Shown here: piece by piece, positions 1-64,000 of the stretch | How the letters are laid out: each line of letters begins with the position of its first letter | How positions within the stretch are numbered: position 1 is the stretch's first letter | IMG/VR virus record: IMGVR_UViG_3300002092_001784 | Coordinates: 1-64,000 of that record | Direction: 5' to 3' (one strand) | DNA length: 64,000 bases | Origin: a virus | Lineage: Duplodnaviria > Caudoviricetes | Program-made: the position numbers and the translations under genes | The notes under the pieces: model-generated | Databases searched by the model: none | What the model was told of the DNA's origin: nothing | Seen by the model: only the letters and a program-made list of their open reading frames with translations

Positions 1-420
1 ACAAGCGGAAGTAGTGGAACTAGCGGAAGCAGTGGAACATCCGCTACCAACGGAACGGCAGGTAGTGGTGGTTCATCGGGAACATCGGCAACCAACGGAA
101 CGGCAGGTAGTGGTGGTTCATCAGGAACATCGGCAACCAACGGAACAGCAGGGAGTGGAGGTTCAAGCGGAACAAGCGGAAGTAGTGGGACAAGTGGAGT
201 GAGTGGAACTCACGGAAGTGCAGGTTCATCAGGAACTTCGGGTTCAAGCGGAAGCAGTGGTACATCTGCTACCAACGGAACAGCAGGTAGCGGTGGTTCA
301 TCAGGAACATCTGGGACTCGTGGAACAGCAGGTAGTGGTGGATCAAGCGGAACTTCTGGAACATCGGGCATATCGGGGAGCTCAGGAACAAGTGGTACTT
401 CAGGTAGTAGTGGAGTATCC
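1..420 (+). repeat. Coding Gly-X-Y (GSS/GTS/ATN/GTA/GSG) collagen-like repeat tract
   Basis: Triplet-register repeats, with a recurring 15-aa unit SGTSATNGTAGSGGS. Confidence 0.9.
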
Positions 421-2799
421 GCCACAGCAACATGGAGTTTAACGACGGGTGGCGTTATAAATCTTGGATTTTTATATAACTACTATGCAGTACATACAAT
501 AGCAGCTCCTAACGCCCATGTTCCTAATAATACAGAATGGGATGCTTTAATTACTTACTTAGGAGGTAGTAGTGTTGCGGGTGGATATGCAAAAGAAGCT
601 ACGACTGATTGGTGGGATAGTCCTAATACAGGCGCTGATAATTCCAGTGGTCTTACTATGAGAGGTTCTGGGCTTAGAGATACGGATGGTACATTTTATC
701 AAAAGAATCAATCAGGAGCATGCTGGTCAACTAATTCTACTGGTGGAAGCCATTATATATATGGTGTAGGTTATAATAGTACTACATTTTACCAAGATGC
801 AGATACCGATAGTATAGGTTATGCAATTCGTCTAATTATTGATACTCCAAATATTGATAATGGTGATGGGACAGGAATCTATATAGGAAATGACCAGAGG
901 CAGTATAAAATTATTAACATCAATGGAGTTTGGTGGCTTGCTGAAAACTTAGCAGAAACCGCTAATGTATACGGTGAAGATATTCCAAATGTAACAGATA
1001 ATACCGATTGGTCTAATAATGGTAGTGCACCTGTTCCGGGTGCGTATTGTGCTTATAATAATATACCAACATTATCAAATGGTACATCATATACAATGGG
1101 TAATGCTGATACATTAGATTTTAGAGATACAACTAATATTCATTGGACTGGTTCAGTTGGTTCTAGTCTTGGGAGTGGTAATACAATCGAAGCAACGTTA
1201 GTTGGTGAACTTTTTAATGTAGCTACAAATAATAATAATCTTGCAGATTATGGCTATTTATATAATTGGTACACAGTTGATTATGGAATAGCAAAATCAA
1301 ATGCTCACGTACCTTCAACATCAGAATGGAATACATTAATAACTTATTTAGGAGGTAATACCGTTGCTGGCGGTCATCTTAAAGAAACAGGATTCACTTA
1401 TTGGGACTCTCCAAATACAGGAGCTAGTAATGATGTTGGATTTAATTTAAGAGGTGGTGGTATACGATATGCAGGATATACAAACTTTTCTGAATTGAAA
1501 ACTTCAGCATATCTGTGGACATCCGACGGAGGAACTGGTAGTGCTAATATTGCAGGGGGTAATTATTCAAGTGCAGGATTTAATGCAGGAACTGGAGAAA
1601 GTAGTCTAAAATCGGGGTTATCAATCAGATTAATAATAGATACCCCTGATACTAACAATGGAGATGGTACGGGAACATATGTAGGTAATGATGGTAAAAT
1701 TTATCCTATTGTATACATTAATACTCAATGGTGGTTGGCAGAAAATCTTGCAGAAACATTATATTATGATTTAACTCCAATTCCAACAGTAGTTAATAAT
1801 GCAGATTGGGTAGCATTAACAACAGGTGCTAAATCTATATATGAAATATCGGAGCCAATTAAAGTAGATAACAGTATTCATTTTGTAAATAACAATAGTA
1901 TATCTTGGAAAACTACAACCAGTACATTAGAAACTGACGATGTTTATGTGGAGGCTATTATAGATTTATCCTATACAACTTCGGGTACGAGTGGAACTTC
2001 GGGTACGAGTGGAACTTCGGGTACGAGTGGTAAGTCTGGAACAAGCGGAAGTAGTGGAACATCAGGAACATCGGGTTCTAGCGGAACAAGCGGAAGCAGT
2101 GGAACAAATGCGTTTGGACCAGTAAATGTAACCCAAGCATCGCATGGATTTAGTGTAGGCGATGCAATAAAATATAGTTCAAGTCTTTGGGTGAAAACTC
2201 TAGCCACTAGTGCATCTTTGGCAGGAACGTTAGGTGTAGTATCTAGTATATCAAGCTCTAACGATTTTTCGTATATGTACACTGGATTACTTGCTACCGG
2301 TTCTTGGGTGAGTGGTAGTGATTACTTTTTAAGTAATGCGGTGGCAGGAAAAATAATAACAGAACCTAGTTATGTATTTGGACAAGTACGTGAATATATA
2401 GGTACGGCAACTCCAAATGGATTACTGATCAATATTGATGTTGGTGAACAAATACAACCTGTTAGTACGGGTGGTATTTATGCGGCAAATATTGTTACCG
2501 CGCCAACGAGTGGTACATTAACATTATATTATGCAACCGAAACTTACATTGGTACGTTAACAAACAGTAATACATTTACTGTTGCATTACCATCACCAGT
2601 AACTGGAACTGTTAATGAATCCATATTAGTATTCAAAATTGGTGCTAGTTTACCAACCATAACACAACCATCGGGAATAGTATGGAGAGGATCAACACCA
2701 ATATTAGCAATAAATACAAGTTGGACAATCGTATATGAACAAGTAAATACAACTGGTTCAACATATGAAATTTGGGCAACCGCAGTTAAAAACGTATAA
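1..2799 (+). CDS. Tail-fibre/adhesin-like protein, 5'-truncated by the window: Ser/Thr collagen-like repeats, two FISUMP (Fib_succ_major)-like domains, C-terminal beta-rich domains
   Basis: Frame 1 is open from base 1 (TSGSSGTSGSS...) through the listed 199..2799 ORF. Contains (G-X-Y)n S/T repeats and the motifs G(F/Y)LYN(Y/W)Y, VAGG.(A/L)KE, W.SPNTGA.N, WWLAENL. Confidence 0.8.
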   Translation, partial: TSGSSGTSGSSGTSATNGTAGSGGSSGTSATNGTAGSGGSSGTSATNGTAGSGGSSGTSGSSGTSGVSGTHGSAGSSGTSGSSGSSGTSATNGTAGSGGSSGTSGTRGTAGSGGSSGTSGTSGISGSSGTSGTSGSSGVSATATWSLTTGGVINLGFLYNYYAVHTIAAPNAHVPNNTEWDALITYLGGSSVAGGYAKEATTDWWDSPNTGADNSSGLTMRGSGLRDTDGTFYQKNQSGACWSTNSTGGSHYIYGVGYNSTTFYQDADTDSIGYAIRLIIDTPNIDNGDGTGIYIGNDQRQYKIININGVWWLAENLAETANVYGEDIPNVTDNTDWSNNGSAPVPGAYCAYNNIPTLSNGTSYTMGNADTLDFRDTTNIHWTGSVGSSLGSGNTIEATLVGELFNVATNNNNLADYGYLYNWYTVDYGIAKSNAHVPSTSEWNTLITYLGGNTVAGGHLKETGFTYWDSPNTGASNDVGFNLRGGGIRYAGYTNFSELKTSAYLWTSDGGTGSANIAGGNYSSAGFNAGTGESSLKSGLSIRLIIDTPDTNNGDGTGTYVGNDGKIYPIVYINTQWWLAENLAETLYYDLTPIPTVVNNADWVALTTGAKSIYEISEPIKVDNSIHFVNNNSISWKTTTSTLETDDVYVEAIIDLSYTTSGTSGTSGTSGTSGTSGKSGTSGSSGTSGTSGSSGTSGSSGTNAFGPVNVTQASHGFSVGDAIKYSSSLWVKTLATSASLAGTLGVVSSISSSNDFSYMYTGLLATGSWVSGSDYFLSNAVAGKIITEPSYVFGQVREYIGTATPNGLLINIDVGEQIQPVSTGGIYAANIVTAPTSGTLTLYYATETYIGTLTNSNTFTVALPSPVTGTVNESILVFKIGASLPTITQPSGIVWRGSTPILAINTSWTIVYEQVNTTGSTYEIWATAVKNV
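1975..2103 (+). repeat. Coding GTS/GSS collagen-like repeat tract
   Basis: tcgggtacgagtggaact is repeated in tandem. Confidence 0.9.
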
Positions 2800-2801
2800 T
2801 T

Positions 2802-3815
2802 ATGGCATATTATGGAACAAAAATATTAGCAGGGCAGGTTAATTCAAGGACAAGAACGGTTGCTATACCCGCAACTACTGCGCCTGTAACATATATTGGC
2901 ATAAACTTGGATGATTCATTAAATACAACAGGTGCAACAATAAGTGCCGTTAATTTTAATGGTGTTAAAACATTGTGTATTGCAAAAAATAATCCATTAT
3001 GCATGATTGGTTGTATTAATACTGCAAGTACTGATGATGTTGGTGTTTATTCAAGAGATGGTGGCCAAACATGGACAGCAGTTCCATACACTTCATCTTA
3101 TGTATTTGGAGCAGCAATATCGGATGATGGTTCAGCAATGTTTATCATACGAAGTTACTATCTCTACGCAATTTATTATACTTATGATGGTGGATCAACG
3201 TGGAGTTCAAAAACAACAGGATTCGTAGCATTTCAACCAAATTATAGAGGTCCTGCGATTAATTCAACCGCATCATATGTTTTCCTTGTGAATTATGCTT
3301 CGGTAGCAGGAGCAGTAGGAGCGTATTCTACAAATAGTTGTGCAAGTTGGACAGAAATATCACTTCCTTGGTTAAGTGTTTCTACTTGTATGCCATCTGA
3401 TGGGAGTGTTGTTTGGATAGGAAAATATACGGCTGCTGGTGAGTTGCCTGTAAATGTGGCATATTCAACTAATTTTGGTTCTAGTTGGACTACGGTTGTT
3501 GTTGGAACGGGTACAACTAATACTGCTATAAATATTATTAGATGTTCATCAAATGGTGCTATTTTAATTGTTGCCGCAACTAGTGGGGATAATTATGTAA
3601 GTACCAATGCAGGTGTTAATTGGAGTAAAGCCACAGCAACTCCCGAAGCAGTCGATATTAATACCTTATCTATATCATCCGATGGGTCTAAAATTACATT
3701 CGCATCATCGGCAACAAACGGAAGATATTTTGTTAGTTCGGATTATGGAAGTAGCTGGGTTACACATAATTTCTCAGGCGTATCATTCAAATTTGGTGCA
3801 TTGGCTATACAATAA
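2802..3815 (+). CDS. Asp-box/BNR-repeat beta-propeller protein (putative receptor-binding or fibre-associated)
   Basis: Six S/T-x-(D/N)-x-G-x-(T/S/N)-W-like boxes: YSRDGGQTW, YTYDGGSTW, YSTNSCASW, YSTNFGSSW, VSTNAGVNW, VSSDYGSSW. Confidence 0.75.
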   Translation: MAYYGTKILAGQVNSRTRTVAIPATTAPVTYIGINLDDSLNTTGATISAVNFNGVKTLCIAKNNPLCMIGCINTASTDDVGVYSRDGGQTWTAVPYTSSYVFGAAISDDGSAMFIIRSYYLYAIYYTYDGGSTWSSKTTGFVAFQPNYRGPAINSTASYVFLVNYASVAGAVGAYSTNSCASWTEISLPWLSVSTCMPSDGSVVWIGKYTAAGELPVNVAYSTNFGSSWTTVVVGTGTTNTAINIIRCSSNGAILIVAATSGDNYVSTNAGVNWSKATATPEAVDINTLSISSDGSKITFASSATNGRYFVSSDYGSSWVTHNFSGVSFKFGALAIQ

Positions 3816-3831
3816 AATAAAATAAAAATAT

Positions 3832-4254
3832 ATGAATTATAATTTAGGAAAACTTATAAATGGAAATTTAATTTATTTCCAGCAACCTTCGGAAATACTT
3901 GGAGATGCGACTCAATATGCATTAGATAATGGATATAAAGAAGTAATAACAATTGATGGGAATGGTACAATGTATGAAACTGATAATTCTATCATTATTG
4001 AGAGATTACCAGTTATAAATGTACAACAAACATTTTCCAAATTAGAATTTATAAATCGATTTACCGATACGGAATTAGTAAATATTTATACTGCCTCAAA
4101 AACCATCATTGAAATCGAAATTTGGTTAGATAAATTCAAATTAGCAGAATATATTGATATTACTAGTCCAACAACAGTTTCTGGATTACAATCGTTAGAA
4201 TCCAACGGTCTGATTGGTGAAGGTAGGGCTAATCAAATTATAAATGGTAATTAA
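3832..4254 (+). CDS. Hypothetical fibre-associated protein (possible fibre assembly factor)
   Basis: Clean ORF between fibre genes. The C-terminal LEFINRFTD.E...G.IGEGRANQI pattern resembles small phage tail-associated proteins. Confidence 0.5.
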   Translation: MNYNLGKLINGNLIYFQQPSEILGDATQYALDNGYKEVITIDGNGTMYETDNSIIIERLPVINVQQTFSKLEFINRFTDTELVNIYTASKTIIEIEIWLDKFKLAEYIDITSPTTVSGLQSLESNGLIGEGRANQIINGN

Positions 4255-4303
4255 CTATTTTATAATATTTATATAAGAACTTAATGTATTTTTTCAATAT
4301 AGC

Positions 4304-6430
4304 ATGAGTAGAGCTAACAGTAGTGTAATAGTCATATCGCAAGGCACATCTGGTAGTGGTGGATCGAGCGGAAGCAGTGGTACATCAGCAACCAACGGAA
4401 CAGCAGGTAGTGGTGGTTCATCGGGAACTTCTGGTTCAAGCGGAAGTAGTGGTACTAGCGGAACGCGTGGAACGGCGGGTAGCAGTGGAACATCAGGTTC
4501 ATCGGGAACGTCGGGATCATCCGGAACTTCAGGTTCAAGCGGAACTAGCGGAAGTAGTGGTACATCGGCAACTAACGGAACAGCAGGTAGCGGTGGTTCA
4601 TCCGGAACATCTGCTACCAATGGAACAGCAGGTAGTGGTGGTTCGAGTGGAACAAGCGGAAGCAGTGGTACATCGGCAACCAACGGAACAGCAGGTAGTG
4701 GCGGTTCAAGTGGAACGTCAGGTTCTAGCGGAAGTAGTGGAACTAGCGGAAGTAGCGGTACATCTGCTACCAATGGAACAGCAGGTAGTGGAGGTTCGAG
4801 CGGAACAAGTGGAAGTAGTGGTTCATCGGGAACTTCTGGCTCAAGTGGAACATCGGGCTTATTAACTCTTACTGGAACTACCGATGGAGGTATCATTACG
4901 TTAAATGGTACGGCTCCTAACGCATCGGTCGAAAGTAATCTTACATTTGATGGAAGTAATCTACGTGTAACGGGTTCCGTATATGTAAGTTCATCTACCA
5001 CAACTTTGGGACAGTTTGCTGGCAATCAAAATGGATATGTAGAGTTTTCAGTAAGAAACACAAATAATGGAGTATCCGCATCTGGTGATATTGCAATTTA
5101 TGCTGATACCGGTACTGTATTGACTAACTATATCGATATGGGTATCAATAACTCAGGTTTAGATAGTAGTTATTTTTACGGAGGTACTGATTTCGGAAAT
5201 GCTTTAGACTCTTACTTATATAACGTAGGTGGGAATCTACGAATTGGAAACGCTACATCAACAGCCCCATATTCTCAATCCTTATACTTATTTTCAAATC
5301 CATCTGCTACTCCCGATATTACAATAACCGGTAGTAAGGTAGGTATTCGAAATACTACTCCAAACTATACATTGGATGTAACTGGTAACGGAAACTTTAC
5401 AAACGGACTTTCGGTAACTGGAAGTGTCGTTTTAACAGGATCATTAATATTACCAACTTCTGCCCAAAATCCACCGAATGGAAATACTGGCAGTATTTAC
5501 TACAATAGCACTGATACAAATATCTACCGATACAACGGAACAAATTGGGTATCGGGAGCAGGAAGTTCTGGAACTTCGGGTTCAAGTGGAAGTAGTGGTA
5601 CATCGGGTTCATCGGGAACTTCGGGTTCAAGCGGAAGCAGTGGTACATCTGCTACCAACGGAACAGCCGGTAGTGGTGGTTCAAGCGGAAGTAGTGGTAC
5701 TAGCGGAACGCGTGGAACGGCAGGTAGTAGTGGTTCATCAGGAACATCAGGTTCATCAGGTTCATCAGGAACATCGGGTACATCTACTTTAACCGTAGGT
5801 ACTACTGCAATTGCTTCGGGTGCAACAACAAATATTTTATATGATAATGGTGGTGTATTGGGAGAGTATGCAGCCGTTCCTAATACAAAATTACCTAACG
5901 GTATTATTAATATGAATACGTCAGCTCAATCTCAATTAGTTGTATCGGGTACATCGTATTATATTACAAACTCAAATTTGAACTTACCAAATCCACTACA
6001 AGGTGGTATGGTGGTTGGTACTAGATTTATTTGGAGAGTATGGCTATCTAAAGATGCGGCTGGTACTGGTACGTTTCAAATAAAAATATATCGTGGAACT
6101 ATTGGTAGTACATCGGATACAGCAGATGTTACACAAACAATAGGAACACAAACTGCGGTTGTGGATCATATGGTTGTGGATGTTACATTAATAGTCACAA
6201 CGACAGGAGCTACAGGAGCGTATTATTGGTCTATATGCGCAGTACATGCTGCCGCGAGTGCTGCTGGATTTGGTCTTGCTACTGGTAGTACTGCGTTATT
6301 TAGTGGTACGGTATCAAGTGTGGCATTAAATACCGCTTCTTTGAAATTCGGTCTTGGATTTGTAGCCACTACTGGTACTCCTACTATTGGTATTCCACAA
6401 GTACAGGCGCAAGCATTAAACATTAGTTAA
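4304..6430 (+). CDS. Second Ser/Thr collagen-like fibre protein
   Basis: 708 aa with two G-X-Y tracts, fibre-type beta repeats (VGIRNTTPNYTLDVTG) and a C-terminal globular region. Confidence 0.8.
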   Translation: MSRANSSVIVISQGTSGSGGSSGSSGTSATNGTAGSGGSSGTSGSSGSSGTSGTRGTAGSSGTSGSSGTSGSSGTSGSSGTSGSSGTSATNGTAGSGGSSGTSATNGTAGSGGSSGTSGSSGTSATNGTAGSGGSSGTSGSSGSSGTSGSSGTSATNGTAGSGGSSGTSGSSGSSGTSGSSGTSGLLTLTGTTDGGIITLNGTAPNASVESNLTFDGSNLRVTGSVYVSSSTTTLGQFAGNQNGYVEFSVRNTNNGVSASGDIAIYADTGTVLTNYIDMGINNSGLDSSYFYGGTDFGNALDSYLYNVGGNLRIGNATSTAPYSQSLYLFSNPSATPDITITGSKVGIRNTTPNYTLDVTGNGNFTNGLSVTGSVVLTGSLILPTSAQNPPNGNTGSIYYNSTDTNIYRYNGTNWVSGAGSSGTSGSSGSSGTSGSSGTSGSSGSSGTSATNGTAGSGGSSGSSGTSGTRGTAGSSGSSGTSGSSGSSGTSGTSTLTVGTTAIASGATTNILYDNGGVLGEYAAVPNTKLPNGIINMNTSAQSQLVVSGTSYYITNSNLNLPNPLQGGMVVGTRFIWRVWLSKDAAGTGTFQIKIYRGTIGSTSDTADVTQTIGTQTAVVDHMVVDVTLIVTTTGATGAYYWSICAVHAAASAAGFGLATGSTALFSGTVSSVALNTASLKFGLGFVATTGTPTIGIPQVQAQALNIS
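4340..4857 (+). repeat. Coding collagen-like repeat tract (a second tract lies at about 5555-5785)
   Basis: The same 45-nt SGTSATNGTAGSGGS unit occurs as in the first fibre gene. Confidence 0.9.
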
Positions 6431-6482
6431 TTAAAAAAATAAATATTTTTTTATACCGCTACCATTGTATAGAAAATTAAAG

Positions 6483-6510
6483 AAATAGGTGAGTTTTCAC
6501 CTATTTTTTT
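6483..6510 (+). terminator. Intrinsic terminator
   Basis: AAATAGGTGA-GTTT-TCACCTATTT followed by a T run. Confidence 0.85.
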
Positions 6511-6556
6511 TGTGTTTTGGTGATGATGTATATATTTATATATAAAAACATTATAT

Positions 6557-8488
6557 ATGAAAATAGTTACAAAACCTTGGGGTCGTGAAGAATGGCTCGA
6601 ACTTAATGACCGTTATTGCTACAAACGAATTTATATCAATGCCGGTTATAAAACTTCCTATCAATATCATAATTTTAAGAGAGAAACCAATTACATTATA
6701 TCCGGCGAAGCTGAAATATGGTTGGAAAACGATGAAGGCGTTGTTGAAAAGAAAATAATGAGAAGTGGGGAATATTTTAATGTTTCGCCACCAAAAAAGC
6801 ACAGAGTAATCGCTCTTACCGATATAATTTTACAGGAAGTATCCACACCAGAGGTGGATGACGTGATTCGTATCGAAGATGATACCCAACGATTGGATGG
6901 GAAGATAGAAAATGAGCACAAAACGCCGGCCGTATTGATAGTTGCTGCTGGATTGGGTAATCGTTTGGGTGATTTAACCAAATCAATCAATAAAGCTTTA
7001 TTACCTATTGCCAATAAGGCCATAATTTCTCATATTATTGATAAATTTCCAAAAGAATATGATTTTGTAGTTGCGGTTGGATATAAAGGTGAAGCAGTTA
7101 GAGAATATTGCCAACTTTCGCATCCAAATCATAAATTTACATTCGTAGAAATAGATAATATTGATGGTATTGGTTCTGGGCCGGGATATTCGGCATTGCA
7201 ATGTAAGGAACATTTACAACGACCGTTCTATATTACAACATGCGATTGTTTAATTACATCAGAACTACCTTATTTGGCAGGAAATTGGTTAGGTGTATAT
7301 CCAACATCATATCCCGAAAAATATTCAACTGTAAAGGTTGATAAAGATAAAAATGTAATTCAGTTTACCAATAAGAATATAAATGGATTTGATTTGGCTT
7401 TTGTTGGGTTGGCCGGTATATCTGATTATGAAACATTTTGGGCAATATTAGAAAATAATGGTTCTGATGGTGAATTGGTATCCGCATTTATGCAACCATA
7501 TGGGTATTTACCAAATATGAAAGTAAAAGAAGTAAAATGGCTAGATACTGGTAATTTGGATGATTTATCGGTGGCTAAGGCTCATTTTCAAGACAAACCG
7601 TTATCGTTACAAAAAGATAGTAATGAAATCACATATAAAGATGGTAATCGGTTTATAAAATTCTGTCCTGATTTTAATATTTTGAGAAATAGAATAGAAA
7701 GGGCACACTTTCTTAAAAATTTGATTCCAAAGGGTATTACACATACAGATAATTTTATATCATATAATTGGGAAGCGGGTACTACATTATATGAATTAAA
7801 TTCATATGAATTATATACTAAATTTTTAGATAGGTTACATAAAATTATAACTAAAGAATCGACATATCAACACGCAGATTTTGAATATCTTAAATACTTT
7901 TACATTGATAAAACTGATAGTCGTATAAAGTTATTTGTTGATAAATATGGTGACAGGTATATGAAAGATTCGCATAATATTTGTGGAACTGTTTATGAAT
8001 CAATGGATTTATTATTATCTAAAATAGATTATAGTGTTTTATCTAAAACATATTTTTATAGTTTATTTCATGGAGACCTTCAGTTTGATAATATTATATA
8101 TGATGTAAAAACTGATAAATTTACTTATATAGATTGGAGAGAATCATTTGCAGGAAATACTGATGCTGGTGATGTTTATTATGATTTGGCTAAACTATAC
8201 GGTGGAACTATTTTTGCCTATAATGAAATGAAGGATGAAACTAATATTCATTTTGTTGAAGGTTCATATGTTATAGAATACCAATATAACCCAAGTCCAA
8301 AATTAGTAGAATTTAGAAACTTTTATGAAAAATGGATAGTTGATAACGGGTTTGATTTAGATAGGGTAAAATTGATAACTGCACTGATTTATATCAATAT
8401 GTCGCCATTGCATGATGAAAAATTCGGAAAGATGTTATGGTTCAAAGCAATAGAAATGTTAACACAATATATAGATGGAAATAAATAA
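6557..8488 (+). CDS. Three-domain fusion: cupin sugar isomerase + nucleotidyltransferase + APH/choline-kinase-like phosphotransferase
   Basis: Cupin KPWG...YQYH..K.ET...H; NTP-transferase AAGLGNRL..LTKSINKALLP; kinase FHGDLQFDNI...IDWRE...YYDLAKL. Confidence 0.85.
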   Translation: MKIVTKPWGREEWLELNDRYCYKRIYINAGYKTSYQYHNFKRETNYIISGEAEIWLENDEGVVEKKIMRSGEYFNVSPPKKHRVIALTDIILQEVSTPEVDDVIRIEDDTQRLDGKIENEHKTPAVLIVAAGLGNRLGDLTKSINKALLPIANKAIISHIIDKFPKEYDFVVAVGYKGEAVREYCQLSHPNHKFTFVEIDNIDGIGSGPGYSALQCKEHLQRPFYITTCDCLITSELPYLAGNWLGVYPTSYPEKYSTVKVDKDKNVIQFTNKNINGFDLAFVGLAGISDYETFWAILENNGSDGELVSAFMQPYGYLPNMKVKEVKWLDTGNLDDLSVAKAHFQDKPLSLQKDSNEITYKDGNRFIKFCPDFNILRNRIERAHFLKNLIPKGITHTDNFISYNWEAGTTLYELNSYELYTKFLDRLHKIITKESTYQHADFEYLKYFYIDKTDSRIKLFVDKYGDRYMKDSHNICGTVYESMDLLLSKIDYSVLSKTYFYSLFHGDLQFDNIIYDVKTDKFTYIDWRESFAGNTDAGDVYYDLAKLYGGTIFAYNEMKDETNIHFVEGSYVIEYQYNPSPKLVEFRNFYEKWIVDNGFDLDRVKLITALIYINMSPLHDEKFGKMLWFKAIEMLTQYIDGNK

Positions 8489-9092
8489 AGATACACAAAT
8501 TTACGGTTCATTTTCAACTACACCCGGCAACAATGGGTGTATGTTTTTTAATTCAGCCTTTCAGAAGTATGGAATCAATGCTATCTATAAATCATTTTAT
8601 GGTGATAATGCTGAAAAGGTTGTAAACGCAGCCAAAACATTGGGATTTGGTGGATTTGCATTAAGTATGCCACTAAAGATAGAAGTAATGCAGTATTTAG
8701 ATGAAATTGATACTGCTGTACAACAAATTGGAGCAGTGAATACTGTTATACATCACAATGGTTTATTACTGGGATATAATACTGATTGGATTGGAGTACG
8801 TGATTATTTTATGGATGCTATTGATAACTTAACAATTTTAGGAAATGGTGGTTTCAGTAAAGCCGTACAATATGCTTGTATTACTAAAGGTATACCATTT
8901 ACGGTTATAACAAGAAAAGATTGGGCATTGGTATATGATTTAGATGGTTATGTATTTAATGCAACGCCTATTGATATAGTAACCAAAGGAATGTTAATAG
9001 ATGGTAGACCATTTACAGAACAGGGTAAAATTATAGCTAATTTACAAGCTAAAGCACAATTCAAACTTTATACTGGATTCGATTATGAGTGA
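8475..9092 (+). CDS. Shikimate-dehydrogenase-like (SdhL-type) NAD(P)-dependent oxidoreductase, shortened
   Basis: INKDTQ N-terminus, SMPLK, GAVNTV, GYNTD and ILGNGGFSKAV motifs. At 205 aa it is shorter than typical family members. Confidence 0.8.
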   Translation: MEINKDTQIYGSFSTTPGNNGCMFFNSAFQKYGINAIYKSFYGDNAEKVVNAAKTLGFGGFALSMPLKIEVMQYLDEIDTAVQQIGAVNTVIHHNGLLLGYNTDWIGVRDYFMDAIDNLTILGNGGFSKAVQYACITKGIPFTVITRKDWALVYDLDGYVFNATPIDIVTKGMLIDGRPFTEQGKIIANLQAKAQFKLYTGFDYE

Positions 9093-10053
9093 TATTAAGT
9101 ATTTTATATGTCCAATGTCTAAAAATGTAGTAGATGCAGTTTTGGAACTAAATTCTGATAAAATAGGATTATTACCAACACGTCGTCAGATTGATTATGA
9201 TGGTGGGTATGTCAATGGTTGGGATACGGAAGGTTTTTATGAATATGTTCGTTCTAATTATAATAATAGTGATATAGTATTAGAACGTGATCATTCTGGA
9301 CCTAATCAAGGAACTGAACCCGATGATGGTAAGACATCGCATAAAGTGGATTCTACTTATTTTGATATTATCCATATAGACCCATGGAAAGTTTATAGTG
9401 AAAAATACAGAGGAACGAATGAAACAATACGAACTATCCAATATTTGTATAAAATGAATCCGTTGTTAAAATTTGAAGTGGGAACTGAACAAGATATTAC
9501 TGCATTTAGCAATGGAGAACTTCATTCATTTTTGGGATATTTACGAAACAATTTGGCTACTAATGAATGGGATGCCATTGAATATGTTGTAATACAGTCA
9601 GGTGTTTCTTTGGATTTAATAAATAAACGAAATAAAGGTGTATTTGACAGTGACAGATTTCAACGAATGATAAATACTACAAATCGATTTGGTAAAAAGG
9701 CAAAAGAGCATAATGGTGATTATTTATCGGAAGAAGATTATCGATATAGATTTTCTCACGGGTTATCAACTATAAACATTGGACCGGAATTTGCTCAGTT
9801 TGAAACTTCTATTTATTTGGATAATATGACAGAAAATGAAATTGATAATTTTTATAGTGTTTGTCTTTTATCAAATAGGTGGAAACGGTGGGTAGCTAAT
9901 GATGTGTTAGAACTTACCAAAATACAACTTATAGAGGTATGCGGACATTATAATTATTTAGAATATGATTATAGATACGGACTACCAAAAATAGATAATA
10001 TTATTAAACAAAAAATAACAGAAAAACTTAAAACATTACTAACGTATGTCTAA
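9085..10053 (+). CDS. GatZ/KbaZ-like TIM-barrel protein (tagatose-phosphate epimerase/aldolase-related)
   Basis: RRQID..GGY, RDH.GP, HIDP, EVGTE, VVIQSG, KEHNGDY and NIGPEF motifs. Confidence 0.75.
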   Translation: MSDIKYFICPMSKNVVDAVLELNSDKIGLLPTRRQIDYDGGYVNGWDTEGFYEYVRSNYNNSDIVLERDHSGPNQGTEPDDGKTSHKVDSTYFDIIHIDPWKVYSEKYRGTNETIRTIQYLYKMNPLLKFEVGTEQDITAFSNGELHSFLGYLRNNLATNEWDAIEYVVIQSGVSLDLINKRNKGVFDSDRFQRMINTTNRFGKKAKEHNGDYLSEEDYRYRFSHGLSTINIGPEFAQFETSIYLDNMTENEIDNFYSVCLLSNRWKRWVANDVLELTKIQLIEVCGHYNYLEYDYRYGLPKIDNIIKQKITEKLKTLLTYV

Positions 10054-10402
10054 AATTATAGCATTTGATTTAGATGGAACTTTGTGTGACAGGCCTGACG
10101 ATGTAGAACATTTGGGGCCGGATAAATATTTACATTGTATACCAATTTGGCACATGATAGATATTGTTAACGAATTGTATGATAGAGATAATATCATTTA
10201 TATCTATACAGCACGTGGTATGGGGCAATTTGGCGGAAACCAAAGTAAAGTACATATTAAATTGTATGAATTAACTTTGAATAGTTTGCGTAAGTGGGGA
10301 GTGAAGCATCATGGGTTGGTAATGGGAAAATTACATTATGATATGCTTGTAGATGATAAATGTATGAATGTGGATGATATAGACAAAATAAAACAACTTT
10401 AA
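10046..10402 (+). CDS. Capless HAD phosphatase (capsule-biosynthesis-phosphatase type)
   Basis: FDLDGTL, YTARG and GK..YD..VDDK motifs. Confidence 0.85.
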   Translation: MSKIIAFDLDGTLCDRPDDVEHLGPDKYLHCIPIWHMIDIVNELYDRDNIIYIYTARGMGQFGGNQSKVHIKLYELTLNSLRKWGVKHHGLVMGKLHYDMLVDDKCMNVDDIDKIKQL

Positions 10403-10414
10403 TTTAGTATTCTA

Positions 10415-10423
10415 ATATTTATA
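10415..10423 (+). promoter_or_regulatory. Representative copy of putative phage late-promoter motif ATATTTAT(A/T/G)
   Basis: Also at 4265, 6532, 14295, 16802, 16871, 17468, 18502, 28651, 30635, 34202, 37493, 38014, 42867, 45555, 58813 and 61743, each intergenic and upstream of a start codon. Confidence 0.7.
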
Positions 10424-10446
10424 AGAGTATATACAATTATAAATTT

Positions 10447-11643
10447 ATGGAAGCACTAATATATCCCGGTTCATCTTCTTTTTATCCCGGTATGACACCA
10501 TTTGGTATCTATGATGAGGAATATTTATTCCAATCAGATGCGCCAAAATTGGCAATATGGTGTGCTAGACGATTGGGATACCCTATTCAAAATGTGGAAT
10601 TGAGAGATGAAAATTTTTATGCATGTTTTGAAGAAGCCGTTTCAGAATATAGCTCACAAGTAAATCAATGGAATATTCGTAATAATTTAGACTCTCTAAA
10701 GGGTATGCCAGTTGGTACTAATTATACTCAAAAATTAGTGCAAGGTTCTAACTTACCATATTTGATTGGTATATCTGATGCATATGGTACATTGGTCGGT
10801 GTTGGGGGTAATACAAATATAAAATCAGGAAGTATACAATTAGTTCCGGGTCAACAAACTTATGACTTGGATGAGTTATTTGCTAATGTAAGTGAAAGTG
10901 GAAATCGTATTGATGTGACACGAGTATTTTATGAAGTAACACCAGCTATTACCCGTTTCTTTGATCCATATTCAGTAAGTGGACAAGGTACGTTAAATTT
11001 AATTGATGAGTTTGGATTTGGTTCATTTTCACCCGCAGCACAATTTGTATTAATGCCATTATATGAAGACCTTCTTCGTATTCAAGCTATTGAATTAAAC
11101 GATACAATCAGAAAATCAGCAAGTACTTTTAATATTGTTAATAATAAACTAACTATATTTCCAATACCAACCGCACAAAATATGTCAAATTTTAAGAATT
11201 TGTGGTTTGAATATTTTGTTAGAAACGAATTTATAGAAAATTCAACAAATGTTACACCTAATGTAGTATCTGATTATTCTAACATAGGGTATGATTTTAT
11301 GCATTACCATCACATTAATGATGTTGGAAAGCAGTGGATACGAAAATATACATTGGCATTGGTAAAGGAAATATTAGGTGCAATCCGAGAAAAATATTCA
11401 ACTGTTCCAATTCCGGGTTCTGAAATTTCATTAGATGGTGCGGCATTAAGAGCAGAAGCACAGACTGAAAAGGATAACCTAATGACTCAACTCAGAGAAA
11501 CATTGGAAGAATTGAGTAGAACAAAACAATTTGAAAACAGATGGAACGAAGCAAATCAACAACAAGAAATGTTGAGAAAAGTTCCATTGGCAATTTATAT
11601 CGGAGAATTGGCAGCATTAATAACATTAACATCATTTTTATAA
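10447..11643 (+). CDS. Neck/head-tail adaptor protein (T4 gp13-like)
   Basis: RRLGYPIQNVEL N-terminus and W.RKYTLAL.KE.LG..R.KY..VP.PG.EI.LDG C-terminus; first gene of the neck-tail block. Confidence 0.7.
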   Translation: MEALIYPGSSSFYPGMTPFGIYDEEYLFQSDAPKLAIWCARRLGYPIQNVELRDENFYACFEEAVSEYSSQVNQWNIRNNLDSLKGMPVGTNYTQKLVQGSNLPYLIGISDAYGTLVGVGGNTNIKSGSIQLVPGQQTYDLDELFANVSESGNRIDVTRVFYEVTPAITRFFDPYSVSGQGTLNLIDEFGFGSFSPAAQFVLMPLYEDLLRIQAIELNDTIRKSASTFNIVNNKLTIFPIPTAQNMSNFKNLWFEYFVRNEFIENSTNVTPNVVSDYSNIGYDFMHYHHINDVGKQWIRKYTLALVKEILGAIREKYSTVPIPGSEISLDGAALRAEAQTEKDNLMTQLRETLEELSRTKQFENRWNEANQQQEMLRKVPLAIYIGELAALITLTSFL

Positions 11644-11644
11644 T

Positions 11645-12100
11645 ATGCCTCGATTTGCATTAGACCGTGACATTTCATTTTTTGAAGGAATATCAAGAGA
11701 ATTGGTAGAAGTGGTAGTGGAAACCGCAGTTATTCTTTATAAATTAATTATAGATGACACTACTGTTAATTTATATGGTGAATCTACTTCCAAAACCTAT
11801 TATCAAGGTGTAGGTTGTAATGCTATGATTGATCGTGATGAAACTACTACCCAATATGAGGGATTTGGTTCTGATACTACACAAAATGTTGAATTTAGGT
11901 TCAATCGATTTATTTTGGAAGAAAAAGGATTTTACCCAGAGATAGGAGATATTGTATTTCATAATAATGCATATTTTGAAATTGATAATGTTAGAGAAGA
12001 CCAATTAGTGGGTGGACAAGTTGCTAACAGATTCTCTATAATTTGTTCTACATTTATGACAAGAAGAACAACCATTCAAACCGATGAACGTATATTATAA
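11645..12100 (+). CDS. Head-closure/neck protein (T4 gp14-like)
   Basis: LYGES and PEIGDIV...YFEIDNV motifs; follows the gp13-like gene. Confidence 0.65.
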   Translation: MPRFALDRDISFFEGISRELVEVVVETAVILYKLIIDDTTVNLYGESTSKTYYQGVGCNAMIDRDETTTQYEGFGSDTTQNVEFRFNRFILEEKGFYPEIGDIVFHNNAYFEIDNVREDQLVGGQVANRFSIICSTFMTRRTTIQTDERIL

Positions 12101-13161
12101 TGGAACGAAAAGATACAAATAGAGCAAATCAACTTTCGATAGAAAAGCAATACCAAAAGGGTGTTGCACTTATTGATATTGATACTGCTATTTCCGGTTA
12201 TATGAGAGATCATATTATACCAACTGTTCAAGAAAATGGAAAAACGGTAACTGTACCATTAATATATGGAAATGCGGAAAGATGGGAAGGTGCTAGAAAG
12301 CAAGGATACCTAAGAGATCAACGTGGTAAAATACAGATTCCATTAATAATGTTCAAACGAAACTCAATCGAACGGGATCAATCATTACAACATTTTAGGG
12401 AAGTTCTTAGGATGCCCGCATATAAAAAATATACATCAAAAAACAGATACGACAGGTTTACTATGATGACCGCATCTCGACCTGTTATTGAACAATATCA
12501 GGTTGCAATTCCTGCATATGTAACGGTAACATATGAAGTAATGATTTGGACATCATTTACAGAGCATATGAATAAAATCGTAGAAGCATTTCAATATGCT
12601 ACCGATAGATACTGGGGAGATGTTGATGGATATAAATTTAGAACTCGTATTGATTCATTTGATAATCAACAGGAAGTTGGACAGGGTTCTGAGAGAATTA
12701 TTCGTACTACATTTACTATGGCTGTAAATGCATATTTACTTCCCGAAACATTTGATAATCAACCTGTTGTTAAGAAAGAATTATCAGCAAAGAAAGTTGT
12801 ATTTAGTATTGAAACTGATTTATCTGGAAATTTATTATCCAATCCAACTTCGTATGGCGAATATCAAGATGTAATGGATTTCATAGCAATTCGTGGAGCA
12901 AAAGAAGCAACGTATATTAGTACAACTTCTGTAAAACTCACCGATGCCGAATTACCAATTCTTCCAAATGAGTTAATTGGCACTTTTGATACTGAACATT
13001 GGTTTAGTATATACCTAAACGGTAATTTGGTTTCACCTGTCTATTATACATATATCTATGGTGCATCCGTAAATGAAATAGTATTTAATTTTGTGGATTT
13101 ACCAACGGATATTCAATCAACAGATGTAGTATATGTAACCGGAAAATTTATAGAAATATGA
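12100..13161 (+). CDS. Tail terminator/completion protein (gp15-like) with an extra C-terminal beta domain
   Basis: VPLIYG..ERW and P.YVTVTYEV.IWT motifs; position in the neck block. Confidence 0.6.
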   Translation: MERKDTNRANQLSIEKQYQKGVALIDIDTAISGYMRDHIIPTVQENGKTVTVPLIYGNAERWEGARKQGYLRDQRGKIQIPLIMFKRNSIERDQSLQHFREVLRMPAYKKYTSKNRYDRFTMMTASRPVIEQYQVAIPAYVTVTYEVMIWTSFTEHMNKIVEAFQYATDRYWGDVDGYKFRTRIDSFDNQQEVGQGSERIIRTTFTMAVNAYLLPETFDNQPVVKKELSAKKVVFSIETDLSGNLLSNPTSYGEYQDVMDFIAIRGAKEATYISTTSVKLTDAELPILPNELIGTFDTEHWFSIYLNGNLVSPVYYTYIYGASVNEIVFNFVDLPTDIQSTDVVYVTGKFIEI

Positions 13162-13478
13162 TTGCCAAACAATTAAAAGATATATTAAAACAGATAAACC
13201 AGCCTAACACATTTCAGTTGGAATCTTATGATTTGACAAATCCGATATATTGGATTTTTGTAGCAAAAGGTGTTAGAATTAAAGATTTGGTAAGTTCCTA
13301 TAAATCAATTCGTAGTTATCGGTTTGATGTTTTTATAAATGATGTGCTTATACCTGATACTGATTATATAGTCATACAGGATACCAATCTTTATATTAAA
13401 TTTTTGAAAGAAAATATACCCTATACATTACATGAATATGATACTGTTATAATAACAGGAGATGTAGAAAAAAAATAA
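13158..13478 (+). CDS. Hypothetical virion protein (beta-rich)
   Basis: Overlaps the previous stop; resembles the C-terminal domain of 12100..13161. Confidence 0.55.
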   Translation: MIAKQLKDILKQINQPNTFQLESYDLTNPIYWIFVAKGVRIKDLVSSYKSIRSYRFDVFINDVLIPDTDYIVIQDTNLYIKFLKENIPYTLHEYDTVIITGDVEKK

Positions 13479-13481
13479 AAA

Positions 13482-13859
13482 ATGAGAAGAAAATCATATA
13501 TAACAGTTGAGGTAGCTGAGAACAAAGATACAACGAATGAGTTTGTGTTGGGTGCTATAAAAGATAGTTTTATTAGAAGTTATACACCTGCTCAGTTAAC
13601 ACTTTCAGACCCAGATAATTTTTTCATATTATATATGCCAAACAAACGGTTAGTTATGGATATTGAGGGATTGCCAGATTATTCCGAATATGTAGATGTA
13701 TATCTATATGGTAAAAAACAACTTAATTCTACATATGGTGTAGTTTCGGACGGTATTGATATTACAATTACATTTAACCAAAGCATAATTAGTAATCCGT
13801 TTGATGTAGTAAATACAGACTTTATTGTGAAAGCAAATATTTGTGAAATACCTCAATAA
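13482..13859 (+). CDS. Hypothetical virion protein (beta-rich)
   Basis: Tightly packed ORF with the same beta-domain pattern. Confidence 0.55.
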   Translation: MRRKSYITVEVAENKDTTNEFVLGAIKDSFIRSYTPAQLTLSDPDNFFILYMPNKRLVMDIEGLPDYSEYVDVYLYGKKQLNSTYGVVSDGIDITITFNQSIISNPFDVVNTDFIVKANICEIPQ

Positions 13860-13877
13860 TACTTAAAATTAAAAGAT

Positions 13878-14240
13878 ATGGGATTTTTATTATGGTTTGT
13901 ATCGATTATCGCTAAATTGATTGTGTATCCAATAGCGTTTATCACAACTTTTGCTAAAGAGTTTTATCATACGCATTTCAATAGAGCATTGGCTAAAGTC
14001 GATCAACAGTTTATGGATATTGCCGTAGCAAATGATGCGACATCAAATGTAGTATGTGATGACCTTTTTAATCTTATAATGATTAAATCAAACGGTTATC
14101 AGTTTGGAAATAGAAAGGAAACAATTTCTTCCGCATTTGGTAAGAATTTGGAAAACGGTACATTGACTTGGTTTGGTAAAGTCATAGTATTTTTACTAAC
14201 TAAAAAACATTGTATAGATAGTATAGATAATTTGGTTTAG
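13878..14240 (+). CDS. Hypothetical membrane protein
   Basis: Hydrophobic N-terminus and a GN.KETISS.FGKN motif. Confidence 0.5.
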   Translation: MGFLLWFVSIIAKLIVYPIAFITTFAKEFYHTHFNRALAKVDQQFMDIAVANDATSNVVCDDLFNLIMIKSNGYQFGNRKETISSAFGKNLENGTLTWFGKVIVFLLTKKHCIDSIDNLV

Positions 14241-14360
14241 TTCTATAAATTATCACTTATTTTCATATAAATTTACGGTTTGGACTTTTTTGTTATATTT
14301 ATATGTGTATTTTGATGCTCTATCAAAATTATAACGTAAAATCATTAAATTCTAAACAAT

Positions 14361-16718
14361 ATGGCAGAAAGAATCGTATCGCCCGGCGTATTTACTAGAG
14401 AAAACGATATGTCATACCTTGCACAAGGTGTAGGACAAATCGGAGCCGCTTTTATCGGTCCTTTTAAGCAAGGACCTGCATTTATTCCAACCATCGTAAG
14501 ATCACAATCCGAATTTCAACAAATTTTCGGAGTGCCTGATGGTACTTACTATACCGAATATGCGGTACAGAACTATCTACAAGAAACCGGTCTTGCAACT
14601 ATTGTAAGGGTAGCTGGTATCGGTGGATACAAACAAGAAGCACCTCTTGCTATTTTAGCAGGAATCGATGGAGGACCAAACCCACAAATTGTTGGAGTTT
14701 TATACTCAACTAACGGTGGAGAGCAATCAGTTGGATTTCCAGATGCAAACATTTTTGCACTAGCTGAATCGGGTTCATTTGTAGTTACTTCATCTTTTGG
14801 AGAAGTATCGGCATCTATTTTACCATCATCACCCAATGACTTAAATGATGTGTTTGGTGAATCTCCATTCGGACAAAAAACTGCATATGCTTACACTTAT
14901 TTTGAAAATGCAGCTAGCAGCTATACTGGTAGTTTTATTGGTCCTGGTGGACATGTTACCGGTTCTGCTCCTATTTATGTTGATTATATCGTATTACCTG
15001 AGCAAAATTTCACATATGATGCAACCGAAGCAGAAACACCTACTGTGAAATCACAATTGATAAGTGGTGAAAGGTATGACCTATTCCATTTTGTAACTCT
15101 TGGACACGGTAACCCATACAATACTATGTTTAAGATTGGAATTTCAAATGTTAAAGAAGCAGGTGAAGACCCATCAACTAACTATTCTACATTTACAGTA
15201 ACAGTTCGTAAATATGATGATACTGATAAGAGAAAATCTGTACTTGAGACATTCTCCAATGTTAACCTTGATGTAAATTCTGCTAACTATATTGCTCGTA
15301 GAATCGGTGACAAATATATTACTATTGATAACGCAGGTAAGATTACCGAAAATGGTGATTATTCAAACAAATCATCTTATATCAGAGTTGTTGTATCTGA
15401 ACCGGGTTCGTTCCCAATGTCAGCAGCACCGTTTGGACACGCTGCATATGTTAACCCATTTGCAACTGAAGATGGTGATGCTATTTTAGTTCCACCTGCT
15501 GTATTACAATTAGGTTCTACCGAAAATACAGCAGCTTCTAACATCTATTATAGTGGATTTGATTTTGAAACTACTGGAGTTGCGAATGATAATACTTTTT
15601 ATCTAAACCCACTTCCTGATACTGGTGTTCATTTACAAACCGGTTCAAATGCTGTTTTTGGATTTGATTCTCAATTATCATATGAGATGACCGGTTCGGC
15701 ATTGGATGATATGGCTAAGAGACAATTTATATTGGCATTCCAAGGTGGATTTGATGGTATGAGCCCAACAATCAAAATTGGAAAAGGAAATGTTGATACT
15801 AACCTAAATAATGGTTGGGGACCTTCTAATACACAGGGATTCGATTGTAGTACTTCTACCGCATCTGGTTCAGTTGGATATGTGAAAGCAATTAACGCAA
15901 TATCTAACCCTGATGAGTGGGATATTAATATGGTTGTAACTCCGGGTATCGTAAGAAGTGAACACCCATCGGTTACTACCGCAGCAATTGATATGTGTGA
16001 AGCAAGACAAGATTGTTTTTACATTGCAGATTTTAGTAACGTAACCGCTACTATTACAGAAGCAGTAGATCAAGCAACCGCAGTAGATTCTAACTATGTT
16101 GGAACATACTATCCTTGGATGAAAACAATCGATACAAACACAAATAAACTAATGCAAGTTCCACCTTCGGTATTACTTCCTGCTGTTTACGCATCATCTG
16201 ACCGTTTGGCAGCTGAATGGTACGCACCTGCTGGTTTGAACCGTGGTGGTATAACTGGAGCAGTTAGTGTATTGAATCGTTTAACACACGCAGAGCGTGA
16301 CGTTCTTTATGAAGGTAAGGTAAATCCAATCGCAGCATTCCCTGGACAAGGTATTGTGGCATTTGGACAGAAAACACTTCAAACAAGAGCATCAGCACTT
16401 GATAGGATTAACGTAAGAAGATTGTTAATTAACCTTAAAAAGTTTGTAGCAAGCACATCTCGTTATTTGGTATTTGAACAAAATACAGCACAGACTCGTA
16501 ATAGATTTATCAATACTGTAAAACCATATTTGGAAGCAGTTCAACAAAAGCAAGGTCTTTACGCATTCAAAGTTGTAATGGATGAAACCAATAACACACC
16601 TGATGTAATTGATAGAAACATATTAGCAGGTTCTATTTTCTTACAACCGGCTAAAACGGCAGAGTTCATCGTAATTGATTTCAACATCATGCCGACAGGG
16701 GCGAGTTTCTCCGCATAA
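14361..16718 (+). CDS. Contractile tail sheath protein (gp18-like)
   Basis: SPGVFTREND N-terminus; W.APAGLNRG, LYEGKVNPI, GQKTL and RINVRRL C-terminal motifs. Confidence 0.95.
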   Translation: MAERIVSPGVFTRENDMSYLAQGVGQIGAAFIGPFKQGPAFIPTIVRSQSEFQQIFGVPDGTYYTEYAVQNYLQETGLATIVRVAGIGGYKQEAPLAILAGIDGGPNPQIVGVLYSTNGGEQSVGFPDANIFALAESGSFVVTSSFGEVSASILPSSPNDLNDVFGESPFGQKTAYAYTYFENAASSYTGSFIGPGGHVTGSAPIYVDYIVLPEQNFTYDATEAETPTVKSQLISGERYDLFHFVTLGHGNPYNTMFKIGISNVKEAGEDPSTNYSTFTVTVRKYDDTDKRKSVLETFSNVNLDVNSANYIARRIGDKYITIDNAGKITENGDYSNKSSYIRVVVSEPGSFPMSAAPFGHAAYVNPFATEDGDAILVPPAVLQLGSTENTAASNIYYSGFDFETTGVANDNTFYLNPLPDTGVHLQTGSNAVFGFDSQLSYEMTGSALDDMAKRQFILAFQGGFDGMSPTIKIGKGNVDTNLNNGWGPSNTQGFDCSTSTASGSVGYVKAINAISNPDEWDINMVVTPGIVRSEHPSVTTAAIDMCEARQDCFYIADFSNVTATITEAVDQATAVDSNYVGTYYPWMKTIDTNTNKLMQVPPSVLLPAVYASSDRLAAEWYAPAGLNRGGITGAVSVLNRLTHAERDVLYEGKVNPIAAFPGQGIVAFGQKTLQTRASALDRINVRRLLINLKKFVASTSRYLVFEQNTAQTRNRFINTVKPYLEAVQQKQGLYAFKVVMDETNNTPDVIDRNILAGSIFLQPAKTAEFIVIDFNIMPTGASFSA

Positions 16719-16740
16719 CTAATAACTTAAATAAATTAAA

Positions 16741-16768
16741 GGGAACTTTGAAAGAAGTTCCCTTTTTT
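16741..16768 (+). terminator. Intrinsic terminator
   Basis: GGGAACTT-TGAAAG-AAGTTCCC-TTTTTT. Confidence 0.9.
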
Positions 16769-16899
16769 ATGTTCGATTTTTTTGTTTTTTTGATATGCAT
16801 GATATTTATTAATGTATTCGGACACTAAGAGTATAAATCGAAATAAAAATATTGGTTTTTCAAAAGTTTAATATTTATTATAAATAAAACAACATAATT

Positions 16900-17388
16900 A
16901 TGGCAGAAATATTATCATTCACAGACATGTTCTATACGGAGTTTGAACCGAAAATGAAGAACCGTTATAAGATGGAGTTCAACGGTATAGACGCATACTT
17001 GGTTAAAACAGCCGCAAGACCATCTATTCAATTTGAAAAAGTAACATTGGATCATATCAATGTGAAACGTCACATTAAGGGAAAGGGTGAATGGCAAGAC
17101 ATAACCGTAACTTTATACGATCCTATTGTACCTTCTGCTGCACAAGCAGTTATGGAATGGATTCGTTTATCACATGAATCAATTACAGGTAGAGATGGGT
17201 ATTCTGATTTCTACAAACAAACTATTAACTTCTTTTCTTTAGGACCGGTTGGTGATAAAATCGAACAATGGACACTTAAAGGAGCATGGATTCAAAGTTC
17301 AAATTTTGGAGATGTTGATTTTAGTAGTAATGACCCAATGACAATCGAACTCACCTTGACCTACGACTATGCTATACTTGAGTTTTAA
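16900..17388 (+). CDS. Tail tube protein (gp19-like)
   Basis: Follows the sheath; W.DITVTLYD and TIELTLTYDY motifs. Confidence 0.9.
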   Translation: MAEILSFTDMFYTEFEPKMKNRYKMEFNGIDAYLVKTAARPSIQFEKVTLDHINVKRHIKGKGEWQDITVTLYDPIVPSAAQAVMEWIRLSHESITGRDGYSDFYKQTINFFSLGPVGDKIEQWTLKGAWIQSSNFGDVDFSSNDPMTIELTLTYDYAILEF

Positions 17389-17415
17389 TTCTTACATACG
17401 ATTACGCTATATTAC

Positions 17416-17449
17416 AAAATCCTTCAATTTATTGGGGGATTTTTTTTGT
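17416..17449 (+). terminator. Intrinsic terminator
   Basis: AAAATCCTTCAAT-TT-ATTGGGGGATTTT followed by a T run. Confidence 0.8.
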
Positions 17450-17502
17450 CATTTTTTTTATTTCTATATATTTATATATGAACACTTAAAACTATTAAAG
17501 TT

Positions 17503-18273
17503 ATGGCTGACCAAAAATTTGATTTTCCTACTGAAATTATTGAGCTACCTTCCCGTGGATTGGTTTACCCTGAGGGGCATCCACTTAGAAAAGGTACTTG
17601 TGAAATTAAGTATATGACTGCACGTGAAGAAGATATTCTTGCATCACAAAGTTTAATTAAAAAGGGTATCGTTTTAGATAAATTATTTGAATCCGTAGTT
17701 GTCGAAAAAGGATTAAATATAAACGACGTATTTATTGGAGATAAAAACGCTATTCTACTTGGAACTCGAGTACTGGGTTATGGTGCGGGATATGAAGTAG
17801 AGATAACCGATCCATTTACTCAAGAAAAACAAACCGTAAACATTGATTTATCTAAAGTACAAACAAAGGATATAGATTATGATTTACTTAATGAAAAAAA
17901 TGTATATACATTCACACTACCAAAAAGTGGTAAAGTAATTGAGTTCAAATTACTAACACATAAAGATGAAACTGATATATCCAAAGATATTCAATCATTG
18001 GACAGGGTTAGTAAAAACGCAGTAACTGCCGCAGATGTAACAACTCGTTTCCGTTATATGATTCTTTCGGTTGATGGAAATACAGATAGAGCATTTATTA
18101 ATAAATGGATTCAGAATCAATTCTTAGCACAGGATACAAAAGCATTCCGTAAGTATGTAAAGGAGATTTCACCGGATTTGGATTTACGATTTACGTTTGT
18201 TTCTGAAATTACGGGCGAATCGGAGGCGCTTGATATCCCGTTTGGGATTAACTTTTTTTACCCTTCCAACTGA
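17503..18273 (+). CDS. Baseplate hub/tail assembly chaperone (T4 gp26-like)
   Basis: IELPSRGLVY, IKYMTAREEDIL and a C-terminal INFF; lies between tube and tape measure. Confidence 0.75.
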   Translation: MADQKFDFPTEIIELPSRGLVYPEGHPLRKGTCEIKYMTAREEDILASQSLIKKGIVLDKLFESVVVEKGLNINDVFIGDKNAILLGTRVLGYGAGYEVEITDPFTQEKQTVNIDLSKVQTKDIDYDLLNEKNVYTFTLPKSGKVIEFKLLTHKDETDISKDIQSLDRVSKNAVTAADVTTRFRYMILSVDGNTDRAFINKWIQNQFLAQDTKAFRKYVKEISPDLDLRFTFVSEITGESEALDIPFGINFFYPSN

Positions 18274-18475
18274 TTATTCACTTCAGCTTCATACCCAGAT
18301 TTGGGAAATGGTTGAATTTGGTAATGGGTTTAATTGGCATGAAGTTTACTTCTTAATGCCGGTACACATTCGGAGATTTTATTTCAATAAATTGGTTGAC
18401 TTGAAGAAAAGAGAAGCAGAACAGGCTAAAAAGTCCCAATCAGCTTCTAACCCATCTAAAGTGAGGATACGGTAA
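18254..18475 (+). CDS. gp51-like short assembly ORF; probable +1 frameshift extension of the upstream chaperone
   Basis: The +1 frame is open across the T7 run at 18253-18259 and encodes LHTQIWEMVEFGNGFNWHEVYFLMPVHIRRFY. An independent ATG at 18308 is also possible. Confidence 0.55.
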   Translation, partial: FFTLPTDYSLQLHTQIWEMVEFGNGFNWHEVYFLMPVHIRRFYFNKLVDLKKREAEQAKKSQSASNPSKVRIR

Positions 18476-18494
18476 AATGTTCCTCACTTTTTTG
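18460..18494 (+). terminator. Intrinsic terminator
   Basis: AAAGTGAGGA...TCCTCACTTT followed by a T run. Confidence 0.75.
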
Positions 18495-18536
18495 TTTTTA
18501 GATATTTATATTAAATAACACCAATATATTGAAGTC

Positions 18537-18764
18537 ATGCGTATTAAACGAAGTAAATTAAGGGAAGCTGGGAAACTCAATGAAGGACTTTTTGCAAAAT
18601 TTATTGATAATCTTGTCGATGCATATAAAAGAGGGGTAGAAGACCAATTTATAGAAAAATCAAGAAAAGCAAACCCATATTTAGCAAAAGCATTGGATGA
18701 CACTATTGAAGACCTTGACCGTTTAGATAAAATACTAAACGATATGATGAAATCTCAAAAATAA
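18537..18764 (+). CDS. Small protein with LRE/LNE leader (putative head-packaged protein)
   Basis: MRIKRSKLREAGKLNEG; has its own ATATTTATA motif upstream. Confidence 0.55.
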   Translation: MRIKRSKLREAGKLNEGLFAKFIDNLVDAYKRGVEDQFIEKSRKANPYLAKALDDTIEDLDRLDKILNDMMKSQK

Positions 18765-18767
18765 TGA

Positions 18768-21700
18768 ATGGACAATTCTGATAAAATAAAATTTACTAAT
18801 AGTCTAGCTCAAGCCACAGAAAATCTTACAAGAAAAACGGAAGAACTTAGGGCTAAAAGGCAAGAATTGGATGATTTGGATGAGAGAATTTCAATCAACA
18901 GCTCCAATTACAGTAATGAGCAATTAGAAGCCGAAAAACAAAAAAAGAAAGCGGCAGAAGAATATATTGTCGTTACCGAACGTCAAATTAAAAAAATAGA
19001 GAGATTTATATCAGCTTCGGCTGATATTAAAAAATCAGGTAAAGAGTTCAGAGAACTTAATGCTAATATAAAAGAATCTACAAATTCTACGGATACTCTT
19101 ATTGGTAGTATATCTGCTATGGGTAAGGAAGCAATTAAAACTGCTAGAACTTCCATAAAAATAGGTCCGGATGATACTTCTATTGGATTTGCACAAAAAT
19201 TAACAGAAACCATTACGGGCATACAAAAGGCTCAGTTGGGAGTTCTTGGTGCGCAGAGTGGAACTAATGATGAGTTACAAACTGCAACAAATGTACTACA
19301 ACAGCAAATGGGTATTTATTACCAATTACTGGATAGTCAATCCGCATTTATATCAGGTAATAAAACCGTTGCAAGGGGTATTAATGAAATCACACAACAG
19401 GCAAAAGAAGCCAATACTGAATTAAGTTTAATTGGTGTAGTACCTATTCAAAATTCAATAGATGCATTTAAGCAGACAAGTACTATACTTTCCTCAAACG
19501 TATTGGCAGGAAAAGAAATGTCACAAACCATGCGTAATATTGGGTATGATATTTCTAAATTGGGTGAGATACAATCCGATGTTTTTGGTAATACTGGCAA
19601 AGAATCAAGAATAATTGATTCCATCGCAGAAGCCACCGTTGCTAGAGGACAGGCAATGGTACAATTTATGAATGCCATTGCAAGCGGAGATGTGAAGCAA
19701 CAAGAAGAATCATTAAAGGTATTAAAACAAAGAGAGGCTAACTATAATTCCATCTTAACCACATATGGTAGTGAGATACGTTCTTCTGAAATGTTATCAA
19801 AAACAGTAAATAATTTAAGTAGTGAATTTGATAATCTAAAAGGTAAGATAACGGAAGTTAGTAATACCAATCCGTTTGATAGAATGAAAGATTCAGCTAT
19901 ATCGTTGAGTAATACTATATCTGATATAAAAATGTCTCAAAGTTCGACTAAAGATATGGGTGCTGGATTATCTTCAATTTCATCTGGTTCAAAATCAATT
20001 ACAACGAATGCGAAGGCGGGAAAATATGATGACAGGCAATTGGCATTTGCAGTTAAAATACAGGATGCAGCAGAAAAATACGCTCAAGCTCAAAAGGAGA
20101 ATTTTAATTCAGCGGGTAAGACCAAAGAAGAACAAAAAGAGACTGCAGATATTCTAATTCAAGCTGAAAAAATATGGGCATCGATCATAAAAGAAATGCA
20201 AGATGGTGATGCTAAATTAAAGCAATTCGCAGGTAGTGTAAATACTATGAATACCGGTTTCAAAAATGTTTCAAAGGAAATGAGAATTGTTCATGGGTTA
20301 ACCGAAGATGAAGTTACACAATTAAAAAAATTAACATCGGCCGCAGACGAGTTTGGTATAAAAATGAAAGCAATAGGTTCGACAATTAGCCTTATACGGA
20401 AAAGACCATTGGTTTTGCTTGGTTTGGGAATTATGGCGGCGGGTAAGGCTATGAGTTATCTTACCGATACCGTCAAACAGATGGGTGGTTATATTGAAGG
20501 TACTACACTAGCTACTGCAGGATTGAGTGTTTTTTTCAAAGATGCGGTCGGACAGGCAATATCACTTTCCGACCAATTTGGTGGCATTCGAAACGTATCA
20601 AATGCCACACAGTTAAATGCCAATTTATTAGCTTCTAATCTAAACCTATCCAGTGATGAAACCGCTAAATTGATTGGTGGATTTGCCCGATTAAGTGATG
20701 GTACAGCAGAAAGTGCTGAAAACTTAATGGCCGGAAGTGCAGAATTGGCAAAAGTGAATGGGTTAATACCTTCTGTTGTTATGAAGGATTTGGCAGGAAG
20801 TACTGAGCAATTTGCAATGTGGGGTGGTAAAGGTGGTGAAAATGTATTAAAAGCAGCAGTTGCCGCCGGTAAATTGGGTATTAACATGCAGAAGGTGAGC
20901 CAAGCAACTGACAAACTTCTTGATTTTGATAGTTCAATGTCAGATGAGTTAGAAGCTCAATCTATGTTAGGTAGAAATATAAATTTATCACGTGCACGTT
21001 CATTGGCATATGAGGGTAAGCGTGGCGAAGCACTTAAAGAAGAAATTACACAATTAGGTGGTATTGATCAGTGGAATAAAGCAGATTACTATGGTAAGCA
21101 AGAAATTCTTAAAATAACAGGCTTAACCGCAGAAGATTATCAGAAAGCGGCTTCAAACTTGAGTTTAATAAATGATAAGGGTGAGGTAATGGTTGAACAT
21201 GCCGAAGCCTCAAATAAGCAATTCAGTCAGGCAGACGAATTACTGAAAAATATGGCACTCAATGCCGGACCTAAAGCAGTAGAAGCTGCTGGTGGATTTA
21301 TGACATTATTAGGTGCAGCTGGAGGTATTGGGCAGGCAATTGGTGGGGCTGGTACAATAATTGGTGGAATTGGTAAACTATTTGGAAAGGGTAAAGGTGC
21401 GGAGGGTACAACGCCAACTGAAGCATCAATTCCAACAACCACTACTACGATACCGCAAGCAACTACCAATATTGGAGAAGAAGCTAAGAATATAATGGCT
21501 GAAAATGCAGCAGAAAACTTAGCCGGTAAATCAAAAATTCCTAATGTTGGTGAGGAAGTTGGAAACGTTGGTAAAGTTGAGAAAGGAGCTGAAGCTGCTA
21601 CTTCAAGCGGTGGTATCGGTGGCGCATTGAAAAATTTAGCAAGTGGATTGGAAGCAATGGGAACTGGTAAGGTTGCTATTGGTATATTAAATCTTGGATT

Positions 21701-23396
21701 GATTGCATTGGTTTTTGCTGGTGCAATGATAGCGGCAGCATATGGGTTTAACCAATTCGCTAATGTGGATTGGCAATCTATGGCAAAGGGCGGCGCTACA
21801 TTGGTTGGACTTGGTGTAATCGCATGGGGTATTTCTAAAATAGAAGGCGATATACTGAAAGGTGCCGCCGCAATTGCATTGTTAGGGCTGGCTATGATAC
21901 CGTTTGCATACGGATTGAGTTTATTAAAAGGTATAGATTTTGATACGGTAGGTGCGGCGGCTGAAGCATTATTGGTATTCGCCGCAGCGGCAGTTGTGTT
22001 CACTGCATTATCTGAAGTAATGTTGCCGGGTATTGCTATATTGGCATTATTGGGTATTGGAATTGCCGCATTTGGTGCTGGGTTGGAAATACTCGGTGGG
22101 GGTATAAAATCAGTTATATCATCATTGGGTGAAATGTCAACTCAATTAATTACATTATCTGGTATTGATTATACAAAAATATTGGGATTAGGCGCTTCTC
22201 TTGGCGTGTTGGCACTTTCACTTGGAGGATTTGCGATAACGGGATTATTGGCATTACCTGCATTGGTATCTGTGTCAGCCGGATTCAGTGTAATGGGTGT
22301 TGCTATGTTGGTAATGGGTGCTGGATTATCTGTATTATCAATGGGATTATCTTCGGTAGTGAATCAACTATCTACGTTGGCTCAGTTGGGTTTTGCTGGA
22401 ATCTTAGGGTTGGCAACTTCAATAGGATTATTATCACTTTCACTTGGTGGGTTTGCAGTAGCTGGTTTATTGGTATTACCTGCATTGGTTTCAGTTTCAG
22501 CCGGATTGTTGTTAATGGGAGCCGCATTATCTGTAATGGGGATGGGTGTATCCGTATTATCAACTTCGTTATCTACAATCGTAACTCAAATATCTGCTCT
22601 ATCACAAATCGGGTTTGCTGGGATTATGGGATTGGCCACTTCCATTGGATTATTAGCTCTTTCGCTTGGAGCATTTTCTGTGACAGGTTTATTAGTACTA
22701 CCTGCAATGGTTTCCGTTTCGGCTGGATTGGTGTTGGTTGGATTGGCACTCGGTGGTGTTGGTAGCGGATTATCTATATTATCAACCGGAGTATCTGCTA
22801 TTGTGACTCAATTATCTACTCTTTCACAAATAGGTTTTACTGATATATTAGGATTGGCTGGCTCTATGGGTATGTTGGGACTTTCATTGGGGGGATTTGC
22901 TATAAGTGGATTATTAGCAATACCTGCATTATTTGGTGTTGGTGTTGGGGTAATGGCAATGGGTGCAGCATTTACCGTAATGGGTGCTGGATTATCGGTT
23001 TTATCAACCGGATTGCCTATGGTAGTAGATCAGTTATCAGCCTTATCTCAAATAAGTTTTCTTCCAATTTTAGGATTAGCATCGGCAATAGGAACATTAT
23101 CTCTTGCTATGGTAGCATTTACAGCAGCTGGTTTATTGGCATTACCTATATTAAGTGGTGTTACGGCAGTAGGTTCGTTAATGGGTATAAATTCCAACAA
23201 TACTACTACAACTAATACTACTAAAACAGATAACGCAATACCTGCTGTGATGACGGATGTACTAAATGAAATTAAAGGATTACGAGGTGATTTGAACGCA
23301 GGAAAGATAGCAGTATATATGGATGGTGTAAAAGTTACAACGGGTGTAAATAGAGTAGTGGACAGAACTACTACAAATTATTATTCACATACATAA
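18768..23396 (+). CDS. Tape measure protein
   Basis: 1542 aa, helical and Ala/Gly-rich with a hydrophobic C-terminal half, located after tube and chaperone. Confidence 0.9.
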   Translation: MDNSDKIKFTNSLAQATENLTRKTEELRAKRQELDDLDERISINSSNYSNEQLEAEKQKKKAAEEYIVVTERQIKKIERFISASADIKKSGKEFRELNANIKESTNSTDTLIGSISAMGKEAIKTARTSIKIGPDDTSIGFAQKLTETITGIQKAQLGVLGAQSGTNDELQTATNVLQQQMGIYYQLLDSQSAFISGNKTVARGINEITQQAKEANTELSLIGVVPIQNSIDAFKQTSTILSSNVLAGKEMSQTMRNIGYDISKLGEIQSDVFGNTGKESRIIDSIAEATVARGQAMVQFMNAIASGDVKQQEESLKVLKQREANYNSILTTYGSEIRSSEMLSKTVNNLSSEFDNLKGKITEVSNTNPFDRMKDSAISLSNTISDIKMSQSSTKDMGAGLSSISSGSKSITTNAKAGKYDDRQLAFAVKIQDAAEKYAQAQKENFNSAGKTKEEQKETADILIQAEKIWASIIKEMQDGDAKLKQFAGSVNTMNTGFKNVSKEMRIVHGLTEDEVTQLKKLTSAADEFGIKMKAIGSTISLIRKRPLVLLGLGIMAAGKAMSYLTDTVKQMGGYIEGTTLATAGLSVFFKDAVGQAISLSDQFGGIRNVSNATQLNANLLASNLNLSSDETAKLIGGFARLSDGTAESAENLMAGSAELAKVNGLIPSVVMKDLAGSTEQFAMWGGKGGENVLKAAVAAGKLGINMQKVSQATDKLLDFDSSMSDELEAQSMLGRNINLSRARSLAYEGKRGEALKEEITQLGGIDQWNKADYYGKQEILKITGLTAEDYQKAASNLSLINDKGEVMVEHAEASNKQFSQADELLKNMALNAGPKAVEAAGGFMTLLGAAGGIGQAIGGAGTIIGGIGKLFGKGKGAEGTTPTEASIPTTTTTIPQATTNIGEEAKNIMAENAAENLAGKSKIPNVGEEVGNVGKVEKGAEAATSSGGIGGALKNLASGLEAMGTGKVAIGILNLGLIALVFAGAMIAAAYGFNQFANVDWQSMAKGGATLVGLGVIAWGISKIEGDILKGAAAIALLGLAMIPFAYGLSLLKGIDFDTVGAAAEALLVFAAAAVVFTALSEVMLPGIAILALLGIGIAAFGAGLEILGGGIKSVISSLGEMSTQLITLSGIDYTKILGLGASLGVLALSLGGFAITGLLALPALVSVSAGFSVMGVAMLVMGAGLSVLSMGLSSVVNQLSTLAQLGFAGILGLATSIGLLSLSLGGFAVAGLLVLPALVSVSAGLLLMGAALSVMGMGVSVLSTSLSTIVTQISALSQIGFAGIMGLATSIGLLALSLGAFSVTGLLVLPAMVSVSAGLVLVGLALGGVGSGLSILSTGVSAIVTQLSTLSQIGFTDILGLAGSMGMLGLSLGGFAISGLLAIPALFGVGVGVMAMGAAFTVMGAGLSVLSTGLPMVVDQLSALSQISFLPILGLASAIGTLSLAMVAFTAAGLLALPILSGVTAVGSLMGINSNNTTTTNTTKTDNAIPAVMTDVLNEIKGLRGDLNAGKIAVYMDGVKVTTGVNRVVDRTTTNYYSHT
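22143..23160 (+). repeat. About 4.6 tandem copies of a 74-aa (222-nt) hydrophobic unit in the tape measure
   Basis: Units start at 22143, 22365, 22587, 22809 and 23031 (Q(L/I)xxL...ILGL...LSLGGF...GLL.LPA). Confidence 0.9.
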
Positions 23397-25444
23397 TGGG
23401 AAAGACAATATTAGAATTATTTCAATCGAAGCAATTACCACAAGAATCTGGAAAAACTGCCCAGCAGGCGTATGATATACATAATAGTAAGGCTCATAGG
23501 AATGAATCACAATCCCCATTAATAAATTTGGTAGGATTTCCTGCACAGCAAGCACTTAGAAACGCAGTATCATCAAGAACTTCTGAAACTCGATTAGAAG
23601 AAGAATTATCAGGTATTCAACCACTTACGATGGTAAGTACTCCGTTTTTATATGGTACTGATATTATTAGATTAAAAACAAAAACTACATCCGAAAAGGA
23701 TGATATGGTAAATGATGTAAACACATCAGGTGGCAGTAATGGGTTGATTGGTGGTGCATTGAAAAGTCTTGCATCGGGTGTTAACTCATTGTTGGGTATG
23801 CCTGTTGATATTATACCAACAAGATTAAAACTTGATTCTAAATTCAAAAATGCAAATGCTTGGGAATATACTACGGTATTACCACAAGTAAAAAAAGATG
23901 CAGCTGGGAGTATAATAGGACAATTTTTGAAAAAAAATGGAGTAAGTGGTAATCCAAGTCAAATAGCACAGGCGGCACTTGGTGGTCTTATTAATACAGC
24001 AACAAGTGCGGTATCTGGTCTTATAATGGGTACGCCAAAAACAGTTGTATTACCATATCCAACATTGAAAGGTAATTATATAACTACAATTGGACAGCCA
24101 GACGATGGTGGGGGTTCTATGTTTTTGATGGCTGGTCTTCCAGTAACATATCCTTTTTATGGATCAGGTGGTGATCCCGGTGCATATGCAATTCAACATC
24201 TTCATTATGGCGACCCTTCCAGTGGTGGTGCAAATTATTCAATAACAATATCGAAAGATAATTTAGCAACTGCGGATAGAAATGATTTATCCACACTGAT
24301 GCAAGTTTATGGTAAATCTATTTTACCGAACGATATTGATCCAGAACGTATTCTGAAAACAAGAAGATATTCAAGTACAGTAAGTACTGATGATTATGGT
24401 GGAAAATCCGATGAATCGTATGGTAAATGGTTCATAGATAAATCAGATAATAGTTCGTATATGATAGAAACCTATCAACGGACTAGTACTATAATGGGTA
24501 AGCAAAATAAACAGTTTGATAAAACCAAAGGGGATGAATGGGAATATGATTTTATTGATTTGATTTTTAAGTCAGTTTTCACAGGAAAGTTTATTCAATT
24601 TGCAGCAACCGTAACTGGGTTGAGTGAAACGTTTTCTCCGGGATGGGATTCTGCTCAATTTATTGGTTCACCTTATAAATATTACACCTATGGTAGTATT
24701 GAACGTAGTGTTACTTTTGATTTCAAAGTATTTGCCAGAAATGAAAGAGAGCATATGAATAATTGGGATAGACTTCAAGTATTGGCAAATATGGTATATC
24801 CGCAAGGAGTAACCAATGCTGGGTCTATACAACCACCAATATTACAATTAACATTGGGAACTTTATACTATTACAGTTATGGTTTTATTGAAAATTTATC
24901 ATATACTATTGATGATAATACGCCATGGGAGTTAGGATTGCCATATAGTGAAGCTGAAAATTATACAGGAGATATTGATCAATATTCAAATGATTTAGTA
25001 AATTATGTTACACCTAAAATAATTACAGTTGCGGTTACCTTTAAGTTATTACAATCTGCGGCTACATCAAATGTGTATCCATTTCCTAACCGTAAAGCAG
25101 CTCCACCACCGGCACCTGCAGCAGCTACACCTGCATATGATAAAAATTCTTTACCATCTGCTGGAGCTGGTGGTACAACTGGAGCTACACCAGCATTGGC
25201 GACACGAACAGGAACATTCGCTCAACCAGCCGAATTGATAAGACCATTTGGGCCTGAAAGTGGTGAAGATTTTGGTTTGCCAAATCCTTCAGCAGTGAGA
25301 GCACCAAGTCCGTCTCTTATGAACCCGAATTTACCGAGTGTACCAAGTTCACAACTTGCTAATATGGATCGTACCGTTACGGTAACTACCACACAAACTG
25401 GGTTACCGGTACAGTCACCGCTTACTTTACCAAAACCAAAATAA
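23396..25444 (+). CDS. Baseplate/tube-initiator-type protein with Pro/Ala-rich C-terminal tail
   Basis: Coupled to the tape measure gene (TAATG). GLSETFSPGW...IG...YTY...ERSVTFDF...PP..QLTLG is typical of tube-initiator domains. Confidence 0.6.
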   Translation: MGKTILELFQSKQLPQESGKTAQQAYDIHNSKAHRNESQSPLINLVGFPAQQALRNAVSSRTSETRLEEELSGIQPLTMVSTPFLYGTDIIRLKTKTTSEKDDMVNDVNTSGGSNGLIGGALKSLASGVNSLLGMPVDIIPTRLKLDSKFKNANAWEYTTVLPQVKKDAAGSIIGQFLKKNGVSGNPSQIAQAALGGLINTATSAVSGLIMGTPKTVVLPYPTLKGNYITTIGQPDDGGGSMFLMAGLPVTYPFYGSGGDPGAYAIQHLHYGDPSSGGANYSITISKDNLATADRNDLSTLMQVYGKSILPNDIDPERILKTRRYSSTVSTDDYGGKSDESYGKWFIDKSDNSSYMIETYQRTSTIMGKQNKQFDKTKGDEWEYDFIDLIFKSVFTGKFIQFAATVTGLSETFSPGWDSAQFIGSPYKYYTYGSIERSVTFDFKVFARNEREHMNNWDRLQVLANMVYPQGVTNAGSIQPPILQLTLGTLYYYSYGFIENLSYTIDDNTPWELGLPYSEAENYTGDIDQYSNDLVNYVTPKIITVAVTFKLLQSAATSNVYPFPNRKAAPPPAPAAATPAYDKNSLPSAGAGGTTGATPALATRTGTFAQPAELIRPFGPESGEDFGLPNPSAVRAPSPSLMNPNLPSVPSSQLANMDRTVTVTTTQTGLPVQSPLTLPKPK

Positions 25445-25465
25445 TAAATTAAATTCATAAAAAAT

Positions 25466-25762
25466 ATGAATAGTAGATATAAAATGAAGAGTACAAAAAC
25501 ATCGACAGATGGTAGAGTAGTATATCGAAGTACAATATTACCGGATATACCATTGCGTAGTGATGATGTATATGTTGCGGTTGAAACTGGTGATAGATTG
25601 GATACGTTGGCATATCAATATTATAACGATCAAACTCTTTGGTGGATAATCGCATCTGCAAATAATATACATAATGCCTGTTTTGGATTAAAAGATGGGA
25701 CAGTAATACGAATACCTCAAAATTATTTAGAAATTTTAGCAAATACATTAAAATTAAATTAA
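25466..25762 (+). CDS. LysM-like baseplate wedge protein (gp53/P2 gpX-like)
   Basis: GDRLDTLAYQYYND..LWWIIA.AN motif. Confidence 0.85.
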   Translation: MNSRYKMKSTKTSTDGRVVYRSTILPDIPLRSDDVYVAVETGDRLDTLAYQYYNDQTLWWIIASANNIHNACFGLKDGTVIRIPQNYLEILANTLKLN

Positions 25763-25768
25763 ACAGTT

Positions 25769-28264
25769 ATGTCAGCATTTCCAAATTTTTCAAACATATT
25801 ACCGTATGTTCAGACAACAATGAACAGTAGAAAGAACAATATGTTCATTTCTGAATTAGATTGTTGGGTACGTGTCGTATCTGCGGTTGGTAACGGTGCA
25901 GTTTTACTTTCAAATCCAAAAGCAAGTTTGTTTGGTGCTAAAGGTATATATGGTATTCGGGCCGGTGGTATGTTGGGTTATAATTGGCAAGGCGGTATAT
26001 TACAATATACAAATACTAATAATGATGACCTAGCCGGCCGTCCATTACCAGTAGTTACAAGTTTTGAAGTTGATGAAGGTACGGCTAGTACTAATTCTAT
26101 CACACGAAAGGCAAAATTTACAATAAAATGTTTTACACCTGCACAATTACATGATATTTGTGAATATTATTTAGAACCGGGGTTTTCGGTATTCCTAGAA
26201 TGGGGATGGAACACTGCGGCATCTGTGGGTTCTGTTACTAAATTAGATGTTGAAACTATTGCGGCATATCAGAATTTTGAAAAGGTTCATGATAAGAGAA
26301 AAATGAGTAATGCAGAGAGTGATGTATTTTTAGGATTTATCACGGGTGGTACTATACAATCATCAGGCACAACATGGGAAGTTAATGTAGATTGTCATGG
26401 ATTTCCTGAATTGCCCGCATATTTTATGAATGCTGATAGTCATCGGCAGTTGGATATACATGGTAATCTTGTAAAGGAAGATGGTTCTGCTAAAACTGGA
26501 ATGAGATATGAACCAAAAGATATAGATAATGCAGCGGATTTAGATGCAAAACGGTTTATGATGGCATTTAACGCATTACCATCCAATATGCAAACCTACG
26601 AAGTTTCAAGATTGTTGGGAGATGTTGATGTTGCCAATATTATGAATTTTATAAACTATGATGAATCAGTGGCAGCAGCTGCTAACGCTAAAGCACCGGG
26701 TTATATTAATGATTATGCAAACAATCAAGAAATAATAAAGAGTACACGTGGATTATCAGCAAATATTCCTTCAAAATCAAATGATGCCAACAAACCAATC
26801 GGTGATGAGAAATTTATTAGATTTGGGGCATTGGTAAAAATGATGAACGCAAAAGCAGCAAAAGGTTACGCAATTGGTAATGATCAATGTGTCTTATTTG
26901 AAATAGATACAACAACAAGTGTAATTTCTGCATTTCCTAAAATTTTTAGTACCGATAAATCAAAATTATTCATTCCAAACCCACAAACACCACATCCTAC
27001 ATTTGTAAGTGCAACTGGAACAACCGATCAGGTAAAATTTGGCGATCCAATAGATAATACGGTTAAAGGTACTAAAGCCTTTACCAATAAACTTGATAAG
27101 GTTACCTTTCCAATGAATGCACCGATTAAAGATGGCATGTGGAATGGTATTGCTTTAACATATACTGATGAATCCAAAGGAATACCGGGAATTGATAAAG
27201 AAGAAAATCAATGGGGTTTCTTAAATGATTTATATGTTAATGCTGATTTTGCGAAAGGTATACTTGATACCAAAAACTTTGTAATAAAAGATGCATTATA
27301 TCAAATCCTAAATGGGTTATCATCTGCGGCCGGTGGTATGTGGGATTTCCAAATTGAATCAGTACCGATTGCGGCTGATACTGATGTAAAATCCGCAGGT
27401 ATTGTGGTTGCTAAAATGAAAAAGGGGGATACTATATTGAAAGTAGTTGATTTGAATTTCATTCCAATACACAAAGATGATCCGATTTATACGTTTGAAT
27501 TGCAAGGTATACATTCTATTTTTATGCAAGCATCGTTTGATATGAATATTAGTGGGGCACGTATGAATCAAATTATTGCACAACGTAATAATGTTGCACA
27601 GAACTCATCAATGTCTGCTGCATCATATGGAAAATTGTTCTCTGGAAAGCAAGATATGATTTTGCAAAAAATATATGGTATGCAGGATAACGCTCAGGCT
27701 GCTGCTGGTACACCACCACCTGCTGCAAAAACCAAACCATCACCGGAGGATGAGGCAAAAAAGAAAAAAATATTTAATGATAAGTTGGCAATGTATCCGC
27801 ATGTGAAAGATGATAAAACTGCTCCTGATTTTGGTGATGACCCATTTATTAATTATTATTTGGGGGCATACTCCGATTCTAACTTTTTTGAATCGTTTAA
27901 GCTTGAAAACCAAGGAGATCAAAAGGCGCAGAAATTGGTTACACCACCTATGGGGATAAAATTTAATTTTACAATACATGGGGTTTCTGGACTTAACAGA
28001 GGTGATAAATTCAAAGTACATGGTATACCTAAAGATTATTATGATAGTGGATTTTTTCAAATACGAGGAATAAAACATACATTGGAAGGTATGTTATGGA
28101 AAACGGAAGTAACTGGAGAATATAGACGTATATATGATTCAATAAGTACGTTTGACGCAACTGAAGTTCACGTTCCGGATTCAATTTCTGCATCAACCAA
28201 ACCATCACAAACATTCAATGCGGAGGCGGTTGTTAATAATACGTTTAACGTTAAATCTGAATAA
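25769..28264 (+). CDS. Baseplate hub protein (gp27/gpD-like)
   Basis: Follows the LysM-like gene; PG.SVFLEWGW and C-terminal GI..GD.F...GIP...F.I..I.H..W.TEV.G motifs. Confidence 0.65.
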   Translation: MSAFPNFSNILPYVQTTMNSRKNNMFISELDCWVRVVSAVGNGAVLLSNPKASLFGAKGIYGIRAGGMLGYNWQGGILQYTNTNNDDLAGRPLPVVTSFEVDEGTASTNSITRKAKFTIKCFTPAQLHDICEYYLEPGFSVFLEWGWNTAASVGSVTKLDVETIAAYQNFEKVHDKRKMSNAESDVFLGFITGGTIQSSGTTWEVNVDCHGFPELPAYFMNADSHRQLDIHGNLVKEDGSAKTGMRYEPKDIDNAADLDAKRFMMAFNALPSNMQTYEVSRLLGDVDVANIMNFINYDESVAAAANAKAPGYINDYANNQEIIKSTRGLSANIPSKSNDANKPIGDEKFIRFGALVKMMNAKAAKGYAIGNDQCVLFEIDTTTSVISAFPKIFSTDKSKLFIPNPQTPHPTFVSATGTTDQVKFGDPIDNTVKGTKAFTNKLDKVTFPMNAPIKDGMWNGIALTYTDESKGIPGIDKEENQWGFLNDLYVNADFAKGILDTKNFVIKDALYQILNGLSSAAGGMWDFQIESVPIAADTDVKSAGIVVAKMKKGDTILKVVDLNFIPIHKDDPIYTFELQGIHSIFMQASFDMNISGARMNQIIAQRNNVAQNSSMSAASYGKLFSGKQDMILQKIYGMQDNAQAAAGTPPPAAKTKPSPEDEAKKKKIFNDKLAMYPHVKDDKTAPDFGDDPFINYYLGAYSDSNFFESFKLENQGDQKAQKLVTPPMGIKFNFTIHGVSGLNRGDKFKVHGIPKDYYDSGFFQIRGIKHTLEGMLWKTEVTGEYRRIYDSISTFDATEVHVPDSISASTKPSQTFNAEAVVNNTFNVKSE

Positions 28265-28272
28265 TAACTATT

Positions 28273-28629
28273 ATGAATACGACACGATATACTGATGTGG
28301 CAAAACTATCCAGAGAATATGATTTGAATGTAATAAAACCATTTATACCAACCACAAATCAAAATGATTACAATAGGGGGTATATTACACGGTTTTTTAC
28401 ACAAAAATCAAATGATTCGGCATCTACCGTATATGAGATACATTCATCTACATATTCCAAACTATCCAATAACCCATTTTTTAATACTGTGAGTTTGGAC
28501 TGGCAAATAATAGGTACAGAGGAAAAAATAAAGGATGTTAACAAACGTTCAATACAGTTTGCAGCAAAGACGTTGCCGGCAGTTCAACTTTATTTACCAA
28601 ATCTGTTACAGTTCAGAAAAACTTCTTAA
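28273..28629 (+). CDS. Hypothetical baseplate-adjacent protein
   Basis: Clean 118-aa ORF at the end of the baseplate operon. Confidence 0.6.
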   Translation: MNTTRYTDVAKLSREYDLNVIKPFIPTTNQNDYNRGYITRFFTQKSNDSASTVYEIHSSTYSKLSNNPFFNTVSLDWQIIGTEEKIKDVNKRSIQFAAKTLPAVQLYLPNLLQFRKTS

Positions 28630-28692
28630 AATAATCTTTTTTTTGAACATATATTTATTACTAACAATTTAACAATTTTTTAACATTAAAAA

Positions 28693-28724
28693 TTTGGAAA
28701 CTGATAAAAAATATAGTATATTTG
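28693..28724 (+). promoter_or_regulatory. Bacteroidota-type housekeeping promoter (-33/-7)
   Basis: TTTG-N20-TATATTTG. Confidence 0.8.
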
Positions 28725-28750
28725 AATATAATTAATTAAATAGTATAATT

Positions 28751-29248
28751 ATGAAACAATTTATTTTGAAAGATTCACCGTTTAGAGTAGGTAGCCTGGT
28801 TAATGAGGCAACAGAGACTAAAGACCCTATGGATATTTACAAAGCCAGTAGGGATATTTTGAAACAAAAAAAAGAGTTAGAATCCAAATTAGATTCAATG
28901 CAAACGGAATACGAATCTTTAATTAAAAATCAATTCAATGATAAATTGGACGAATTGGTAGTTACTCTTAAAAAAGTTTATCCTAAAGCAAAGAGTATAA
29001 AACGAGTAGATAAACAATCAGCATATGATGGTGATGTTTTAGTACTGTTTTCAACTGGGAATGAGGTAACCGATCAGGTTTCCGAGAAAAAGAAAATAGA
29101 AGATGCGTTTGGAGAAAAAACTTCGATTGTTGCCAATGGCATCTATGTTAAACCCGATCCTAAATCATCTAAGTATCTATATGGGGGATTAGCCTTACGG
29201 TTTACAAAAGCATATCAAAATAAAATAAGAAATTTCCCAGAATTTTAA
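28751..29248 (+). CDS. Hypothetical protein with LVNE-type leader
   Basis: 165-aa ORF flanked by a promoter and a terminator. Confidence 0.6.
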   Translation: MKQFILKDSPFRVGSLVNEATETKDPMDIYKASRDILKQKKELESKLDSMQTEYESLIKNQFNDKLDELVVTLKKVYPKAKSIKRVDKQSAYDGDVLVLFSTGNEVTDQVSEKKKIEDAFGEKTSIVANGIYVKPDPKSSKYLYGGLALRFTKAYQNKIRNFPEF

Positions 29249-29276
29249 TAATGTAAATATCGAAATAAATGCAATA

Positions 29277-29303
29277 GGGAGAACTAAAAATTCTCCCTTT
29301 TTT
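29277..29303 (+). terminator. Intrinsic terminator
   Basis: GGGAGAA-CTAAAAA-TTCTCCC-TTTTTT. Confidence 0.9.
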
Positions 29304-29304
29304 A

Positions 29305-29336
29305 TTTGGCGATTTGGACTATTTTTCGTATATTTG
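29305..29336 (+). promoter_or_regulatory. Bacteroidota-type promoter
   Basis: TTTG-N20-TATATTTG, immediately before ATG 29342. Confidence 0.8.
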
Positions 29337-29341
29337 TTTCG

Positions 29342-30628
29342 ATGAAAATAGTAGAGACCCAAATAGAATTAGACCTTCTCAAATCCACATTAGAGGAGGA
29401 TATATCCATTATCTTCCCGATGTGGATAGATGATGAATTGCATCCAAATAACACCGTATTATCGTTCCTATTCGTAAGAGTGGGGGGTTCTGATTACATT
29501 GTAAGCTCACAACATTGTGATACTCTATCACTTACGAAATCGGACATCGAAGATATGATGAATACCGCTGGTGACAAGTTTGTATTTCAAAAAAAGAAGT
29601 TGATTCAATCGTTGGATATTCACACCAATCTATACGATATTGAAACGGCAATCTTCCTAAAGACCGGACAGACATTAGACTATACCGAACCATTTAAGGG
29701 TTTGGTGACACCATTGTATAGAATGGGGTATCGTGATAATTTAATCCAATCTATACCAATATTAAAGTTGGGCGAAGTAATACAGCAATTTATTTCTAAA
29801 CATTCGGATTTTCATATTACCGATTATAACTATAAATGGTACAACGATATATTCATACCAACCTTATCGAAGATAGAGAAATATGGGATTCGGGTCGATA
29901 GAAAAAAATTTACAGATAGATTTAGCCAATCAGCCAAACAGCTTTCCACCGATAACCTCATTTTTACCGAATACAATCCATACACCGTAACCGGCCGCCC
30001 ATCAAATCGACATGGTGGTGTGAATTTTTCGGCTCTTAACAAATCGGATGGTACGCGTGATGTGTTCGTTTCGGATGGGATATTCTTACAAATGGATTAT
30101 GATGCCTATCACCCACGTCTTATCGGTGAACTTATCGGATACACACTTCCCAAAACTTCGGTTCATCGTTGGTTGGCTGAACAATATGGGTGTAGTTACG
30201 AAGAAGGAAAGGCCGTAACATTTCAATTACTTTATGGTGGTATAGATGATGAATTTCGTCAAATACCGTATTTTAATGGAGTGGCTGATTATATAATTGA
30301 ATTGTGGAAGGCCGTATCTGCGGTGGGGTATCTTCAAACTCGTTATCGGAGAATACCGCTGAGTTGGATTGCAGACCCTAATCCACAAAAGGTATTTAAT
30401 TACCTTTTACAGGCGTTGGAAACTGAAATCAATATGGATATAGTTGGAGAGGTATTGGAATACATTAAAGATACCGATATAAAGTTATCGTTATATGTTT
30501 ATGATTCATTTCTGTTTGATTACCCAATAGATGCCGATACTGAACTTGCTAAGGGGTTGAAAGCAATAATAGAGAGTAAAGGGTTTCCGATAAAGGCCAG
30601 TTGGGGTACAGATTATGGAAAAGTTTAA
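29342..30628 (+). CDS. Minimal, divergent family A DNA polymerase
   Basis: TVTGRPS, motif A QMDYDAYHPR, motif B KAVTFQLLYGG, NYLLQALET, motif C YVYDS. Start moved to ATG 29342 because the listed start overlaps the promoter. Confidence 0.8.
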   Translation: MKIVETQIELDLLKSTLEEDISIIFPMWIDDELHPNNTVLSFLFVRVGGSDYIVSSQHCDTLSLTKSDIEDMMNTAGDKFVFQKKKLIQSLDIHTNLYDIETAIFLKTGQTLDYTEPFKGLVTPLYRMGYRDNLIQSIPILKLGEVIQQFISKHSDFHITDYNYKWYNDIFIPTLSKIEKYGIRVDRKKFTDRFSQSAKQLSTDNLIFTEYNPYTVTGRPSNRHGGVNFSALNKSDGTRDVFVSDGIFLQMDYDAYHPRLIGELIGYTLPKTSVHRWLAEQYGCSYEEGKAVTFQLLYGGIDDEFRQIPYFNGVADYIIELWKAVSAVGYLQTRYRRIPLSWIADPNPQKVFNYLLQALETEINMDIVGEVLEYIKDTDIKLSLYVYDSFLFDYPIDADTELAKGLKAIIESKGFPIKASWGTDYGKV

Positions 30629-30672
30629 GGGTTTATATTTATATACAATGAAAACTTAAAATCATAATTGCT

Positions 30673-30753
30673 ATGATAAAACAGGAGATATTTTACGGTA
30701 AACCACCGAAAGCAAAACCAAAGGGTCAACCAAAACCAAAAGTAAGAACATAA
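30673..30753 (+). CDS. Possible 26-aa basic, Pro/Lys-rich peptide
   Basis: MIKQEIFYGKPPKAKPKGQPKPKVRT lies between the late motif at 30635 and the next gene. Confidence 0.35.
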   Translation: MIKQEIFYGKPPKAKPKGQPKPKVRT

Positions 30754-30755
30754 CT

Positions 30756-31235
30756 ATGAAACTACACGAATTTAAGAAGATACTTCGAGAAGAAGTTCGC
30801 AATGTATTGAGAGAAGATACTCAATTATTTAATGATCCAGATCAACTTCAAATGTCATCTGCCGCAACTGAAGCGTTTAATACTATTGATAAAGTTGTAA
30901 ATGTAGTTATGAAAAAATCTCTTACACTCAATAATGATGATTCGGAAGTAAACCGTTATTGGACATTTGATTTGAAATTATCTGGTAATGCACATATTTC
31001 TATGTGGGTAACCATATTTAATGACGGTCGAATTAAATTTCCAATATTAAGATTTACAGAGTTTTCAAACCGCAAATCTGATAAAAAAATTACCAAAAAT
31101 GATATAAAATGGTTGGTGAATTTATTGGAGATTGATAATGATAAATATAATGGACCTTATGGTAAAAAATTATCATCATTCAAAAATCAAACAGATGCCA
31201 TTGAATGGCTTAAAACCGTAGATTTAATAAAATGA
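30756..31235 (+). CDS. Putative internal head protein (LREE/LRED leader)
   Basis: MKLHEFKKILREEVRNVLRED. Confidence 0.6.
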   Translation: MKLHEFKKILREEVRNVLREDTQLFNDPDQLQMSSAATEAFNTIDKVVNVVMKKSLTLNNDDSEVNRYWTFDLKLSGNAHISMWVTIFNDGRIKFPILRFTEFSNRKSDKKITKNDIKWLVNLLEIDNDKYNGPYGKKLSSFKNQTDAIEWLKTVDLIK

Positions 31236-31615
31236 AACTGAAAGAGATTAAACAGATAATTCGAGAAGAATTGAGAGCCGTATTAAGAGAAGATGCGGAT
31301 GAATACATTGGCCATACGAAGATTAAAGATGGTATATTATATGTAGATTCAAATCTGGTCAATAAAACCAATACTCTTAATTTGGGATTGGATCATTTGG
31401 GTATGGGTGATTTTGGGACAAAGAAACCATTGGAACTGCCGGGGTTTGGTGGAGTAACATTACAGTTTTTGCGTAAATCTGAAACGATACCGGGTTTTGT
31501 AGGTAGGGCTCATAAAGTGATTATTGAAAACGAAGATGGCGAACGTATCAATACTGATATGAAAGCCGTAGCCCAGTTGGTTAAAATATTCAAACAAAAA
31601 GGATTAGTAAAATAA
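31232..31615 (+). CDS. Putative internal head protein (IREE/LRED leader)
   Basis: MKLKEIKQIIREELRAVLRED. Confidence 0.6.
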   Translation: MKLKEIKQIIREELRAVLREDADEYIGHTKIKDGILYVDSNLVNKTNTLNLGLDHLGMGDFGTKKPLELPGFGGVTLQFLRKSETIPGFVGRAHKVIIENEDGERINTDMKAVAQLVKIFKQKGLVK

Positions 31616-31635
31616 CCAGTAATATAACTAAAAAA

Positions 31636-32370
31636 ATGAAGAAAATCAGTCTAAAAGAACTTATTCGTGAAGAATATAGGAAAGTCATAAAAGAGAATGC
31701 TCTTTTGACCGAAATGGATTTTGCAACGCAAAAATCATTTGATGCTTATAATAAAGCACATAAACTTCGTCCATCAACGAAAGTAACCATTGCAGGTAAA
31801 CCAACAACTGCAGGTCAAGCAGCAGGTAAATCAGCACCTACGAATGCACCGATTAAAGGGGCAGATATGTTTAAGCAGGATACTCCGACTAAATCTTCGG
31901 GTGCGTTAACTTCTAAACAATTGCGTAACAAATATACTGATGCGGATTGGGATGCGGCAAAGAAAAATGCAAAATACGGTGGTACTAACTGGGATACATC
32001 TGAAATAGATAAAATTGATACTAGCTCATGGAATATTGAAGATGGTGTCACATATGATCAGTCTGATGAAATCCAATCAATACTTAATAAAGCCATTGGA
32101 AATGATAATGGGTTTGCACAAGTAAATGATGAGGGGGCAGTCGAATATATGGTTGGTAATGGTAGTGATGGTGATCCAGAATACACTTTATATATGGGAC
32201 CTGACGATAACGGTAAAGGTTGGACTGTAAGTATGGGTGCTAATGGAGATGACCCATCTGAACTTGATGGTAAATATTGGAAAACATTTAGAAATCCAAA
32301 AGATGGTATAAAATATATGGCTACGATAGCTAAAAAGCATAAGAAAGATTTGGAATTGGATAATGCTTAA
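31636..32370 (+). CDS. Putative internal head protein (leader + HKL.P.TKVT module + acidic domain)
   Basis: MKKISLKELIREEYRKVIKENALLTE. Confidence 0.6.
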   Translation: MKKISLKELIREEYRKVIKENALLTEMDFATQKSFDAYNKAHKLRPSTKVTIAGKPTTAGQAAGKSAPTNAPIKGADMFKQDTPTKSSGALTSKQLRNKYTDADWDAAKKNAKYGGTNWDTSEIDKIDTSSWNIEDGVTYDQSDEIQSILNKAIGNDNGFAQVNDEGAVEYMVGNGSDGDPEYTLYMGPDDNGKGWTVSMGANGDDPSELDGKYWKTFRNPKDGIKYMATIAKKHKKDLELDNA

Positions 32371-32393
32371 TCATAAAAATTAAATAATAATAA

Positions 32394-34160
32394 ATGTTTC
32401 CAAACTTTGAAGAAATACTAACAGAATTAAGTTATAGAATACCGGAAGGTGTGGTTGATTTAAGAAATCCATCACATATTACCGAACTTGCGAATATATT
32501 GCGTGAGTTCGGTATTTCTGATGCTTACGAACTTGCTGAATCGGCCGGTTTGGTTTTTGAGCAGTTGGTCGAAGATGTGATGGTGCAGAACAAAAACTCA
32601 GGCAAAGTATATAGTGTTAAAAATTTTAACCCAGATAATCACGTTAAGGTAGATACAAATACTGCACACACATCTGATAAATCTAAAACTCCGGCAGCAA
32701 ACCCGCCTAAAGGAGATGCCAATGTAGATTCTACCCATAACTCAGGTGATACCATAATTAATGGGAAAGACAAGAGTTTGGAATCTAAAGACCCATTAAG
32801 TACATCGGTATATACTTCCGAGTTATCACCAGATGATACTGATTTTGATGCAAAAAATAAAAAGTTTGCAAATCCGATACCACCACCACCATTTAAGTTT
32901 CCCAAATCTATTAGTAGTAATCCAAAATATCCAAAAAAATATATAAAACTTTTGGAAAGAATGATGAACACACAACAGATTGGAGATGCTAAAAAAATAT
33001 CGCATTATTGCGATATGAAGGCAGGGCAGGGGGCTATATCGGCTCAGGCCGGTGAGTTAATGACTATGATGGCAGTAACGATGGATGATAAAGAATTTGC
33101 AGAATTTAAAAAATCAATTTCAACACACATAGACTCGTTAACAAAACCAAAAAGAGTAGTAAGTGATACATCTCGAATTATTACTAAAAAATGGTTAACT
33201 GCCGCAGAAGGTAATCGAAAGGGTATATTGAAACGGATAGCTAAGCAATATCCGGGGTATCATATCGTTGCATCGGCTTGGGATACTAAATCTGATGTTG
33301 AGGCTTTGGGTATGAAAGATTATTCGAATAAAGGGGGTACTACCGATGTATATTTGAGATTGGAAAACGATAAAGGTGAAGCAAAATTAGATGAATTATC
33401 ACTGAAGCAAAGTTTGATCGCAAATTTACTTAATTCAGGAGTAGGAAAATTTGATGAATGGATGGGTAAAAACGGAGTTCCAGACAGTATCAATCAGCAT
33501 GTATATGCCCAGAACCAAAGAAGTGTTTTATCAAAATTCTGTAAAGATAATATAGAAAATATTAAAAAATTGGTAAATTCTGATGATGAATTACGGAGAG
33601 TAATGGAGGCGAAGCATCTTGATTTTGAAACGGCGTTGAATGATACCTTAAACGGTAAAGGAAATAGACATAAGTCTAAAGTACTTATTGAAGCAGTAGC
33701 TGCATTACAACGAAATGGTGATAAATCGGCTACTAAGTTAATATCCGATATGGATGCTGCTCATTCCAAATTCGTTTCAAATTGTATTACTGCCATCACC
33801 ACCGATGAGAAGTTAAAGGAGGGTATGCTGAATGAAATAAAATCAGAATTTCCATTAAAATCGGTGGCAGATAGTGAAGAAAGTGTTGTGTTTGGTGAAT
33901 ATGTTCTTGATAAGAGTACTATGAAACAAATATTTGGAACAAGTGATTTTAACCAATTTAAGCAAGGGTTGGTATCCGAACCGGGACCACCACCGTATAT
34001 TGCATACAAAGTTAAGACTGGTGGCAGAATTATACCTATTGCAAACATAGCAGTTAGAGAGGATGGTCGAAATTATGGGGGGATTTTCAAATTTGAAATG
34101 ACACTTAATAAAGAATTGGCTAATGAGATTATAAAAGCAAACAAAGAAGTTTACGGATAA
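32394..34160 (+). CDS. Large hypothetical protein; shared N-terminal module plus possible PD-(D/E)xK nuclease fold
   Basis: N-terminal NPSHITELANILREFG; internal AGELM...TDVYL...ELSLK. Confidence 0.5.
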   Translation: MFPNFEEILTELSYRIPEGVVDLRNPSHITELANILREFGISDAYELAESAGLVFEQLVEDVMVQNKNSGKVYSVKNFNPDNHVKVDTNTAHTSDKSKTPAANPPKGDANVDSTHNSGDTIINGKDKSLESKDPLSTSVYTSELSPDDTDFDAKNKKFANPIPPPPFKFPKSISSNPKYPKKYIKLLERMMNTQQIGDAKKISHYCDMKAGQGAISAQAGELMTMMAVTMDDKEFAEFKKSISTHIDSLTKPKRVVSDTSRIITKKWLTAAEGNRKGILKRIAKQYPGYHIVASAWDTKSDVEALGMKDYSNKGGTTDVYLRLENDKGEAKLDELSLKQSLIANLLNSGVGKFDEWMGKNGVPDSINQHVYAQNQRSVLSKFCKDNIENIKKLVNSDDELRRVMEAKHLDFETALNDTLNGKGNRHKSKVLIEAVAALQRNGDKSATKLISDMDAAHSKFVSNCITAITTDEKLKEGMLNEIKSEFPLKSVADSEESVVFGEYVLDKSTMKQIFGTSDFNQFKQGLVSEPGPPPYIAYKVKTGGRIIPIANIAVREDGRNYGGIFKFEMTLNKELANEIIKANKEVYG

Positions 34161-34252
34161 CTTAAAAATAGTTCGTAAAATACTGAAAAAGATAAAAATT
34201 TATATTTATAGCAATAAAACAATCACGCTATAAATATAAATTTTTTCATTAT

Positions 34253-36211
34253 ATGAAAGTATCTAAACTGATAAATGATATTGTTGCAGAATGGGCATAC
34301 CGAGTACACGATGGTAAGCCAAATCCAAAGAATAAATCACATATTACCGAGTTATCCGCAATCCTGTCCGAAATGGGGTTGAGTGGTATCAAACACGAAT
34401 TAATCCAAAATCTTACAGAAGCGGATGAAAAGCAATTTTCAAATCCGGTTCTTAATAAAAAAATACGGTATAAAAACGAAAAAGGTGAAGACCGTGTTGG
34501 TATTGTTGGAAATCTATTAAGACTACCAAAAACTGCAAAGGGAAGAATTGCCGCAGAAAAGGTAATTCCTAAAGATGATACACCGGAACGTAGGGCAATT
34601 AATAAGGATTTAGGTAAAGAGAAAAAAGGTAGAAACCAATCCATAACAGTACCAAAGAAAGGTGAAGACCAAGAATCACCGGAAGGTGGTCAGCAACCAC
34701 AACAACCATCACCATCCGTAATGTATACAGCAGACCCTGCAATGCAAGCTAGGATGGATACCGAAAAGAAAACATTAGCAAAGATTACCGCCAAAAAGAA
34801 AGAAGCAGAAAAGGCAGCAACTGAAAAGCCGGAAAAGGAAGATATGGATTTCAATCCGATAAACCCGCAGGATATTCACAAGGAAATGCCACATGCTGAT
34901 CCTGATACATTTAGTGGAGATTCTGATATTCCGGAACGAGTTCCACAAGATGAAGCAAGAAAAATCTCAATGAGAATTGATGATTTGGCAAAAGCAACTG
35001 CCGATGCTAAAGCAAAAGGAGAGAAAGCACCGAACTTCAATTTATGTAAGATTACCGTTCCCGGTACTAACTTATATTGTGATGGGAATTTGGGTATACC
35101 AAGAGAAGATATGCCACAATTCAAAGGTAAACCACAACCGGGTTCACCTGCATCAAAAATGCCAACCGATGAAAACGGTGAAGTAGATACTGAAGGGTTA
35201 TTCAAAAAAATGTTGAAAGATAAAGGAATTAAAGTACTTGATACTGAAATCCCATCCGATCAACTAAAAGCAACTCAATCAGAGTTAGTAGGTTCTAAAG
35301 TAGCTGGTATGGCTAAGGCATTGGATAAAGACCCAAACAATCCGGGTATTACAGCACCTATTTATGTAAGTAGAGATGGATATGTTGTAGATGGTCATCA
35401 CAGATGGGCAGCAGTAACATCAAACGCAATTACTCAAGGAAAACCGGCAATAATGAAGGTTCATGTTATTGATGCCGATGCTAAAGATATTATACCGATG
35501 GCAAACAAATTTGCCGAAAACATAGGTGTTGCCGCTAAAAAGGCAGATGCAAACCAAGAAGGACCAAAAGGTGAAGAAGAAACCAACCATGTGAAACGCG
35601 TACATAAAAAAATTGTAAAAGGTATAGAACATTTTTCAAATGAAAACAAAGAATGGTTCTTAAAAAAACAATATGCTCAAAAATCCAAAGAAAGAAGAAC
35701 AATGTCCGAAGCAGTAATGCATAAGGTTAGAGGTTCTTGGGATTCGATTAAACACCACCTAAAAGAAGAAGGTGAAGTATTTAAGCACGCAAGTGTAGGT
35801 GCAGCTAAATTCTTCAGTGGTAAAAAATTGGAAAACCACGAAAAGAAAGCATTAAAATCCGTTGCTGTTAAGGTTGTTATGGGTGCGGCAACTGCGGCAC
35901 TTACTGGTGGGATAGGACACGGTATATCTGCATTTGCACACCATGTTGTTATAAATATGATACCAGATACGATACAGGAATCAATCGCAAAAGGAATTGG
36001 TAAAGCAGCCCTATTTGCTGGAGAAGAAGATGAATCAAAATATATGTTGAAGTTCATAGAAATGATAATAGAAAAATTAAGTACTATGAAAATCACACCG
36101 GATATGATGCTAAAGTATGTAGATTCATTCAATGAAAAGCAAGGAATAAAGGAAGCAAAAGAAATACAGTTAACATCTATGTTAGCTAAGTCATCATTAA
36201 AATACAGATAA
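34253..36211 (+). CDS. Protein with ParB/Srx-like domain and shared N-terminal module
   Basis: LKATQSEL...PIYVSRDGYVVDGHHRWAA. Confidence 0.7.
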   Translation: MKVSKLINDIVAEWAYRVHDGKPNPKNKSHITELSAILSEMGLSGIKHELIQNLTEADEKQFSNPVLNKKIRYKNEKGEDRVGIVGNLLRLPKTAKGRIAAEKVIPKDDTPERRAINKDLGKEKKGRNQSITVPKKGEDQESPEGGQQPQQPSPSVMYTADPAMQARMDTEKKTLAKITAKKKEAEKAATEKPEKEDMDFNPINPQDIHKEMPHADPDTFSGDSDIPERVPQDEARKISMRIDDLAKATADAKAKGEKAPNFNLCKITVPGTNLYCDGNLGIPREDMPQFKGKPQPGSPASKMPTDENGEVDTEGLFKKMLKDKGIKVLDTEIPSDQLKATQSELVGSKVAGMAKALDKDPNNPGITAPIYVSRDGYVVDGHHRWAAVTSNAITQGKPAIMKVHVIDADAKDIIPMANKFAENIGVAAKKADANQEGPKGEEETNHVKRVHKKIVKGIEHFSNENKEWFLKKQYAQKSKERRTMSEAVMHKVRGSWDSIKHHLKEEGEVFKHASVGAAKFFSGKKLENHEKKALKSVAVKVVMGAATAALTGGIGHGISAFAHHVVINMIPDTIQESIAKGIGKAALFAGEEDESKYMLKFIEMIIEKLSTMKITPDMMLKYVDSFNEKQGIKEAKEIQLTSMLAKSSLKYR

Positions 36212-36639
36212 TGCAAAATACATGCCTACTATGTACATTTTCTAATGCTGATGGATTGGATAGTACACTTCAACAGATTAGAGATACATATCATATAGTT
36301 TATTCGTACATATATGTTTTACAAAACAAAGTAAATGTGGACGACCTGTTTATTACATATAATATAGATACTACCTATCAGGTAGATACTCCATTGTATA
36401 ATACTATTTTGATTCACCGCAAAAAGGAATCTAATACCATTTATACTATAAATGCACTTAATCAATTAGTGAGAGAGGAAAATAGTGGAATTATGGACTC
36501 TTCATTCGTATTGGATTGGCAGAAGTATAAAAATTCTATAATTCTGACAACAGCAGGTGGTTTGAAGAAAATTCAAACTAAAGTATACGATATTATATCG
36601 TTTTCACAGTCTGATATTGATAATTATTATAATCGTTAA
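36211..36639 (+). CDS. Hypothetical protein
   Basis: Coupled ORF (TAATG) with a HRKKESNTIYTINALN motif. Confidence 0.6.
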   Translation: MQNTCLLCTFSNADGLDSTLQQIRDTYHIVYSYIYVLQNKVNVDDLFITYNIDTTYQVDTPLYNTILIHRKKESNTIYTINALNQLVREENSGIMDSSFVLDWQKYKNSIILTTAGGLKKIQTKVYDIISFSQSDIDNYYNR

Positions 36640-36642
36640 ATT

Positions 36643-37245
36643 ATGGACTTAACTAAACTTACGGGTGAAATCCCCGATGAAGTTCTATCTCAATTACAAG
36701 ATAGTAATTTTGAAGAATTTAGTATCAACACACCATTAAGAGTTGCTCATTTTTTGGCACAATGTGACCATGAAAGTGGTGGATTTACGTTGGTGCGTGA
36801 AAATCTAAATTATTCCGTCAAAGGGTTAATGAGTGTATTTGGTAAATATTTTCCAACCATTGAAATTGCCGGTCAATACGCAAGACAGCCGGAAAAGATA
36901 GCAAACCGTGTTTATGCGGACAGAATGGGTAATGGTGATGAAGCAAGTGGCGATGGGTGGAAGTACAGAGGACGTGGATATATTCAGTTGACTGGACATG
37001 ATAATTATGAAGCGTTTGGTGAGGAAATTGGTGTAGATTTATCAGAGAATACAGATTTGGTAGCAACTGATTATCCATTACTATCTGCGGCATGGTTCTT
37101 TAAGAAAAACAGTATTTTGGTAATATGTGATAGAGGTAGTGGATTGGATGTAGTAACTTCGGTAACAAAACGTGTAAACGGAGGTACAAACGGATTAGAC
37201 CAAAGATGGGTTAATTTCCAAAAATATTACAATTTATTAACCTAA
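36643..37245 (+). CDS. Glycoside hydrolase family 19 (endolysin-like)
   Basis: HFLAQC.HES, ENLNYS, YRGRGYIQLTG..NY and NGG.NGL motifs. Confidence 0.9.
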   Translation: MDLTKLTGEIPDEVLSQLQDSNFEEFSINTPLRVAHFLAQCDHESGGFTLVRENLNYSVKGLMSVFGKYFPTIEIAGQYARQPEKIANRVYADRMGNGDEASGDGWKYRGRGYIQLTGHDNYEAFGEEIGVDLSENTDLVATDYPLLSAAWFFKKNSILVICDRGSGLDVVTSVTKRVNGGTNGLDQRWVNFQKYYNLLT

Positions 37246-37249
37246 CTTA

Positions 37250-37281
37250 TTTGGTAATTCCAATTATTTTCTTTATATTTG
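37250..37281 (+). promoter_or_regulatory. Bacteroidota-type promoter
   Basis: TTTG-N20-TATATTTG. Confidence 0.8.
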
Positions 37282-37288
37282 TAAACCG

Positions 37289-37486
37289 ATGATAAAACTA
37301 AAATCACTTCTCATAAAGGAAGACCTAATATTCAAAAATAAGGATGAGTTTGACGAATATAATAAAATTCATAAATTACCACCAAATACCAAAGTAACGG
37401 TGTGTGGTAAGAATATGACAGCAGTGGAAGCAGAAACAACACCATTGCCATGTAGTTACATAATACCGCATTGGCAAAATTATTGA
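37289..37486 (+). CDS. Small protein: leader + stand-alone HKL.P.TKVT module
   Basis: MIKLKSLLIKE; shares a module with 31636..32370. Confidence 0.6.
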   Translation: MIKLKSLLIKEDLIFKNKDEFDEYNKIHKLPPNTKVTVCGKNMTAVEAETTPLPCSYIIPHWQNY

Positions 37487-37516
37487 TATTCGATATTTAT
37501 ATAAAAATACAAAGAA

Positions 37517-37831
37517 ATGATAAAATTAAAACGACTACTTAAAGAAGCAAAGAAGCCGGAAATGGATACTTATTTTGATTCATTCACTTCAGCCGCACAA
37601 GCCGCAAGAAATATGGCAGAAAAGAAAGGATATGAAATCGATGAAGAAAGCTGGCAAGATGAAGTGGCAATGGGTGGTAAGAATTTACGTTCAAGACCAA
37701 GTGTTGGAAAATATACCAAATTCAGTGTTAGTTTAATTAAAAATGGAAAACCACAAAAGAACAGAGCATTGTTCTTTACAGTGTATGGTATGCCAAGTGG
37801 TAAGTATGAATTAACCGCATATATATCTTAA
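37517..37831 (+). CDS. Small protein with LKE leader
   Basis: MIKLKRLLKEA; late motif at 37493. Confidence 0.65.
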   Translation: MIKLKRLLKEAKKPEMDTYFDSFTSAAQAARNMAEKKGYEIDEESWQDEVAMGGKNLRSRPSVGKYTKFSVSLIKNGKPQKNRALFFTVYGMPSGKYELTAYIS

Positions 37832-37853
37832 AATTAAAACTCTTAAAAAGAAA

Positions 37854-37880
37854 GGAAGAACTAAAAATTCTTCCTTTTTT
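37854..37880 (+). terminator. Intrinsic terminator
   Basis: GGAAGAA-CTAAAAA-TTCTTCC-TTTTTT. Confidence 0.9.
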
Positions 37881-37881
37881 A

Positions 37882-38003
37882 TTTGGTAAAACCAAAAATT
37901 ATTCGTATCTTTGTAACGTATACAAATACAAAAAATCGGAAATAATAAACAAAAAAAAATATCAAAAAAAGTTTGTTTTTATCGAAAATTTGTTGTATAT
38001 TTG
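37882..38003 (+). promoter_or_regulatory. Two tandem Bacteroidota-type promoters
   Basis: TTTG-N20-TATCTTTG (37882-37913) and TTTG-N20-TATATTTG (37972-38003). Confidence 0.8.
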
Positions 38004-38095
38004 TAGAACTGTTATATTTATATATGTAACGGCGTGTAGGACAGACACGTAAATAAAACCATAAACTCATAAAACAATTTAAAACTTAAAAGAAG

Positions 38096-38926
38096 ATGGC
38101 TATTAACTTAGATGCAATCAGAGGTAGACTGAACAAACTACAAACGACCACAAGGACATCGGTGGAAACTTGGAAACCCGCACCGGGAAAATATCAAATC
38201 CGATTAGTTCCGTATAAGTTCAACAAAGAAAATCCATTCATTGAACTTTACTTTCACTACAACATCAACAACAAAACGTATCTGTCACCAATTTCATTTG
38301 GTAGACCAGACCCTATTGTTGAGTTCGCTGAAAAACTGAAAAGAATGGGTGACAAAGAAGATTGGAAGGCCGCAAAGAAAATGGAGCCGAAACTTCGGAC
38401 ATTCGTACCTGTATTGGTAAGGGGTGAAGAAGGTGAAGGAGTTCGTTTTTGGGGATTTGGAAAAACCGTATACCAAGACCTGCTTGGGTACATTGCTGAT
38501 CCCGATTATGGTGATATTACTGATCCAGAAACAGGTAGGGATATTATCGTTGAAATTGTATCAGCTGAAGATTCTGGTACTTCGTATCAGCAAACCAACA
38601 TTAGGGTTAAACCTAAAGAAACACCATTATCGGAAAAAGCAGAAGATGCCAAACGGTTTCTTGATTCACAAAAAGAGATTACTGAAATGTATTCTGAATT
38701 AACATATTCAGAATTAAAAGGTATTCTTGAAGGTTGGTTAAATCCATCGTCTGAATCTGATGATACTGATGTGCCATCACCATCGGCTGAAGTGTTATCT
38801 TCAAAACCGGCTGAAACCGCTAAAGCAACTCACGTTGCAAATGAAACCGCAAATTCAACACCTACATCTAATAACAAAAAATTAGATGATGTTGGTTCTG
38901 CGTTTGATGAACTGTTTAACAAATAA
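38096..38926 (+). CDS. Single-stranded DNA-binding protein (T4 gp32-like)
   Basis: WKP...IRLVP, FWGFGKTVY, DYGDITDP..GRD motifs and an acidic tail ending AFDELF. Confidence 0.85.
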   Translation: MAINLDAIRGRLNKLQTTTRTSVETWKPAPGKYQIRLVPYKFNKENPFIELYFHYNINNKTYLSPISFGRPDPIVEFAEKLKRMGDKEDWKAAKKMEPKLRTFVPVLVRGEEGEGVRFWGFGKTVYQDLLGYIADPDYGDITDPETGRDIIVEIVSAEDSGTSYQQTNIRVKPKETPLSEKAEDAKRFLDSQKEITEMYSELTYSELKGILEGWLNPSSESDDTDVPSPSAEVLSSKPAETAKATHVANETANSTPTSNNKKLDDVGSAFDELFNK

Positions 38927-38935
38927 AAACCTTAA

Positions 38936-40039
38936 ATGGCAAAAAAAGAACTTGATTTAGCAGAAGTTCTAGCCGATTCCTTAAACAAACAGTCTAAAGA
39001 TCAAACAATCGCATACTTTTTAGATGCCGGAGATTCACCCGCTAATATAGCAGGGTGGATTTCCACCGGCGCATCTACTTTGGATATTGCGATTTCTAAT
39101 AGACCGTATGGTGGGTTTCCGGTTGGAAGAATTTCTGAGATTACTGGGTTGGAGCAGAGTGGAAAATCGTTACTTTCTGCTCATGCTTTGGCTGAAACTC
39201 AAAAATTAGGTGGGGTAGCTGTAATGATAGATACCGAAGCGGCAGTAAGTAGAGAATTTCTAACTGCCATTGGTGTAGATGTGAGTAAACTATTGTATGT
39301 ATCTACCGATTCTGTTGAACAGATTTTTGAATCAATCGAAACTATTATTGAAAAAGTTAGATTGGCTTCAAAAGATAGGTTTGTTACTATTGTGGTGGAT
39401 TCCGTTGCAGCAGCATCAACTAAGAAAGAGTTGGAAGCTGATTATGGTAAGGATGGATATGCAACTGATAAATCGATTATCATTTCCAAAGCAATGCGGA
39501 AGATTACAAATATGATAGCGAAACAGAAGATTGCAGTAATATTCACAAATCAGTTACGACAGAAAATGAACGCTATGCCGTTTTCAGACCCTTGGACTAC
39601 TTCGGGTGGTAAAGCATTGGCATTTCACGCATCAGTACGGTTACGGTTGAAAACTACTGGAAACATTAAGGTGGGTGACAGAATTGTAGGTATTAAAGTA
39701 CGATGTCAGGTTGTTAAAAACAGAATGGGACCACCGTTACGGTCTGCTGATTTTGATATATTCTTTGATAGGGGTATTGATAACTACGGTGCGTGGATAG
39801 CAATAATGAAAGAATCTGATTTACTGAAGCAGGGTGGTGCGTGGTATACTTATGTTGATACCGATACGGGAGAGGAAATTAAATTCCAAGCGAAGGATTT
39901 TGTAAGTATACTAAATAGTAGACCCGAAATCAAAGAACAGATGTACAATAGAATGTGTGAATGTCAAATAGTTCTTTATAAAAAGAACGGTGAGGCTGAA
40001 CTCATTGAAGATACGGATGTTGTTATTGACGAAGATTAA
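38936..40039 (+). CDS. uvsX: RecA/UvsX-like recombinase
   Basis: GLEQSGKS Walker A, IDTE, VVDSVA and GGKAL.F.AS.R motifs. Confidence 0.9.
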   Translation: MAKKELDLAEVLADSLNKQSKDQTIAYFLDAGDSPANIAGWISTGASTLDIAISNRPYGGFPVGRISEITGLEQSGKSLLSAHALAETQKLGGVAVMIDTEAAVSREFLTAIGVDVSKLLYVSTDSVEQIFESIETIIEKVRLASKDRFVTIVVDSVAAASTKKELEADYGKDGYATDKSIIISKAMRKITNMIAKQKIAVIFTNQLRQKMNAMPFSDPWTTSGGKALAFHASVRLRLKTTGNIKVGDRIVGIKVRCQVVKNRMGPPLRSADFDIFFDRGIDNYGAWIAIMKESDLLKQGGAWYTYVDTDTGEEIKFQAKDFVSILNSRPEIKEQMYNRMCECQIVLYKKNGEAELIEDTDVVIDED

Positions 40040-40054
40040 AACAAAAAATGTTAC

Positions 40055-41098
40055 ATGAAAGAACTTTATAAAAAGTTATTAACTGAAGTTACTACGGAGC
40101 ATGATACAAATGTATCACGCAACCGTAACGGTAAGGTTCTTGTTATTGACGGCACGAACACCTTCATCCGTTGTTGGACAACCAATCCTAGTATGAACGA
40201 AGATGGTGACCATACGGGTGGGGTTGTTGGTTCGTTAAACTCCATTGGAGCAATAATTAGACAATTTAACCCAACACGAGTAATTTTAGTATTCGATGGT
40301 AAGGGCGGTTCTGATTCAAGAAAAAAGATATTTGAAGGATATAAAGCAGGTAGAACTAAAAACAGATTTAGGGTAAACCGTCAGTATCCGGAAATGATGA
40401 ATGAAGAAGAAGAACACATTTCTATGAGACGGCAATTCGTTTGGTTGGCGGACATATTAGATAGTTTACCAATCACAACGATGGTATATGATGGGATAGA
40501 AGCAGATGATGTAATTAGTTATATTCCTATGGAATTGTTATCTGAAACAGATGAATGTATTATCAATTCAACTGATAAGGACTTTTTACAGCATATCAAT
40601 GACAACATAACCATATATTCCCCAACAAAAAAGAAATTATATACCAAAGATGTATTCTTTGAAGAATTTGGTATGTATCCTCAAAACTTTCTATTGTTTA
40701 GAACATTGGATAGTGATGCATCGGATAACATACCGGGAGTTAAGGGGGTTGGATTGAAAACATTTCTGAAACGATTTCCAGAATTTTCTGAAGATAGACT
40801 TATCACTTTTGATGAGTTTTTTAGTCTATGCGAACAACGTAAGGGTACATATAAAATTTATGATGATATTTTGGAACATAAGAATGATGTACTGCGTAAC
40901 AAAAAAATTATGCAGTTATCTGATTCCGTAATATCGGTTGATCAAAAACTTAAAATTTTGGATAGATTTAATGAACCAAATAAACGGTTTGATAAAATGA
41001 ATTTTCTTAGAGCAGGTTCTAAATATAAAATTCTTCAAAACTGGCGTGATATCAACGACTGGCTAAATTCCACATTTAATAACATTATAGTACAATAA
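40055..41098 (+). CDS. 5'-3' exonuclease/RNase H (FEN family)
   Basis: VIDG.N, VFDG, YKAGR, EADD, STDKDF and D.SDNIPGVKGVG motifs. Confidence 0.9.
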   Translation: MKELYKKLLTEVTTEHDTNVSRNRNGKVLVIDGTNTFIRCWTTNPSMNEDGDHTGGVVGSLNSIGAIIRQFNPTRVILVFDGKGGSDSRKKIFEGYKAGRTKNRFRVNRQYPEMMNEEEEHISMRRQFVWLADILDSLPITTMVYDGIEADDVISYIPMELLSETDECIINSTDKDFLQHINDNITIYSPTKKKLYTKDVFFEEFGMYPQNFLLFRTLDSDASDNIPGVKGVGLKTFLKRFPEFSEDRLITFDEFFSLCEQRKGTYKIYDDILEHKNDVLRNKKIMQLSDSVISVDQKLKILDRFNEPNKRFDKMNFLRAGSKYKILQNWRDINDWLNSTFNNIIVQ

Positions 41099-41099
41099 G

Positions 41100-42491
41100 A
41101 TGGCTCAATTGGATACATTAGAGAAATATGGTCATAGTTTTCAAGCAAAGGTATTAAGTGCTTTGCTCACCGATGCCAAATTGCTGGACACACTCGAAGA
41201 TATTGTTCATAAAAAGTTCTTTGAATCTGAAGTAAATAAATGGATAGTTGAGAGGATTAAAGAATATTACGAACAGTACAGAAAACCACCAACACTTGAT
41301 GTATTTAAGGTTGAGCTTGAGAAAGAACAAAATCCAACTCTTAAAAAAACAGTAGTAGAACAACTGAGAGTAATATATACTCAAATAGGGCAAGATGACT
41401 TACAATATGTAAAGGATGAATTTTCAGCATTTTGTATAAATCAAAACTTAAAGGAGGCTATAATACAATCCGTTGATTTACTAAAAGCTGGTAATTACGA
41501 TAAGATAAAGGACTTGGTTGACCGTGCTATGAAGGTGGGTAATGAACTACATTTAGGGCATGATTATATTAAGGATTATCTACTTCGAATTAATGAAGCC
41601 GATAGAAATACGGTAAGTACCGGTTGGGATGCTATTGATGAACTGATGGATGGTGGATTGGGGCCGGGAGAATTGGCAGTAATCGTAGCACCGTCTGGAG
41701 TTGGGAAAACTTGGGCATTGGTTGCATTAGGTGCGGCAGCGGTTAGAGCAGGTAAGAGTGTTGTTCATTATAGTTTGGAATTATCTGAGTATTATGTGGC
41801 TCAACGATATGATACGGTTTTTACACATATTCCATCTGCCGAATTGAAAGATAAAACAGATGAGGTGTATAGTAAAATACAAAAGTTATCGGGTAATCTG
41901 TTAATAGAGTATCTTGCCCCAAAAAGTGTATCATCGAAAAAGATACAGATGCATATTGAGCAGATGATAGCAGCCGGAAACAGACCGGATTTAATCATCA
42001 TAGATTACGCAGATTTACTTCTTTCACATTCCAATAAATCAGAAAGTACCTACGGAGAGCAAGGTGGTGTTTATATTGATTTGAGAGGTATGGGTGGTGA
42101 ATTGGGTATACCAATTTGGACGGCATCTCAAACCAATCGTTCTGGTATCGATAGTGAAATTATTGAAGCTGATAAGATTGCGGACAGTTATGCTAAAGTA
42201 ATGAACGCTGACTTTATTATGAGTATTAGTAGAAAGGCAAATGATAAATTGAATAATACTGCTCGTATTCATATAATGAAAAACAGATTCGGTCCTGATG
42301 GTCTTACATATCCATCAAAAATGGATACTAATAAAGGAATATTGGAAGTGTACGACTCCGCTTCAGCTGATGGTATGCTTGCACAAAAAGAAAGCAAAAA
42401 TGGGGTTGAAATGGAACGACAACTATTACATAAAAAATATGTAGAGGTTATGCCTTCCAAAACAGCACCACGTGTTGATGGCATGGGATAA
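41100..42491 (+). CDS. Replicative DnaB/gp41-like helicase
   Basis: APSGVGKT, YSLEL, IIDYADL, TASQ.NR and KNRFG motifs. Confidence 0.92.
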   Translation: MAQLDTLEKYGHSFQAKVLSALLTDAKLLDTLEDIVHKKFFESEVNKWIVERIKEYYEQYRKPPTLDVFKVELEKEQNPTLKKTVVEQLRVIYTQIGQDDLQYVKDEFSAFCINQNLKEAIIQSVDLLKAGNYDKIKDLVDRAMKVGNELHLGHDYIKDYLLRINEADRNTVSTGWDAIDELMDGGLGPGELAVIVAPSGVGKTWALVALGAAAVRAGKSVVHYSLELSEYYVAQRYDTVFTHIPSAELKDKTDEVYSKIQKLSGNLLIEYLAPKSVSSKKIQMHIEQMIAAGNRPDLIIIDYADLLLSHSNKSESTYGEQGGVYIDLRGMGGELGIPIWTASQTNRSGIDSEIIEADKIADSYAKVMNADFIMSISRKANDKLNNTARIHIMKNRFGPDGLTYPSKMDTNKGILEVYDSASADGMLAQKESKNGVEMERQLLHKKYVEVMPSKTAPRVDGMG

Positions 42492-42601
42492 TTGATATAC
42501 TTACTATTTATATTTAATGTATATAGTTGGATTGAATATCAATCCTTAAAAAATATTTTTACATAATGTAAAAATCAAGTTAAATTAAAAAAATAAAGAT
42601 T

Positions 42602-42778
42602 ATGGAAACAACAGAAAGTCAAAAATTATTTGAGCAGATTACAGCGTTATTTACGGAGTTCGAACGGGCTCATAACTCAACCAAAAAAGTTGATAAAGCA
42701 AAAGCCAGAAAGGCAATTGGTTCTATTAAAAAATTAGTAACCGATTATAATAAAGCATCCGTAGCAGAAAATAAGTAA
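42602..42778 (+). CDS. Small basic histone-H1/Hc1-like nucleoid protein (58 aa, absent from the ORF track)
   Basis: METTESQKLFEQITALFTEFERAHNSTKKVDKAKARKAIGSIKKLVTDYNKASVAENK; the ARK...(I/L)KKL...Y.KAS pattern resembles Hc1-type proteins. Confidence 0.55.
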   Translation: METTESQKLFEQITALFTEFERAHNSTKKVDKAKARKAIGSIKKLVTDYNKASVAENK

Positions 42779-42810
42779 CACAGTATCGTTATTTGTGGTA
42801 AATGTTAAAA

Positions 42811-42900
42811 TTTCGAGAAAATCCCAGTTTCTACTCAAAAAATGAGTAGTTTTATGATTCGACATGATATTTATGTTAGTATTTTGGGATTTTCTCGGAA
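42811..42900. other. Three-way-junction inverted-repeat structure upstream of the RNR gene
   Basis: A 16-bp outer stem (42811-26/42885-900) encloses CTACTCA-AAAAA-TGAGTAG and a second weak hairpin. Confidence 0.7.
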
Positions 42901-42937
42901 TATTTTTTTTACCACAAAACTAAAAAATTTACACATT

Positions 42938-44794
42938 ATGGACATTTCAACGCAAATTTTATCGGATGTGACCGTGTATATGAAGTACGCGAAATACAAA
43001 CCGGAGTTACAAAGAAGAGAAACATGGGAAGAGTTGGTTACCCGAAATATGGAGATGCATATTAAAAAATATCCAAATTTAGAACAAGAAATTAGAGAGA
43101 ACTATAAATACGTTTACAATAAAAAAGTTCTACCGTCAATGAGGTCGATGCAATTTGCAGGAAAACCTATTGAAATATCCCCAAATCGAATTTACAATTG
43201 CGCATTTGCTCCGATAGATGATTGGAGAGTATTCTCAGAAATTATGTTCCTATTGTTAGGTGGTACTGGGGTTGGGTATTCAGTTCAAAAACACCACGTA
43301 GAACAATTACCTGAAATCCGTAAGCCATCGATAGAAAAGACACGTAGATTTTTAATAGGTGATAGTATTGAAGGTTGGGCAGATGCAATATCGGTATTGA
43401 TTAAAGCATATTTCTTCGGAGGATCGAAACCTGTATTTGATTTTAGAGATATTCGTGTTAAAGGCGCAAGATTAGTTACTTCTGGTGGTAAGGCTCCCGG
43501 TCCTCAACCGTTAAAAGAATGTTTGATTAAAATCGAAGGTATTTTAGAATCCAAAAAGAATGGTGATAAACTTAAACCGATTGAAGTACATGATATTGTT
43601 TGTCACATTGCAGATGCAGTATTGGCAGGTGGTATTCGTAGAGCAGCATTGATTTCTTTATTTAGTGCAGATGATCAGGAAATGATTTCATGTAAATCTG
43701 GAGATTGGTGGGAACAAAACCCACAAAGAGGTAGAGCAAACAATTCAGCAGCACTGGTTAGGCATCGTATTACCAAAGAGTTCTTTATGGAACTATGGCA
43801 ACGTATTGAAGCAAGTGGCGCAGGTGAGCCGGGAATTTATCTTACAAATGATAAAGATTGGGGAACTAATCCTTGTGCCGAAATTTCATTAAGACCATTC
43901 CAATTTTGTAATCTATGTGAAGTAAACGTATCTGATGTTGAAACGCAAGAAGATTATAACAACAGAGTTAAAGCAGCAACATTTATCGGTACACTACAAG
44001 CTGGATATACTGATTTTCATTATCTACGTGATATTTGGAAACGTACAACTGAAAAAGACGCCTTAATTGGTGTTTCGATGACAGGTATTGGTAGTGGGGC
44101 AGTTCTAAAATTAGATATGAAGGCCGCAGCAAAAGCAGTAAAAGATGAAAATGCAAGAGTTGCAGAAATTTTGGGTATCAATAAGGCCGCAAGATTATCA
44201 ACTGTTAAACCCGCCGGAACAACTTCATTGGCATTGGGAACATCTTCTGGTGTGCATGCTTGGCACAATGATTATTACAAACGTAGAGTAAGGGTGGGTA
44301 AAAATGAATCAATCTATCATTATTTGGCGGTTAATCACCCAGAATTGGTTGAAGATGAATACTTCCGTCCACATGATACAGCAGTTATCACAATTCCACA
44401 AAAAGCACCAGAGGGAGCAATATTGAGAACTGAAAGTCCTTTCCAACTATTAGAACGTATAAAAAGAATACACGGTGAATGGATTAAACCCGGTCATAGA
44501 ACTGGTAGTAATTCACATAATGTATCGGCTACGGTATCGGTTAGGTCACATGAGTGGAAAGCAGTTGGTGAATGGATGTGGGAGAATCGGGATCATTACA
44601 ACGGTCTTTCGGTATTACCATTTTCAGACCACAGTTATAAACAAGCTCCTTTTGAGGATTGTACCAAAGAAGAATACGATGAATTGGTGAAATCTTTGAA
44701 AAATATCGATTTATCTCAAATAGTAGAGATTGAAGATTTAACTGATTTGAGTGGAGAAATTGCCTGTGGCGCTGATGGATGTGAGGTAAAATGA
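42938..44794 (+). CDS. nrdJ: Class II (B12-dependent) ribonucleotide reductase, monomeric type
   Basis: LPSMRSMQFAG, YNCAF, NPCAEI, CNL, VKPAGT and C-terminal CGADGC motifs. Start moved to MDISTQILSD. Confidence 0.85.
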   Translation: MDISTQILSDVTVYMKYAKYKPELQRRETWEELVTRNMEMHIKKYPNLEQEIRENYKYVYNKKVLPSMRSMQFAGKPIEISPNRIYNCAFAPIDDWRVFSEIMFLLLGGTGVGYSVQKHHVEQLPEIRKPSIEKTRRFLIGDSIEGWADAISVLIKAYFFGGSKPVFDFRDIRVKGARLVTSGGKAPGPQPLKECLIKIEGILESKKNGDKLKPIEVHDIVCHIADAVLAGGIRRAALISLFSADDQEMISCKSGDWWEQNPQRGRANNSAALVRHRITKEFFMELWQRIEASGAGEPGIYLTNDKDWGTNPCAEISLRPFQFCNLCEVNVSDVETQEDYNNRVKAATFIGTLQAGYTDFHYLRDIWKRTTEKDALIGVSMTGIGSGAVLKLDMKAAAKAVKDENARVAEILGINKAARLSTVKPAGTTSLALGTSSGVHAWHNDYYKRRVRVGKNESIYHYLAVNHPELVEDEYFRPHDTAVITIPQKAPEGAILRTESPFQLLERIKRIHGEWIKPGHRTGSNSHNVSATVSVRSHEWKAVGEWMWENRDHYNGLSVLPFSDHSYKQAPFEDCTKEEYDELVKSLKNIDLSQIVEIEDLTDLSGEIACGADGCEVK

Positions 44795-44801
44795 AAATGA
44801 T

Positions 44802-45002
44802 ATGATTAAAGTATGGGGATATCCGGGGGTTTCGTTTGAGAGCCCCCGTTGGGCGGAAGAGGATGAAAATCCAAGAGTTGAAACCGGTGATTGGGTAGTT
44901 TGTGATGGGGTATTGGTACAATATGATGATAATTTTTATCAGAAAATGCCTAATTACGGTTCAATGGTTAAAGTTAAAAAACCAAATTGGAAACACATAT
45001 AA
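44802..45002 (+). CDS. Hypothetical protein
   Basis: 66-aa ORF filling the gap between RNR and thioredoxin. Confidence 0.5.
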   Translation: MIKVWGYPGVSFESPRWAEEDENPRVETGDWVVCDGVLVQYDDNFYQKMPNYGSMVKVKKPNWKHI

Positions 45003-45006
45003 AATT

Positions 45007-45267
45007 ATGGTAACAGTAAAGAAATTTTCAGCAAGTTGGTGTGCCCCATGTAGGGTTTTAGCACCAATAATACAACAAGTAAAATCAGAAGTATCAGGTG
45101 TTCATTTTATGGATATTGATGTGGATGATAATCAAGAAATAACAGCAAAGTACGGAGTTCGTTCTGTACCTGTTGTTGTGATTGAAAAAGATGGAACTGA
45201 AGTTGCACGATTTGCAGGAGTTCAATCTAAATTGGCATACGTGAACGCAATTAATGCGGTTCTGTAA
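45007..45267 (+). CDS. trxA: Thioredoxin
   Basis: WCAPC active site and the cis-Pro VP motif; start ATG 45007. Confidence 0.9.
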   Translation: MVTVKKFSASWCAPCRVLAPIIQQVKSEVSGVHFMDIDVDDNQEITAKYGVRSVPVVVIEKDGTEVARFAGVQSKLAYVNAINAVL

Positions 45268-45289
45268 ACAAACTTAAAGGTTATACCAA

Positions 45290-45493
45290 ATGGGAGTGTT
45301 AAGAGGTGAGTCTCATCCGTCAGCAAAGTTGACGGATGAGCAGGTTTTGCAAATAAGAAAGTTATGGAATATGGGGCATCGAAACCTAAAAGTGATTGCC
45401 CGTAATAATCATGTATCGCCTGCAAATATTATGAAGATTATCCATTTCAAAACTTGGACACATCTAAATGAATTTTGGTCTGGAAGTTTATAA
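45290..45493 (+). CDS. Small DNA-binding protein resembling HNH-associated HTH domains
   Basis: GESHPSAKLTDEQV.QIR motif. Confidence 0.65.
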   Translation: MGVLRGESHPSAKLTDEQVLQIRKLWNMGHRNLKVIARNNHVSPANIMKIIHFKTWTHLNEFWSGSL

Positions 45494-45508
45494 GTTATAA
45501 AAAATAAT

Positions 45509-45547
45509 ATGAGTTACAAAGGACAAATAAAATTAATGTTTTTGTAA
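45509..45547 (+). pseudogene. Orphaned 5' fragment of the methyltransferase gene
   Basis: MSYKGQIKLMFL* versus MNYKGQIKLILGD at 46190; 22 of the first 24 nt are identical. Confidence 0.7.
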
Positions 45548-45603
45548 TTTCCTTATATTTATTTATGAAACAGTTTATATACTTTTAATTTTATAAATAA
45601 TAT

Positions 45604-46227
45604 ATGGAAACCGATAAACGCAAATTGTACAATCAAAGCTGGGAAAACCTAAAACTAGGACCAATTGGTGCATCTGAAAAGGCTAAAATCAATGGTATAT
45701 ATAAAAATTGTTTGAATTGTAACAAAGAATTTAGAGTATCACATTCTACCAGCAAAAAGAAATTTTGTAGTAAAGAATGTAAAGCAATAGGTCAATCATC
45801 TGGATTAACTGCACCAATGAGGTATGGAACAGGTAGAACAGCCATTCAAAAAATTATAGCTAATAAATATAATAGATATGTTTCGAAAGATGGTAATATC
45901 GGAATAAGTCGAACTGATTTTATTAAACTGATAGAAAGTGGAGAATGTTATTATTGTGGGTCTACCGTAACTGAAACTTTAGGATTTGATAGAATAGATA
46001 ATACAAAAGGTCATATAATTGGTAATGTCCTTATTTGCTGTGAGTTGTGTAATACAACAAAAGGGCATCGCTATTCAGTCGAACAAATGAAACAGTTGGG
46101 AAATTTAATAAAAACATTTAATTTGGATGGCTGGAGAACAATGGGTGAGTTACAATTGACAAAAATGAAAAAAACAAACGAAACGTTATATGAATTACAA
46201 AGGACAGATAAAACTGATATTGGGTGA
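45604..46227 (+). CDS. Free-standing His-Me-finger (HNH-like) homing endonuclease with zinc finger
   Basis: CLNC...FCSKEC; CYYCG...GFDRIDN..G...N...CCELCN..KG. Confidence 0.8.
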   Translation: METDKRKLYNQSWENLKLGPIGASEKAKINGIYKNCLNCNKEFRVSHSTSKKKFCSKECKAIGQSSGLTAPMRYGTGRTAIQKIIANKYNRYVSKDGNIGISRTDFIKLIESGECYYCGSTVTETLGFDRIDNTKGHIIGNVLICCELCNTTKGHRYSVEQMKQLGNLIKTFNLDGWRTMGELQLTKMKKTNETLYELQRTDKTDIG

Positions 46228-47587
46228 TTGTTTAGATAAGCTAAAAGAATTAGATGACAATTCCGTAGATAGTATCGTTACAGACCCACCATATGGATTG
46301 TCAGCAGCCAAAAATAGTGGTAACTCTTCGAAAGGTGGCTTTATGGGAAAATTGTGGGATTATGATGTCCCAACACAGGCCATTTGGGAGGAATGTCTAC
46401 GTGTATTAAAACCCGGAGGTCACCTATTGGCATTTGCAGGTAGTAGAACTTATCACCGAATGGCAGTTAGAATTGAAGATGCTGGGTTTGAAATCCGAGA
46501 TCAGATAATGTGGATATATGGAAGTGGATTTCCTAAGTCTATGGATATATCAAAACAGATTGATAAAAAGGCAGGAGTAGAAAGAGAAGTTATTGGACAA
46601 AAAATTAGAGGAAGTGTTGATTTGGCAAAACAATCTGGATCAACCTACGCCGTAGCAGATGCTAACAAGAATAATAAAGCTATATTTGGATATGGTGTGG
46701 AAAATTTAACTAAACCCGCAACCGATGGCGCAAAGAAATGGGAAGGTTGGGGTACTGCTCTTAAACCGGCACACGAACCAATAGTAATGGCACGCAAACC
46801 GATAGAAGAAAATACTGTTGCTGATAATGTACTAAAGTACGGAACTGGTGGTATAAATATAGATGGGTGTCGTGTTGAAACTGATGATAAATTAGATGGT
46901 GGCGCTACAAATGGTTCTGTATTGGATATTGATGGATTTGACAGACCGTGGATGCATGATGATGAAAAGATGATTGAGTTTCAACAAAAAATGCAAGATA
47001 AGGTCGAACATGCACAGAATTTAGGTAGGTTTCCCGCTAATGTTATTTTGGATGATGTTGCGGGCGAAATAATGGATGAACAAAGTGGTGTTACAAAAAG
47101 TGGAAAAATAAAGGAAGATAAATCGGCATATGATGGAGAATCAACCACTGGATTTTTAAGAGGTGTTAGTAATAGTACCAATCAGCATGGAGATACCGGC
47201 GGAGCATCTCGATTCTTCTATTGCCCAAAAGTATCAAAATCCGAAAGAAACGAAGGATTGGGTGGATTTGAACTAACTTCGGTTGAACCAAAACAAAACT
47301 TTCATCCTACCGTGAAACCAACAGACCTAATGGCATATTTGATTAGATTAGTGACACAACGTGGTGGTATCGTTTTAGACCCATTTATGGGTAGTGGTAG
47401 TACTGGTAAGGCAGCGGTGCGTGAAGGTATGAATTTTATTGGAATTGAAATGGAGCAGGATTATTTTGAACTTGCTGAAGCTAGGATTGATTGGGAAACT
47501 GAAAATCCGATGAAACCGAATAAAAAGAAATCAAATCCATTACTACCAACACCAACAAATAACACAGTTGAAACCGATTATTGGTAA
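46190..47587 (+). CDS. N6-adenine/N4-cytosine DNA methyltransferase, beta class, with large insertion
   Basis: TDPPYG precedes DPFMGSGSTG; HPTVKP motif. Confidence 0.92.
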   Translation: MNYKGQIKLILGDCLDKLKELDDNSVDSIVTDPPYGLSAAKNSGNSSKGGFMGKLWDYDVPTQAIWEECLRVLKPGGHLLAFAGSRTYHRMAVRIEDAGFEIRDQIMWIYGSGFPKSMDISKQIDKKAGVEREVIGQKIRGSVDLAKQSGSTYAVADANKNNKAIFGYGVENLTKPATDGAKKWEGWGTALKPAHEPIVMARKPIEENTVADNVLKYGTGGINIDGCRVETDDKLDGGATNGSVLDIDGFDRPWMHDDEKMIEFQQKMQDKVEHAQNLGRFPANVILDDVAGEIMDEQSGVTKSGKIKEDKSAYDGESTTGFLRGVSNSTNQHGDTGGASRFFYCPKVSKSERNEGLGGFELTSVEPKQNFHPTVKPTDLMAYLIRLVTQRGGIVLDPFMGSGSTGKAAVREGMNFIGIEMEQDYFELAEARIDWETENPMKPNKKKSNPLLPTPTNNTVETDYW

Positions 47588-47591
47588 TTAA

Positions 47592-47623
47592 TTTGGTAAT
47601 GTGAAATATTTTTTGTATATTTG
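47592..47623 (+). promoter_or_regulatory. Bacteroidota-type promoter
   Basis: TTTG-N20-TATATTTG. Confidence 0.8.
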
Positions 47624-47638
47624 AATAAATTATACAAT

Positions 47639-47935
47639 ATGGCAAAACAAGCTGATAACAGTAAAGACAAGTATGAATTAATTTTTGAAGATGAACAAGC
47701 CGTTTCCATTTGGAAATATGATCTGTCCAAAACTAAAGGTGGACCAATATCAGTAGAGTACAAATGGAAGGCCAGTTTCTTGAAAGAAGTAGAAGCAATT
47801 CGGAAAGCAGAAAGAGATGCTAAGAAAACGAAAAAATCAACTTTAGAGTTGGCAAGAGAAGCTAAGAAAAAGAAATCATCCGCAGAAAAAAAGCAAGAAA
47901 AGAAAGATAAATTTGACAAAAAGTTTTGGGCATGA
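47639..47935 (+). CDS. Hypothetical protein, Lys-rich tail ending KFWA
   Basis: ATG at 47639 follows the promoter. Confidence 0.65.
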   Translation: MAKQADNSKDKYELIFEDEQAVSIWKYDLSKTKGGPISVEYKWKASFLKEVEAIRKAERDAKKTKKSTLELAREAKKKKSSAEKKQEKKDKFDKKFWA

Positions 47936-48732
47936 GAGAAGATGGTAAGAATTATTGTGATGTTTCAAAAGTGTATATTGCTCCAATAGCCAAAAACATT
48001 GCCAAAGATATTATTGTACAAAAGCATTACACACATGCGTGGACAGCATGCCGATACGCATTGGGTATTTACTATAAAGCAGAAGATTCATATACTTTTG
48101 GTGGTGATAAATTGATAGGGTGTCTTATTTACGGATTTCCTGTTGGAGTTCAAGCAGCAACTTCGATTTGTGAAGGACTTAGTAAGGATAATGCATTAGA
48201 ATTAACCCGTTTATATTGTGATGATGGTTATGGCTCAAATATTGAATCATACGCAATCGGACAATCATTCAAATGGCTGAAAGAAAATGATAAAAACATC
48301 AAACTACTTTTATCATATGCAGATGCAGGACAAGAACATTTAGGTGGTATCTATCAGGCTACCAACTGGATATATCAGGGAACATCAGCAGATATAGCAT
48401 TAATGCCTAATTGGAGAATATCATTACACAATGACCCATATGATTGGATTCACAGTAGGACTGTATTCTCAATGTGGGGTAGTGGTAATTTAGACCACCT
48501 AAAAAGGGAGATCGGTAAGCAAGGGTATAAAGAGTTCTGGCGAAAAATGGAATCGCCTAAACACCGTTATATTCAAATACTTGCGCAAGATAAAAAAGAA
48601 AAGAAGGAATTGATGAAGAAACTCAAACACGAAATCAAACCTTATCCAAAGAGTACCGATGAATTTAATACTGAAATAGTTCATCATTTAACAACATACG
48701 AAGTGCCTGCTGGGGCTGAAAACTTTTGGTAA
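47932..48732 (+). CDS. Mom-like GNAT-fold DNA modification protein
   Basis: KHY, LELTRL, SYAD..Q.H.G.IYQATNW.Y.G motifs; ATGA overlap with the previous gene. Confidence 0.8.
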   Translation: MREDGKNYCDVSKVYIAPIAKNIAKDIIVQKHYTHAWTACRYALGIYYKAEDSYTFGGDKLIGCLIYGFPVGVQAATSICEGLSKDNALELTRLYCDDGYGSNIESYAIGQSFKWLKENDKNIKLLLSYADAGQEHLGGIYQATNWIYQGTSADIALMPNWRISLHNDPYDWIHSRTVFSMWGSGNLDHLKREIGKQGYKEFWRKMESPKHRYIQILAQDKKEKKELMKKLKHEIKPYPKSTDEFNTEIVHHLTTYEVPAGAENFW

Positions 48733-48759
48733 CATTTAACATTAACTTAACATTAAAAG

Positions 48760-48791
48760 TTTGGAAAGTCAAAATAAATGTTGTATATTTG
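48760..48791 (+). promoter_or_regulatory. Bacteroidota-type promoter
   Basis: TTTG-N20-TATATTTG. Confidence 0.8.
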
Positions 48792-48812
48792 AATATAATC
48801 ATTGGGAGTTAT

Positions 48813-49739
48813 ATGGATCATGAATTTTTAAGATTAAGTTACGAAGAACAACAACGATATGTTAATATGGTGGCTGGCTATCTACTGAGCGCTATAAAGC
48901 GTAGTGCAAAGGGTGCAAAAGATAAAGATCGAACTTCTGGTCGAATGGATGCTTTGGCCATTACAATTACATTAGATGATTTAAAAAATAAATTATGGAA
49001 ATCAAATTGCTGTTGTTCCATTACTAGAAAGCCGTTTCCAATTGTAGATAGTTCTGTATATTTTTCGAAGTCCAAGGCACGTTCAATTGGAAACTGTGGG
49101 TTAGAATCTCCATCGGCAGACCGAATTGATTCGGCTGGATTTTATTCAAACGAAAATGTTCAGATAACATATAGGTCAATAAATCTATTAAAATCAACGT
49201 ATTCCAACGAAGAAACAAATACTCATTTATTAAAAATAAACACAAACCCTATGAACGTAAATCAGTTAAAAACAAACACAAATCGTATGAATCATCCAGA
49301 AGTTTTAAGAGAATTGGTATTAACTTTACCATTTGAACAACAAACCCAAGTCATAACTTTAATCGGTCGAAATGATATTGAAAACGCTGATTTTGTGAAT
49401 GGTATGAAAAAGTTGTTTGGTTATATTGGTGTGAATGTAAATCGAATTACTTCGAATGTAACCAATACACATATTAAAAAGTATAAATCAAAAGATGTAA
49501 AACCGATTGTCCGATATATGGAAGACAACTCCAAATTAATATCTAATATTGATAATTCTTATATTAATGTTTCCAAATTACATGTGGGGAAGAACGGTAC
49601 TGATAAATACAGATTGGCATCATCAAAAATAGGTAATCTGATTATGGAAAATAAACCACAACTATTCAAAATTTGGGCAACTAACAATAAATTTGATTTT
49701 TTAATCAAAAAATCAGATTATGATATTTTAATTGGCTGA
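48813..49739 (+). CDS. His-Me-finger-like endonuclease domain + unknown C-terminal domain
   Basis: C.IT...F...PSADRIDS...Y...NVQI...IN..K. Start moved to ATG 48813, downstream of the promoter. Confidence 0.55.
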   Translation: MDHEFLRLSYEEQQRYVNMVAGYLLSAIKRSAKGAKDKDRTSGRMDALAITITLDDLKNKLWKSNCCCSITRKPFPIVDSSVYFSKSKARSIGNCGLESPSADRIDSAGFYSNENVQITYRSINLLKSTYSNEETNTHLLKINTNPMNVNQLKTNTNRMNHPEVLRELVLTLPFEQQTQVITLIGRNDIENADFVNGMKKLFGYIGVNVNRITSNVTNTHIKKYKSKDVKPIVRYMEDNSKLISNIDNSYINVSKLHVGKNGTDKYRLASSKIGNLIMENKPQLFKIWATNNKFDFLIKKSDYDILIG

Positions 49740-49768
49740 TACTAAACTAAAACAATTATGAAATATTG

Positions 49769-50884
49769 ATGAATTTTTGGGAAGGTCAAATTAGTAAAGA
49801 TGCTAGAAAAGTGTTGGTGATACCGAATATCACCAACTCTAGCAATATAGAGAAAGATTCATTCGTAGATGTTATTTACAACCACATAAAGGGGTTAGAG
49901 CAATACGGTGAATACTTTTGGAATATCATATTGCCAGAACCGGTTAAGAAGTTGAATTTACCCAATGTAAAGCAACATGTCTTACCATTTTCTGGTGATA
50001 TGATAAAAATGCGTACATATCCACCTGATATGAATCGTATTCTTGAGCAAGTAGACTATGATGTAATATATTCACATTTACCCGATTGGCCGCAGGTTGG
50101 TAGATACCGAAACAATTTTGATACAAAAATAATTGGGTATTGTCATTGGTGGGAAATGAAAACTTGCAATGCGGAAGATCGAAAGAATAAATGGCGATGG
50201 TTACCAGTTGAATTGTTAGGTATATCACAAATGGAAACTTGTTATTTGAATACTCAAGATCAAAAGAATAGAGTTTTAGCCGAAGCAAGTGATACTTTCA
50301 ATAGTGAGTTTGTTGCTAAATTAGACTCAATATTAACAGTATGGAATTTGGGATTACCAAAAGATAAAATAGTTGATAACGCATCAAATGATAAATCTAA
50401 CATAATCGTATTCAATCATAGAGCAGCTGCATATAAGGGATATCCTGATTTTATTAAGTTGATGGTAGAGTATCGTGAAAAAAGACAAGATTTTAGCGTA
50501 TGGGTGCCTCAATTAAATGGTACTCCATCTGAAAATTGGATTGATAATACGAAGATGCCAAAGCATGAATATTATAAACGATTACAGCAATGTAAGGTTG
50601 GTGTGCAGATGAGGCAAACTAATTACGGTTGGAGTGTATCGGGTACAGATTGCATGATGAACGGTACACCTATGATTTTTCAAGATTCCCTTTGTTATAG
50701 AGAAATAGACCCAAATGGTATGTTTTTCAAATACAAAAAAGACTTTTTCGAAATGTTGGACAAAATGTTAGATGATGAATCTTTCAGAAAAGAACATGAA
50801 GTTAGGAGTATAAATAGAGCAATCGAACTTTCAGCCAATGAAGGTATAATGCTTGCTGAATTACACAAAAAACTAAATAGCTAA
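49769..50884 (+). CDS. GT-B fold glycosyltransferase (GT4-like)
   Basis: IVFNHR...YKG, YYKRLQQC.VG and GWS.S.TD.MM.GTP (variant of the EX7E region); starts MNFW. Confidence 0.7.
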   Translation: MNFWEGQISKDARKVLVIPNITNSSNIEKDSFVDVIYNHIKGLEQYGEYFWNIILPEPVKKLNLPNVKQHVLPFSGDMIKMRTYPPDMNRILEQVDYDVIYSHLPDWPQVGRYRNNFDTKIIGYCHWWEMKTCNAEDRKNKWRWLPVELLGISQMETCYLNTQDQKNRVLAEASDTFNSEFVAKLDSILTVWNLGLPKDKIVDNASNDKSNIIVFNHRAAAYKGYPDFIKLMVEYREKRQDFSVWVPQLNGTPSENWIDNTKMPKHEYYKRLQQCKVGVQMRQTNYGWSVSGTDCMMNGTPMIFQDSLCYREIDPNGMFFKYKKDFFEMLDKMLDDESFRKEHEVRSINRAIELSANEGIMLAELHKKLNS

Positions 50885-53406
50885 TGGCATATCAAAACAT
50901 TTATTTTCAGAGAAATCAAAATCTAATGCACATTTGGGATGATCATCGGGGATATAGGACATTTCCGTATTCTCGTTATGCATATCAAAAAGACCCAAAT
51001 GGACAATTTACGTCTTTATATGGCGATAAACTTACTAAAATTTTCAAATTTTCAAAGGATGATCCAAATTTATTCGAATCCGATGTCCCAGAAACTACAC
51101 GGGTTTTGGTAGATACATATACGGATAGTGATTTACCATCGGAAGGACATATCATTTTAACATATGATATTGAGGTTGAAATGGATTCCGGTCTTCCTGA
51201 TGTTCAGAAGGCTGAAAATGAAATAACTGCTATTGGTTTGCATGATTCTGCTACAAACCATTATTGGGTATTGATTATGGATAAAGCCGGTAAGATGGAT
51301 GGTGTTGAAACTGGAAACCGAACCGTTATACCGTTTAGATACGAAGATGATTTATTATTAAAATACATTGATTTGTATGAGGAAATAAATCCAACAATCG
51401 TTACTGGATGGAATATTGATAATTTTGATACTCCGTTTTTATACAATAGAATAAAAAGATTATTGGGTGAGAAGCAAGCCAATCGTTTATCGCCGATTGG
51501 TGAGGTGTTCTGGTCACCATATCGTAAACGATATTTTATTGCCGGTGTATCTTATTTGGATTACATTGAATTGTATAAGAACTTTACATATTCGGAGTTA
51601 GCAAATTACCGCTTGGACAGTATTGCTAATATCGAATTGGGTAGAGGAAAACTTGAGTATACTGGAAATTTGGATAACCTGTTTAAGACAGACCCTAATA
51701 AGTTTATAGAATACAACATTACTGACGTTGAGTTGGTGGTTAGTATGGATGCTAAATTACAATTCATTGATTTGTGTAGAGGTATATGCCATGCAGGCCA
51801 CGTTCCGTATGAAGATTTTGTATATTCATCGAAATACCTTGAAGGCGCTATTCTTTGTTATTTGAAACGAAGGGGTATTGTTGCTCCTAACAAACCTGCG
51901 GATAGGCAGGAAAGGATGCAGGCTCTTAAAGATAATGAGCAAGAAAAGTTCATTGGTGCATATGTGAAGGCACCGATAGTTGGTAAGTATGAATGGGTGT
52001 ATGACTTAGACTTAACATCGCTATATCCATCTATCATTATGGGTGTAAATATATCACCGGAAACCAAAGTTGCTAAGATTTCGAATTGGGACTCTTCAAA
52101 GTATATGAAGGGCGAGATTGATACATTTAATATTGATGGACAATCCATTACCAACGATAACCTTAAACTGATGTTGCAAGAGGAAAAATATACTATTTCA
52201 TCAAACGGTGTATTATATCGGACAGATAAAGTAGGTTGTATACCTGATATTTTGGATTTATGGTTCAATCAGCGTGTTGAATTTCGTAAGTTAGAAAAGA
52301 AATACGGTGAAGAAGGTGATAAGGTACAACATGCATTTTATAAAAGGAGACAGCATGTTCAGAAGATTTTGCTTAATTCACTTTATGGTGTATTAGGTTT
52401 GCCAGCGTTTCGTTTCTACGATGTTGATAATGCAGAAGCAGTTACAACTTCTGGGCAGATGGTTATTAAATCAACTGCGGATATGGCTAACATCAAATAT
52501 AACAAAGAATTGGGAACGGGTGATGCAGATTATAATATTTACATCGATACGGATTCCATTTTCTTTAGTGCAGTGCCGATTTTGGATTTCCGATATGCGG
52601 ATTGGAGAAGTGGTACTCAAGAAGATATAGCAAAATTGGTTGATACTGTTGCAGGTGAAACGCAAGATTATCTGAATAATTTTTATAACATTTTAGCGGA
52701 GAGGGTATTTAATATTCCAAAAGGTAAACATCGTTTTCAGATTAAGAAAGAGTTTGTATCCAGAAGTGCAATTTGGTTAGCTAAGAAACGATATGCTATG
52801 GCAATTGTAGCTGAAAATGGATTACCAATAAATAGGTTGGATGTAAAGGGATTAGACGTTGTACGTTCATCATATCCTGCACAGTTCCGTAAATTTATGA
52901 GTGAGGTATTGATTGATATTCTGAATGGTAAAACAGAAAATGAGTTGAGTGATAAGATATATTACTTTAAGTTGGACCTTAGAAATATGGATGCCGTTTC
53001 AATAGCTAAAAATTCGGCAGTAAAAGAATTATCGAAGTATATTCCGAAAGGAAAGCAAACGGCAATGTTTCGATTTAATTCCGGTACTCCTGCGCATGTG
53101 AAGGCGGCAATTGCATTTAATCAATTAATTAAACATTTTAATTGTCCTACAAGTATTGAACCAATGCGTGATGGTGATAAGATAAAATGGATGTATCTGA
53201 AACAAAATCCGTATGGGTTGGATGCCGTTGGGTTTAAGGGATACGAAGACCCGACAGAAATAATTGAGTTCATAAAAACATATGCTGATTATGATGAAGT
53301 ATTTGAACGTGAACTTCTAGGTAAGTTGGAAGATTTCTATACCGCATTGAAGTGGGGTTCGCCGTTAGGTAGCACGAAAGTCTCAGAACAATTTTTTCAA
53401 TTTTAA
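50884..53406 (+). CDS. Family B DNA polymerase (gp43-like)
   Basis: Exonuclease YDIEV/GWN...FD; DLTSLYPS, KILLNSLYG, YIDTDS motifs. Confidence 0.95.
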   Translation: MAYQNIYFQRNQNLMHIWDDHRGYRTFPYSRYAYQKDPNGQFTSLYGDKLTKIFKFSKDDPNLFESDVPETTRVLVDTYTDSDLPSEGHIILTYDIEVEMDSGLPDVQKAENEITAIGLHDSATNHYWVLIMDKAGKMDGVETGNRTVIPFRYEDDLLLKYIDLYEEINPTIVTGWNIDNFDTPFLYNRIKRLLGEKQANRLSPIGEVFWSPYRKRYFIAGVSYLDYIELYKNFTYSELANYRLDSIANIELGRGKLEYTGNLDNLFKTDPNKFIEYNITDVELVVSMDAKLQFIDLCRGICHAGHVPYEDFVYSSKYLEGAILCYLKRRGIVAPNKPADRQERMQALKDNEQEKFIGAYVKAPIVGKYEWVYDLDLTSLYPSIIMGVNISPETKVAKISNWDSSKYMKGEIDTFNIDGQSITNDNLKLMLQEEKYTISSNGVLYRTDKVGCIPDILDLWFNQRVEFRKLEKKYGEEGDKVQHAFYKRRQHVQKILLNSLYGVLGLPAFRFYDVDNAEAVTTSGQMVIKSTADMANIKYNKELGTGDADYNIYIDTDSIFFSAVPILDFRYADWRSGTQEDIAKLVDTVAGETQDYLNNFYNILAERVFNIPKGKHRFQIKKEFVSRSAIWLAKKRYAMAIVAENGLPINRLDVKGLDVVRSSYPAQFRKFMSEVLIDILNGKTENELSDKIYYFKLDLRNMDAVSIAKNSAVKELSKYIPKGKQTAMFRFNSGTPAHVKAAIAFNQLIKHFNCPTSIEPMRDGDKIKWMYLKQNPYGLDAVGFKGYEDPTEIIEFIKTYADYDEVFERELLGKLEDFYTALKWGSPLGSTKVSEQFFQF

Positions 53407-53409
53407 TAT

Positions 53410-54372
53410 ATGAAAGTTACAGTTGTAATTAGAACATATAATAGGACTGATTTTTTGAAGCAGTGTCTTGCTTCAGTGAAGTTGCAAACACATACCGATT
53501 GGGAAGTTTTAATATTTGATGATGGTGGTAGTGATGCTAATTTTGAAATATACAATAAATTTAAGGCAGAAAATTCCGATAAACGAATAGTATATCTAAC
53601 AACACACACTGCGTATGAACTATTTTGTAATTCATGGTTACTTGCTCCCAATTTGGCAACGGGTGATATTATGGTTAGGTTGGATGATGATGATCTATTA
53701 GCAGAAGATTGTTTGAGTTACATATCCGATTTATATGAACGAAATGAAGATTTAGATTTCACATACGGAACTGCGGTTACATTTGATGGTGATAATCTTA
53801 TGACTATGATGGATACAATGAATCCACAAGAAGCACCTAAAACTCAAACTGCATGGGCTGGTTATACTATACCAAATAATCATCCATGGAGAGACCCGTT
53901 TTGTTGGTATGAGAATTATTATGAAGAACCTCAACCATTTACATCTATAATCCATTGTAGTAAATCGAATATAATGTGCATTTATCATTTATATTCAATG
54001 AGAACTGAATCGGTCAGACGTGTGAAGGATAAGATTACAGTAACTTCTAAATATGTAGATGATTTGGAATTTTTAGGAAGTTTGGATTATTTGGGATTAA
54101 CACATACATCAATACATAAAATACTTTCTTATGTTAGAGAGCATGATACAGGTAGGGTATCTGATAGGGGTAAGTTAACCGATGGTACTACATTGTGGGA
54201 TGATATACTGAGAATTAGAGATAAAGTAGATTATTTAAGACCTGCTGGATTTCAATCAAGAGTAATACCAATCAACGCAACCAATAATACCAATAACGGT
54301 ATTACCTATGAGTTACAAAATACGTTCTCACACTATTATAGTAGAATAAAATTCAAATCTTTAGTATATTAA
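53410..54372 (+). CDS. GT-A fold glycosyltransferase (GT2-like)
   Basis: VVIRTYNR, FDDGG.D and RLDDDD motifs. Confidence 0.85.
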   Translation: MKVTVVIRTYNRTDFLKQCLASVKLQTHTDWEVLIFDDGGSDANFEIYNKFKAENSDKRIVYLTTHTAYELFCNSWLLAPNLATGDIMVRLDDDDLLAEDCLSYISDLYERNEDLDFTYGTAVTFDGDNLMTMMDTMNPQEAPKTQTAWAGYTIPNNHPWRDPFCWYENYYEEPQPFTSIIHCSKSNIMCIYHLYSMRTESVRRVKDKITVTSKYVDDLEFLGSLDYLGLTHTSIHKILSYVREHDTGRVSDRGKLTDGTTLWDDILRIRDKVDYLRPAGFQSRVIPINATNNTNNGITYELQNTFSHYYSRIKFKSLVY

Positions 54373-54404
54373 TTTGGAAATACGAATAATTTTTCGTATA
54401 TTTG
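54373..54404 (+). promoter_or_regulatory. Bacteroidota-type promoter
   Basis: TTTG-N20-TATATTTG. Confidence 0.8.
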
Positions 54405-54439
54405 TACAGAATATAAAATTTAACAATAAACTTTGAAAC

Positions 54440-55135
54440 ATGAAAAGAGCAAAACTCGATGGTTTTATTAATCGTTACAATTTGGGTGGCGAAATTGAGT
54501 CTGTTATGATTAAATCAACAGATGAAAAATTATCAGTCCGTATGATTTCGGATGATAAAACATTATTGGGAACAGTATCTATGTTGGATACTGAATTTCC
54601 TACGGGAGAATTTGGAATTTATACAACTTCCCAATTGAAGGGATTACTGAATGTATTGGATGATGGCATCACCGTAGAGGAAGTTACAGGTGCATTAAAA
54701 TTTTCGGATAAGAAAACCAAAATGCAATATATGTTGGCAGCGCCATCGGTTATTCCATCCGTACCAGAACTTAAAGCATTACCTGCATTTGAAGCAGAAA
54801 TTGCATTGAATGATGAATTTGTAAATAAGTTCATTAAATCTACCGGAGCATTATCTGATTCTCTTACATTTACATTCACCTACAAAAAAGGTGTTGGTGA
54901 GATTATTTTAGGATATTCATCTATCAATTCAAATCGTATTGCTATTGATACTGATACGAAATCGGAAGTTGATATTGAACCAATTGCGTTTTCATCAAAA
55001 TATCTGAAAGCTATTCTTAATGCAAATCGGGGTGCTAAAACATCTTCATTGAAGATTTCATCTAAGGGGTTGGCAGCTGTTTCATTTGAGGCAGATGAAT
55101 ATACTACCCAGTATTATCTTGTTGAAGTAAAATAA
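54440..55135 (+). CDS. Sliding clamp (gp45/PCNA-like)
   Basis: 231 aa two-domain alpha/beta pattern, FGIY...L..LL and F...YL..IL motifs; lies near PolB and the clamp loader. Confidence 0.7.
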   Translation: MKRAKLDGFINRYNLGGEIESVMIKSTDEKLSVRMISDDKTLLGTVSMLDTEFPTGEFGIYTTSQLKGLLNVLDDGITVEEVTGALKFSDKKTKMQYMLAAPSVIPSVPELKALPAFEAEIALNDEFVNKFIKSTGALSDSLTFTFTYKKGVGEIILGYSSINSNRIAIDTDTKSEVDIEPIAFSSKYLKAILNANRGAKTSSLKISSKGLAAVSFEADEYTTQYYLVEVK

Positions 55136-55150
55136 TTAAAATCATAAAGT

Positions 55151-56365
55151 ATGAATTTTTGGGATACTGAACCACAAACACCTGTTTTTGATTTTGATAT
55201 TGAAAAACAGAAATTGATTGAAAATATGGATTATCTGTTTGCAATGTCCGTTCAAGAACAGACACTTTATAAAAAATGGGTGGAGCTCCAAGAACCTACC
55301 ATGCAGAAAGATAAATCCCAAATATCCACATATTATGATATGCAATGGAAACCAACCGATATCAATAATAAGGAACTAACGATTGCCGAAATTCAATCGT
55401 TAGAACCTTATGTTGAGATTGTGGATGATAATGCTGCCGAATCTACCAAATGGGCTCAAATCCGTAGAATGATTCATACAATGGATTTTACGGCAAACCC
55501 CGGTAGAAATGTGAAAATCAATGTAAAGGATAGAAAGACGGGTAAGTTATTGGGTCAAATTTCTCTTGCATCGGATGTTACATCATTGGGGGTGCGTGAT
55601 GAATATATTGGGTGGACTAAGGATGACAAATTCAAAAAAGGTAAACTGAATCACACTACCATTGCATCTACTATTGTATGTACACAGCCATTGGGATATA
55701 ACTTTTTGGGTGGTAAACTGATAGCTATGATGTGTACTGTACCTGAAGTTAGAGAACATTGGAAGAAAAAATACGATAATACTTTAATCGCAGTTGGAAC
55801 AACTTCGTTATATGGTATCAATTCTCAGTACACAGGCCTTCCACTTTTCAAAACTTTGGGTGAAAGTAAAGGTAAGATCAGTATAAAACCTGATGATAAA
55901 TTTTATGATCCATGGCACCAATGGTTAAAAGAAAATCGTACAGAGTGGTATAAGAAAAACATAACAGAAGAGCGTGAACGAAATGGCGCTAATATGGGTT
56001 ATGAACGAAATGGACCTGTTAGTGGCATCAAACAAAAGATTCTTACACAAATTTTCAAAGAGTGTGGTATTAAAGCAAATGAATATCATCACGGATTTAA
56101 GCGTGGAATTTATTTGGCTATGATGTACGAAAATGGTAATGATTTTCTTTGTGATAAAATTGGTGAAGACCAACTAAAACTTAGAGATAAGTTTGTGAAG
56201 GGAACAGATTATATTATGGAGTGGTGGAAACGACACGCTATTAGTAGATATACCAAGCTACATACAGAGGGACGTTTGAAACCGGATCATCTTTTTTACA
56301 TCAATGGTATAGGACAAGATTGGGATAGCTTTAAGGCCGAATACTTAGGAGAAGTTGGACGTTAA
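55151..56365 (+). CDS. DUF4338/DruA-like protein
   Basis: PGRN...V.D..TGK.LG.I.L.SD...L..RD.YIGW, P.GYNFLGGKL.A and TTSLYG..SQY motifs; starts MNFW. Confidence 0.7.
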   Translation: MNFWDTEPQTPVFDFDIEKQKLIENMDYLFAMSVQEQTLYKKWVELQEPTMQKDKSQISTYYDMQWKPTDINNKELTIAEIQSLEPYVEIVDDNAAESTKWAQIRRMIHTMDFTANPGRNVKINVKDRKTGKLLGQISLASDVTSLGVRDEYIGWTKDDKFKKGKLNHTTIASTIVCTQPLGYNFLGGKLIAMMCTVPEVREHWKKKYDNTLIAVGTTSLYGINSQYTGLPLFKTLGESKGKISIKPDDKFYDPWHQWLKENRTEWYKKNITEERERNGANMGYERNGPVSGIKQKILTQIFKECGIKANEYHHGFKRGIYLAMMYENGNDFLCDKIGEDQLKLRDKFVKGTDYIMEWWKRHAISRYTKLHTEGRLKPDHLFYINGIGQDWDSFKAEYLGEVGR

Positions 56366-56376
56366 AAACAATAATT

Positions 56377-56556
56377 ATGAAACAGTATGTCAGACTATGG
56401 GGTGATGCTAGTGAGCAATATTTATGGTCATATTTAGAAGATTTGGTTAACAAAGGTTATACGATTATTTCAGTAACTCCAACTGAATGGTATACAAAAC
56501 CATTTAGACCAGACCACTATCAGGTAGTTGAAGCAGTCATTATAGTAAGTAAGTAA
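56377..56556 (+). CDS. Hypothetical 59-aa protein (absent from the ORF track)
   Basis: MKQYVRLWG...VIIVSK* fills the gap exactly. Confidence 0.5.
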   Translation: MKQYVRLWGDASEQYLWSYLEDLVNKGYTIISVTPTEWYTKPFRPDHYQVVEAVIIVSK

Positions 56557-56561
56557 AACGT

Positions 56562-56873
56562 ATGAAAATGGAAGAAACGATAAAAAAATATACAGATTTA
56601 GGAGTACTGCCTGAGAAAGTAGTATATACGCCGCTTTCCTCATTATGTATATGGTCTATAAGTAGAAAGTGTTTAGTTGGGAGTGATGCGAAGTATCCTG
56701 CCGAAGAGTTGGTTAAGGACGGTAAAAACTATAAAATTACTTATGAAAATAACCGTATGGTATCATTACATATTCATACTACTATAAATGCCGATGAGAT
56801 CAATAAATCGGAAGGTATTATAGTTACAGAGTGTGATACATTTTTTCGTTATGAATTTATACCTACAAAATAA
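56562..56873 (+). CDS. Hypothetical protein
   Basis: 103-aa ORF within the operon. Confidence 0.55.
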   Translation: MKMEETIKKYTDLGVLPEKVVYTPLSSLCIWSISRKCLVGSDAKYPAEELVKDGKNYKITYENNRMVSLHIHTTINADEINKSEGIIVTECDTFFRYEFIPTK

Positions 56874-56890
56874 AAATTAAGAAATTAAAT

Positions 56891-57316
56891 ATGAAAGTAA
56901 AAATAAAAAAACTATCAAATACAGCAGTAATACCAACATATTCAAAACCCGGAGATGCTGGATTGGATTTAACCGCAACTGGAATTATAAGTAATACGAC
57001 TTTCGAAATTACATATGGAACTGGTATTGCATTACAAATCCCAGACGGATATGTTGGATTGATATTTCCTCGTTCATCTATACGAAAATACGAATTACAA
57101 CTGAGTAATTCAGTTGGTGTAATAGATAGTGGATACAGGGGAGAGATACAGTTTACATTTAATAAAACAAACAAACTTGATTCGTTCTCGTATCGTGTAG
57201 GTGATAGAATCGGGCAGATTATAATATTACCATATCCACAAATTGAATTTGAAGAAACGGATGAACTATCTGATACGGAAAGAGGTGATGGTGGGTTTGG
57301 GCATACTGGAAAATAA
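56891..57316 (+). CDS. dut: Trimeric dUTPase
   Basis: AGLDL, RSS, GVIDSGYRGEI and RG.GGFGHTG motifs. Confidence 0.95.
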   Translation: MKVKIKKLSNTAVIPTYSKPGDAGLDLTATGIISNTTFEITYGTGIALQIPDGYVGLIFPRSSIRKYELQLSNSVGVIDSGYRGEIQFTFNKTNKLDSFSYRVGDRIGQIIILPYPQIEFEETDELSDTERGDGGFGHTGK

Positions 57317-57324
57317 TACGAATT

Positions 57325-57858
57325 ATGAGTCAAACAATTAAATTATTAAAAGAAGCATTAAAAGATATAGCCGGAGATACTACCGGCTATAAAATTTACT
57401 GTGATATGGATGGTGTTCTTACGGATTTTGATAAACAATTCAAAGATATAACAGGTATACCTGCTAATGAATTTGAAAAAACACATTCTCAAACTGAATT
57501 TTGGGGAGAAGTTGAAAAGGGCGGATTGGAATATTGGACAAAAATGGAATGGATGCCGGGTGGAAAGCAGTTATGGAATTTTATTAAGAACTATGATGTT
57601 GAAATTCTATCAGCTCCATCAAAATCTAAACTTTCAATTATTGGTAAAAAGCAATGGGTATCTGAAAACCTATCACCTAAACCTAAATTGAATTTGGTTA
57701 GAGCCAAAGAAAAACAGAAGTTTGCAAATTCACACGCAATACTAATCGATGATAGACCACAAAATTTAGAACAATGGAAAGCAGCCGGTGGTATTGCAAT
57801 AAAATGTGTGAATGGTGAGGTTAGTTCAGTAATAGATAAATTAAAAAAATATGTTTGA
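57325..57858 (+). CDS. HAD 5'(3')-deoxyribonucleotidase-like protein
   Basis: CDMDGVLTDF, ILSAP and LIDDR..N motifs. Confidence 0.85.
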   Translation: MSQTIKLLKEALKDIAGDTTGYKIYCDMDGVLTDFDKQFKDITGIPANEFEKTHSQTEFWGEVEKGGLEYWTKMEWMPGGKQLWNFIKNYDVEILSAPSKSKLSIIGKKQWVSENLSPKPKLNLVRAKEKQKFANSHAILIDDRPQNLEQWKAAGGIAIKCVNGEVSSVIDKLKKYV

Positions 57859-58792
57859 AACAGTAAACGAAAAGAAAAACAACAGTTTATGGACTGAGTC
57901 ATACCGACCAACCAAATTGGCGGATTACATCGGAAATGAACACTTAAAATCAAAAGTAGAGGGGTATTTGGAATCGGGCGATATACCTCATTTACTGTTA
58001 TATGGCAAAGCTGGAACTGGTAAGACTACATTGGCTAAATTGATTGTAAATTCAATCGATTGTGATATGATGATTATCAACGCATCTGATGAAAACAATG
58101 TTGAAACAGTTAGAACAAAGGTGAAGAACTTTGCATCGTCTATGGGATTCAAACCATTTAAGATTGTTATTTTGGATGAGTTTGATTATATGACTGCAAA
58201 CGCACAGGCGATTCTTCGTAACTTAATGGAAACATTTTCACAGCATTGCCGGTTTATCTTAACGTGTAATTATGTTGAAAAGGTAATTGAACCAATTCAG
58301 AGCAGATGTCAGACATTTCAAATCGTACCGCCAACTAAAAAAGATGTTGCAATTCGGATAAGTCAAATATTGAAAGACCAGAACATAAAGTTTGAGTTGA
58401 AGGATTTGGTTCCTGTTATTGATGCAGCATATCCTGATATTCGTAAGATTATTAATACCTGTCAACTTAATTCTATTAAAGGTGAATTGAAGGTTGATGT
58501 TCAAAATCTGTTAGAGAATGATTATAAGACCAAAATTGTGGACATTCTTACATCTAAAAATGATAAAAGAAATAAGTACATGCAATGCAGGCAAACTCTT
58601 ATTGATTCAAAGGTTACAGATTTTACCGAACTATATACGTTACTTTACGATAAAGTTGACGAATACGGCGGTGAAAATACAGCTAATATCATTTTGATAT
58701 TAGGGGAGAGTGTATATAAGAGTGCGTTGGCAATCGACAAAGAAATCATTGCTGCGGCGACAATTATTAGTATCATTAATCTGATAGGATAA
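57851..58792 (+). CDS. Clamp loader AAA+ subunit (gp44/RFC-small-like)
   Basis: W.E.YRP, GKAGTGKTT, INASD, LDEFD and SRC motifs. Confidence 0.92.
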   Translation: MFETVNEKKNNSLWTESYRPTKLADYIGNEHLKSKVEGYLESGDIPHLLLYGKAGTGKTTLAKLIVNSIDCDMMIINASDENNVETVRTKVKNFASSMGFKPFKIVILDEFDYMTANAQAILRNLMETFSQHCRFILTCNYVEKVIEPIQSRCQTFQIVPPTKKDVAIRISQILKDQNIKFELKDLVPVIDAAYPDIRKIINTCQLNSIKGELKVDVQNLLENDYKTKIVDILTSKNDKRNKYMQCRQTLIDSKVTDFTELYTLLYDKVDEYGGENTANIILILGESVYKSALAIDKEIIAAATIISIINLIG

Positions 58793-58821
58793 TCTACTTT
58801 TTTAATTTGGTAATATTTATA

Positions 58822-58904
58822 TATGTAGGGTCACAGCTACATAAATAACGAATTAAAATATACCCATTGGTGAGTAGAGACTGTGACCTCGAAAGCCTAT
58901 GGGT
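58822..58904 (+). ncRNA. Putative structured RNA: two hairpins with complementary (kissing) loops in the endonuclease 5' UTR
   Basis: TATGTAG/CTACATA stem with loop GGTCACAG, the exact complement of CTGTGACC (58881-88) inside the ACCCATTGG/CCTATGGGT hairpin. Confidence 0.6.
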
Positions 58905-58915
58905 TTTTTATTAAG

Positions 58916-59737
58916 ATGGCATATGTTTATAAACACACACGGTTAGACACTAACGAAGTATTTTATATTGGTATTGGTAACGATTTGGAATATAAAAGAG
59001 CATACGATGTTCGTAATGGGAGAAACGCACATTGGAAACGGGTTATTAATAAAACAGAATATACGGTAGAAATTATTGAGGATTGTATTGATAGAGAAAT
59101 CGCATGTGAACGTGAAAAATATTGGATTAATTTCTATGGTAGACGAGACCTGAATGAAGGAACTTTGGTAAATATGACTGATGGAGGAGACGGTGGGGAT
59201 ACCATTACCGGTCACCCAAATCGAATTGAAATATTGAAAAAGAAATCTGATTCCGCTAAGGGGCGTGTTGTGTCGGATGAGATAAGACTCAAAATATCAA
59301 AAGCACATAAGGGAATTTCAATGATAGATAAATATGGTGAAGAACGTGCTTTGGAAATGAAGAGGAAAATGGCAGAAGCATCTACCGGCCGCATCATCTC
59401 AGAAGAAACCCGCCGTAAACTAAGTGAAGCGAGTAAAAATATATCCGAAAAGACTCGAAGTAAACTAAGTGAAGCCAGTAAATTGTGGCACTCAAATAAC
59501 GAATGTCCAATGACAGGAAAAACTCATTCTGATGAAACTAAACAGAAAATGAGTGATTCTCATAAAGGATATATTAAAAGTGAAGAGCATCGAAAGCATT
59601 TGAGTGAATCCAGAATTGGAATGAAGTTTTCAGACCAGCATATACAAAAATTAAAAGAGTCTCATACTGGTAAGACCGCATCGGAGGAAACAAAACGAAA
59701 AATGAGTGAATCACAAAAAAACAGATATAAAAAATAA
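58916..59737 (+). CDS. GIY-YIG homing endonuclease with NUMOD3 repeats
   Basis: AYVYKH...FYIGIG...RA, E...I..YGR, N.TDGG.G and repeated (H/S)EET(K/R).K(M/L)S. Start moved to ATG 58916. Confidence 0.9.
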   Translation: MAYVYKHTRLDTNEVFYIGIGNDLEYKRAYDVRNGRNAHWKRVINKTEYTVEIIEDCIDREIACEREKYWINFYGRRDLNEGTLVNMTDGGDGGDTITGHPNRIEILKKKSDSAKGRVVSDEIRLKISKAHKGISMIDKYGEERALEMKRKMAEASTGRIISEETRRKLSEASKNISEKTRSKLSEASKLWHSNNECPMTGKTHSDETKQKMSDSHKGYIKSEEHRKHLSESRIGMKFSDQHIQKLKESHTGKTASEETKRKMSESQKNRYKK

Positions 59738-59744
59738 ATAAATT

Positions 59745-60047
59745 ATGGGAAATTTAATAGGAGCCGGCGATACGCCGAATCAACAACAGAAAAAAATAAT
59801 GGCAGACCTTTCGGCATCCAAACCGATGTTATGTGTAGGATGTGGATATGATGTATTCTTACCCGCAATTAAACTACGAAAAATATCCAAACTGATGATA
59901 GGCAGTACAGCAGATCAGATATTACCATTGGATGTGTTTGTATGTGGAAACTGTGGCGCAGTGAACGAAGAACTGTTACCAATTCAAATTAGAACATTAG
60001 AAGCAGCAGAGAAACAACAAAAATCTTCAGTAATCGAACCTGAGTAA
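59745..60047 (+). CDS. Zinc-ribbon protein
   Basis: CVGCG...CGNCG. Confidence 0.65.
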   Translation: MGNLIGAGDTPNQQQKKIMADLSASKPMLCVGCGYDVFLPAIKLRKISKLMIGSTADQILPLDVFVCGNCGAVNEELLPIQIRTLEAAEKQQKSSVIEPE

Positions 60048-60536
60048 ATGGCTAAAACTGTAAAGGAAAAAAAAGAAGTTATAAAAACAACAAAAACGTT
60101 GTTCGATCATATTAAAGCGGTTACCAACGATCAAAATCCCAAATATTGGGAAAGTTTGGACGAATCGGATAAAAAGACGTGGTCGAACTATATGATTATA
60201 CGATTTATGACTATGAATCCGGATTGGGTTGAGTTGATTTCTGAAGTACAACCGTATTTGCAAGAAGCTCCGCCTAAAGCAGTTTATAAGGCATTGATTG
60301 GTGTAATACCTAAAAGTAGGGCGTTTTTGAAGTATATGAAAGCCGCATCATCGGAAACCTATGAACAATGGGTAGTTGATTTGGTAGCTAAGTATTATGG
60401 TGTGAGTCTTATGGAAGCAGAAGATTATTTACATATTTTGTATAAGAGCCATACTGGAAAACTTCATATTAAAGAGATAGCTGAATCATTTGGAACTGAT
60501 ACCAAAAGTATCACAAAACTAAAATTAGGAGTATAA
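60048..60536 (+). CDS. Clamp loader small subunit (gp62-like)
   Basis: Y.I.RF...D, IPK...F.KY.K and LVAKYY.VS..EA..Y motifs; two genes after the gp44-like gene. Confidence 0.7.
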   Translation: MAKTVKEKKEVIKTTKTLFDHIKAVTNDQNPKYWESLDESDKKTWSNYMIIRFMTMNPDWVELISEVQPYLQEAPPKAVYKALIGVIPKSRAFLKYMKAASSETYEQWVVDLVAKYYGVSLMEAEDYLHILYKSHTGKLHIKEIAESFGTDTKSITKLKLGV

Positions 60537-60571
60537 TAATTGAATTATTTTTGTTAAAATATCCGGGTAAA

Positions 60572-60603
60572 TTTGTTTATTCGGATATTTTTTTGTATCT
60601 TTG
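60572..60603 (+). promoter_or_regulatory. Bacteroidota-type promoter overlapping a terminator-like hairpin (about 60557-60594)
   Basis: TTTG-N20-TATCTTTG; the TTTG is the loop of the ATATCCGGGTAAA/TTTATTCGGATAT hairpin. Confidence 0.75.
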
Positions 60604-60625
60604 TAATACAAATTAAAAACATAAT

Positions 60626-61492
60626 ATGGCTAAGGTATCGTTTTCGCAGTATAGTACGTTTTCATCATGCCCTCAACAATATAAGTTGAGATATATCGAT
60701 AAATTAGGAGAAAGTTCATCCAATATTCATACGATTTTCGGTTCTTCCATGCATGAAACGATTCAACACTATCTTTCGGTAATGTATGGTGAATCTAAAA
60801 AAGCAGCAGAAGATGTGAATTTAGATAAAATGCTATTAGAACAACTTAAAATAAATTTTTCCAAAGAGAAGGAAAAGATGAGTGAAGGTACTCCCTGTAC
60901 TCAAATTGAGTTGGAAGAGTTTTATGGTGATGGTAGGAGAATGTTGGCTTGGTTTACAAAACACATTAGTAAGTTCTATTCAAAATCAGGTTATCAGTTG
61001 GTGGGTATAGAAATTCCATTAAATGCTGAAGTTAAATCCGGTGTTAGTTTTATCGGATATATTGATGTTGTGATTAAAGATGTAGCAGAAGATTCGATTA
61101 TTATTATTGACTTAAAAACTTCAACCGCTGGTTGGAACAAATATCAAAAGGAAGATAAGTTAAAAAACTCACAGTTATTACTTTATAAAAAATACTATTC
61201 AGAGTTATTTAGCATACCACTTTCCAAAATTAGAATTGAGTATCAGATTTTGAGAAGAAAGATACCCGAAGATACACCATACCCGATTCCTTATGTATCA
61301 AAGCACGTTCCTTCAAATGGAGCTCCATCTGTAAATAAAGTGTACGGTGAGTTTATGGAATTTATCAATTCGGTGTTTGATGATGAGGGTAACTACAAAG
61401 AGGTAGAGTACCCAAAACAACCGGGTAACAATAAAAAGAACTGTAAGTGGTGTGAGTTTAATACCCGAAACATTTGTGATGGCAAAAATTAA
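60626..61492 (+). CDS. PD-(D/E)xK RecB/Cas4-like exonuclease
   Basis: CP..Y...Y, G..MH, GYID, IIDLKT and C.WC.F...C motifs. Confidence 0.85.
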   Translation: MAKVSFSQYSTFSSCPQQYKLRYIDKLGESSSNIHTIFGSSMHETIQHYLSVMYGESKKAAEDVNLDKMLLEQLKINFSKEKEKMSEGTPCTQIELEEFYGDGRRMLAWFTKHISKFYSKSGYQLVGIEIPLNAEVKSGVSFIGYIDVVIKDVAEDSIIIIDLKTSTAGWNKYQKEDKLKNSQLLLYKKYYSELFSIPLSKIRIEYQILRRKIPEDTPYPIPYVSKHVPSNGAPSVNKVYGEFMEFINSVFDDEGNYKEVEYPKQPGNNKKNCKWCEFNTRNICDGKN

Positions 61493-61503
61493 GTAAAAAA
61501 TAT

Positions 61504-61713
61504 ATGGGACAGCGAGATTTACAATTATTTGAAATTAAAGAAAAATTACAGGCCATACAAGAGGCACTTAGCATTGTAAAACAACTTGCTGATAGTAAGT
61601 TAGCAGACACTGATTGTGAAACTGAATACCCAATCGATGATATTGATGAAATCCAACGATTGATAATTAAAGCAAGGGGGGTGATTGCTAGTAGGGGTTG
61701 GGGCTGGTTATAA
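61504..61713 (+). CDS. Hypothetical protein
   Basis: 69-aa ORF. Confidence 0.5.
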   Translation: MGQRDLQLFEIKEKLQAIQEALSIVKQLADSKLADTDCETEYPIDDIDEIQRLIIKARGVIASRGWGWL

Positions 61714-61777
61714 TAAAAAATATTGGTTTTTTTGATTTGTATATATTTATATATAAATTAATTAACCCAATATTATT

Positions 61778-61978
61778 ATGACTCAAGACAACACAAAATT
61801 AACAACTGTAAAGATACTTAAAGATGTTTATTCCGGCTTCAAACGTGTATCGTTTGATTCCGATGTGACTTTACAAAAATTAGTAAATAGAACCGTTGAA
61901 CGATATGTAACGGATGATATGTTTCGTAAGGAAATGAATGAATATTTGAAATTACAAATTAGCGGTTCTCAATTTTAA
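61778..61978 (+). CDS. Small ribbon-helix-helix-like DNA-binding protein
   Basis: A beta strand (TTVKI) followed by two helices (TLQKLVNRTVERY). Confidence 0.55.
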   Translation: MTQDNTKLTTVKILKDVYSGFKRVSFDSDVTLQKLVNRTVERYVTDDMFRKEMNEYLKLQISGSQF

Positions 61979-61982
61979 TGTT

Positions 61983-62558
61983 ATGAAATTAAAGAAGTTA
62001 TTACCCAAAGACATGTTAGTGGAAAGTAGTGGAGTGCATAATTATGGTTGTGCTATGATGTATTTTGATTTTCCTGCATTGTTTAAGTTGCAAGATGCTA
62101 TAAATCCAAAACACATCTACGAAGACCCAAACGATACGAGTTATGGGTTGGAAGATGAACCACATATTACATTATTATATGGGTTGCATGATGGAGTAAC
62201 TGTTGATGATGTATCTCATATTGTACAGAAGTTTGTATTTACTGAATGTGTTTTATACAATCCATCATTATTTCAGAATGAAAACTATGATGTATTAAAA
62301 TTTGATGTGAGGTATCCAACTAAAGGCGGGGCATTTTTACATAAATGTAATAGGCAATTATGTGAATTACCAAATACAAATTCGTATCCCGATTACCATC
62401 CGCATATGACAATTGCTTATTTGAAACCGGGTATGGGACAACAATATTCAGACCATTTTAATAAAATCGAACCAAACGGATATACATTAGTTCCATCACA
62501 TGTAGTTTACTCCGAACCAAATGGAGAAAAGACAGTAATTAAAATCAGAACAAATTAA
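61983..62558 (+). CDS. 2H phosphoesterase (T4 57B/Acb1-like candidate) with leader
   Basis: Two HxT motifs: EPHITLLYG and YHPHMTIAY. Confidence 0.8.
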   Translation: MKLKKLLPKDMLVESSGVHNYGCAMMYFDFPALFKLQDAINPKHIYEDPNDTSYGLEDEPHITLLYGLHDGVTVDDVSHIVQKFVFTECVLYNPSLFQNENYDVLKFDVRYPTKGGAFLHKCNRQLCELPNTNSYPDYHPHMTIAYLKPGMGQQYSDHFNKIEPNGYTLVPSHVVYSEPNGEKTVIKIRTN

Positions 62559-62564
62559 TAAGTT

Positions 62565-64000
62565 ATGACAGAATATAAAGTAGGAGACATTAGAAACGGT
62601 AGTGAGGTAATACCTGCGGAGCAGAGAAAGAAGATATTACTTCTATCTGATGATTTGAGAATGGCGAGCGGTATTGCTACAATGTCCAAAGAATTTGTAT
62701 TAGGTACAATTCATAGGTATAATTGGTTTCAAGTTGGTAGTGCTATCAACCACCCAGACCAAGGAAAGATTTTGGATGTAAGCGCTGATACAAAGAACGT
62801 AACCGGTATATCTGATGCAAATCTAAAAATTTTACCGTGGAATGGATATGGAAATGCAGATTTACTACGGCAATTGATTAACGCAGAACGGCCGGATGCT
62901 ATACTTCATTTTACAGACCCACGATATTGGACATGGTTATATGATATTGAACATGAGATAAGACAAAATGTTCCAATCTTATACTACTCAATTTGGGATG
63001 ATTTACCTGACCCAATGTACAATCGTAATTTTTATGAAAGTTGTGATTGGATCGGTTGTATTTCCAGACAGACTTATGGCATTACCAAAAGAATGATGTC
63101 TAAAGCAGATAAATCAACATGGAAACCATTTAAGGAATGGCAAGCAAATTATGTACCACATGGTATCAATACTGATGTTTACAGACCAATAACTGTACCT
63201 GATGAATTTAGAAAAGAAATTTTGGGAGATAAAGAATATGATTTCGTATTATATTGGTCTAACAGAAACATTCGTAGGAAACAACCAGCCGATGTTATTT
63301 ACGCTTTCAAGCTTTTTTGTGATAAAATTGGAAAAGAACAGGCAGATAAGGTTTGTTTATTAATGCACACACAACCTGTGGATGAAAATGGAACAGATTT
63401 ACCAGCAGTTATTGCCGCAGTTGCACCTGATTGTAATATCATTTTTTCGGACAAACGAAGAGGTACTGATCAATTAAATCTACTATATAACATAGCAGAT
63501 GTAACTATTAACATTGCTAATAATGAAGGATTTGGATTAACTACGGCTGAAAGTGTAATGGCAGGTACTCCAATTATAGTAAATGTTACTGGTGGATTGC
63601 AAGATCAATGTGCATTTACTGTAAAAGGTAAGTTATTAACAGCAGAAGATTACATTGAAATCGGTTCTTTACACAACTGGAGAAAGTGGAAATCAAAAGT
63701 TAAGTGGGGTGAGTGGGTAACTCCAATTTGGCCAAAAGCACAATCATTGGCAGGTTCAATCCCAACACCGTATATTTGGGATGATCGCGTTGATATTGAG
63801 GATGTGGCTGAAGCCATTTTAGAGGTATACAAAGTTCCAAGTCCAGAACGAAAAACTGCTGGTCTTAAAGGTAGGGAAGCATTCATTACCAAAATGGGAT
63901 TAAACACTGAAAATATGTGTAAAACAATGGCGGATGGTATTGATACTACTCTTAAAAATTGGAAGCCAAGAGAACGTTATGAACTTTTCAAAATTAGATA
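62565..64000 (+). CDS. GT-B glycosyltransferase (GT4-like), runs off the window end
   Basis: Open frame from MTEYKV...: KILLLSDDL...SG, VPHGI, NRNIRRKQP, NEGFGL...ES..AGTPII. Not in the ORF track because no stop falls inside the window. Confidence 0.85.
   Translation, partial: MTEYKVGDIRNGSEVIPAEQRKKILLLSDDLRMASGIATMSKEFVLGTIHRYNWFQVGSAINHPDQGKILDVSADTKNVTGISDANLKILPWNGYGNADLLRQLINAERPDAILHFTDPRYWTWLYDIEHEIRQNVPILYYSIWDDLPDPMYNRNFYESCDWIGCISRQTYGITKRMMSKADKSTWKPFKEWQANYVPHGINTDVYRPITVPDEFRKEILGDKEYDFVLYWSNRNIRRKQPADVIYAFKLFCDKIGKEQADKVCLLMHTQPVDENGTDLPAVIAAVAPDCNIIFSDKRRGTDQLNLLYNIADVTINIANNEGFGLTTAESVMAGTPIIVNVTGGLQDQCAFTVKGKLLTAEDYIEIGSLHNWRKWKSKVKWGEWVTPIWPKAQSLAGSIPTPYIWDDRVDIEDVAEAILEVYKVPSPERKTAGLKGREAFITKMGLNTENMCKTMADGIDTTLKNWKPRERYELFKIR

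What the first reader, a model, noticed from the sequence alone, without database searches (positions are those of the whole stretch)
46190..56365. Candidate clamp-tethered DNA modification system: five proteins share a terminal (N/K/D)-(F/Y)-W peptide
Seen: the methyltransferase ends ETDYW*, the 47639 protein ends DKKFWA*, the Mom-like protein ends AENFW*, the GT-B enzyme starts MNFWE and the DUF4338-like protein starts MNFWD. The last two share their first 14 nt (ATGAATTTTTGGGA). PolB ends EQFFQF*, and the sliding clamp gene sits in the same block. Known: T4/RB69 gp43 and PCNA partners dock on the clamp through short terminal aromatic peptides; Mu Mom and T4 glucosyltransferases modify phage DNA. 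Inference: the FW peptide is this phage's clamp-binding tag, and these enzymes form a replication-coupled, multi-step DNA hypermodification and anti-restriction system.
Basis: partly seen in the sequence, partly recalled or inferred. Interest (0 to 1): 0.9.

Follow-up and report, generated by a model that had tools for sequence, protein, structure and literature searches.

The report
Clamp-docking tags on phage DNA-modifying enzymes
In this 266-kb phage and over 100 relatives, several unrelated DNA-modifying enzymes encoded around the DNA polymerase and sliding-clamp genes carry the same tiny Phe/Tyr-Trp peptide at one end, which most likely hooks them onto the phage's own clamp so that new DNA is modified as it is made; binding itself is untested.

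Summary
Five of nine adjacent genes carry a terminal x-[F/Y]-W peptide where 0.05 are expected (P about 2e-9), and almost no other gene in the 266-kb genome does. In about 126 related viral contigs the aromatic pair is kept on Mom (C-terminus, Trp invariant), the DruA-like protein and the GT-B (both N-terminal, M-x-F-W-D/E), while the linkers beside it vary.

The main new evidence comes from the methyltransferase. 111 of 119 homologues end in an aromatic pair. In the same linker context, FW interchanges with FF and with FFxF, which is the tail of the phage PolB. In two lineages the methyltransferase tail copies the PolB tail of its own phage.

The neighbouring gene folds as a PCNA/gp45 clamp. 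A co-fold put the Mom tail at the canonical peptide site: score 0.50, best control 0.02, verdict "weak support".

Best reading: these are PIP-like clamp-docking tags (confidence about 0.62). The claim of one multi-step hypermodification pathway is not supported.

This scan has noted clamp-like tails on viral methyltransferases in other genomes. What is new here is the spread to Mom, glycosyltransferase and DruA-like enzymes, and to N-termini. I found no paper describing this.

The parts
45290..45493 (+). Small HTH-like protein (67 aa) ending ...HLNEFWSGSL. A possible sixth tagged protein, with FW at residues 62-63.
   Evidence: N[EQH]FWSGS[LI] is kept in 39 of 55 homologues (a 40th ends EFWSGSSGSI), while distant homologues stop at ...WTHI without the extension. 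Only weak HTH/HNH-associated hits.
45509..45547 (+). Duplicated remnant of the methyltransferase 5' end (MSYKGQIKLMFL*), left by insertion of the HNH gene.
   Evidence: 27 of 32 nt identical to 46190-46221.
45604..46227 (+). HNH homing endonuclease. Untagged and absent from relatives.
   Evidence: phrog_1271, E 1e-16; no homologue in 126 loci.
46190..47587 (+). N6/N4 DNA methyltransferase. After the catalytic domain (to about residue 430) comes a P/K/N/T-rich linker and the tag D-Y-W (47576-47584).
   Evidence: 111 of 119 homologues end in an aromatic pair (FW 45, FF 47, FFxF 18).
47639..47935 (+). Small Lys-rich protein (98 aa) of unknown function, ending K-F-W-A (47921-47932).
   Evidence: some relatives end K[KNG]YW or KKFW; others lack the tag. 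No family hit.
47932..48732 (+). Mom-family GNAT (predicted adenine N6 acyl-type DNA modifier). A variable C-terminal linker ends in the tag N-F-W (48721-48729).
   Evidence: PF25680, E 1e-44, whole profile. W266 invariant and position 265 F or Y in orthologues down to 62% identity, while the preceding ~20 columns vary.
48813..49739 (+). HNH-like endonuclease. Untagged and absent from relatives.
   Evidence: phrog_3322, E 6e-8.
49769..50884 (+). GT-B (GT4-like) glycosyltransferase. A 13-residue N-terminal extension bears the tag M-N-F-W-E (49769-49783).
   Evidence: M(x)xFW[DE] in relatives, and MNDFF in one lineage; a 31%-identical GT in L100 starts directly at KVLVIPN without the extension.
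50884..53406 (+). Family-B DNA polymerase of the T4 gp43 type, with C-terminal tail E-Q-F-F-Q-F (53386-53403).
   Evidence: tail [EQK][QK]FFxF in all 87 readable relatives.
53410..54372 (+). GT-A (family 2) glycosyltransferase. Untagged and absent from relatives.
54440..55135 (+). Sliding clamp (PCNA/gp45 fold), the proposed receptor of the tags.
   Evidence: phrog_223. (AF2 model, pLDDT 78.7). (Foldseek hits to PCNA and T4 gp45 6drt, prob 1.00, TM about 0.64-0.76). (trimer pLDDT about 90); interface residues 74% invariant against 47% overall.
55151..56365 (+). DruA/DUF4338-domain protein with the N-terminal tag M-N-F-W-D (55151-55165).
   Evidence: PF14236, E 1e-21. MxFW[DEN] in all of about 109 relatives; distant homologues carry N-terminal FFD/FFE; other homologues are fused to ParB_N or UDG domains.
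57851..58792 (+). Clamp-loader large subunit (gp44/RFC-like). Context only.
   Evidence: phrog_168, E 3e-79.
60048..60536 (+). Clamp-loader small subunit (gp62-like). Context only.
   Evidence: phrog_225, E 6e-17.

Best explanation
The terminal x-[F/Y]-[W/F] peptide is a minimal PIP-like clamp-interaction motif. It sits on short flexible extensions. On Mom, the methyltransferase and the small Lys-rich protein it is at the C-terminus. On the GT-B and the DruA-like protein it is at the N-terminus, followed by Asp or Glu.

The aromatic pair is proposed to plug into the hydrophobic pocket of the phage's own gp45/PCNA-type clamp. That pocket lies under the interdomain connector, next to the clamp's C-terminal strand, and is the site used by the PolB tail (...FFxF). 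Clamps loaded on replicating or just-replicated phage DNA would then act as a tool-belt that concentrates several independent DNA-modifying enzymes on new duplex DNA, so that it is modified promptly and completely.

Shown here:
- the motif, its clustering and its conservation;
- its interchange with PolB-type tails in homologues;
- the clamp fold.

Inferred: physical binding, the pocket used, and the functional benefit (protection of nascent DNA from host nucleases).
For: 1. Clustering: 5 of 9 adjacent genes against 0.047 expected, P about 2e-9.

2. Conservation of the aromatic pair next to variable linkers in >100 relatives. Mom W266 is invariant down to 62% identity. GT-B has M(x)xFW[DE]. 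The DruA-like protein has MxFW[DEN].

3. Six unrelated protein families carry the motif, at either end and always on an appended extension. Untagged paralogues or homologues lack the extension.

4. Methyltransferase homologues at 50-67% identity. 111 of 119 end in an aromatic pair, against 14 of 347 genes (4%) in this genome. In the same linker context the tail reads INKNSNKFW, INKNSNKFF or INKNSNKFFSF, so FW, FF and the PolB-type FFxF substitute for one another.

5. Same-phage copies. In L132 and L133 the methyltransferase ends NKFFSF and PolB ends EKFFSF. In a T4-like 145-kb phage with a strong gp45 match (E 5e-78), the methyltransferase ends PLMEFFS and PolB ends QTTLEDFFS, which is a canonical Qxx-L-xx-FF PIP box. 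Its DruA-like gene, next to PolB, starts MNYFKDF.

6. Other homologues end SLLDFLGGV or TLFDFLG, like the T4 gp43 tail EKASLDFLFG that binds gp45 (PMC6212786).

7. Co-occurrence. FW/FF/FFxF tails lie next to PolB or clamp homologues of this phage in 24 of 54 loci. xLF-like and other tails do so in 0 of 26.

8. PolB is of the gp43 family, and the clamp has the PCNA/gp45 fold.

9. Co-fold of the clamp trimer with Mom residues 227-266. The score was 0.50 and the best control 0.02, verdict 'weak support'. In calibration that mark was reached by 58 of 80 solved complexes and 2 of 110 mismatched pairs. At 0.60 or under, only 7 of those 80 solved complexes and both mismatches reached it. The confident contacts are Mom 258-266 with clamp 36-43, 109-115 (connector loop), 209-211 and 226-231 (C-terminus). 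That is the canonical PIP site. These clamp residues are 74% invariant against 47% overall.
Against: - No binding measurement exists.
- The single co-fold is only a weak pass. It could reflect the model's memory of PCNA-peptide complexes, and it used my own shallow alignments.
- In this phage the enzyme tags (FW) differ from the PolB tail (FFQF), so they might prefer another site or partner.
- The FW tags lack the Gln and aliphatic positions of a canonical PIP box.
- The co-occurrence of tail type with PolB or clamp is confounded by phylogeny and by short contigs.
- Terminal aromatic pairs also occur by chance. A baseplate hub in the T4-like phage ends LQDFF.
Confidence: 0.62

Rival explanations
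1. The FW/FF tag docks the enzymes on a different replisome or DNA-bound hub, not on the phage clamp. Candidates are the gp32-like SSB, PolB itself, the helicase, the clamp loader, or the host beta clamp.
For: The tags differ from the PolB tail within this phage. The SSB gene 38096-38926 lies in the same operon and has its own conserved tail AF[DE][DE]LFN[SK], which shows that several tail-based contacts exist here. The co-fold with the clamp was only a weak pass.
Against: In methyltransferase orthologues FW is replaced by exactly the PolB-type tail, and in two lineages by the same phage's PolB tail. Gp43-type PolB tails bind gp45 (PMC6212786). In the co-fold the tag contacted the canonical clamp pocket, while control partners scored 0.00-0.02.
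Confidence: 0.17
2. The tag serves another purpose unrelated to a replication hub. Examples are sorting into a compartment or the capsid, a degradation or timing signal, or mutual assembly of the modifying enzymes into one complex.
For: The tagged genes share an operon and probably their timing. No experiment constrains the partner. The small Lys-rich protein has no known function.
Against: The replicative polymerase carries the sister motif, and methyltransferase tails track the polymerase tail of their own phage. No structural or packaging protein of this genome carries FW. Met is probably retained before Asn, so no N-end-rule residue is exposed (established knowledge of methionine aminopeptidase specificity).
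Confidence: 0.12
3. The enzymes form one ordered, multi-step hypermodification pathway acting on one base. The alternative is that they are independent modifiers sharing a tether.
For: The genes are tightly linked. Two glycosyltransferases flank PolB, and relatives carry two Mom paralogues.
Against: The methyltransferase, the GT-A and both HNH genes are absent from all relatives. The GT-B is replaced by 31-32%-identical untagged GTs in some relatives. The GT-A has no tag. The only ThyA-family gene passes the thymidylate synthase equivalog model (291.7 bits against a cut-off of 108), so no hydroxymethyl-pyrimidine acceptor is evident. Mom alone makes its product on duplex DNA in Mu (PMC13219725).
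Confidence: 0.15
4. The shared termini are chance or a compositional artefact.
For: The [FY]W dipeptide is short. Aromatic pairs near termini occur in 4% of genes here and on a baseplate hub in another phage.
Against: P is about 2e-9 for the cluster. The Trp is invariant beside variable linkers in >100 relatives. 111 of 119 methyltransferase homologues are tagged.
Confidence: 0.01

Closest known systems
PIP-box and PIP-like clamp-interacting peptides of PCNA clients. N-terminal examples include DNA ligase I, UNG2 and MSH6. C-terminal examples include FEN1, p21 and archaeal PolB/RFC-L.
   Same: A short motif with two adjacent aromatic residues, placed on a disordered extension at either terminus of otherwise unrelated DNA enzymes. 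It is predicted to sit under the interdomain connector loop beside the clamp's C-terminus. The T4-like relative's PolB tail QTTLEDFFS is a textbook Qxx-L-xx-FF box.
   Different: The FW tags keep only the aromatic pair, preceded by N/K/S/D. They have no conserved Gln or aliphatic position. Trp is preferred at the second aromatic position and usually lies at the very end, or is followed by an acidic residue. Binding is untested.
T4/RB69 gp43, gp33, gp55 and T4 ligase peptides that bind gp45 (LDFLF / LFDMFDF). Structures include 6drt; see PMC6212786.
   Same: A phage-encoded trimeric clamp used as a hub by several phage proteins through terminal or loop hydrophobic peptides. PolB here is a gp43 homologue with a conserved aromatic tail. 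Some methyltransferase homologues end SLLDFLGGV or TLFDFLG, like gp43.
   Different: The known gp45 clients are replication, ligation and late-transcription proteins. No DNA-modifying enzyme is among those described in the papers I read. The motif sequence differs (FW/FFxF against LDFLF).
Eukaryotic DNMT1-PCNA coupling, in which a maintenance methyltransferase is recruited by a PIP box.
   Same: A DNA methyltransferase tethered to the replication clamp so that modification follows the fork.
   Different: Here the motif is also on a Mom-type acyltransferase, a glycosyltransferase and a DruA-domain protein. The clamp is viral, and the purpose is presumably self-protection rather than epigenetic inheritance.
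ParB-dependent phage DNA-modifying enzymes (5mYOX T-dioxygenases activated by a ParB homologue; PMC13229309), and ParB_N fusions.
   Same: This is another way that phage DNA-modifying enzymes are coupled to a DNA-riding or DNA-loading partner. DruA-domain homologues of the window's protein are fused to ParB_N, so the tag and the ParB fusion look like alternative tethers for the same catalytic domain.
   Different: A different partner protein and a domain-level rather than peptide-level contact. That mechanism is also unresolved.
Clamp-like tails on viral or archaeal DNA methyltransferases noted earlier in this scan (e1-5362773, e1-5326711, e1-172785, e1-213282).
   Same: The same idea. e1-5362773 describes a relative with PolB ...EKFFSF and methyltransferase ...NKFW, which I saw independently in L146 and L169.
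   Different: Those notes concern methyltransferases only. They are unchecked AI notes, not independent evidence. Here the tag extends to four further enzyme families and to N-termini.

Membership tests
Clamp-interacting (PIP-like) peptide | Two adjacent aromatic residues in a short motif on a flexible terminal extension | tested here: met
   The tags lie outside the Pfam domains. The linkers are variable and the aromatic pair is conserved.
Clamp-interacting (PIP-like) peptide | Canonical consensus Q-x-x-[ILM]-x-x-[FY]-[FY] | tested here: not met
   The FW tags have no conserved Q or aliphatic position. Only the T4-like relative's PolB (QTTLEDFF) fits. The tags are therefore PIP-like, not canonical PIP boxes.
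Clamp-interacting (PIP-like) peptide | The same or an interchangeable motif on the replicative polymerase of the same system | tested here: met
   PolB tails are FFxF. Methyltransferase orthologues swap FW, FF and FFxF. The tail is identical to the same phage's PolB tail in L132/L133, and the last four residues match ([DE]FFS) in L177.
Clamp-interacting (PIP-like) peptide | Physical binding in the hydrophobic pocket under the interdomain connector loop | tested here: inconclusive
   Co-fold score 0.50, best control 0.02, verdict 'weak support'. In calibration 58 of 80 solved complexes and 2 of 110 mismatches reached the mark. At 0.60 or under, only 7 of those 80 and both mismatches did. Contacts were at clamp 36-43, 109-115, 209-211 and 226-231. 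No experiment.
gp45/PCNA sliding clamp (54440-55135) | Two-domain beta-alpha-beta clamp fold | tested here: met
   AF2 model pLDDT 78.7. Foldseek top hits are PCNA and T4 gp45 6drt_A, prob 1.00, TMq 0.64-0.76. Sequence searches of the PDB found nothing.
gp45/PCNA sliding clamp (54440-55135) | Encoded with a cognate clamp loader and a gp43-type polymerase | tested here: met
   phrog_168 and phrog_225 clamp-loader subunits at 57851 and 60048. PolB is adjacent.
gp45/PCNA sliding clamp (54440-55135) | Ring-shaped homotrimer that encircles DNA | not testable with these tools
   Three copies were modelled with pLDDT about 90, but the oligomeric state was not measured.
Mom family (PF25680) | Full-length match to the family profile | tested here: met
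   E 1e-44, profile positions 2-202 of 202. phrog_1384, E 2e-46.
Mom family (PF25680) | Gly-tRNA-dependent formation of N6-carbamoylmethyl-dA on duplex DNA (PMC13219725) | not testable with these tools
   The chemistry is known for Mu Mom only. Catalytic residues were not compared.
Druantia system (DruA as a component) | DruA domain (PF14236) | tested here: met
   E 1.3e-21, 77 bits against a cut-off of 27.
Druantia system (DruA as a component) | Operon with DruE helicase and the other Dru genes | tested here: not met
   The neighbours are the clamp, dUTPase and clamp loader. It is a solo DruA-domain protein, not a Druantia system.
GT-B glycosyltransferase (GT4-like), 49769-50884 | Match to GT4/GT1 family profiles above the curated cut-offs | tested here: inconclusive
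   Glyco_transf_4 scored 21.4 bits (cut-off 28.5) and Glycos_transf_1 scored 18.9 bits (cut-off 26.4). Atlas feature neighbours are GT4 clusters at 0.98.
T4-type hydroxymethyl-pyrimidine glycosylation pathway | dCMP or dUMP hydroxymethylase that provides the acceptor | tested here: not met
   The only PF00303 gene (G000 about 186.2-187.5 kb) passes the thymidylate synthase equivalog TIGR03284 (291.7 bits against 108). Specificity residues were not examined.
N6_N4 DNA methyltransferase (PF01555) | Profile match above the cut-off | tested here: met
   122 bits against 26.7. phrog_67, E 1.5e-81.

The most novel reading that the evidence does not exclude
There may be a general rule of phage biology: DNA-modifying enzymes of many chemistries are wired to the sliding clamp by tiny terminal peptides. 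The enzymes include methyltransferases, Mom acyltransferases, glycosyltransferases and the uncharacterised DruA/DUF4338 domain.

The peptides would be matched to the replisome the phage uses:
- FW, FF or FFxF for this clamp type;
- LDFLF-like for T4-type clamps;
- Q-x-x-L-F-like for the host beta clamp in small phages.

If so, the tag would be a sequence handle for finding new DNA-modifying enzymes. It would imply that the DruA domain acts on DNA. A small tagged HTH-like protein (45290) and the Lys-rich protein (47639) could then be clamp-coupled regulators, by analogy with T4 gp33/gp55.
Probability: 0.4. Interest if true: 0.85.

Novelty: new variant of a known kind. Interest (0 to 1): 0.72.

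Why it matters
Clamp tool-belts are well known for replication, repair and T4 late transcription. Clamp-coupled methylation is known in eukaryotes (DNMT1-PCNA). A whole set of phage anti-restriction enzymes sharing one clamp-docking tag would show how a phage gets nascent DNA modified quickly.

The tag is a cheap, portable device of 2-3 residues that newly acquired enzymes can pick up. The strain-specific methyltransferase here carries it.

It also gives the first functional lead for the solo DruA/DUF4338 domain as a DNA-acting enzyme. And it offers a simple sequence signature for mining unknown DNA-modification genes in viral metagenomes.

It can be tested directly with peptides and a recombinant clamp. 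In the open literature searched, no paper combined 'clamp-binding motif', 'DNA methyltransferase' and 'phage'. The Mom and jumbo-phage papers I read do not mention clamp tethering.

Tried and rejected
- Megablast of the region against cultured phages found no match. The nearest cultured PolB is Microcystis phage Mel-JY01 at 50% identity. It has the tail KFFNFK but no Mom, GT or DruA genes beside PolB.
- Sequence searches of the clamp against the PDB, with a single sequence and with a profile, gave only noise. The fold search was needed.
- An AF2 model of the DruA-like protein was unusable (pLDDT 42.8, shallow alignment), so no fold comparison was made.
- A profile-profile comparison of DruA-like and Mom gave no relationship (probability 0.5%). 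The idea that DruA-like is a second Mom-type GNAT was dropped.
- The word-indexed homologue search for DruA-like returned only >=80% relatives. The representative search was needed for distant ones.
- I tested whether contigs with Q-x-x-L-F-like methyltransferase tails lack a phage polymerase or clamp. No PolB or gp45 was found, but all are 18-47% complete fragments, so this is not informative.
- I scanned a T4-like relative for other proteins with the PolB-type tail. Only PolB and the methyltransferase end [DE]FFS. A baseplate hub ending LQDFF is a chance look-alike.
- A paper on YprA/Druantia held nothing on DruA function.
- I considered and rejected an N-degron reading of the N-terminal tags.
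- The shared 14 nt is not a separate signal.

Full report
**Setting.** The window is the first 64 kb of a 266,153-bp viral record with about 35% GC and nearly all genes on the + strand. The finding lies in the replication module. The gene order is:

- gp32-like SSB, UvsX-like recombinase, exonuclease, DnaB-like helicase, ribonucleotide reductase and thioredoxin;
- a small HTH-like ORF (45290);
- HNH (45604), N6/N4 methyltransferase (MTase, 46190), a small Lys-rich protein (47639), Mom (47932) and an HNH-like gene (48813);
- GT-B (49769), PolB (50884), GT-A (53410), clamp (54440) and a DruA/DUF4338-domain protein (55151);
- dUTPase, a nucleotidase and the clamp-loader subunits (57851, 60048).

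PolB belongs to the T4 gp43 family. It is 50% identical to Microcystis phage Mel-JY01 and about 33% identical to cyanomyoviruses.

**Observation.** I used a strict definition: [FY]W at or one residue from the C-end, or M-x-[FY]-W at the start. By that definition, 5 of the 9 genes between 46.0 and 56.4 kb are tagged, where 0.047 are expected from the genome's own [FY]W frequency. Poisson P is 1.9e-9, or 6e-7 after multiplying by all 347 gene positions. Elsewhere in the genome only two dubious cases match. The 14 shared nucleotides merely encode MNFW[DE] in an AT-rich genome.

**Conservation.** Two scans of IMG/VR with the DruA-like and Mom proteins returned 126 related loci at 62-88% identity.

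- Mom: the terminal Trp is invariant and the preceding residue is F or Y. The 20 columns before it vary freely...EGTENFW...IAKNFW...NEVKFW...IEQKYW.
- DruA-like: about 109 relatives start M-[SNKE]-F-W-[DEN].
- GT-B: starts are MNFWE, MTFWE, MSTFWE, MMEFWE, MIQFWD and, in one lineage, MNDFF.
- PolB: always ends [EQK][QK]FFxF.
- Small Lys-rich protein: the tag is on or off (KKYW, KNYW or KKFW in some relatives, none in others).
- ORF 45290: N[EQH]FWSGS[LI] is kept in 39 of 55 homologues (a 40th ends EFWSGSSGSI). It is an extension that distant homologues, ending ...WTHI, lack.

The GT-B tag also sits on an added piece. A 31%-identical GT in L100 begins directly at KVLVIPN, the residues that follow the window's 13-residue extension. 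One lineage (L120) has two tandem DruA-like paralogues, and both are tagged (MKFWD, MEFWD).

The MTase, both HNH genes, the GT-A, two small ORFs and the nucleotidase have no counterpart in any relative. Where this phage has HNH plus MTase, relatives have a second, untagged Mom paralogue.

**Key evidence: the methyltransferase family.** Among the 119 best non-identical homologues (46-67% identity), 111 end in an aromatic pair. The background in this genome is 14 of 347 genes. The tails are FW(x) in 45, FF(x) in 47 and FFxF in 18. The same linker carries different endings...INKNSNKFW...INKNSNKFF and ...INKNSNKFFSF. FW, FF and the PolB-type FFxF therefore replace one another at a homologous position.

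In 80 further loci found with the MTase, the gene often lies beside PolB and the clamp.

- In L132 and L133 the MTase ends NKFFSF and the PolB of the same contig ends EKFFSF.
- L177 is a 145-kb, 95%-complete T4-like phage with a strong gp45 match (E 4.7e-78). Its MTase ends PLMEFFS and its PolB ends QTTLEDFFS, a canonical Qxx-L-xx-FF box. Its DruA-like gene (phrog_19197, E 1e-147), directly after PolB, starts MNYFKDF. In that genome only PolB and the MTase end [DE]FFS.
- Other MTase homologues end SLLDFLGGV or TLFDFLG. These resemble the T4 gp43 tail EKASLDFLFG, which binds gp45 (PMC6212786).
- Another group ends QQMDLF, QQKLF or EQQLF. From my own knowledge of the bacterial QL[SD]LF motif, these resemble beta-clamp ligands. 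Their contigs are fragments of phages whose size CheckV completeness puts at roughly 30-60 kb, and no PolB or gp45 was found in them. That is only a weak negative.
- FW/FF/FFxF tails co-occur with PolB or clamp homologues of this phage in 24 of 54 loci. The other tail types do so in 0 of 26. This is confounded by phylogeny and contig length.
- Mom homologues in these other phages also carry aromatic tails: SNKFFDI, NQFFEFTN and EINFW.

**N-terminal tags in distant homologues.** I searched 50%-identity representatives with the DruA-like protein. The closest families begin ...SFFD...KFFD...QFFD...DFFD or ...NFFE. Of 70 full-length representatives, 14 have an aromatic pair in residues 2-13, against 1-7 in seven control windows of equal length. 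Other homologues instead carry an N-terminal ParB_N domain (28 bits, above the cut-off, in P0253) or a UDG-superfamily domain. This argues that the DruA domain works on DNA, and that the tag and the ParB_N fusion are alternative tethers.

**The receptor.** The 231-aa product of 54440-55135 has no Pfam hit and no sequence match in the PDB. It matches phrog_223, and its AF2 model (pLDDT 78.7) hits PCNA and T4 gp45 (6drt) with probability 1.00.

It gave 0.50, 0.53 and 0.46 in three runs, and the best control gave 0.02. The verdict was 'weak support'. In the tool's calibration the mark was reached by 58 of 80 solved complexes and 2 of 110 mismatched pairs. At 0.60 or under, only 7 of those 80 solved complexes and both mismatches reached it, and my own alignments were used.

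The confident contacts are Mom 258-266 with clamp residues 36, 39-41, 43, 109-112, 114-115, 209-211, 226 and 228-231. These are the interdomain connector loop, the C-terminal strand and the adjoining sheet, which together form the classical PIP site. These clamp residues are 74% invariant among 25 orthologues, against 47% for the whole protein.

**Interpretation.** The tag is best read as a minimal, PIP-like clamp-docking peptide that tethers several independent DNA-modifying enzymes to clamps on replicating phage DNA.

- Mu Mom modifies duplex DNA after replication, using Gly-tRNA (PMC13219725). A clamp left on new duplex DNA would be a natural platform for such an enzyme.
Two of the enzymes are strain-specific, and the GT-A is untagged.
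- The only ThyA-family gene scores as ordinary thymidylate synthase.
- DruA-like and Mom are unrelated by profile comparison.

**Novelty.** Clamp-binding peptides and DNMT1-PCNA coupling are established. I found no paper linking phage DNA-modifying enzymes to the clamp (papers read). Earlier notes of this scan report clamp-like tails on viral methyltransferases in other genomes, including a close relative with PolB ...EKFFSF and MTase ...NKFW. I reproduced that pattern independently. Those notes are not independent evidence. New here are the extension to Mom, GT-B, DruA-like and small proteins, the use of N-termini, and the FW/FF/FFxF interchange series.

**Limits.** There is no binding data. 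Only one weak co-fold was run. The alignments are shallow. The PolB tail and the N-terminal tags were not co-folded. The host and the DNA chemistry are unknown.

Noticed in passing
window 45509-46227: The HNH gene 45604-46227 is inserted at the very start of the methyltransferase gene. A remnant first exon-like copy (MSYKGQIKLMFL*, 45509-45547) is 27 of 32 nt identical to the functional start at 46190. The HNH 3' end overlaps the new start.
   Followed up: yes
window 45604-47587 versus L110:8959-9732 and L100:8905-9678: Where this phage has HNH plus methyltransferase, relatives carry a second, untagged Mom paralogue (257 aa). The tagged methyltransferase cassette seems to have replaced it. This recalls Mu-like prophages in which non-specific adenine methyltransferases take the place of Mom (PMC3299994, abstract only).
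   Followed up: partly
window 38096-38926: The gp32-like SSB ends in its own conserved acidic-aromatic tail: SAFDELFNK here and AF[DE][DE]LFN[SK] in relatives. It is probably a separate protein-recruitment tail.
   Followed up: partly
P0245, P0253, P0269, P0365 and P0385 (homologues of 55151-56365): DruA-domain homologues occur fused to ParB_N, to a UDG-superfamily domain, and to LAGLIDADG or GIY-YIG/NUMOD3 endonuclease parts. This points to a DNA-directed activity for the DUF4338 domain.
   Followed up: partly
L116:8339-9130: In one relative, a GIY-YIG/NUMOD homing endonuclease just upstream of Mom ends ...RLDNNFW. It either carries the tag or captured the end of the small tagged gene it disrupted.
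   Followed up: no
L120:18309-20682: There are two tandem DruA-like paralogues, both with N-terminal tags (MKFWD, MEFWD). The GT-B tag in that lineage is the FF variant (MNDFF).
   Followed up: no
G000:C1:186218-187453 (L207:1468-2742): The thymidylate synthase homologue is 424 aa and matches the 266-position profile in two pieces. It therefore carries a sizeable internal insertion. A UvsE-type UV endonuclease gene lies just upstream.
   Followed up: no
L217:11005-11706 (G001 125005-125709): A baseplate hub protein of the T4-like relative ends LTLEGLQDFF, a chance PIP look-alike. This warns that terminal aromatic pairs alone are not diagnostic.
   Followed up: yes

What the first reader, a model, noticed from the sequence alone, without database searches (positions are those of the whole stretch)
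49769..54372. PolB is flanked by two tightly coupled glycosyltransferases
Seen: the GT-B gene's stop overlaps the PolB ATG (TAATG), and a GT2 gene starts 4 nt after PolB and precedes the clamp. Known: T4 agt/bgt are GT-B enzymes that glucosylate DNA. Inference: these act on DNA or nucleotides rather than on surface glycans. No hydroxymethylase is visible in the window, so the acceptor base is unknown and could be made by the Mom-like or DUF4338-like enzyme.
Basis: partly seen in the sequence, partly recalled or inferred. Interest (0 to 1): 0.65.

Follow-up and report, generated by a model that had tools for sequence, protein, structure and literature searches.

The report
Polymerase-linked phage sugar transferase, likely DNA-modifying
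Of the two sugar-transferase genes beside this giant phage's DNA polymerase, one is a recent insertion. The other belongs to a virus-only family kept beside the replication genes in many uncultured phages, and it probably adds sugar to the phage's own DNA, though this is untested.

Summary
GT-B (49769-50884) overlaps PolB by TAATG. GT2 (53410-54372) starts 3 nt after the PolB stop and precedes the clamp. But the two genes are not a pair.

GT2 is an ordinary SpsA-like GT-A. It sits by PolB only in this lineage, inserted exactly between the PolB stop and a conserved PolB-clamp intergenic element. Its orthologues lie elsewhere in relatives.

GT-B belongs to an isolated, virus-only family with only 156 hits among 1.84 billion representatives.
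- In 66 related loci it is more conserved than PolB (median 73% against 58%).
- It lies next to PolB or the clamp.
- It co-occurs with a DruA/DUF4338-family gene in 29/29 freshwater and 26/29 marine loci.
- It carries an N-terminal M-x-F-W-[D/E] tag, as does the DruA-like protein; Mom and the DNA methylase end in [F/Y]-W.

The likeliest reading is replication-coupled DNA glycosylation on a base first altered by the DruA-like or Mom enzyme (about 0.5, inferred).

It is not a T4 AGT/BGT homologue. The genome's only ThyA homologue looks like an ordinary thymidylate synthase, and no TET/JBP, TGT or 2OG-FeII_Oxy_3 gene was found.

First readers of this scan noted similar GT-B/PolB loci, most with a DruA-like gene, in other genomes.

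The parts
49769..50884 (+). GT-B glycosyltransferase (371 aa). Member of a virus-only family that stays with PolB, the clamp and a DruA-like gene.
49769..49804 (+). Flexible N-terminal tail carrying the tag M-N-F-W-E. It precedes the first strand of the Rossmann fold.
   Evidence: Residues 1-5 have pLDDT below 50 and residues 1-12 have no secondary structure. M-x-F-W-[D/E] is the prevailing GT-B N-terminus in the related loci.
50881..50886 (+). TAATG stop/start overlap between GT-B and PolB
50884..53406 (+). T4-type family B DNA polymerase (840 aa). Its C-terminus is ..EQFFQF; relatives end in F-F-[S/G/A]-F.
53410..54372 (+). GT2 / SpsA-like GT-A glycosyltransferase (320 aa). A lineage-specific insertion with no terminal tag.
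54373..54439 (+). Conserved intergenic element (ATTTGG ... ATTTTTCGTATATTTGT). In relatives it follows the PolB stop directly.
54440..55135 (+). gp45-like sliding clamp (231 aa). Proposed docking hub for the tagged enzymes (inferred).
   Evidence: phrog_223
55151..56365 (+). DruA/DUF4338-family protein (404 aa) with N-terminus MNFWD. The constant partner of GT-B in relatives.
47926..48732 (+). Mom-family enzyme (268 aa) with C-terminus ..ENFW
46190..47587 (+). N6/N4 DNA methyltransferase (465 aa) with C-terminus ..TDYW. Not found in the related loci.

Best explanation
The two glycosyltransferases are functionally separate.

(1) GT-B (49769-50884) is a divergent, probably NDP-sugar-dependent enzyme with a GT4-like GT-B fold. 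It is made together with the polymerase. I propose that its flexible N-terminal M-x-F-W-[D/E] tail brings it to newly made phage DNA. The DruA-like protein carries the same N-terminal tag, and Mom and the DNA methylase end in [F/Y]-W. The likeliest docking partner is the gp45-like clamp, which in T4 binds short aromatic/acidic terminal tails. On the DNA, GT-B would add a sugar to a base first altered by its constant partner, the DruA/DUF4338-family (GNAT-fold) enzyme, and in this clade perhaps also by Mom. This would shield the DNA from host nucleases.

(2) GT2 (53410-54372) is an SpsA-like GT-A that landed between PolB and the clamp only in this lineage. It more probably belongs to the phage's large protein/glycan glycosylation repertoire. 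A role as a second-sugar DNA transferase is not excluded.

Shown: gene order, conservation, co-occurrence, tags, folds, and the absence of the known hydroxylated-base routes that were looked for. Inferred: DNA as acceptor, clamp docking, and the DruA-then-GT-B order.
For: **An isolated, virus-only family**
- phmmer over 1.84 billion representatives finds only 156 proteins at E <= 1e-3.
- The Atlas's nearest GT-B clusters are 100% viral.
- There is no hit in 50,697 deposited phage records.
- A scan of 185,579 species genomes that reaches close relatives only found none.

**Conservation**
- Median identity to the window protein is 73% for GT-B, 58% for PolB and 46% for the clamp.
- GT-B is the more conserved of GT-B and PolB in 64 of 66 loci.
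- Even in the marine clade the best match is 37.5% for GT-B against 33.5% for PolB.

**Linkage**
- GT-B lies in the replisome block of every related locus with enough flank to judge.
- A DruA-like gene is present in 29/29 freshwater and 26/29 marine loci with enough flank.
- In the marine clade the order is PolB, DruA-like, GT-B. It is interrupted only by homing endonuclease genes or a 130-aa cytidylyltransferase-like gene.

**Tags**
- Among 325 ORFs of the genome, a strict terminal [F/Y]-W occurs only in GT-B, the DruA-like protein, Mom and the methylase. All four lie within 10 kb.
- The tags prevail across about 80 loci: GT-B and DruA-like at the N-terminus, Mom at the C-terminus.
- PolB ends in FF[S/G/A]F and the clamp loader often starts MSFF or MAFF.

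**Tagged partners that act on DNA**
- Mu Mom, which defines the Mom family, acts on double-stranded DNA (PMC13219725).
- The fourth tagged protein matches the Pfam DNA-methylase family N6_N4_Mtase.

**Fold**
- The top matches (7qsg, 6kih, 3c4q, 3mbo, 2gej) are the same structures reported for the DNA arabinosyltransferases of DLP3, RB69 and RL38J1 (PMC13326640 Table 1).
- The phage HY126 glycosyltransferase 9ir0 scores Z 22.8. HY126 DNA carries arabinosylated 5-hydroxycytosine, but no paper read here describes this chain, so its role in that pathway is my inference.

**GT2**
- No hit in any of the 80 GT-B loci.
- Its orthologues lie about 90 kb away on the same contigs as GT-B (L007/L088 and L011/L117).
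- Its usual sites are the baseplate/replication border, accessory regions, or beside glycan-island genes.
- The insertion site in this genome is precise.
Against: - No acceptor pathway of a known kind was found. ThyA is canonical, and there is no TET/JBP, TGT/DpdA or 2OG-FeII_Oxy_3.
- The best structural matches are small-molecule or lipid GT4 enzymes, and fold does not identify the acceptor.
- GT-B is near neutral (pI 6.5; N-domain 5.8), not basic.
- The first Glu of the GT4 EX7E motif is not conserved.
- The DruA-like protein shows no detectable profile similarity to Mom (hhalign probability 1.6%), and its chemistry is unknown.
- Clamp binding by an N-terminal tag has no precedent that I know of and was not modelled.
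- About 2-3 terminal [F/Y]-W matches per genome are expected by chance. The weight therefore rests on clustering and conservation.
- The genome has many other sugar genes, which earlier notes of this scan attribute to virion glycosylation.
Confidence: 0.5

Rival explanations
1. Both glycosyltransferases act on DNA in sequence. GT-B would add the first sugar and GT2 the second, as in the T2/T6 diglucosylation or the RB69 tri-arabinosylation pathways.
For: GT2 is packed 3 nt behind PolB and so is co-expressed with the replisome. Multi-transferase DNA glycosylation is established in RB69 and DLP3. The GT2 family is itself well conserved, at about 60% identity over hundreds of clusters.
Against: GT2 is missing from this position in all 80 related loci. 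On contigs that carry GT-B by PolB, GT2 lies about 90 kb away. It has no terminal tag. Its fold is a generic SpsA-like GT-A. The insertion is a clean, recent event.
Confidence: 0.12
2. GT-B and the DruA-like GNAT make or modify a small molecule or a protein, not DNA. Examples would be an MshA/BshA-type glycoside, or glycosylation of a replisome or virion protein. The replisome linkage would then reflect only co-expression timing.
For: The top fold matches are MshA, BshA, sucrose-phosphate synthase, GlgM and PimA. A GT4 plus a GNAT plus a small cytidylyltransferase is a typical metabolite-pathway gene set. No hydroxylated-base route was found. GT-B is not basic. BFVD neighbours include Arthrobacter phage glycosyltransferases. 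That actinobacteriophage transferases glycosylate virions is my own knowledge, not checked here.
Against: This does not explain why the tag is shared with Mom and a DNA methylase and with nothing else in the genome. It also does not explain conservation above that of PolB, or gene adjacency kept across clades with only 33-38% identity. The same fold matches are reported for proven or proposed DNA transferases.
Confidence: 0.25
3. GT-B glycosylates RNA, for example a modified tRNA base in the manner of the GT4-type queuosine mannosyltransferase. This phage encodes large tRNA arrays.
For: The genome has several tRNA arrays. GT4-type tRNA glycosyltransferases exist (my own knowledge). Mom-type enzymes handle charged tRNA.
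Against: The QTMAN_N model finds nothing in the genome. There is no TGT. GT-B is linked to PolB and the clamp, not to the tRNA arrays, which lie at least 39 kb beyond the window's end.
Confidence: 0.05

Closest known systems
T4 alpha- and beta-glucosyltransferases (AGT, BGT)
   Same: GT-B fold. Phage-encoded and expressed with replication genes. The proposed job is the same: adding sugar to phage DNA after synthesis to block host nucleases.
   Different: No sequence relationship: PF11440 and PF09198 find nothing in the genome. The T4 acceptor, 5-hydroxymethylcytosine, needs a dCMP hydroxymethylase, and the only ThyA homologue here is an ordinary thymidylate synthase.
DNA arabinosyltransferases of the 5-hydroxycytosine pathway (RB69 gp46:47 and gp3, DLP3 gp76/77/79; possibly the HY126 chain PDB 9ir0) (Lee et al. 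2026, PMC13326640)
   Same: GT4-like GT-B fold with the same top PDB neighbours. In Straboviridae the cluster lies in the stretch from the DNA polymerase gene to rIIA.
   Different: That pathway needs a ThyA homologue with the N177D and L143E changes, a dNMP kinase and UDP-arabinose enzymes. The ThyA signature is not met here, and the kinase and arabinose enzymes were not looked for. The partner here is a DruA/DUF4338 protein instead. That 9ir0 belongs to the arabinosylation pathway is my inference from the HY126 context.
Phage Mu Mom (tRNA-dependent GNAT that glycylates N6 of adenine in dsDNA; Silva et al. 2026, PMC13219725)
   Same: A true Mom-family gene (PF25680, E 1e-44) lies 1 kb upstream and ends in the same [F/Y]-W dipeptide that tags GT-B. 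Mom shows that a GNAT-fold enzyme can put an acyl handle on a DNA base.
   Different: Mu Mom works alone, with no glycosyltransferase. The marine loci fetched (±8 kb) keep the DruA-like/GT-B pair without Mom.
DruA (DUF4338) of type I Druantia defence systems
   Same: The GT-B partner matches PF14236 (E 1.3e-21). The family is described as a GNAT-type acetyltransferase domain (PMC10853773).
   Different: Here it is phage-encoded, sits in the replisome operon, carries the FW tag and is paired with a glycosyltransferase. No DruB-E genes were seen.
Generic SpsA-like GT2 enzymes of polysaccharide, teichoic-acid and glycan synthesis (for GT2)
   Same: PF00535 above threshold, a DxD-type DDDD motif, and best folds SpsA, TarP and K4CP.
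   Different: A phage family of about 320 aa with its own conserved C-terminal half. In this genome only, it is inserted in the replisome operon.

Membership tests
T4 beta-glucosyltransferase (Pfam PF09198) | Match to the family profile | tested here: not met
   No match in the whole 266-kb genome at E <= 1
T4 alpha-glucosyltransferase (Pfam PF11440) | Match to the family profile | tested here: not met
   No match in the genome at E <= 1
GT-B fold, GT4-like glycosyltransferases | Two Rossmann-like domains superposable on GT4 enzymes | tested here: met
   Model pLDDT 91.7. Z 27.9, 27.2 and 26.6 to 7qsg, 6kih and 3c4q, with 333-338 residues aligned.
GT-B fold, GT4-like glycosyltransferases | Pfam Glyco_transf_4 / Glycos_transf_1 above the gathering score | tested here: not met
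   21.4 bits against 28.5, and 18.9 bits against 26.4. The family profile matches PDB GT4 chains only at E 2.7e-4 or weaker.
GT-B fold, GT4-like glycosyltransferases | Donor-binding motifs (R/K after the first C-domain strand; EX7E) | tested here: inconclusive
   H217 and R218 are nearly invariant. The family consensus reads NHR-x3-YKG (K223 and G224 in the window protein), at the place of the GT4 ..KG motif. D294 replaces the second Glu and E312 is kept. The first Glu is not conserved.
5-hydroxycytosine DNA glycosylation pathway (RB69/DLP3 type) | ThyA homologue with Asp at E. coli N177 and Asp/Glu at L143 | tested here: not met
   The only ThyA-family gene (genome 186185-187459) reads ..LPPCH.. 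and ..PFNIASY.., so both Leu and Asn are kept. Its best hits are true thymidylate synthases.
TET/JBP-dependent DNA glycosylation | A TET/JBP dioxygenase gene in the genome | tested here: not met
   PF12851 finds no match at E <= 1. PF13640 also finds none, at E <= 0.1.
GT2 (Pfam PF00535), for the gene at 53410-54372 | Profile match above the gathering score, plus a DxD motif | tested here: met
   72.4 bits against 23.3. D92-D95 are invariant in 24 homologues. SpsA is the top fold match.
T4-type clamp-binding proteins (short terminal aromatic/acidic tail that docks on gp45) | Physical binding of the terminal peptide to the clamp | not testable with these tools
   Only motif conservation could be shown. 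No complex prediction or binding assay was available.

The most novel reading that the evidence does not exclude
A widespread, undescribed two-enzyme DNA hypermodification system in uncultured marine and freshwater T4-like phages. A DruA/DUF4338 GNAT-fold enzyme puts an acyl or aminoacyl handle on a DNA base, perhaps from charged tRNA as Mom does. A dedicated GT-B then glycosylates that handle. Both would be held at the replication fork by a terminal F-W peptide that docks on the sliding clamp. This would be a new acceptor chemistry, a new way of recruiting DNA-modifying enzymes, and a clue to what DruA does in Druantia defence.
Probability: 0.3. Interest if true: 0.85.

Novelty: new variant of a known kind. 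Interest (0 to 1): 0.62.

Why it matters
Phage DNA glycosylation is a classic anti-restriction strategy, but every characterised case starts from a hydroxylated pyrimidine. This glycosyltransferase family is better conserved than the polymerase beside it. It has no hit in any of the 50,697 deposited phage records searched, so no cultured phage is known to carry it. It always travels with a DruA-family enzyme of unknown chemistry, and the genome lacks every hydroxylated-base route that was looked for.

If it acts on DNA, it would define a new modified base in abundant aquatic phages. It would also suggest that modification enzymes can ride the sliding clamp, and it would give a testable lead on the function of DruA. 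Such DNA could also distort metagenomic sequencing and resist restriction enzymes.

If instead GT-B acts on a protein or a metabolite, its unusual conservation next to the replisome would still need explaining.

Tried and rejected
- **Named phage relatives.** Megablast of the region and tblastn of both GT-B forms against 50,697 phage records gave nothing. Only PolB (49.8% to Microcystis phage Mel-JY01) and the DruA-like protein (pelagimyophages, cyanomyophages) have named relatives.
- **GT2 in phage records.** tblastn found only short N-terminal matches.
- **DruA-like versus Mom.** hhalign found no relationship.
- **C-terminal extension of the marine GT-B forms.** Pfam at E <= 10 and the Atlas gave no usable hit.
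- **Promoters.** The late-promoter (TATAAATA) and sigma-70/terminator scans were uninformative.
- **Genome-collection scans.** The single-protein scan found nothing.
- **T4 AGT/BGT by structure.** Neither appears in the 50 best PDB rows by Foldseek or VIA-align. This says only that GT4 enzymes rank higher. It is not a fold exclusion.
- **Charge.** A crude pI gives no sign of a basic DNA-binding enzyme. No surface calculation was possible.

Full report
**Setting.** The window is the first 64 kb of a 266,153-bp IMG/VR virus record that CheckV rates as complete. Genes run almost entirely on the + strand. The replisome is T4-type:
- PolB matches phrog_262 at E 2e-188.
- The clamp matches phrog_223.
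- The clamp loader subunits are at 57851 and 60048.
- The single-strand binding protein is at 38096.

The nearest named phage is Microcystis phage Mel-JY01 (PolB 49.8% identical). Mel-JY01 did not appear in the tblastn search with GT-B. It was also not among the 30 listed of 31 DruA-like hits.

**Observation.** All stated junctions are present:
- GT-B runs 49769-50884 and overlaps the PolB ATG by TAATG.
- PolB runs 50884-53406.
- Three bases (TAT) follow the PolB stop, then GT2 at 53410-54372.
- A 67-nt spacer follows, then the clamp at 54440.

GT2 is a clear Pfam GT2 with a DDDD motif. GT-B reaches only sub-threshold Pfam scores. Its AlphaFold model (pLDDT 91.7) superposes on GT4 enzymes at Z 26-28 over about 335 residues. 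The surrounding genes, in order, are listed below.

| Start | Gene |
|---|---|
| 42842 | ribonucleotide reductase |
| 45604 | HNH endonuclease |
| 46190 | N6/N4 DNA methylase |
| 47926 | Mom |
| 48726 | second HNH |
| 49769 | GT-B |
| 50884 | PolB |
| 53410 | GT2 |
| 54440 | clamp |
| 55151 | DruA/DUF4338-like protein |
| 56891 | dUTPase |
| 57325 | NT5C-like nucleotidase |
| 57851 | clamp loader |

**The two transferases have different histories.** I fetched 80 viral contigs that encode a GT-B homologue and mapped the window's proteins onto them.
- GT-B is present at 69-82% identity in all 80 loci, and in the replisome block wherever enough flank is held to judge.
- GT2, the methylase and both HNH genes have no hit in any of them.

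Three gene orders occur:
- Mom ... GT-B, PolB, clamp, DruA-like (as in the window);
- Mom, DruA-like, GT-B, PolB, clamp;
- PolB, clamp, DruA-like, GT-B.

GT2 has its own family, at about 60% identity over 541 hits. Its orthologues in related phages lie elsewhere:
- mostly between homologues of window genes 28273-28629 and 29306-30628, just after a baseplate-wedge-like gene;
- or among small accessory genes;
- or, in L118, beside homologues of the glycan island that begins at 62565.

Two contigs carry GT-B by PolB and GT2 about 90 kb away (L007/L088 and L011/L117). An alignment of the spacer after GT2 with the PolB-clamp spacers of seven relatives shows the same conserved element (ATTTGG ... 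ATTTTTCGTATATTTGT). In relatives this element starts right after the PolB stop. GT2 is therefore a clean, recent insertion. "Flanked by two glycosyltransferases" is an accident of this lineage.

**GT-B is an unusual, strongly constrained family.**
- A full phmmer pass over 1.84 billion representatives found only 156 proteins at E <= 1e-3, so ordinary GT4 enzymes are out of reach by sequence.
- The Atlas's nearest GT-B clusters are all viral.
- Neither form of the protein has any hit in 50,697 deposited phage genomes.
- Median identity to the window protein is 73% for GT-B, 58% for PolB, 46% for the clamp, 67% for the DruA-like protein and 75% for Mom.
- GT-B beats PolB in 64 of 66 loci.

A second, marine branch of the family (about 450 aa, 30-39% identical) was found in 507 viral stretches, of which 80 loci were kept. 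There the order is PolB (ending ..TLEDFF), DruA-like (phrog_19197, E 4.5e-144), then GT-B. It is broken only by homing-endonuclease genes or a 130-aa cytidylyltransferase-like gene. A DruA-like gene is present in 29/29 freshwater and 26/29 marine loci with enough flank. No Mom is seen in the marine loci. Cultured pelagimyophages and cyanomyophages have the DruA-like gene without GT-B. So GT-B is almost always with a DruA-like gene, while the DruA-like gene can stand alone. This is the pattern expected if the DruA-like enzyme makes a primary mark and GT-B decorates it.

**A shared terminal tag.**
- GT-B starts MNFWE and the DruA-like protein starts MNFWD.
- Mom ends ..ENFW and the methylase ends ..TDYW.
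- Among 325 ORFs of the genome, these four are the only ones with a strict terminal [F/Y]-W, and all lie within 10 kb. Chance predicts about 2-3 such matches per genome, so the count alone is weak.
- Across about 80 related loci, M-x-F-W-[D/E] is the prevailing GT-B start and M-x-F-W-[D/E/N] the prevailing DruA-like start. The main Mom orthologue ends [K/N/S]-[F/Y]-W, while the neighbouring residues vary.
- PolB ends F-F-[S/G/A]-F, and the clamp-loader subunit often begins MSFF or MAFF.
- The marine GT-B forms start M-x-L-F-[D/E].
- In the model, the first 12 residues of GT-B have no secondary structure and residues 1-5 have low confidence, as expected of a flexible docking peptide.

Mu Mom, which defines the Mom family, acts on double-stranded DNA (PMC13219725), and the fourth tagged protein matches the Pfam DNA-methylase family N6_N4_Mtase. 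In T4, short aromatic/acidic tails of gp43, gp33 and gp55 dock on the gp45 clamp; this is my own knowledge of established work. I therefore infer that the tag recruits these four enzymes to one hub, most probably the clamp. The idea of a shared terminal peptide came from earlier first-reader notes (e1-5361891, e1-5361909). The conservation and genome-wide tests are my own.

**What the fold says.** The best PDB neighbours are retaining GT4 enzymes with small-molecule or lipid acceptors: the methylmannose mannosyltransferase 7qsg, sucrose-phosphate synthase 6kih, MshA, BshA, GlgM and PimA. This does not argue against DNA. Lee et al. 2026 (PMC13326640, Table 1) report the same structures as top hits for the DNA arabinosyltransferases of DLP3, RB69 and RL38J1. 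A glycosyltransferase of phage HY126 (9ir0) scores Z 22.8 here. HY126 DNA carries arabinosylated 5-hydroxycytosine, but no paper read here describes this chain, so its role in that pathway is my inference. BFVD neighbours mix Arthrobacter phage glycosyltransferases with entries named DNA alpha-glucosyltransferase and the SP-15 enzyme. Fold therefore does not discriminate between acceptors. T4 AGT and BGT profiles find nothing in the genome, so the T4 comparison is an analogy only.

In the family alignment, H217 and R218 are nearly invariant and the consensus reads NHR-x3-YKG where GT4 enzymes have their phosphate-binding motif. D294 and E312 are nearly invariant. The first Glu of EX7E is not conserved.

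**The acceptor.**
- The genome's only ThyA-family gene (186185-187459) keeps the Asn of PFNIASY (E. coli N177) and the Leu of LPPCH (E. coli L143). Its best hits are true thymidylate synthases, and the next sizeable ORF, two genes downstream, has a DHFR-like N-terminus (my reading). By the criteria quoted in PMC13326640, it is a plain dTMP synthase, not a hydroxymethylase or a 5-hydroxy-dCMP synthase.
- There is no TET/JBP, TGT/DpdA or 2OG-FeII_Oxy_3 gene.

The sugar cannot go on any of the known hydroxylated bases by these routes. The remaining candidates are the products of the GNAT-type neighbours. Mom transfers glycine from Gly-tRNA to N6 of adenine. DUF4338 is described as a GNAT domain (PMC10853773). 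I could not show that the DruA-like protein is related to Mom (hhalign probability 1.6%), and its chemistry is unknown. That it supplies the handle for GT-B is inference from co-occurrence.

**Against the DNA reading.**
- No acceptor chemistry is demonstrated.
- GT-B is near neutral (pI 6.5).
- A GT4 plus a GNAT plus a cytidylyltransferase also looks like a metabolite pathway.
- The genome is rich in other sugar genes, which earlier notes of this scan attribute to virion glycosylation.

I put DNA as the GT-B acceptor at about 0.5. A protein or small-molecule acceptor is about 0.25, both transferases on DNA about 0.12, and RNA about 0.05.

**Verdict.** The interesting unit is not the pair of glycosyltransferases but the conserved set of GT-B, DruA-like protein, PolB and clamp with its shared terminal tag. 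First readers of this scan noted similar GT-B/PolB loci, most with a DruA-like gene, in other genomes (e1-5833884, e1-5812114, e1-5391924), and I found no paper describing it.

Noticed in passing
window 54373-54439: The spacer before the clamp gene holds a conserved element (ATTTGG, about 14 nt, then ATTTTTCGTATATTTGT). It is invariant in the window and seven related loci, although the flanking genes differ by 25-55% in protein sequence. It is probably a promoter or another regulatory site for the clamp operon.
   Followed up: partly
L124-L203 (e.g. L199:6736-7965, L192:6490-7971): In the marine clade, several unrelated 320-490-aa families are inserted again and again exactly between the DruA-like gene and GT-B. 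The two families scanned gave homing-endonuclease, HNH or endonuclease VII matches.
   Followed up: partly
L186:7576-7962, L199:6213-6605 and 11 further marine loci: A 130-aa cytidylyltransferase-like gene (phrog_7878, E 1e-38) sits between the DruA-like gene and GT-B in 13 loci. It may make the activated donor.
   Followed up: partly
P0246 residues about 362-454; L140:9030-9299: The marine GT-B forms carry a C-terminal extension of about 90 aa with invariant W...YR. It has no Pfam or Atlas match, and its fold was not predicted.
   Followed up: partly
genome 186185-187459 (outside the window; L003:1468-2739): The thymidylate synthase is 424 aa, against 264-320 aa for typical enzymes. Query stretches of roughly 162-185, 236-270 and 339-384 are left unaligned to PDB enzymes. 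The catalytic motifs are intact.
   Followed up: partly
window 57325-57858: An NT5C-like 5'-deoxynucleotidase gene overlaps the start of the clamp-loader gene, next to a dUTPase gene. It may shape the dNTP pool.
   Followed up: no
L007-L084, homologues of window 57851-58792: The clamp-loader large subunit of many relatives begins MSFFAN or MAFFET. This aromatic N-terminal pair resembles the FW tags; the window's own copy begins MFETV.
   Followed up: partly
window 46190-47587: The DNA methylase matches a 221-position Pfam profile over residues 26-430, and matches two separate PHROG halves (6-194 and 200-439). It therefore carries a large insertion or is a fusion. It has no counterpart in the 80 related loci.
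   Followed up: no
window 45290-45493 and homologues: A 67-aa protein ends in N-E-F-W-S-G-S-L. The F-W-S-G-S-[I/L] ending is kept in a subset of relatives and replaced by other aromatic endings in the rest.
   Followed up: no

Follow-up and report, generated by a model that had tools for sequence, protein, structure and literature searches.

A family of two-hairpin kissing-loop leader RNAs carried by mobile phage genes, with a possible role as transcription attenuators

The stretch of DNA analyzed here (the window, comprising the first 64 kb of the 266-kb virus record IMGVR_UViG_3300002092_001784) contains, immediately 5' of a GIY-YIG endonuclease gene, a leader RNA of approximately 90 nt that consists of two hairpins with mutually pairing loops. 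Judged from its homologues, this leader is a member of a conserved family of structured sense-strand RNAs with very strong covariation support, and comparison of the loci where it occurs shows that the RNA module moves together with endonuclease genes and other selfish genes. The family is apparently undescribed, since no match was obtained in Rfam 15 and none in the literature that we searched. With respect to function we propose that the element is a kissing-loop-gated transcription attenuator, serving as the leader of a self-contained mobile cassette. We assign a probability of about 50% to this reading, in which the function is inferred, as no RNA data exist for the phage.

The genomic context indicates that the leader belongs to a mobile unit. 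Upstream lies a gp44-like AAA+ gene for the large clamp-loader subunit (57851-58792, + strand; Pfam AAA and DNA_pol3_delta2), for which 75 relatives with 58-84% identity were found, and downstream a small conserved ORF is followed by a gp62-like clamp-loader subunit gene (59745-60536, + strand; Phage_clamp_A). In approximately 70 relatives without an insertion the stop codon of gp44 lies directly next to the ATG of the small ORF or overlaps with it; in the window this ATG is found at position 59745, and the segment 58793-59744 (+ strand) is therefore a 952-bp insertion containing a promoter, the leader RNA and the endonuclease gene. The latter (58916-59737, + strand) encodes a homing endonuclease of 273 aa with a GIY-YIG domain (Pfam, 24.3 bits) and a NUMOD3 domain (61.5 bits). 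Neither the small ORF nor gp62 is preceded by its own promoter motif, as no TTTG..TAnnTTTG sequence is present between 54373 and 60572, and they must therefore be transcribed through the second hairpin of the leader.

The motif ATATTTATAT (58813-58822, + strand; repeat family D7/D19), which ends where the leader begins, is present in 10 copies in the window against 2.1 expected, and is found 5' of tail-fibre, tail-sheath and baseplate-hub genes. For these two reasons “late promoter motif” is a fair label, and the original prediction, which had used it for position 58813, was reasonable in this respect. A second motif family, TTTG-N17-23-TAnnTTTG, is also enriched in the window (17 copies compared to 4.8 expected). 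We take this to be the Bacteroidota housekeeping promoter form, and its presence suggests a host within that phylum.

Hairpin 1 (58822-58843, + strand) has a 7-bp stem, TATGTAG/CTACATA, and an 8-nt loop, GGTCACAG (58829-58836), which forms the 5' kissing strand. It is followed by an A/U-rich linker of 18 nt with only 11% G+C (58844-58861, + strand) and by the terminator-like hairpin 2 (58862-58904, + strand). The lower stem of hairpin 2, ACCCATTGGT/GCCTATGGGT, spans 10 positions with a single U-U mismatch, and above it GAGUA (58872-58876) opposite GAAA (58891-58894) forms a sarcin-ricin-type internal loop, followed by an upper stem of 3 bp (GAG/CTC) and an apical loop of 8 nt. The sequence CTGTGACC (58881-58888), spanning the apical loop and the first base of the upper stem, constitutes the 3' kissing strand and is exactly complementary to the loop of hairpin 1. 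Directly 3' of hairpin 2 there is a U6 tract (T6 in the DNA, 58904-58909, + strand), and the endonuclease ATG at 58916 comes 6 nt after it, leaving 11 nt between the end of hairpin 2 and the AUG. Inspection of the leader sequence revealed no Shine-Dalgarno sequence in this interval. All of the structural elements claimed in the original prediction, i.e. the two hairpins with the GAAA bulge and the GAG/CTC stem, the perfect 8-nt complement of the first loop, and the U run preceding the ATG, are thus present to the base, and its description of the element as GC-rich against its flanks holds with 51% G+C in hairpin 2, while the flanks have 32% and the window 35%.

Both hairpins are contained in the minimum free energy fold (-28.2 kcal/mol, z = -2.1), and taken individually hairpin 1 has -6.3 kcal/mol, hairpin 2 -13.8 kcal/mol and the loop-loop duplex -12.3 kcal/mol. 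At the sequence level, AGUA opposite GAA with a flanking G-A pair and Watson-Crick pairs satisfies the criteria for a sarcin-ricin (bulged-G) motif. Hairpin 2 also has the form of an intrinsic terminator, with a CCC/GGG base followed by U6, and this form is conserved in the family. Its lower stem encloses 23 nt (the internal loop and the upper hairpin) rather than a 3-8-nt loop on an uninterrupted stem, and a simple terminator scanner gave no call at this position. Dinucleotide shuffling of the 94 nt yielded a long-range complement of at least 8 nt in 4.7% of cases, and there are 64 kb to choose from, so that the complementarity in the window is not significant by itself and becomes convincing only through the homologues.

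Homologues were sought in IMG/VR with a search pattern based on hairpin 2 and its internal loop, which was found in more than 118 places. A similar total is expected by chance, but spread evenly over gap lengths, whereas the matches concentrate at gaps of 27-30 nt, where 42 unique elements show the whole anatomy. A stricter pattern gave 59 more unique elements in JGI metagenome contigs, bringing the collection to approximately 100 non-identical homologous elements. They follow a common plan of promoter, 5' hairpin, A/U-rich linker (11-29 nt), GAGUAG/CGAAAG terminator-like hairpin, U run and ATG, with the start codon 3-13 nt past the U run in most members. The T columns of the U run show little or no variation across the alignments of the family, and the run is interrupted in some members (e.g. 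L118 and L163). A promoter box is found just 5' of hairpin 1 in 35 of the 42 unique members (29 of the TAnnTTTG form and six of the late type), and hairpin 1 begins a median of about 5 nt past this box, which is the predicted 5' end of the transcript. The preceding ORF, which has the same orientation, stops only about 0-30 nt short of promoter and hairpin 1, so that the RNA module takes up the whole intergenic space.

It is clear from the alignments that the pairing between the two loops has been retained while the loop sequences changed. The two loops are complementary in every member, through approximately 30 different kissing sequences, and the complementarity averages about 7 nt for cognate loops and 3.6-3.9 nt for non-cognate loops in two independent collections. 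In an alignment of 20 sequences the kissing helix is paired in 100% of the cells and five of its six aligned pairs are changed on both sides; only two of seven kissing pairs are near-invariant within one subfamily. The stem of hairpin 1 covaries as well, with four of five pairs changed on both sides across the family. For the whole structure, 94.6% of the cells in the 20-sequence alignment are paired, compared to 34-44% with slid partners, and the observed covariation score was not reached in any of 500 shuffles. The invariant G-U pairs occur on the + strand, showing that the selected structure is a sense-strand RNA. A covariance model matches the window at 58825-58912 with 87.5 bits, the window itself being one of the seed sequences. 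Collectively, these comparative data show that loop 1 forms a Watson-Crick helix of 7-8 bp with the apical loop of hairpin 2, and the claim in the original prediction that the element is a functional RNA gains strong support from the retention of this pairing. The search proposed there, for covariation in Rfam and phage genomes, gave no Rfam family but did produce homologues with compensatory loop changes.

The sarcin-ricin-type loop must be judged more carefully, because the search pattern required the internal loop and its conservation is therefore partly imposed. GAGUAG/CGAAAG is strictly kept in the largest subfamily. An unbiased sample of sequences 5' of the homologues of one gene revealed sister elements with two hairpins, kissing loops and a U run but with other internal loops, from which we conclude that the loop-loop contact is the core feature and that the sarcin-ricin-type loop marks one subfamily. 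A relaxed scan for the architecture over further loci was too noisy for use outside a single locus set.

There is one copy of the element in the 266-kb genome of the window, as judged by both the covariance model and an architecture scan, and one copy in each of five phage genomes of approximately 34 kb. In the 266-kb genome the model revealed no second copy and added only a plain terminator at 252.7 kb (E approximately 1), and the architecture scan gave only the leader element and one probable chance match. No match was obtained among the cultured phages in INPHARED. Among prokaryote genomes, with one genome per species, the strict pattern gave no matches and the relaxed pattern one true match, which is a 6-kb contig binned as Bacteroidetes; the covariance model had no match in 151 sampled Bacteroidota genomes, a search without a positive control that proves little. 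In the permissive mode of Rfam 15 no family fitted the window (E up to 10) or eight other members (E up to 1). The best sub-threshold match was TEG147 (RF03535), covering 58857-58910 with 23.4 bits compared to a gathering score of 56.1. The family members come from freshwater and marine samples and from phages of very different size.

Downstream from the RNA are found genes of at least 12 lineages of homing endonucleases, which represent several nuclease families (GIY-YIG with NUMOD3 or NUMOD1, GIY_YIG_2, HNH, HNH_3, and NUMOD4/HNH_3/AP2), but also genes for KilA-N, P22 antirepressor/Bro-N, AntA and DUF6291 proteins and ORFs of unknown function. The cassette type of the window, a homologous RNA followed by a GIY-YIG gene, occurs at three different, unrelated insertion sites: between gp44 and gp62 in the window (loop GGTCACAG), inside a glycosyltransferase gene in L188 (loop GGTTACTG, with an endonuclease 54% identical to that of the window), and after an AAA ATPase gene in L291 (loop GTTGCGG), the loop being matched in hairpin 2 in each case. 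A search with the linker sequence of this cassette type returned only L188 in IMG/VR and nothing in the metagenome contigs, while L291 came from the general family pattern. Conversely, no such leader was found at 27 loci with GIY-YIG relatives, nor at the other endonuclease genes of the window's own genome, showing that the RNA is not an obligate partner of the enzyme. The original claim that the RNA travels with the mobile endonuclease can therefore be upheld, as the 952-bp insertion and the three sites bear it out, with the qualification that the association is not specific for endonucleases, given the Bro/KilA-N/Ant and DUF6291 genes.

In the related phages of approximately 34 kb the element is located at a mosaic junction, where one upstream gene joins different downstream genes. 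Upstream cluster U1 is joined to D1, D2 and D4, and U2 to D1, D2, D4 and D10. In these phages the element occurs with three loop alleles, whose distribution follows neither of the flanking genes.

Among the functions first suggested, which were attenuator, translational switch, ribozyme and endonuclease partner, the anatomy favours an attenuator, although the function itself is inferred. Hairpin 1 lies at the expected start of the transcript or a few nucleotides from it, and the loop-loop helix could form during transcription, before the 3' arm of hairpin 2 exists. It would then determine the ease with which the lower stem can close at the U run, and closure of the lower stem would in turn set the amount of transcription reaching the downstream, potentially harmful DNA-cutting gene. 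In which direction the kissing helix acts is a matter of inference, and on the grounds of the analogy with the guanidine-IV riboswitch, the short linkers and the fact that gp62 is reached through the site, we lean only slightly towards the view that it hinders full closure of hairpin 2 rather than promoting termination. The terminator would accordingly be leaky when loop and linker are free. As a crude estimate, the ratio of helix length to fully stretched linker has a median of 0.93 with hairpin 2 closed and 0.45 with only its upper part formed; this assumes straight coaxial stacking, and kissing complexes can bend, which would remove the strain. It is possible that the contact has the opposite role and organises a hairpin with a 23-nt interior for efficient termination. 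Metatranscriptome contigs of relatives start at hairpin 1 and run past the U run into the gene, which we regard as a weak hint of leakiness only, since contigs cannot prove ends.

Transcripts entering from upstream may behave differently in the cassette type found in the window. In the minimum free energy fold an upstream arm (58800-58810, + strand) is able to pair with linker positions 58849-58858, extending hairpin 1 around the promoter into a predicted structure covering 58800-58858, which can be present only in transcripts initiated upstream. In such read-through transcripts the extended hairpin would enclose the late promoter and absorb the linker, and early and late transcripts would differ in behavior, as at the T4 endonuclease genes. 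The window has 14 upstream-linker pairs compared to 6.1 with shuffled upstream sequence, and the arm helix appears in the RNAalifold consensus of three homologous cassettes without any clean compensatory change. Family-wide, the upstream-linker pairing is not enriched (a mean of 4.8 pairs compared to 4.6 in controls).

Further points count against the attenuator, among them the interrupted U runs of some members and the lack of a family-wide upstream-linker pairing. There is no conserved mutually exclusive structure, since the kissing helix and hairpin 2 are compatible as a pseudoknot, and a plain hairpin could give a weak or a strong terminator, so that attenuation alone leaves the retention of the loop-loop contact unexplained.

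A quite doubtful elaboration, again inferred, is that the leader is a self-titrating attenuator in which a single sense RNA does the work of a countertranscript system. The nascent leader would form its loop-loop helix in cis early in infection, keeping the terminator open. Released leaders would build up as the phage genome replicates, and their free loops could seize the hairpin 1 loop of new transcripts in the window of roughly one second before the cis partner appears, whereupon the terminator would close and the gene shut off. If true, this would provide a copy-number-independent pulse of expression for mobile or dose-sensitive genes, and the varying loops would be specificity (“incompatibility”) alleles between co-infecting phages, which would fit the discrete, independently assorting alleles in the phages of approximately 34 kb.

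Other explanations must be weighed against the kissing-loop-gated attenuator. The element could be a stand-alone small RNA gene of about 90 nt acting in trans, for example as a protein sponge via the sarcin-ricin loop, with the downstream gene served by read-through or hitchhiking. Promoter, compact fold and U run do make up a complete small transcription unit, present in one copy per genome and assorting independently of both flanking genes, and the nearest Rfam model, TEG147, is among the “bona fide” sRNAs of S. aureus HG003 (PMC5826253). We nevertheless find this unlikely, because in most members the start codon is separated from the element by 3-13 nt that contain no promoter, both loops are occupied intramolecularly with little left for trans pairing, and the subfamilies without the sarcin-ricin loop leave no protein-binding motif common to the class. 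Furthermore, no trans target of at least about 14 nt was found in the genome, where a DNA search gave only promoter matches of 16-18 nt. Another minor possibility is a 5' stabiliser and translation insulator, where hairpin 1 locked to hairpin 2 blocks 5'-end-dependent decay and the A/U-rich start region is kept unpaired, so that the cassette is expressed alike wherever it is inserted and the U run serves ribosome binding and not termination. The location of hairpin 1, which begins about 5 nt (median) past the promoter box and hence where the transcript is predicted to start, speaks for such a role, as do the metatranscriptome contigs that begin at hairpin 1 and continue into the gene, the degenerate U runs in some members, and the finding that the module works behind two promoter types. 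Hosts with Bacteroidota-type promoters are not known to use Shine-Dalgarno pairing, which also counts in its favour. On the other hand, the conserved arrangement of a G+C-rich stem with U6-8 directly 3' of it is the canonical signal for intrinsic termination, and for protection a single hairpin at the 5' end would be enough.

In a factor-dependent, riboswitch-like switch, the fold would be bound and termination set by RNA polymerase, by a protein of phage or host, or by a small molecule, as with guanidine in the guanidine-IV riboswitch. The leader has the architecture of guanidine-IV, and in the put RNA of phage HK022 RNA polymerase reportedly binds the fold and sets termination. Sarcin-ricin-type loops often bind proteins, the largest subfamily keeps GAGUAG/CGAAAG without exception, and the similar loop of TEG147 falls under the sarcin-ricin motif in JAR3D. 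What makes this reading improbable is that the loops vary freely as 7-8 plain Watson-Crick pairs (-8 to -12 kcal/mol) without a conserved pocket, that conservation of the sarcin-ricin loop is partly pattern-imposed and the loop absent in sister subfamilies, that neither guanidine-IV nor any other riboswitch model matches, and that the downstream genes are unrelated to metabolism. The suggestions in the original prediction of a ribozyme or an endonuclease partner found little to sustain them. The RNA does travel with endonuclease genes, and a GAAA/CUGA-like sequence is present near a helix, but no ribozyme family in Rfam matched at E up to 10, the same RNA is found 5' of non-nuclease genes, it serves three unrelated nuclease folds, and most relatives of the window's endonuclease are without it; self-cleavage, or a cofactor role for the RNA in endonuclease activity, is thus very improbable. 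A hammerhead ribozyme was considered specifically and rejected, as the core CUGANGA...GAAA...UH is not met (GUGAGUA has a U at the essential G8) and Rfam gave no match. Finally, an ordinary terminator with chance complementarity would be compatible with the 4.7% of 94-nt shuffles that contain an 8-nt complement. It is hardly credible for a complementarity kept in approximately 100 non-identical homologues with about 30 loop sequences, and it is excluded by the covariation, as 0 of 500 shuffles reach the observed score.

Homing-endonuclease genes and other selfish phage genes need to be expressed without harm to the host genome that they have invaded. To our knowledge, the known controls of such genes are ad hoc hairpins in a few T4-like phages, whereas here a portable, conserved RNA module appears to be common to many unrelated mobile genes. 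If the attenuator reading is true, the leader would be a natural “plug-and-play” expression controller for mobile genes, and a ligand-free design relative of the kissing-loop riboswitches in which loop-loop-gated intrinsic termination can be studied. It would also be a marker for mobile cassettes in uncultured Bacteroidota-type phages, and its programmable loops would be of interest to RNA engineers.

Several components of this arrangement are known separately, namely hairpins and terminators at endonuclease genes, the PeSLs (PMC2839356, PMC4122927), and the kissing-loop terminator riboswitches. We did not find in the literature searched a kissing-loop leader that lacks a ligand pocket and is common to mobile phage genes. 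Homing-endonuclease genes are subject to multi-layer control by late promoters, hairpins and terminators (PMC2988022). In the T4 family (I-TevI, segB, Aeh1 mobE and T4 mobE) a late promoter immediately 5' of a free-standing endonuclease gene inserted between essential genes is combined with a terminator limiting endonuclease transcripts (PMC2988022); the cassette in the window, likewise inserted between essential genes, has a late-type promoter motif in the corresponding place and a terminator-like hairpin that may act in the same way. The logic of T4 I-TevI, segB and Aeh1 mobE, where a structure is formed only by the longer transcripts initiated upstream (PMC2988022), would be mirrored by the predicted extended hairpin described above, for which covariation is not clean and the start site is unmapped. 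The T4-family hairpins are, however, single and phage-specific and hide a Shine-Dalgarno site, whereas the leader is a conserved two-hairpin kissing fold, is common to unrelated phages and to non-endonuclease genes, and ends 11 nt before an AUG without a Shine-Dalgarno sequence. The PeSLs of T4-like phages are promoter/stem-loop cassettes flanking accessory genes at mosaic junctions (PMC2839356, PMC4122927), and the leader resembles them in being a compact intergenic module of promoter and terminator at gene-exchange junctions. PeSLs are repeated many times per genome and have the stem-loop within or before the promoter, outside its own transcript, while the leader is single-copy, has both hairpins transcribed 3' of the promoter, and owes its conservation to RNA pairing.

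The TEG147 RNA (RF03535), which belongs to the small RNAs of Staphylococcus aureus and comes from a genomic island, shares with the leader a terminator-type hairpin and a GAGUAG/CGAAA internal loop that is near-identical to that of the leader and is assigned by JAR3D to the sarcin-ricin motif with 100% acceptance. Its Rfam model is without the upstream kissing hairpin, its function is unknown, and homology to the leader has not been shown. In the countertranscript-driven attenuation systems of pT181 and pIP501 and in the repZ loop-target pseudoknot of ColIb-P9, brief co-transcriptional loop-loop contacts decide on a terminator or on translation of a replication gene, and the loop sequences define specificity groups. 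The partner loop is there carried on a separate antisense RNA, whereas the leader has both loops on one sense RNA, without an identified antisense promoter. The closest design that we found, as far as the analogy goes, is the guanidine-IV riboswitch (the mepA motif and its Gd4v variant), in which two hairpins are joined by a loop-loop pseudoknot and the 3' one is a Rho-independent terminator; when it closes, the linker becomes shorter, in competition with the loop-loop contact (PMC9788692). The leader likewise has two hairpins joined through their loops, with a terminator-type hairpin on the 3' side just 5' of the gene. It departs from the riboswitch in that its loops vary freely (about 30 sequences) with plain Watson-Crick pairing and no conserved ligand pocket, and in matching no riboswitch covariance model. 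Furthermore, the leader family is confined to phages, contains an internal loop of the sarcin-ricin type, and is placed 5' of endonuclease, Bro/KilA-N/Ant and DUF6291 genes and not of genes for guanidine export or detoxification.

The late-type promoter motif also stands ahead of other endonuclease genes on the contig of the window's own genome (G000:C1), outside the window. At approximately 208340-208390 a perfect 13-bp hairpin carries the motif in its loop, and a T run and then the ATG (208383) come after it; this is the classic layout of a late promoter inside an inhibitory hairpin. The endonuclease-like gene starting there encodes a Zn-ribbon N-terminus and NUMOD3-like repeats. At two more of its endonuclease genes, with start codons at 205677 and 234365, the late motif ends just 2 nt upstream of the ATG, suggesting that their late mRNAs are leaderless or near-leaderless.

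Repeated NUMOD3-like units also make up the C-terminal half of the window endonuclease (59513-59719), where self-similar segments were found by BLASTP and a 54-nt repeat is present in the DNA in copies that are 72% identical (family D15).

In the related 34-kb phages of the L125 type (e.g. L125 5926-6040) the kissing loop occurs as three discrete alleles, GTAACGG, GTCGTGG and GTTGCAG, which recur among near-identical elements and assort independently of the genes on both flanks. At 8606-10961 of L188, an IMG/VR locus with a homologous RNA and GIY-YIG cassette, a glycosyltransferase gene appears to have been split into two ORFs by the cassette; the downstream piece aligns to positions 160-371 of the 374-position profile.

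Elsewhere in the window, a 404-aa ORF (55151-56365) hits Pfam PF14236, DruA of the Druantia defence system, at E 1.3e-21; it may be part of a defence system carried by a jumbo phage, of possible separate interest. Several tail-fibre-type ORFs at 1-5800, assigned by PHROG tail fibre matches, carry dense Gly/Ser-rich (collagen-like) repeats with a 9-nt period (families D1-D4), and a 1542-aa ORF (18768-23396) contains five tandem 222-nt units that are 70-84% identical (22215-23152, family D5).

Where the clamp-loader operon naturally ends, a promoter of the second enriched family, TTTG..TAtcTTTG (60572-60603), shares part of its sequence with a terminator-like hairpin of 16 bp (60556-60591). With its stem-loop over a promoter, this composite (60556-60603) resembles the PeSL promoter/stem-loop cassettes of T4-like phages.
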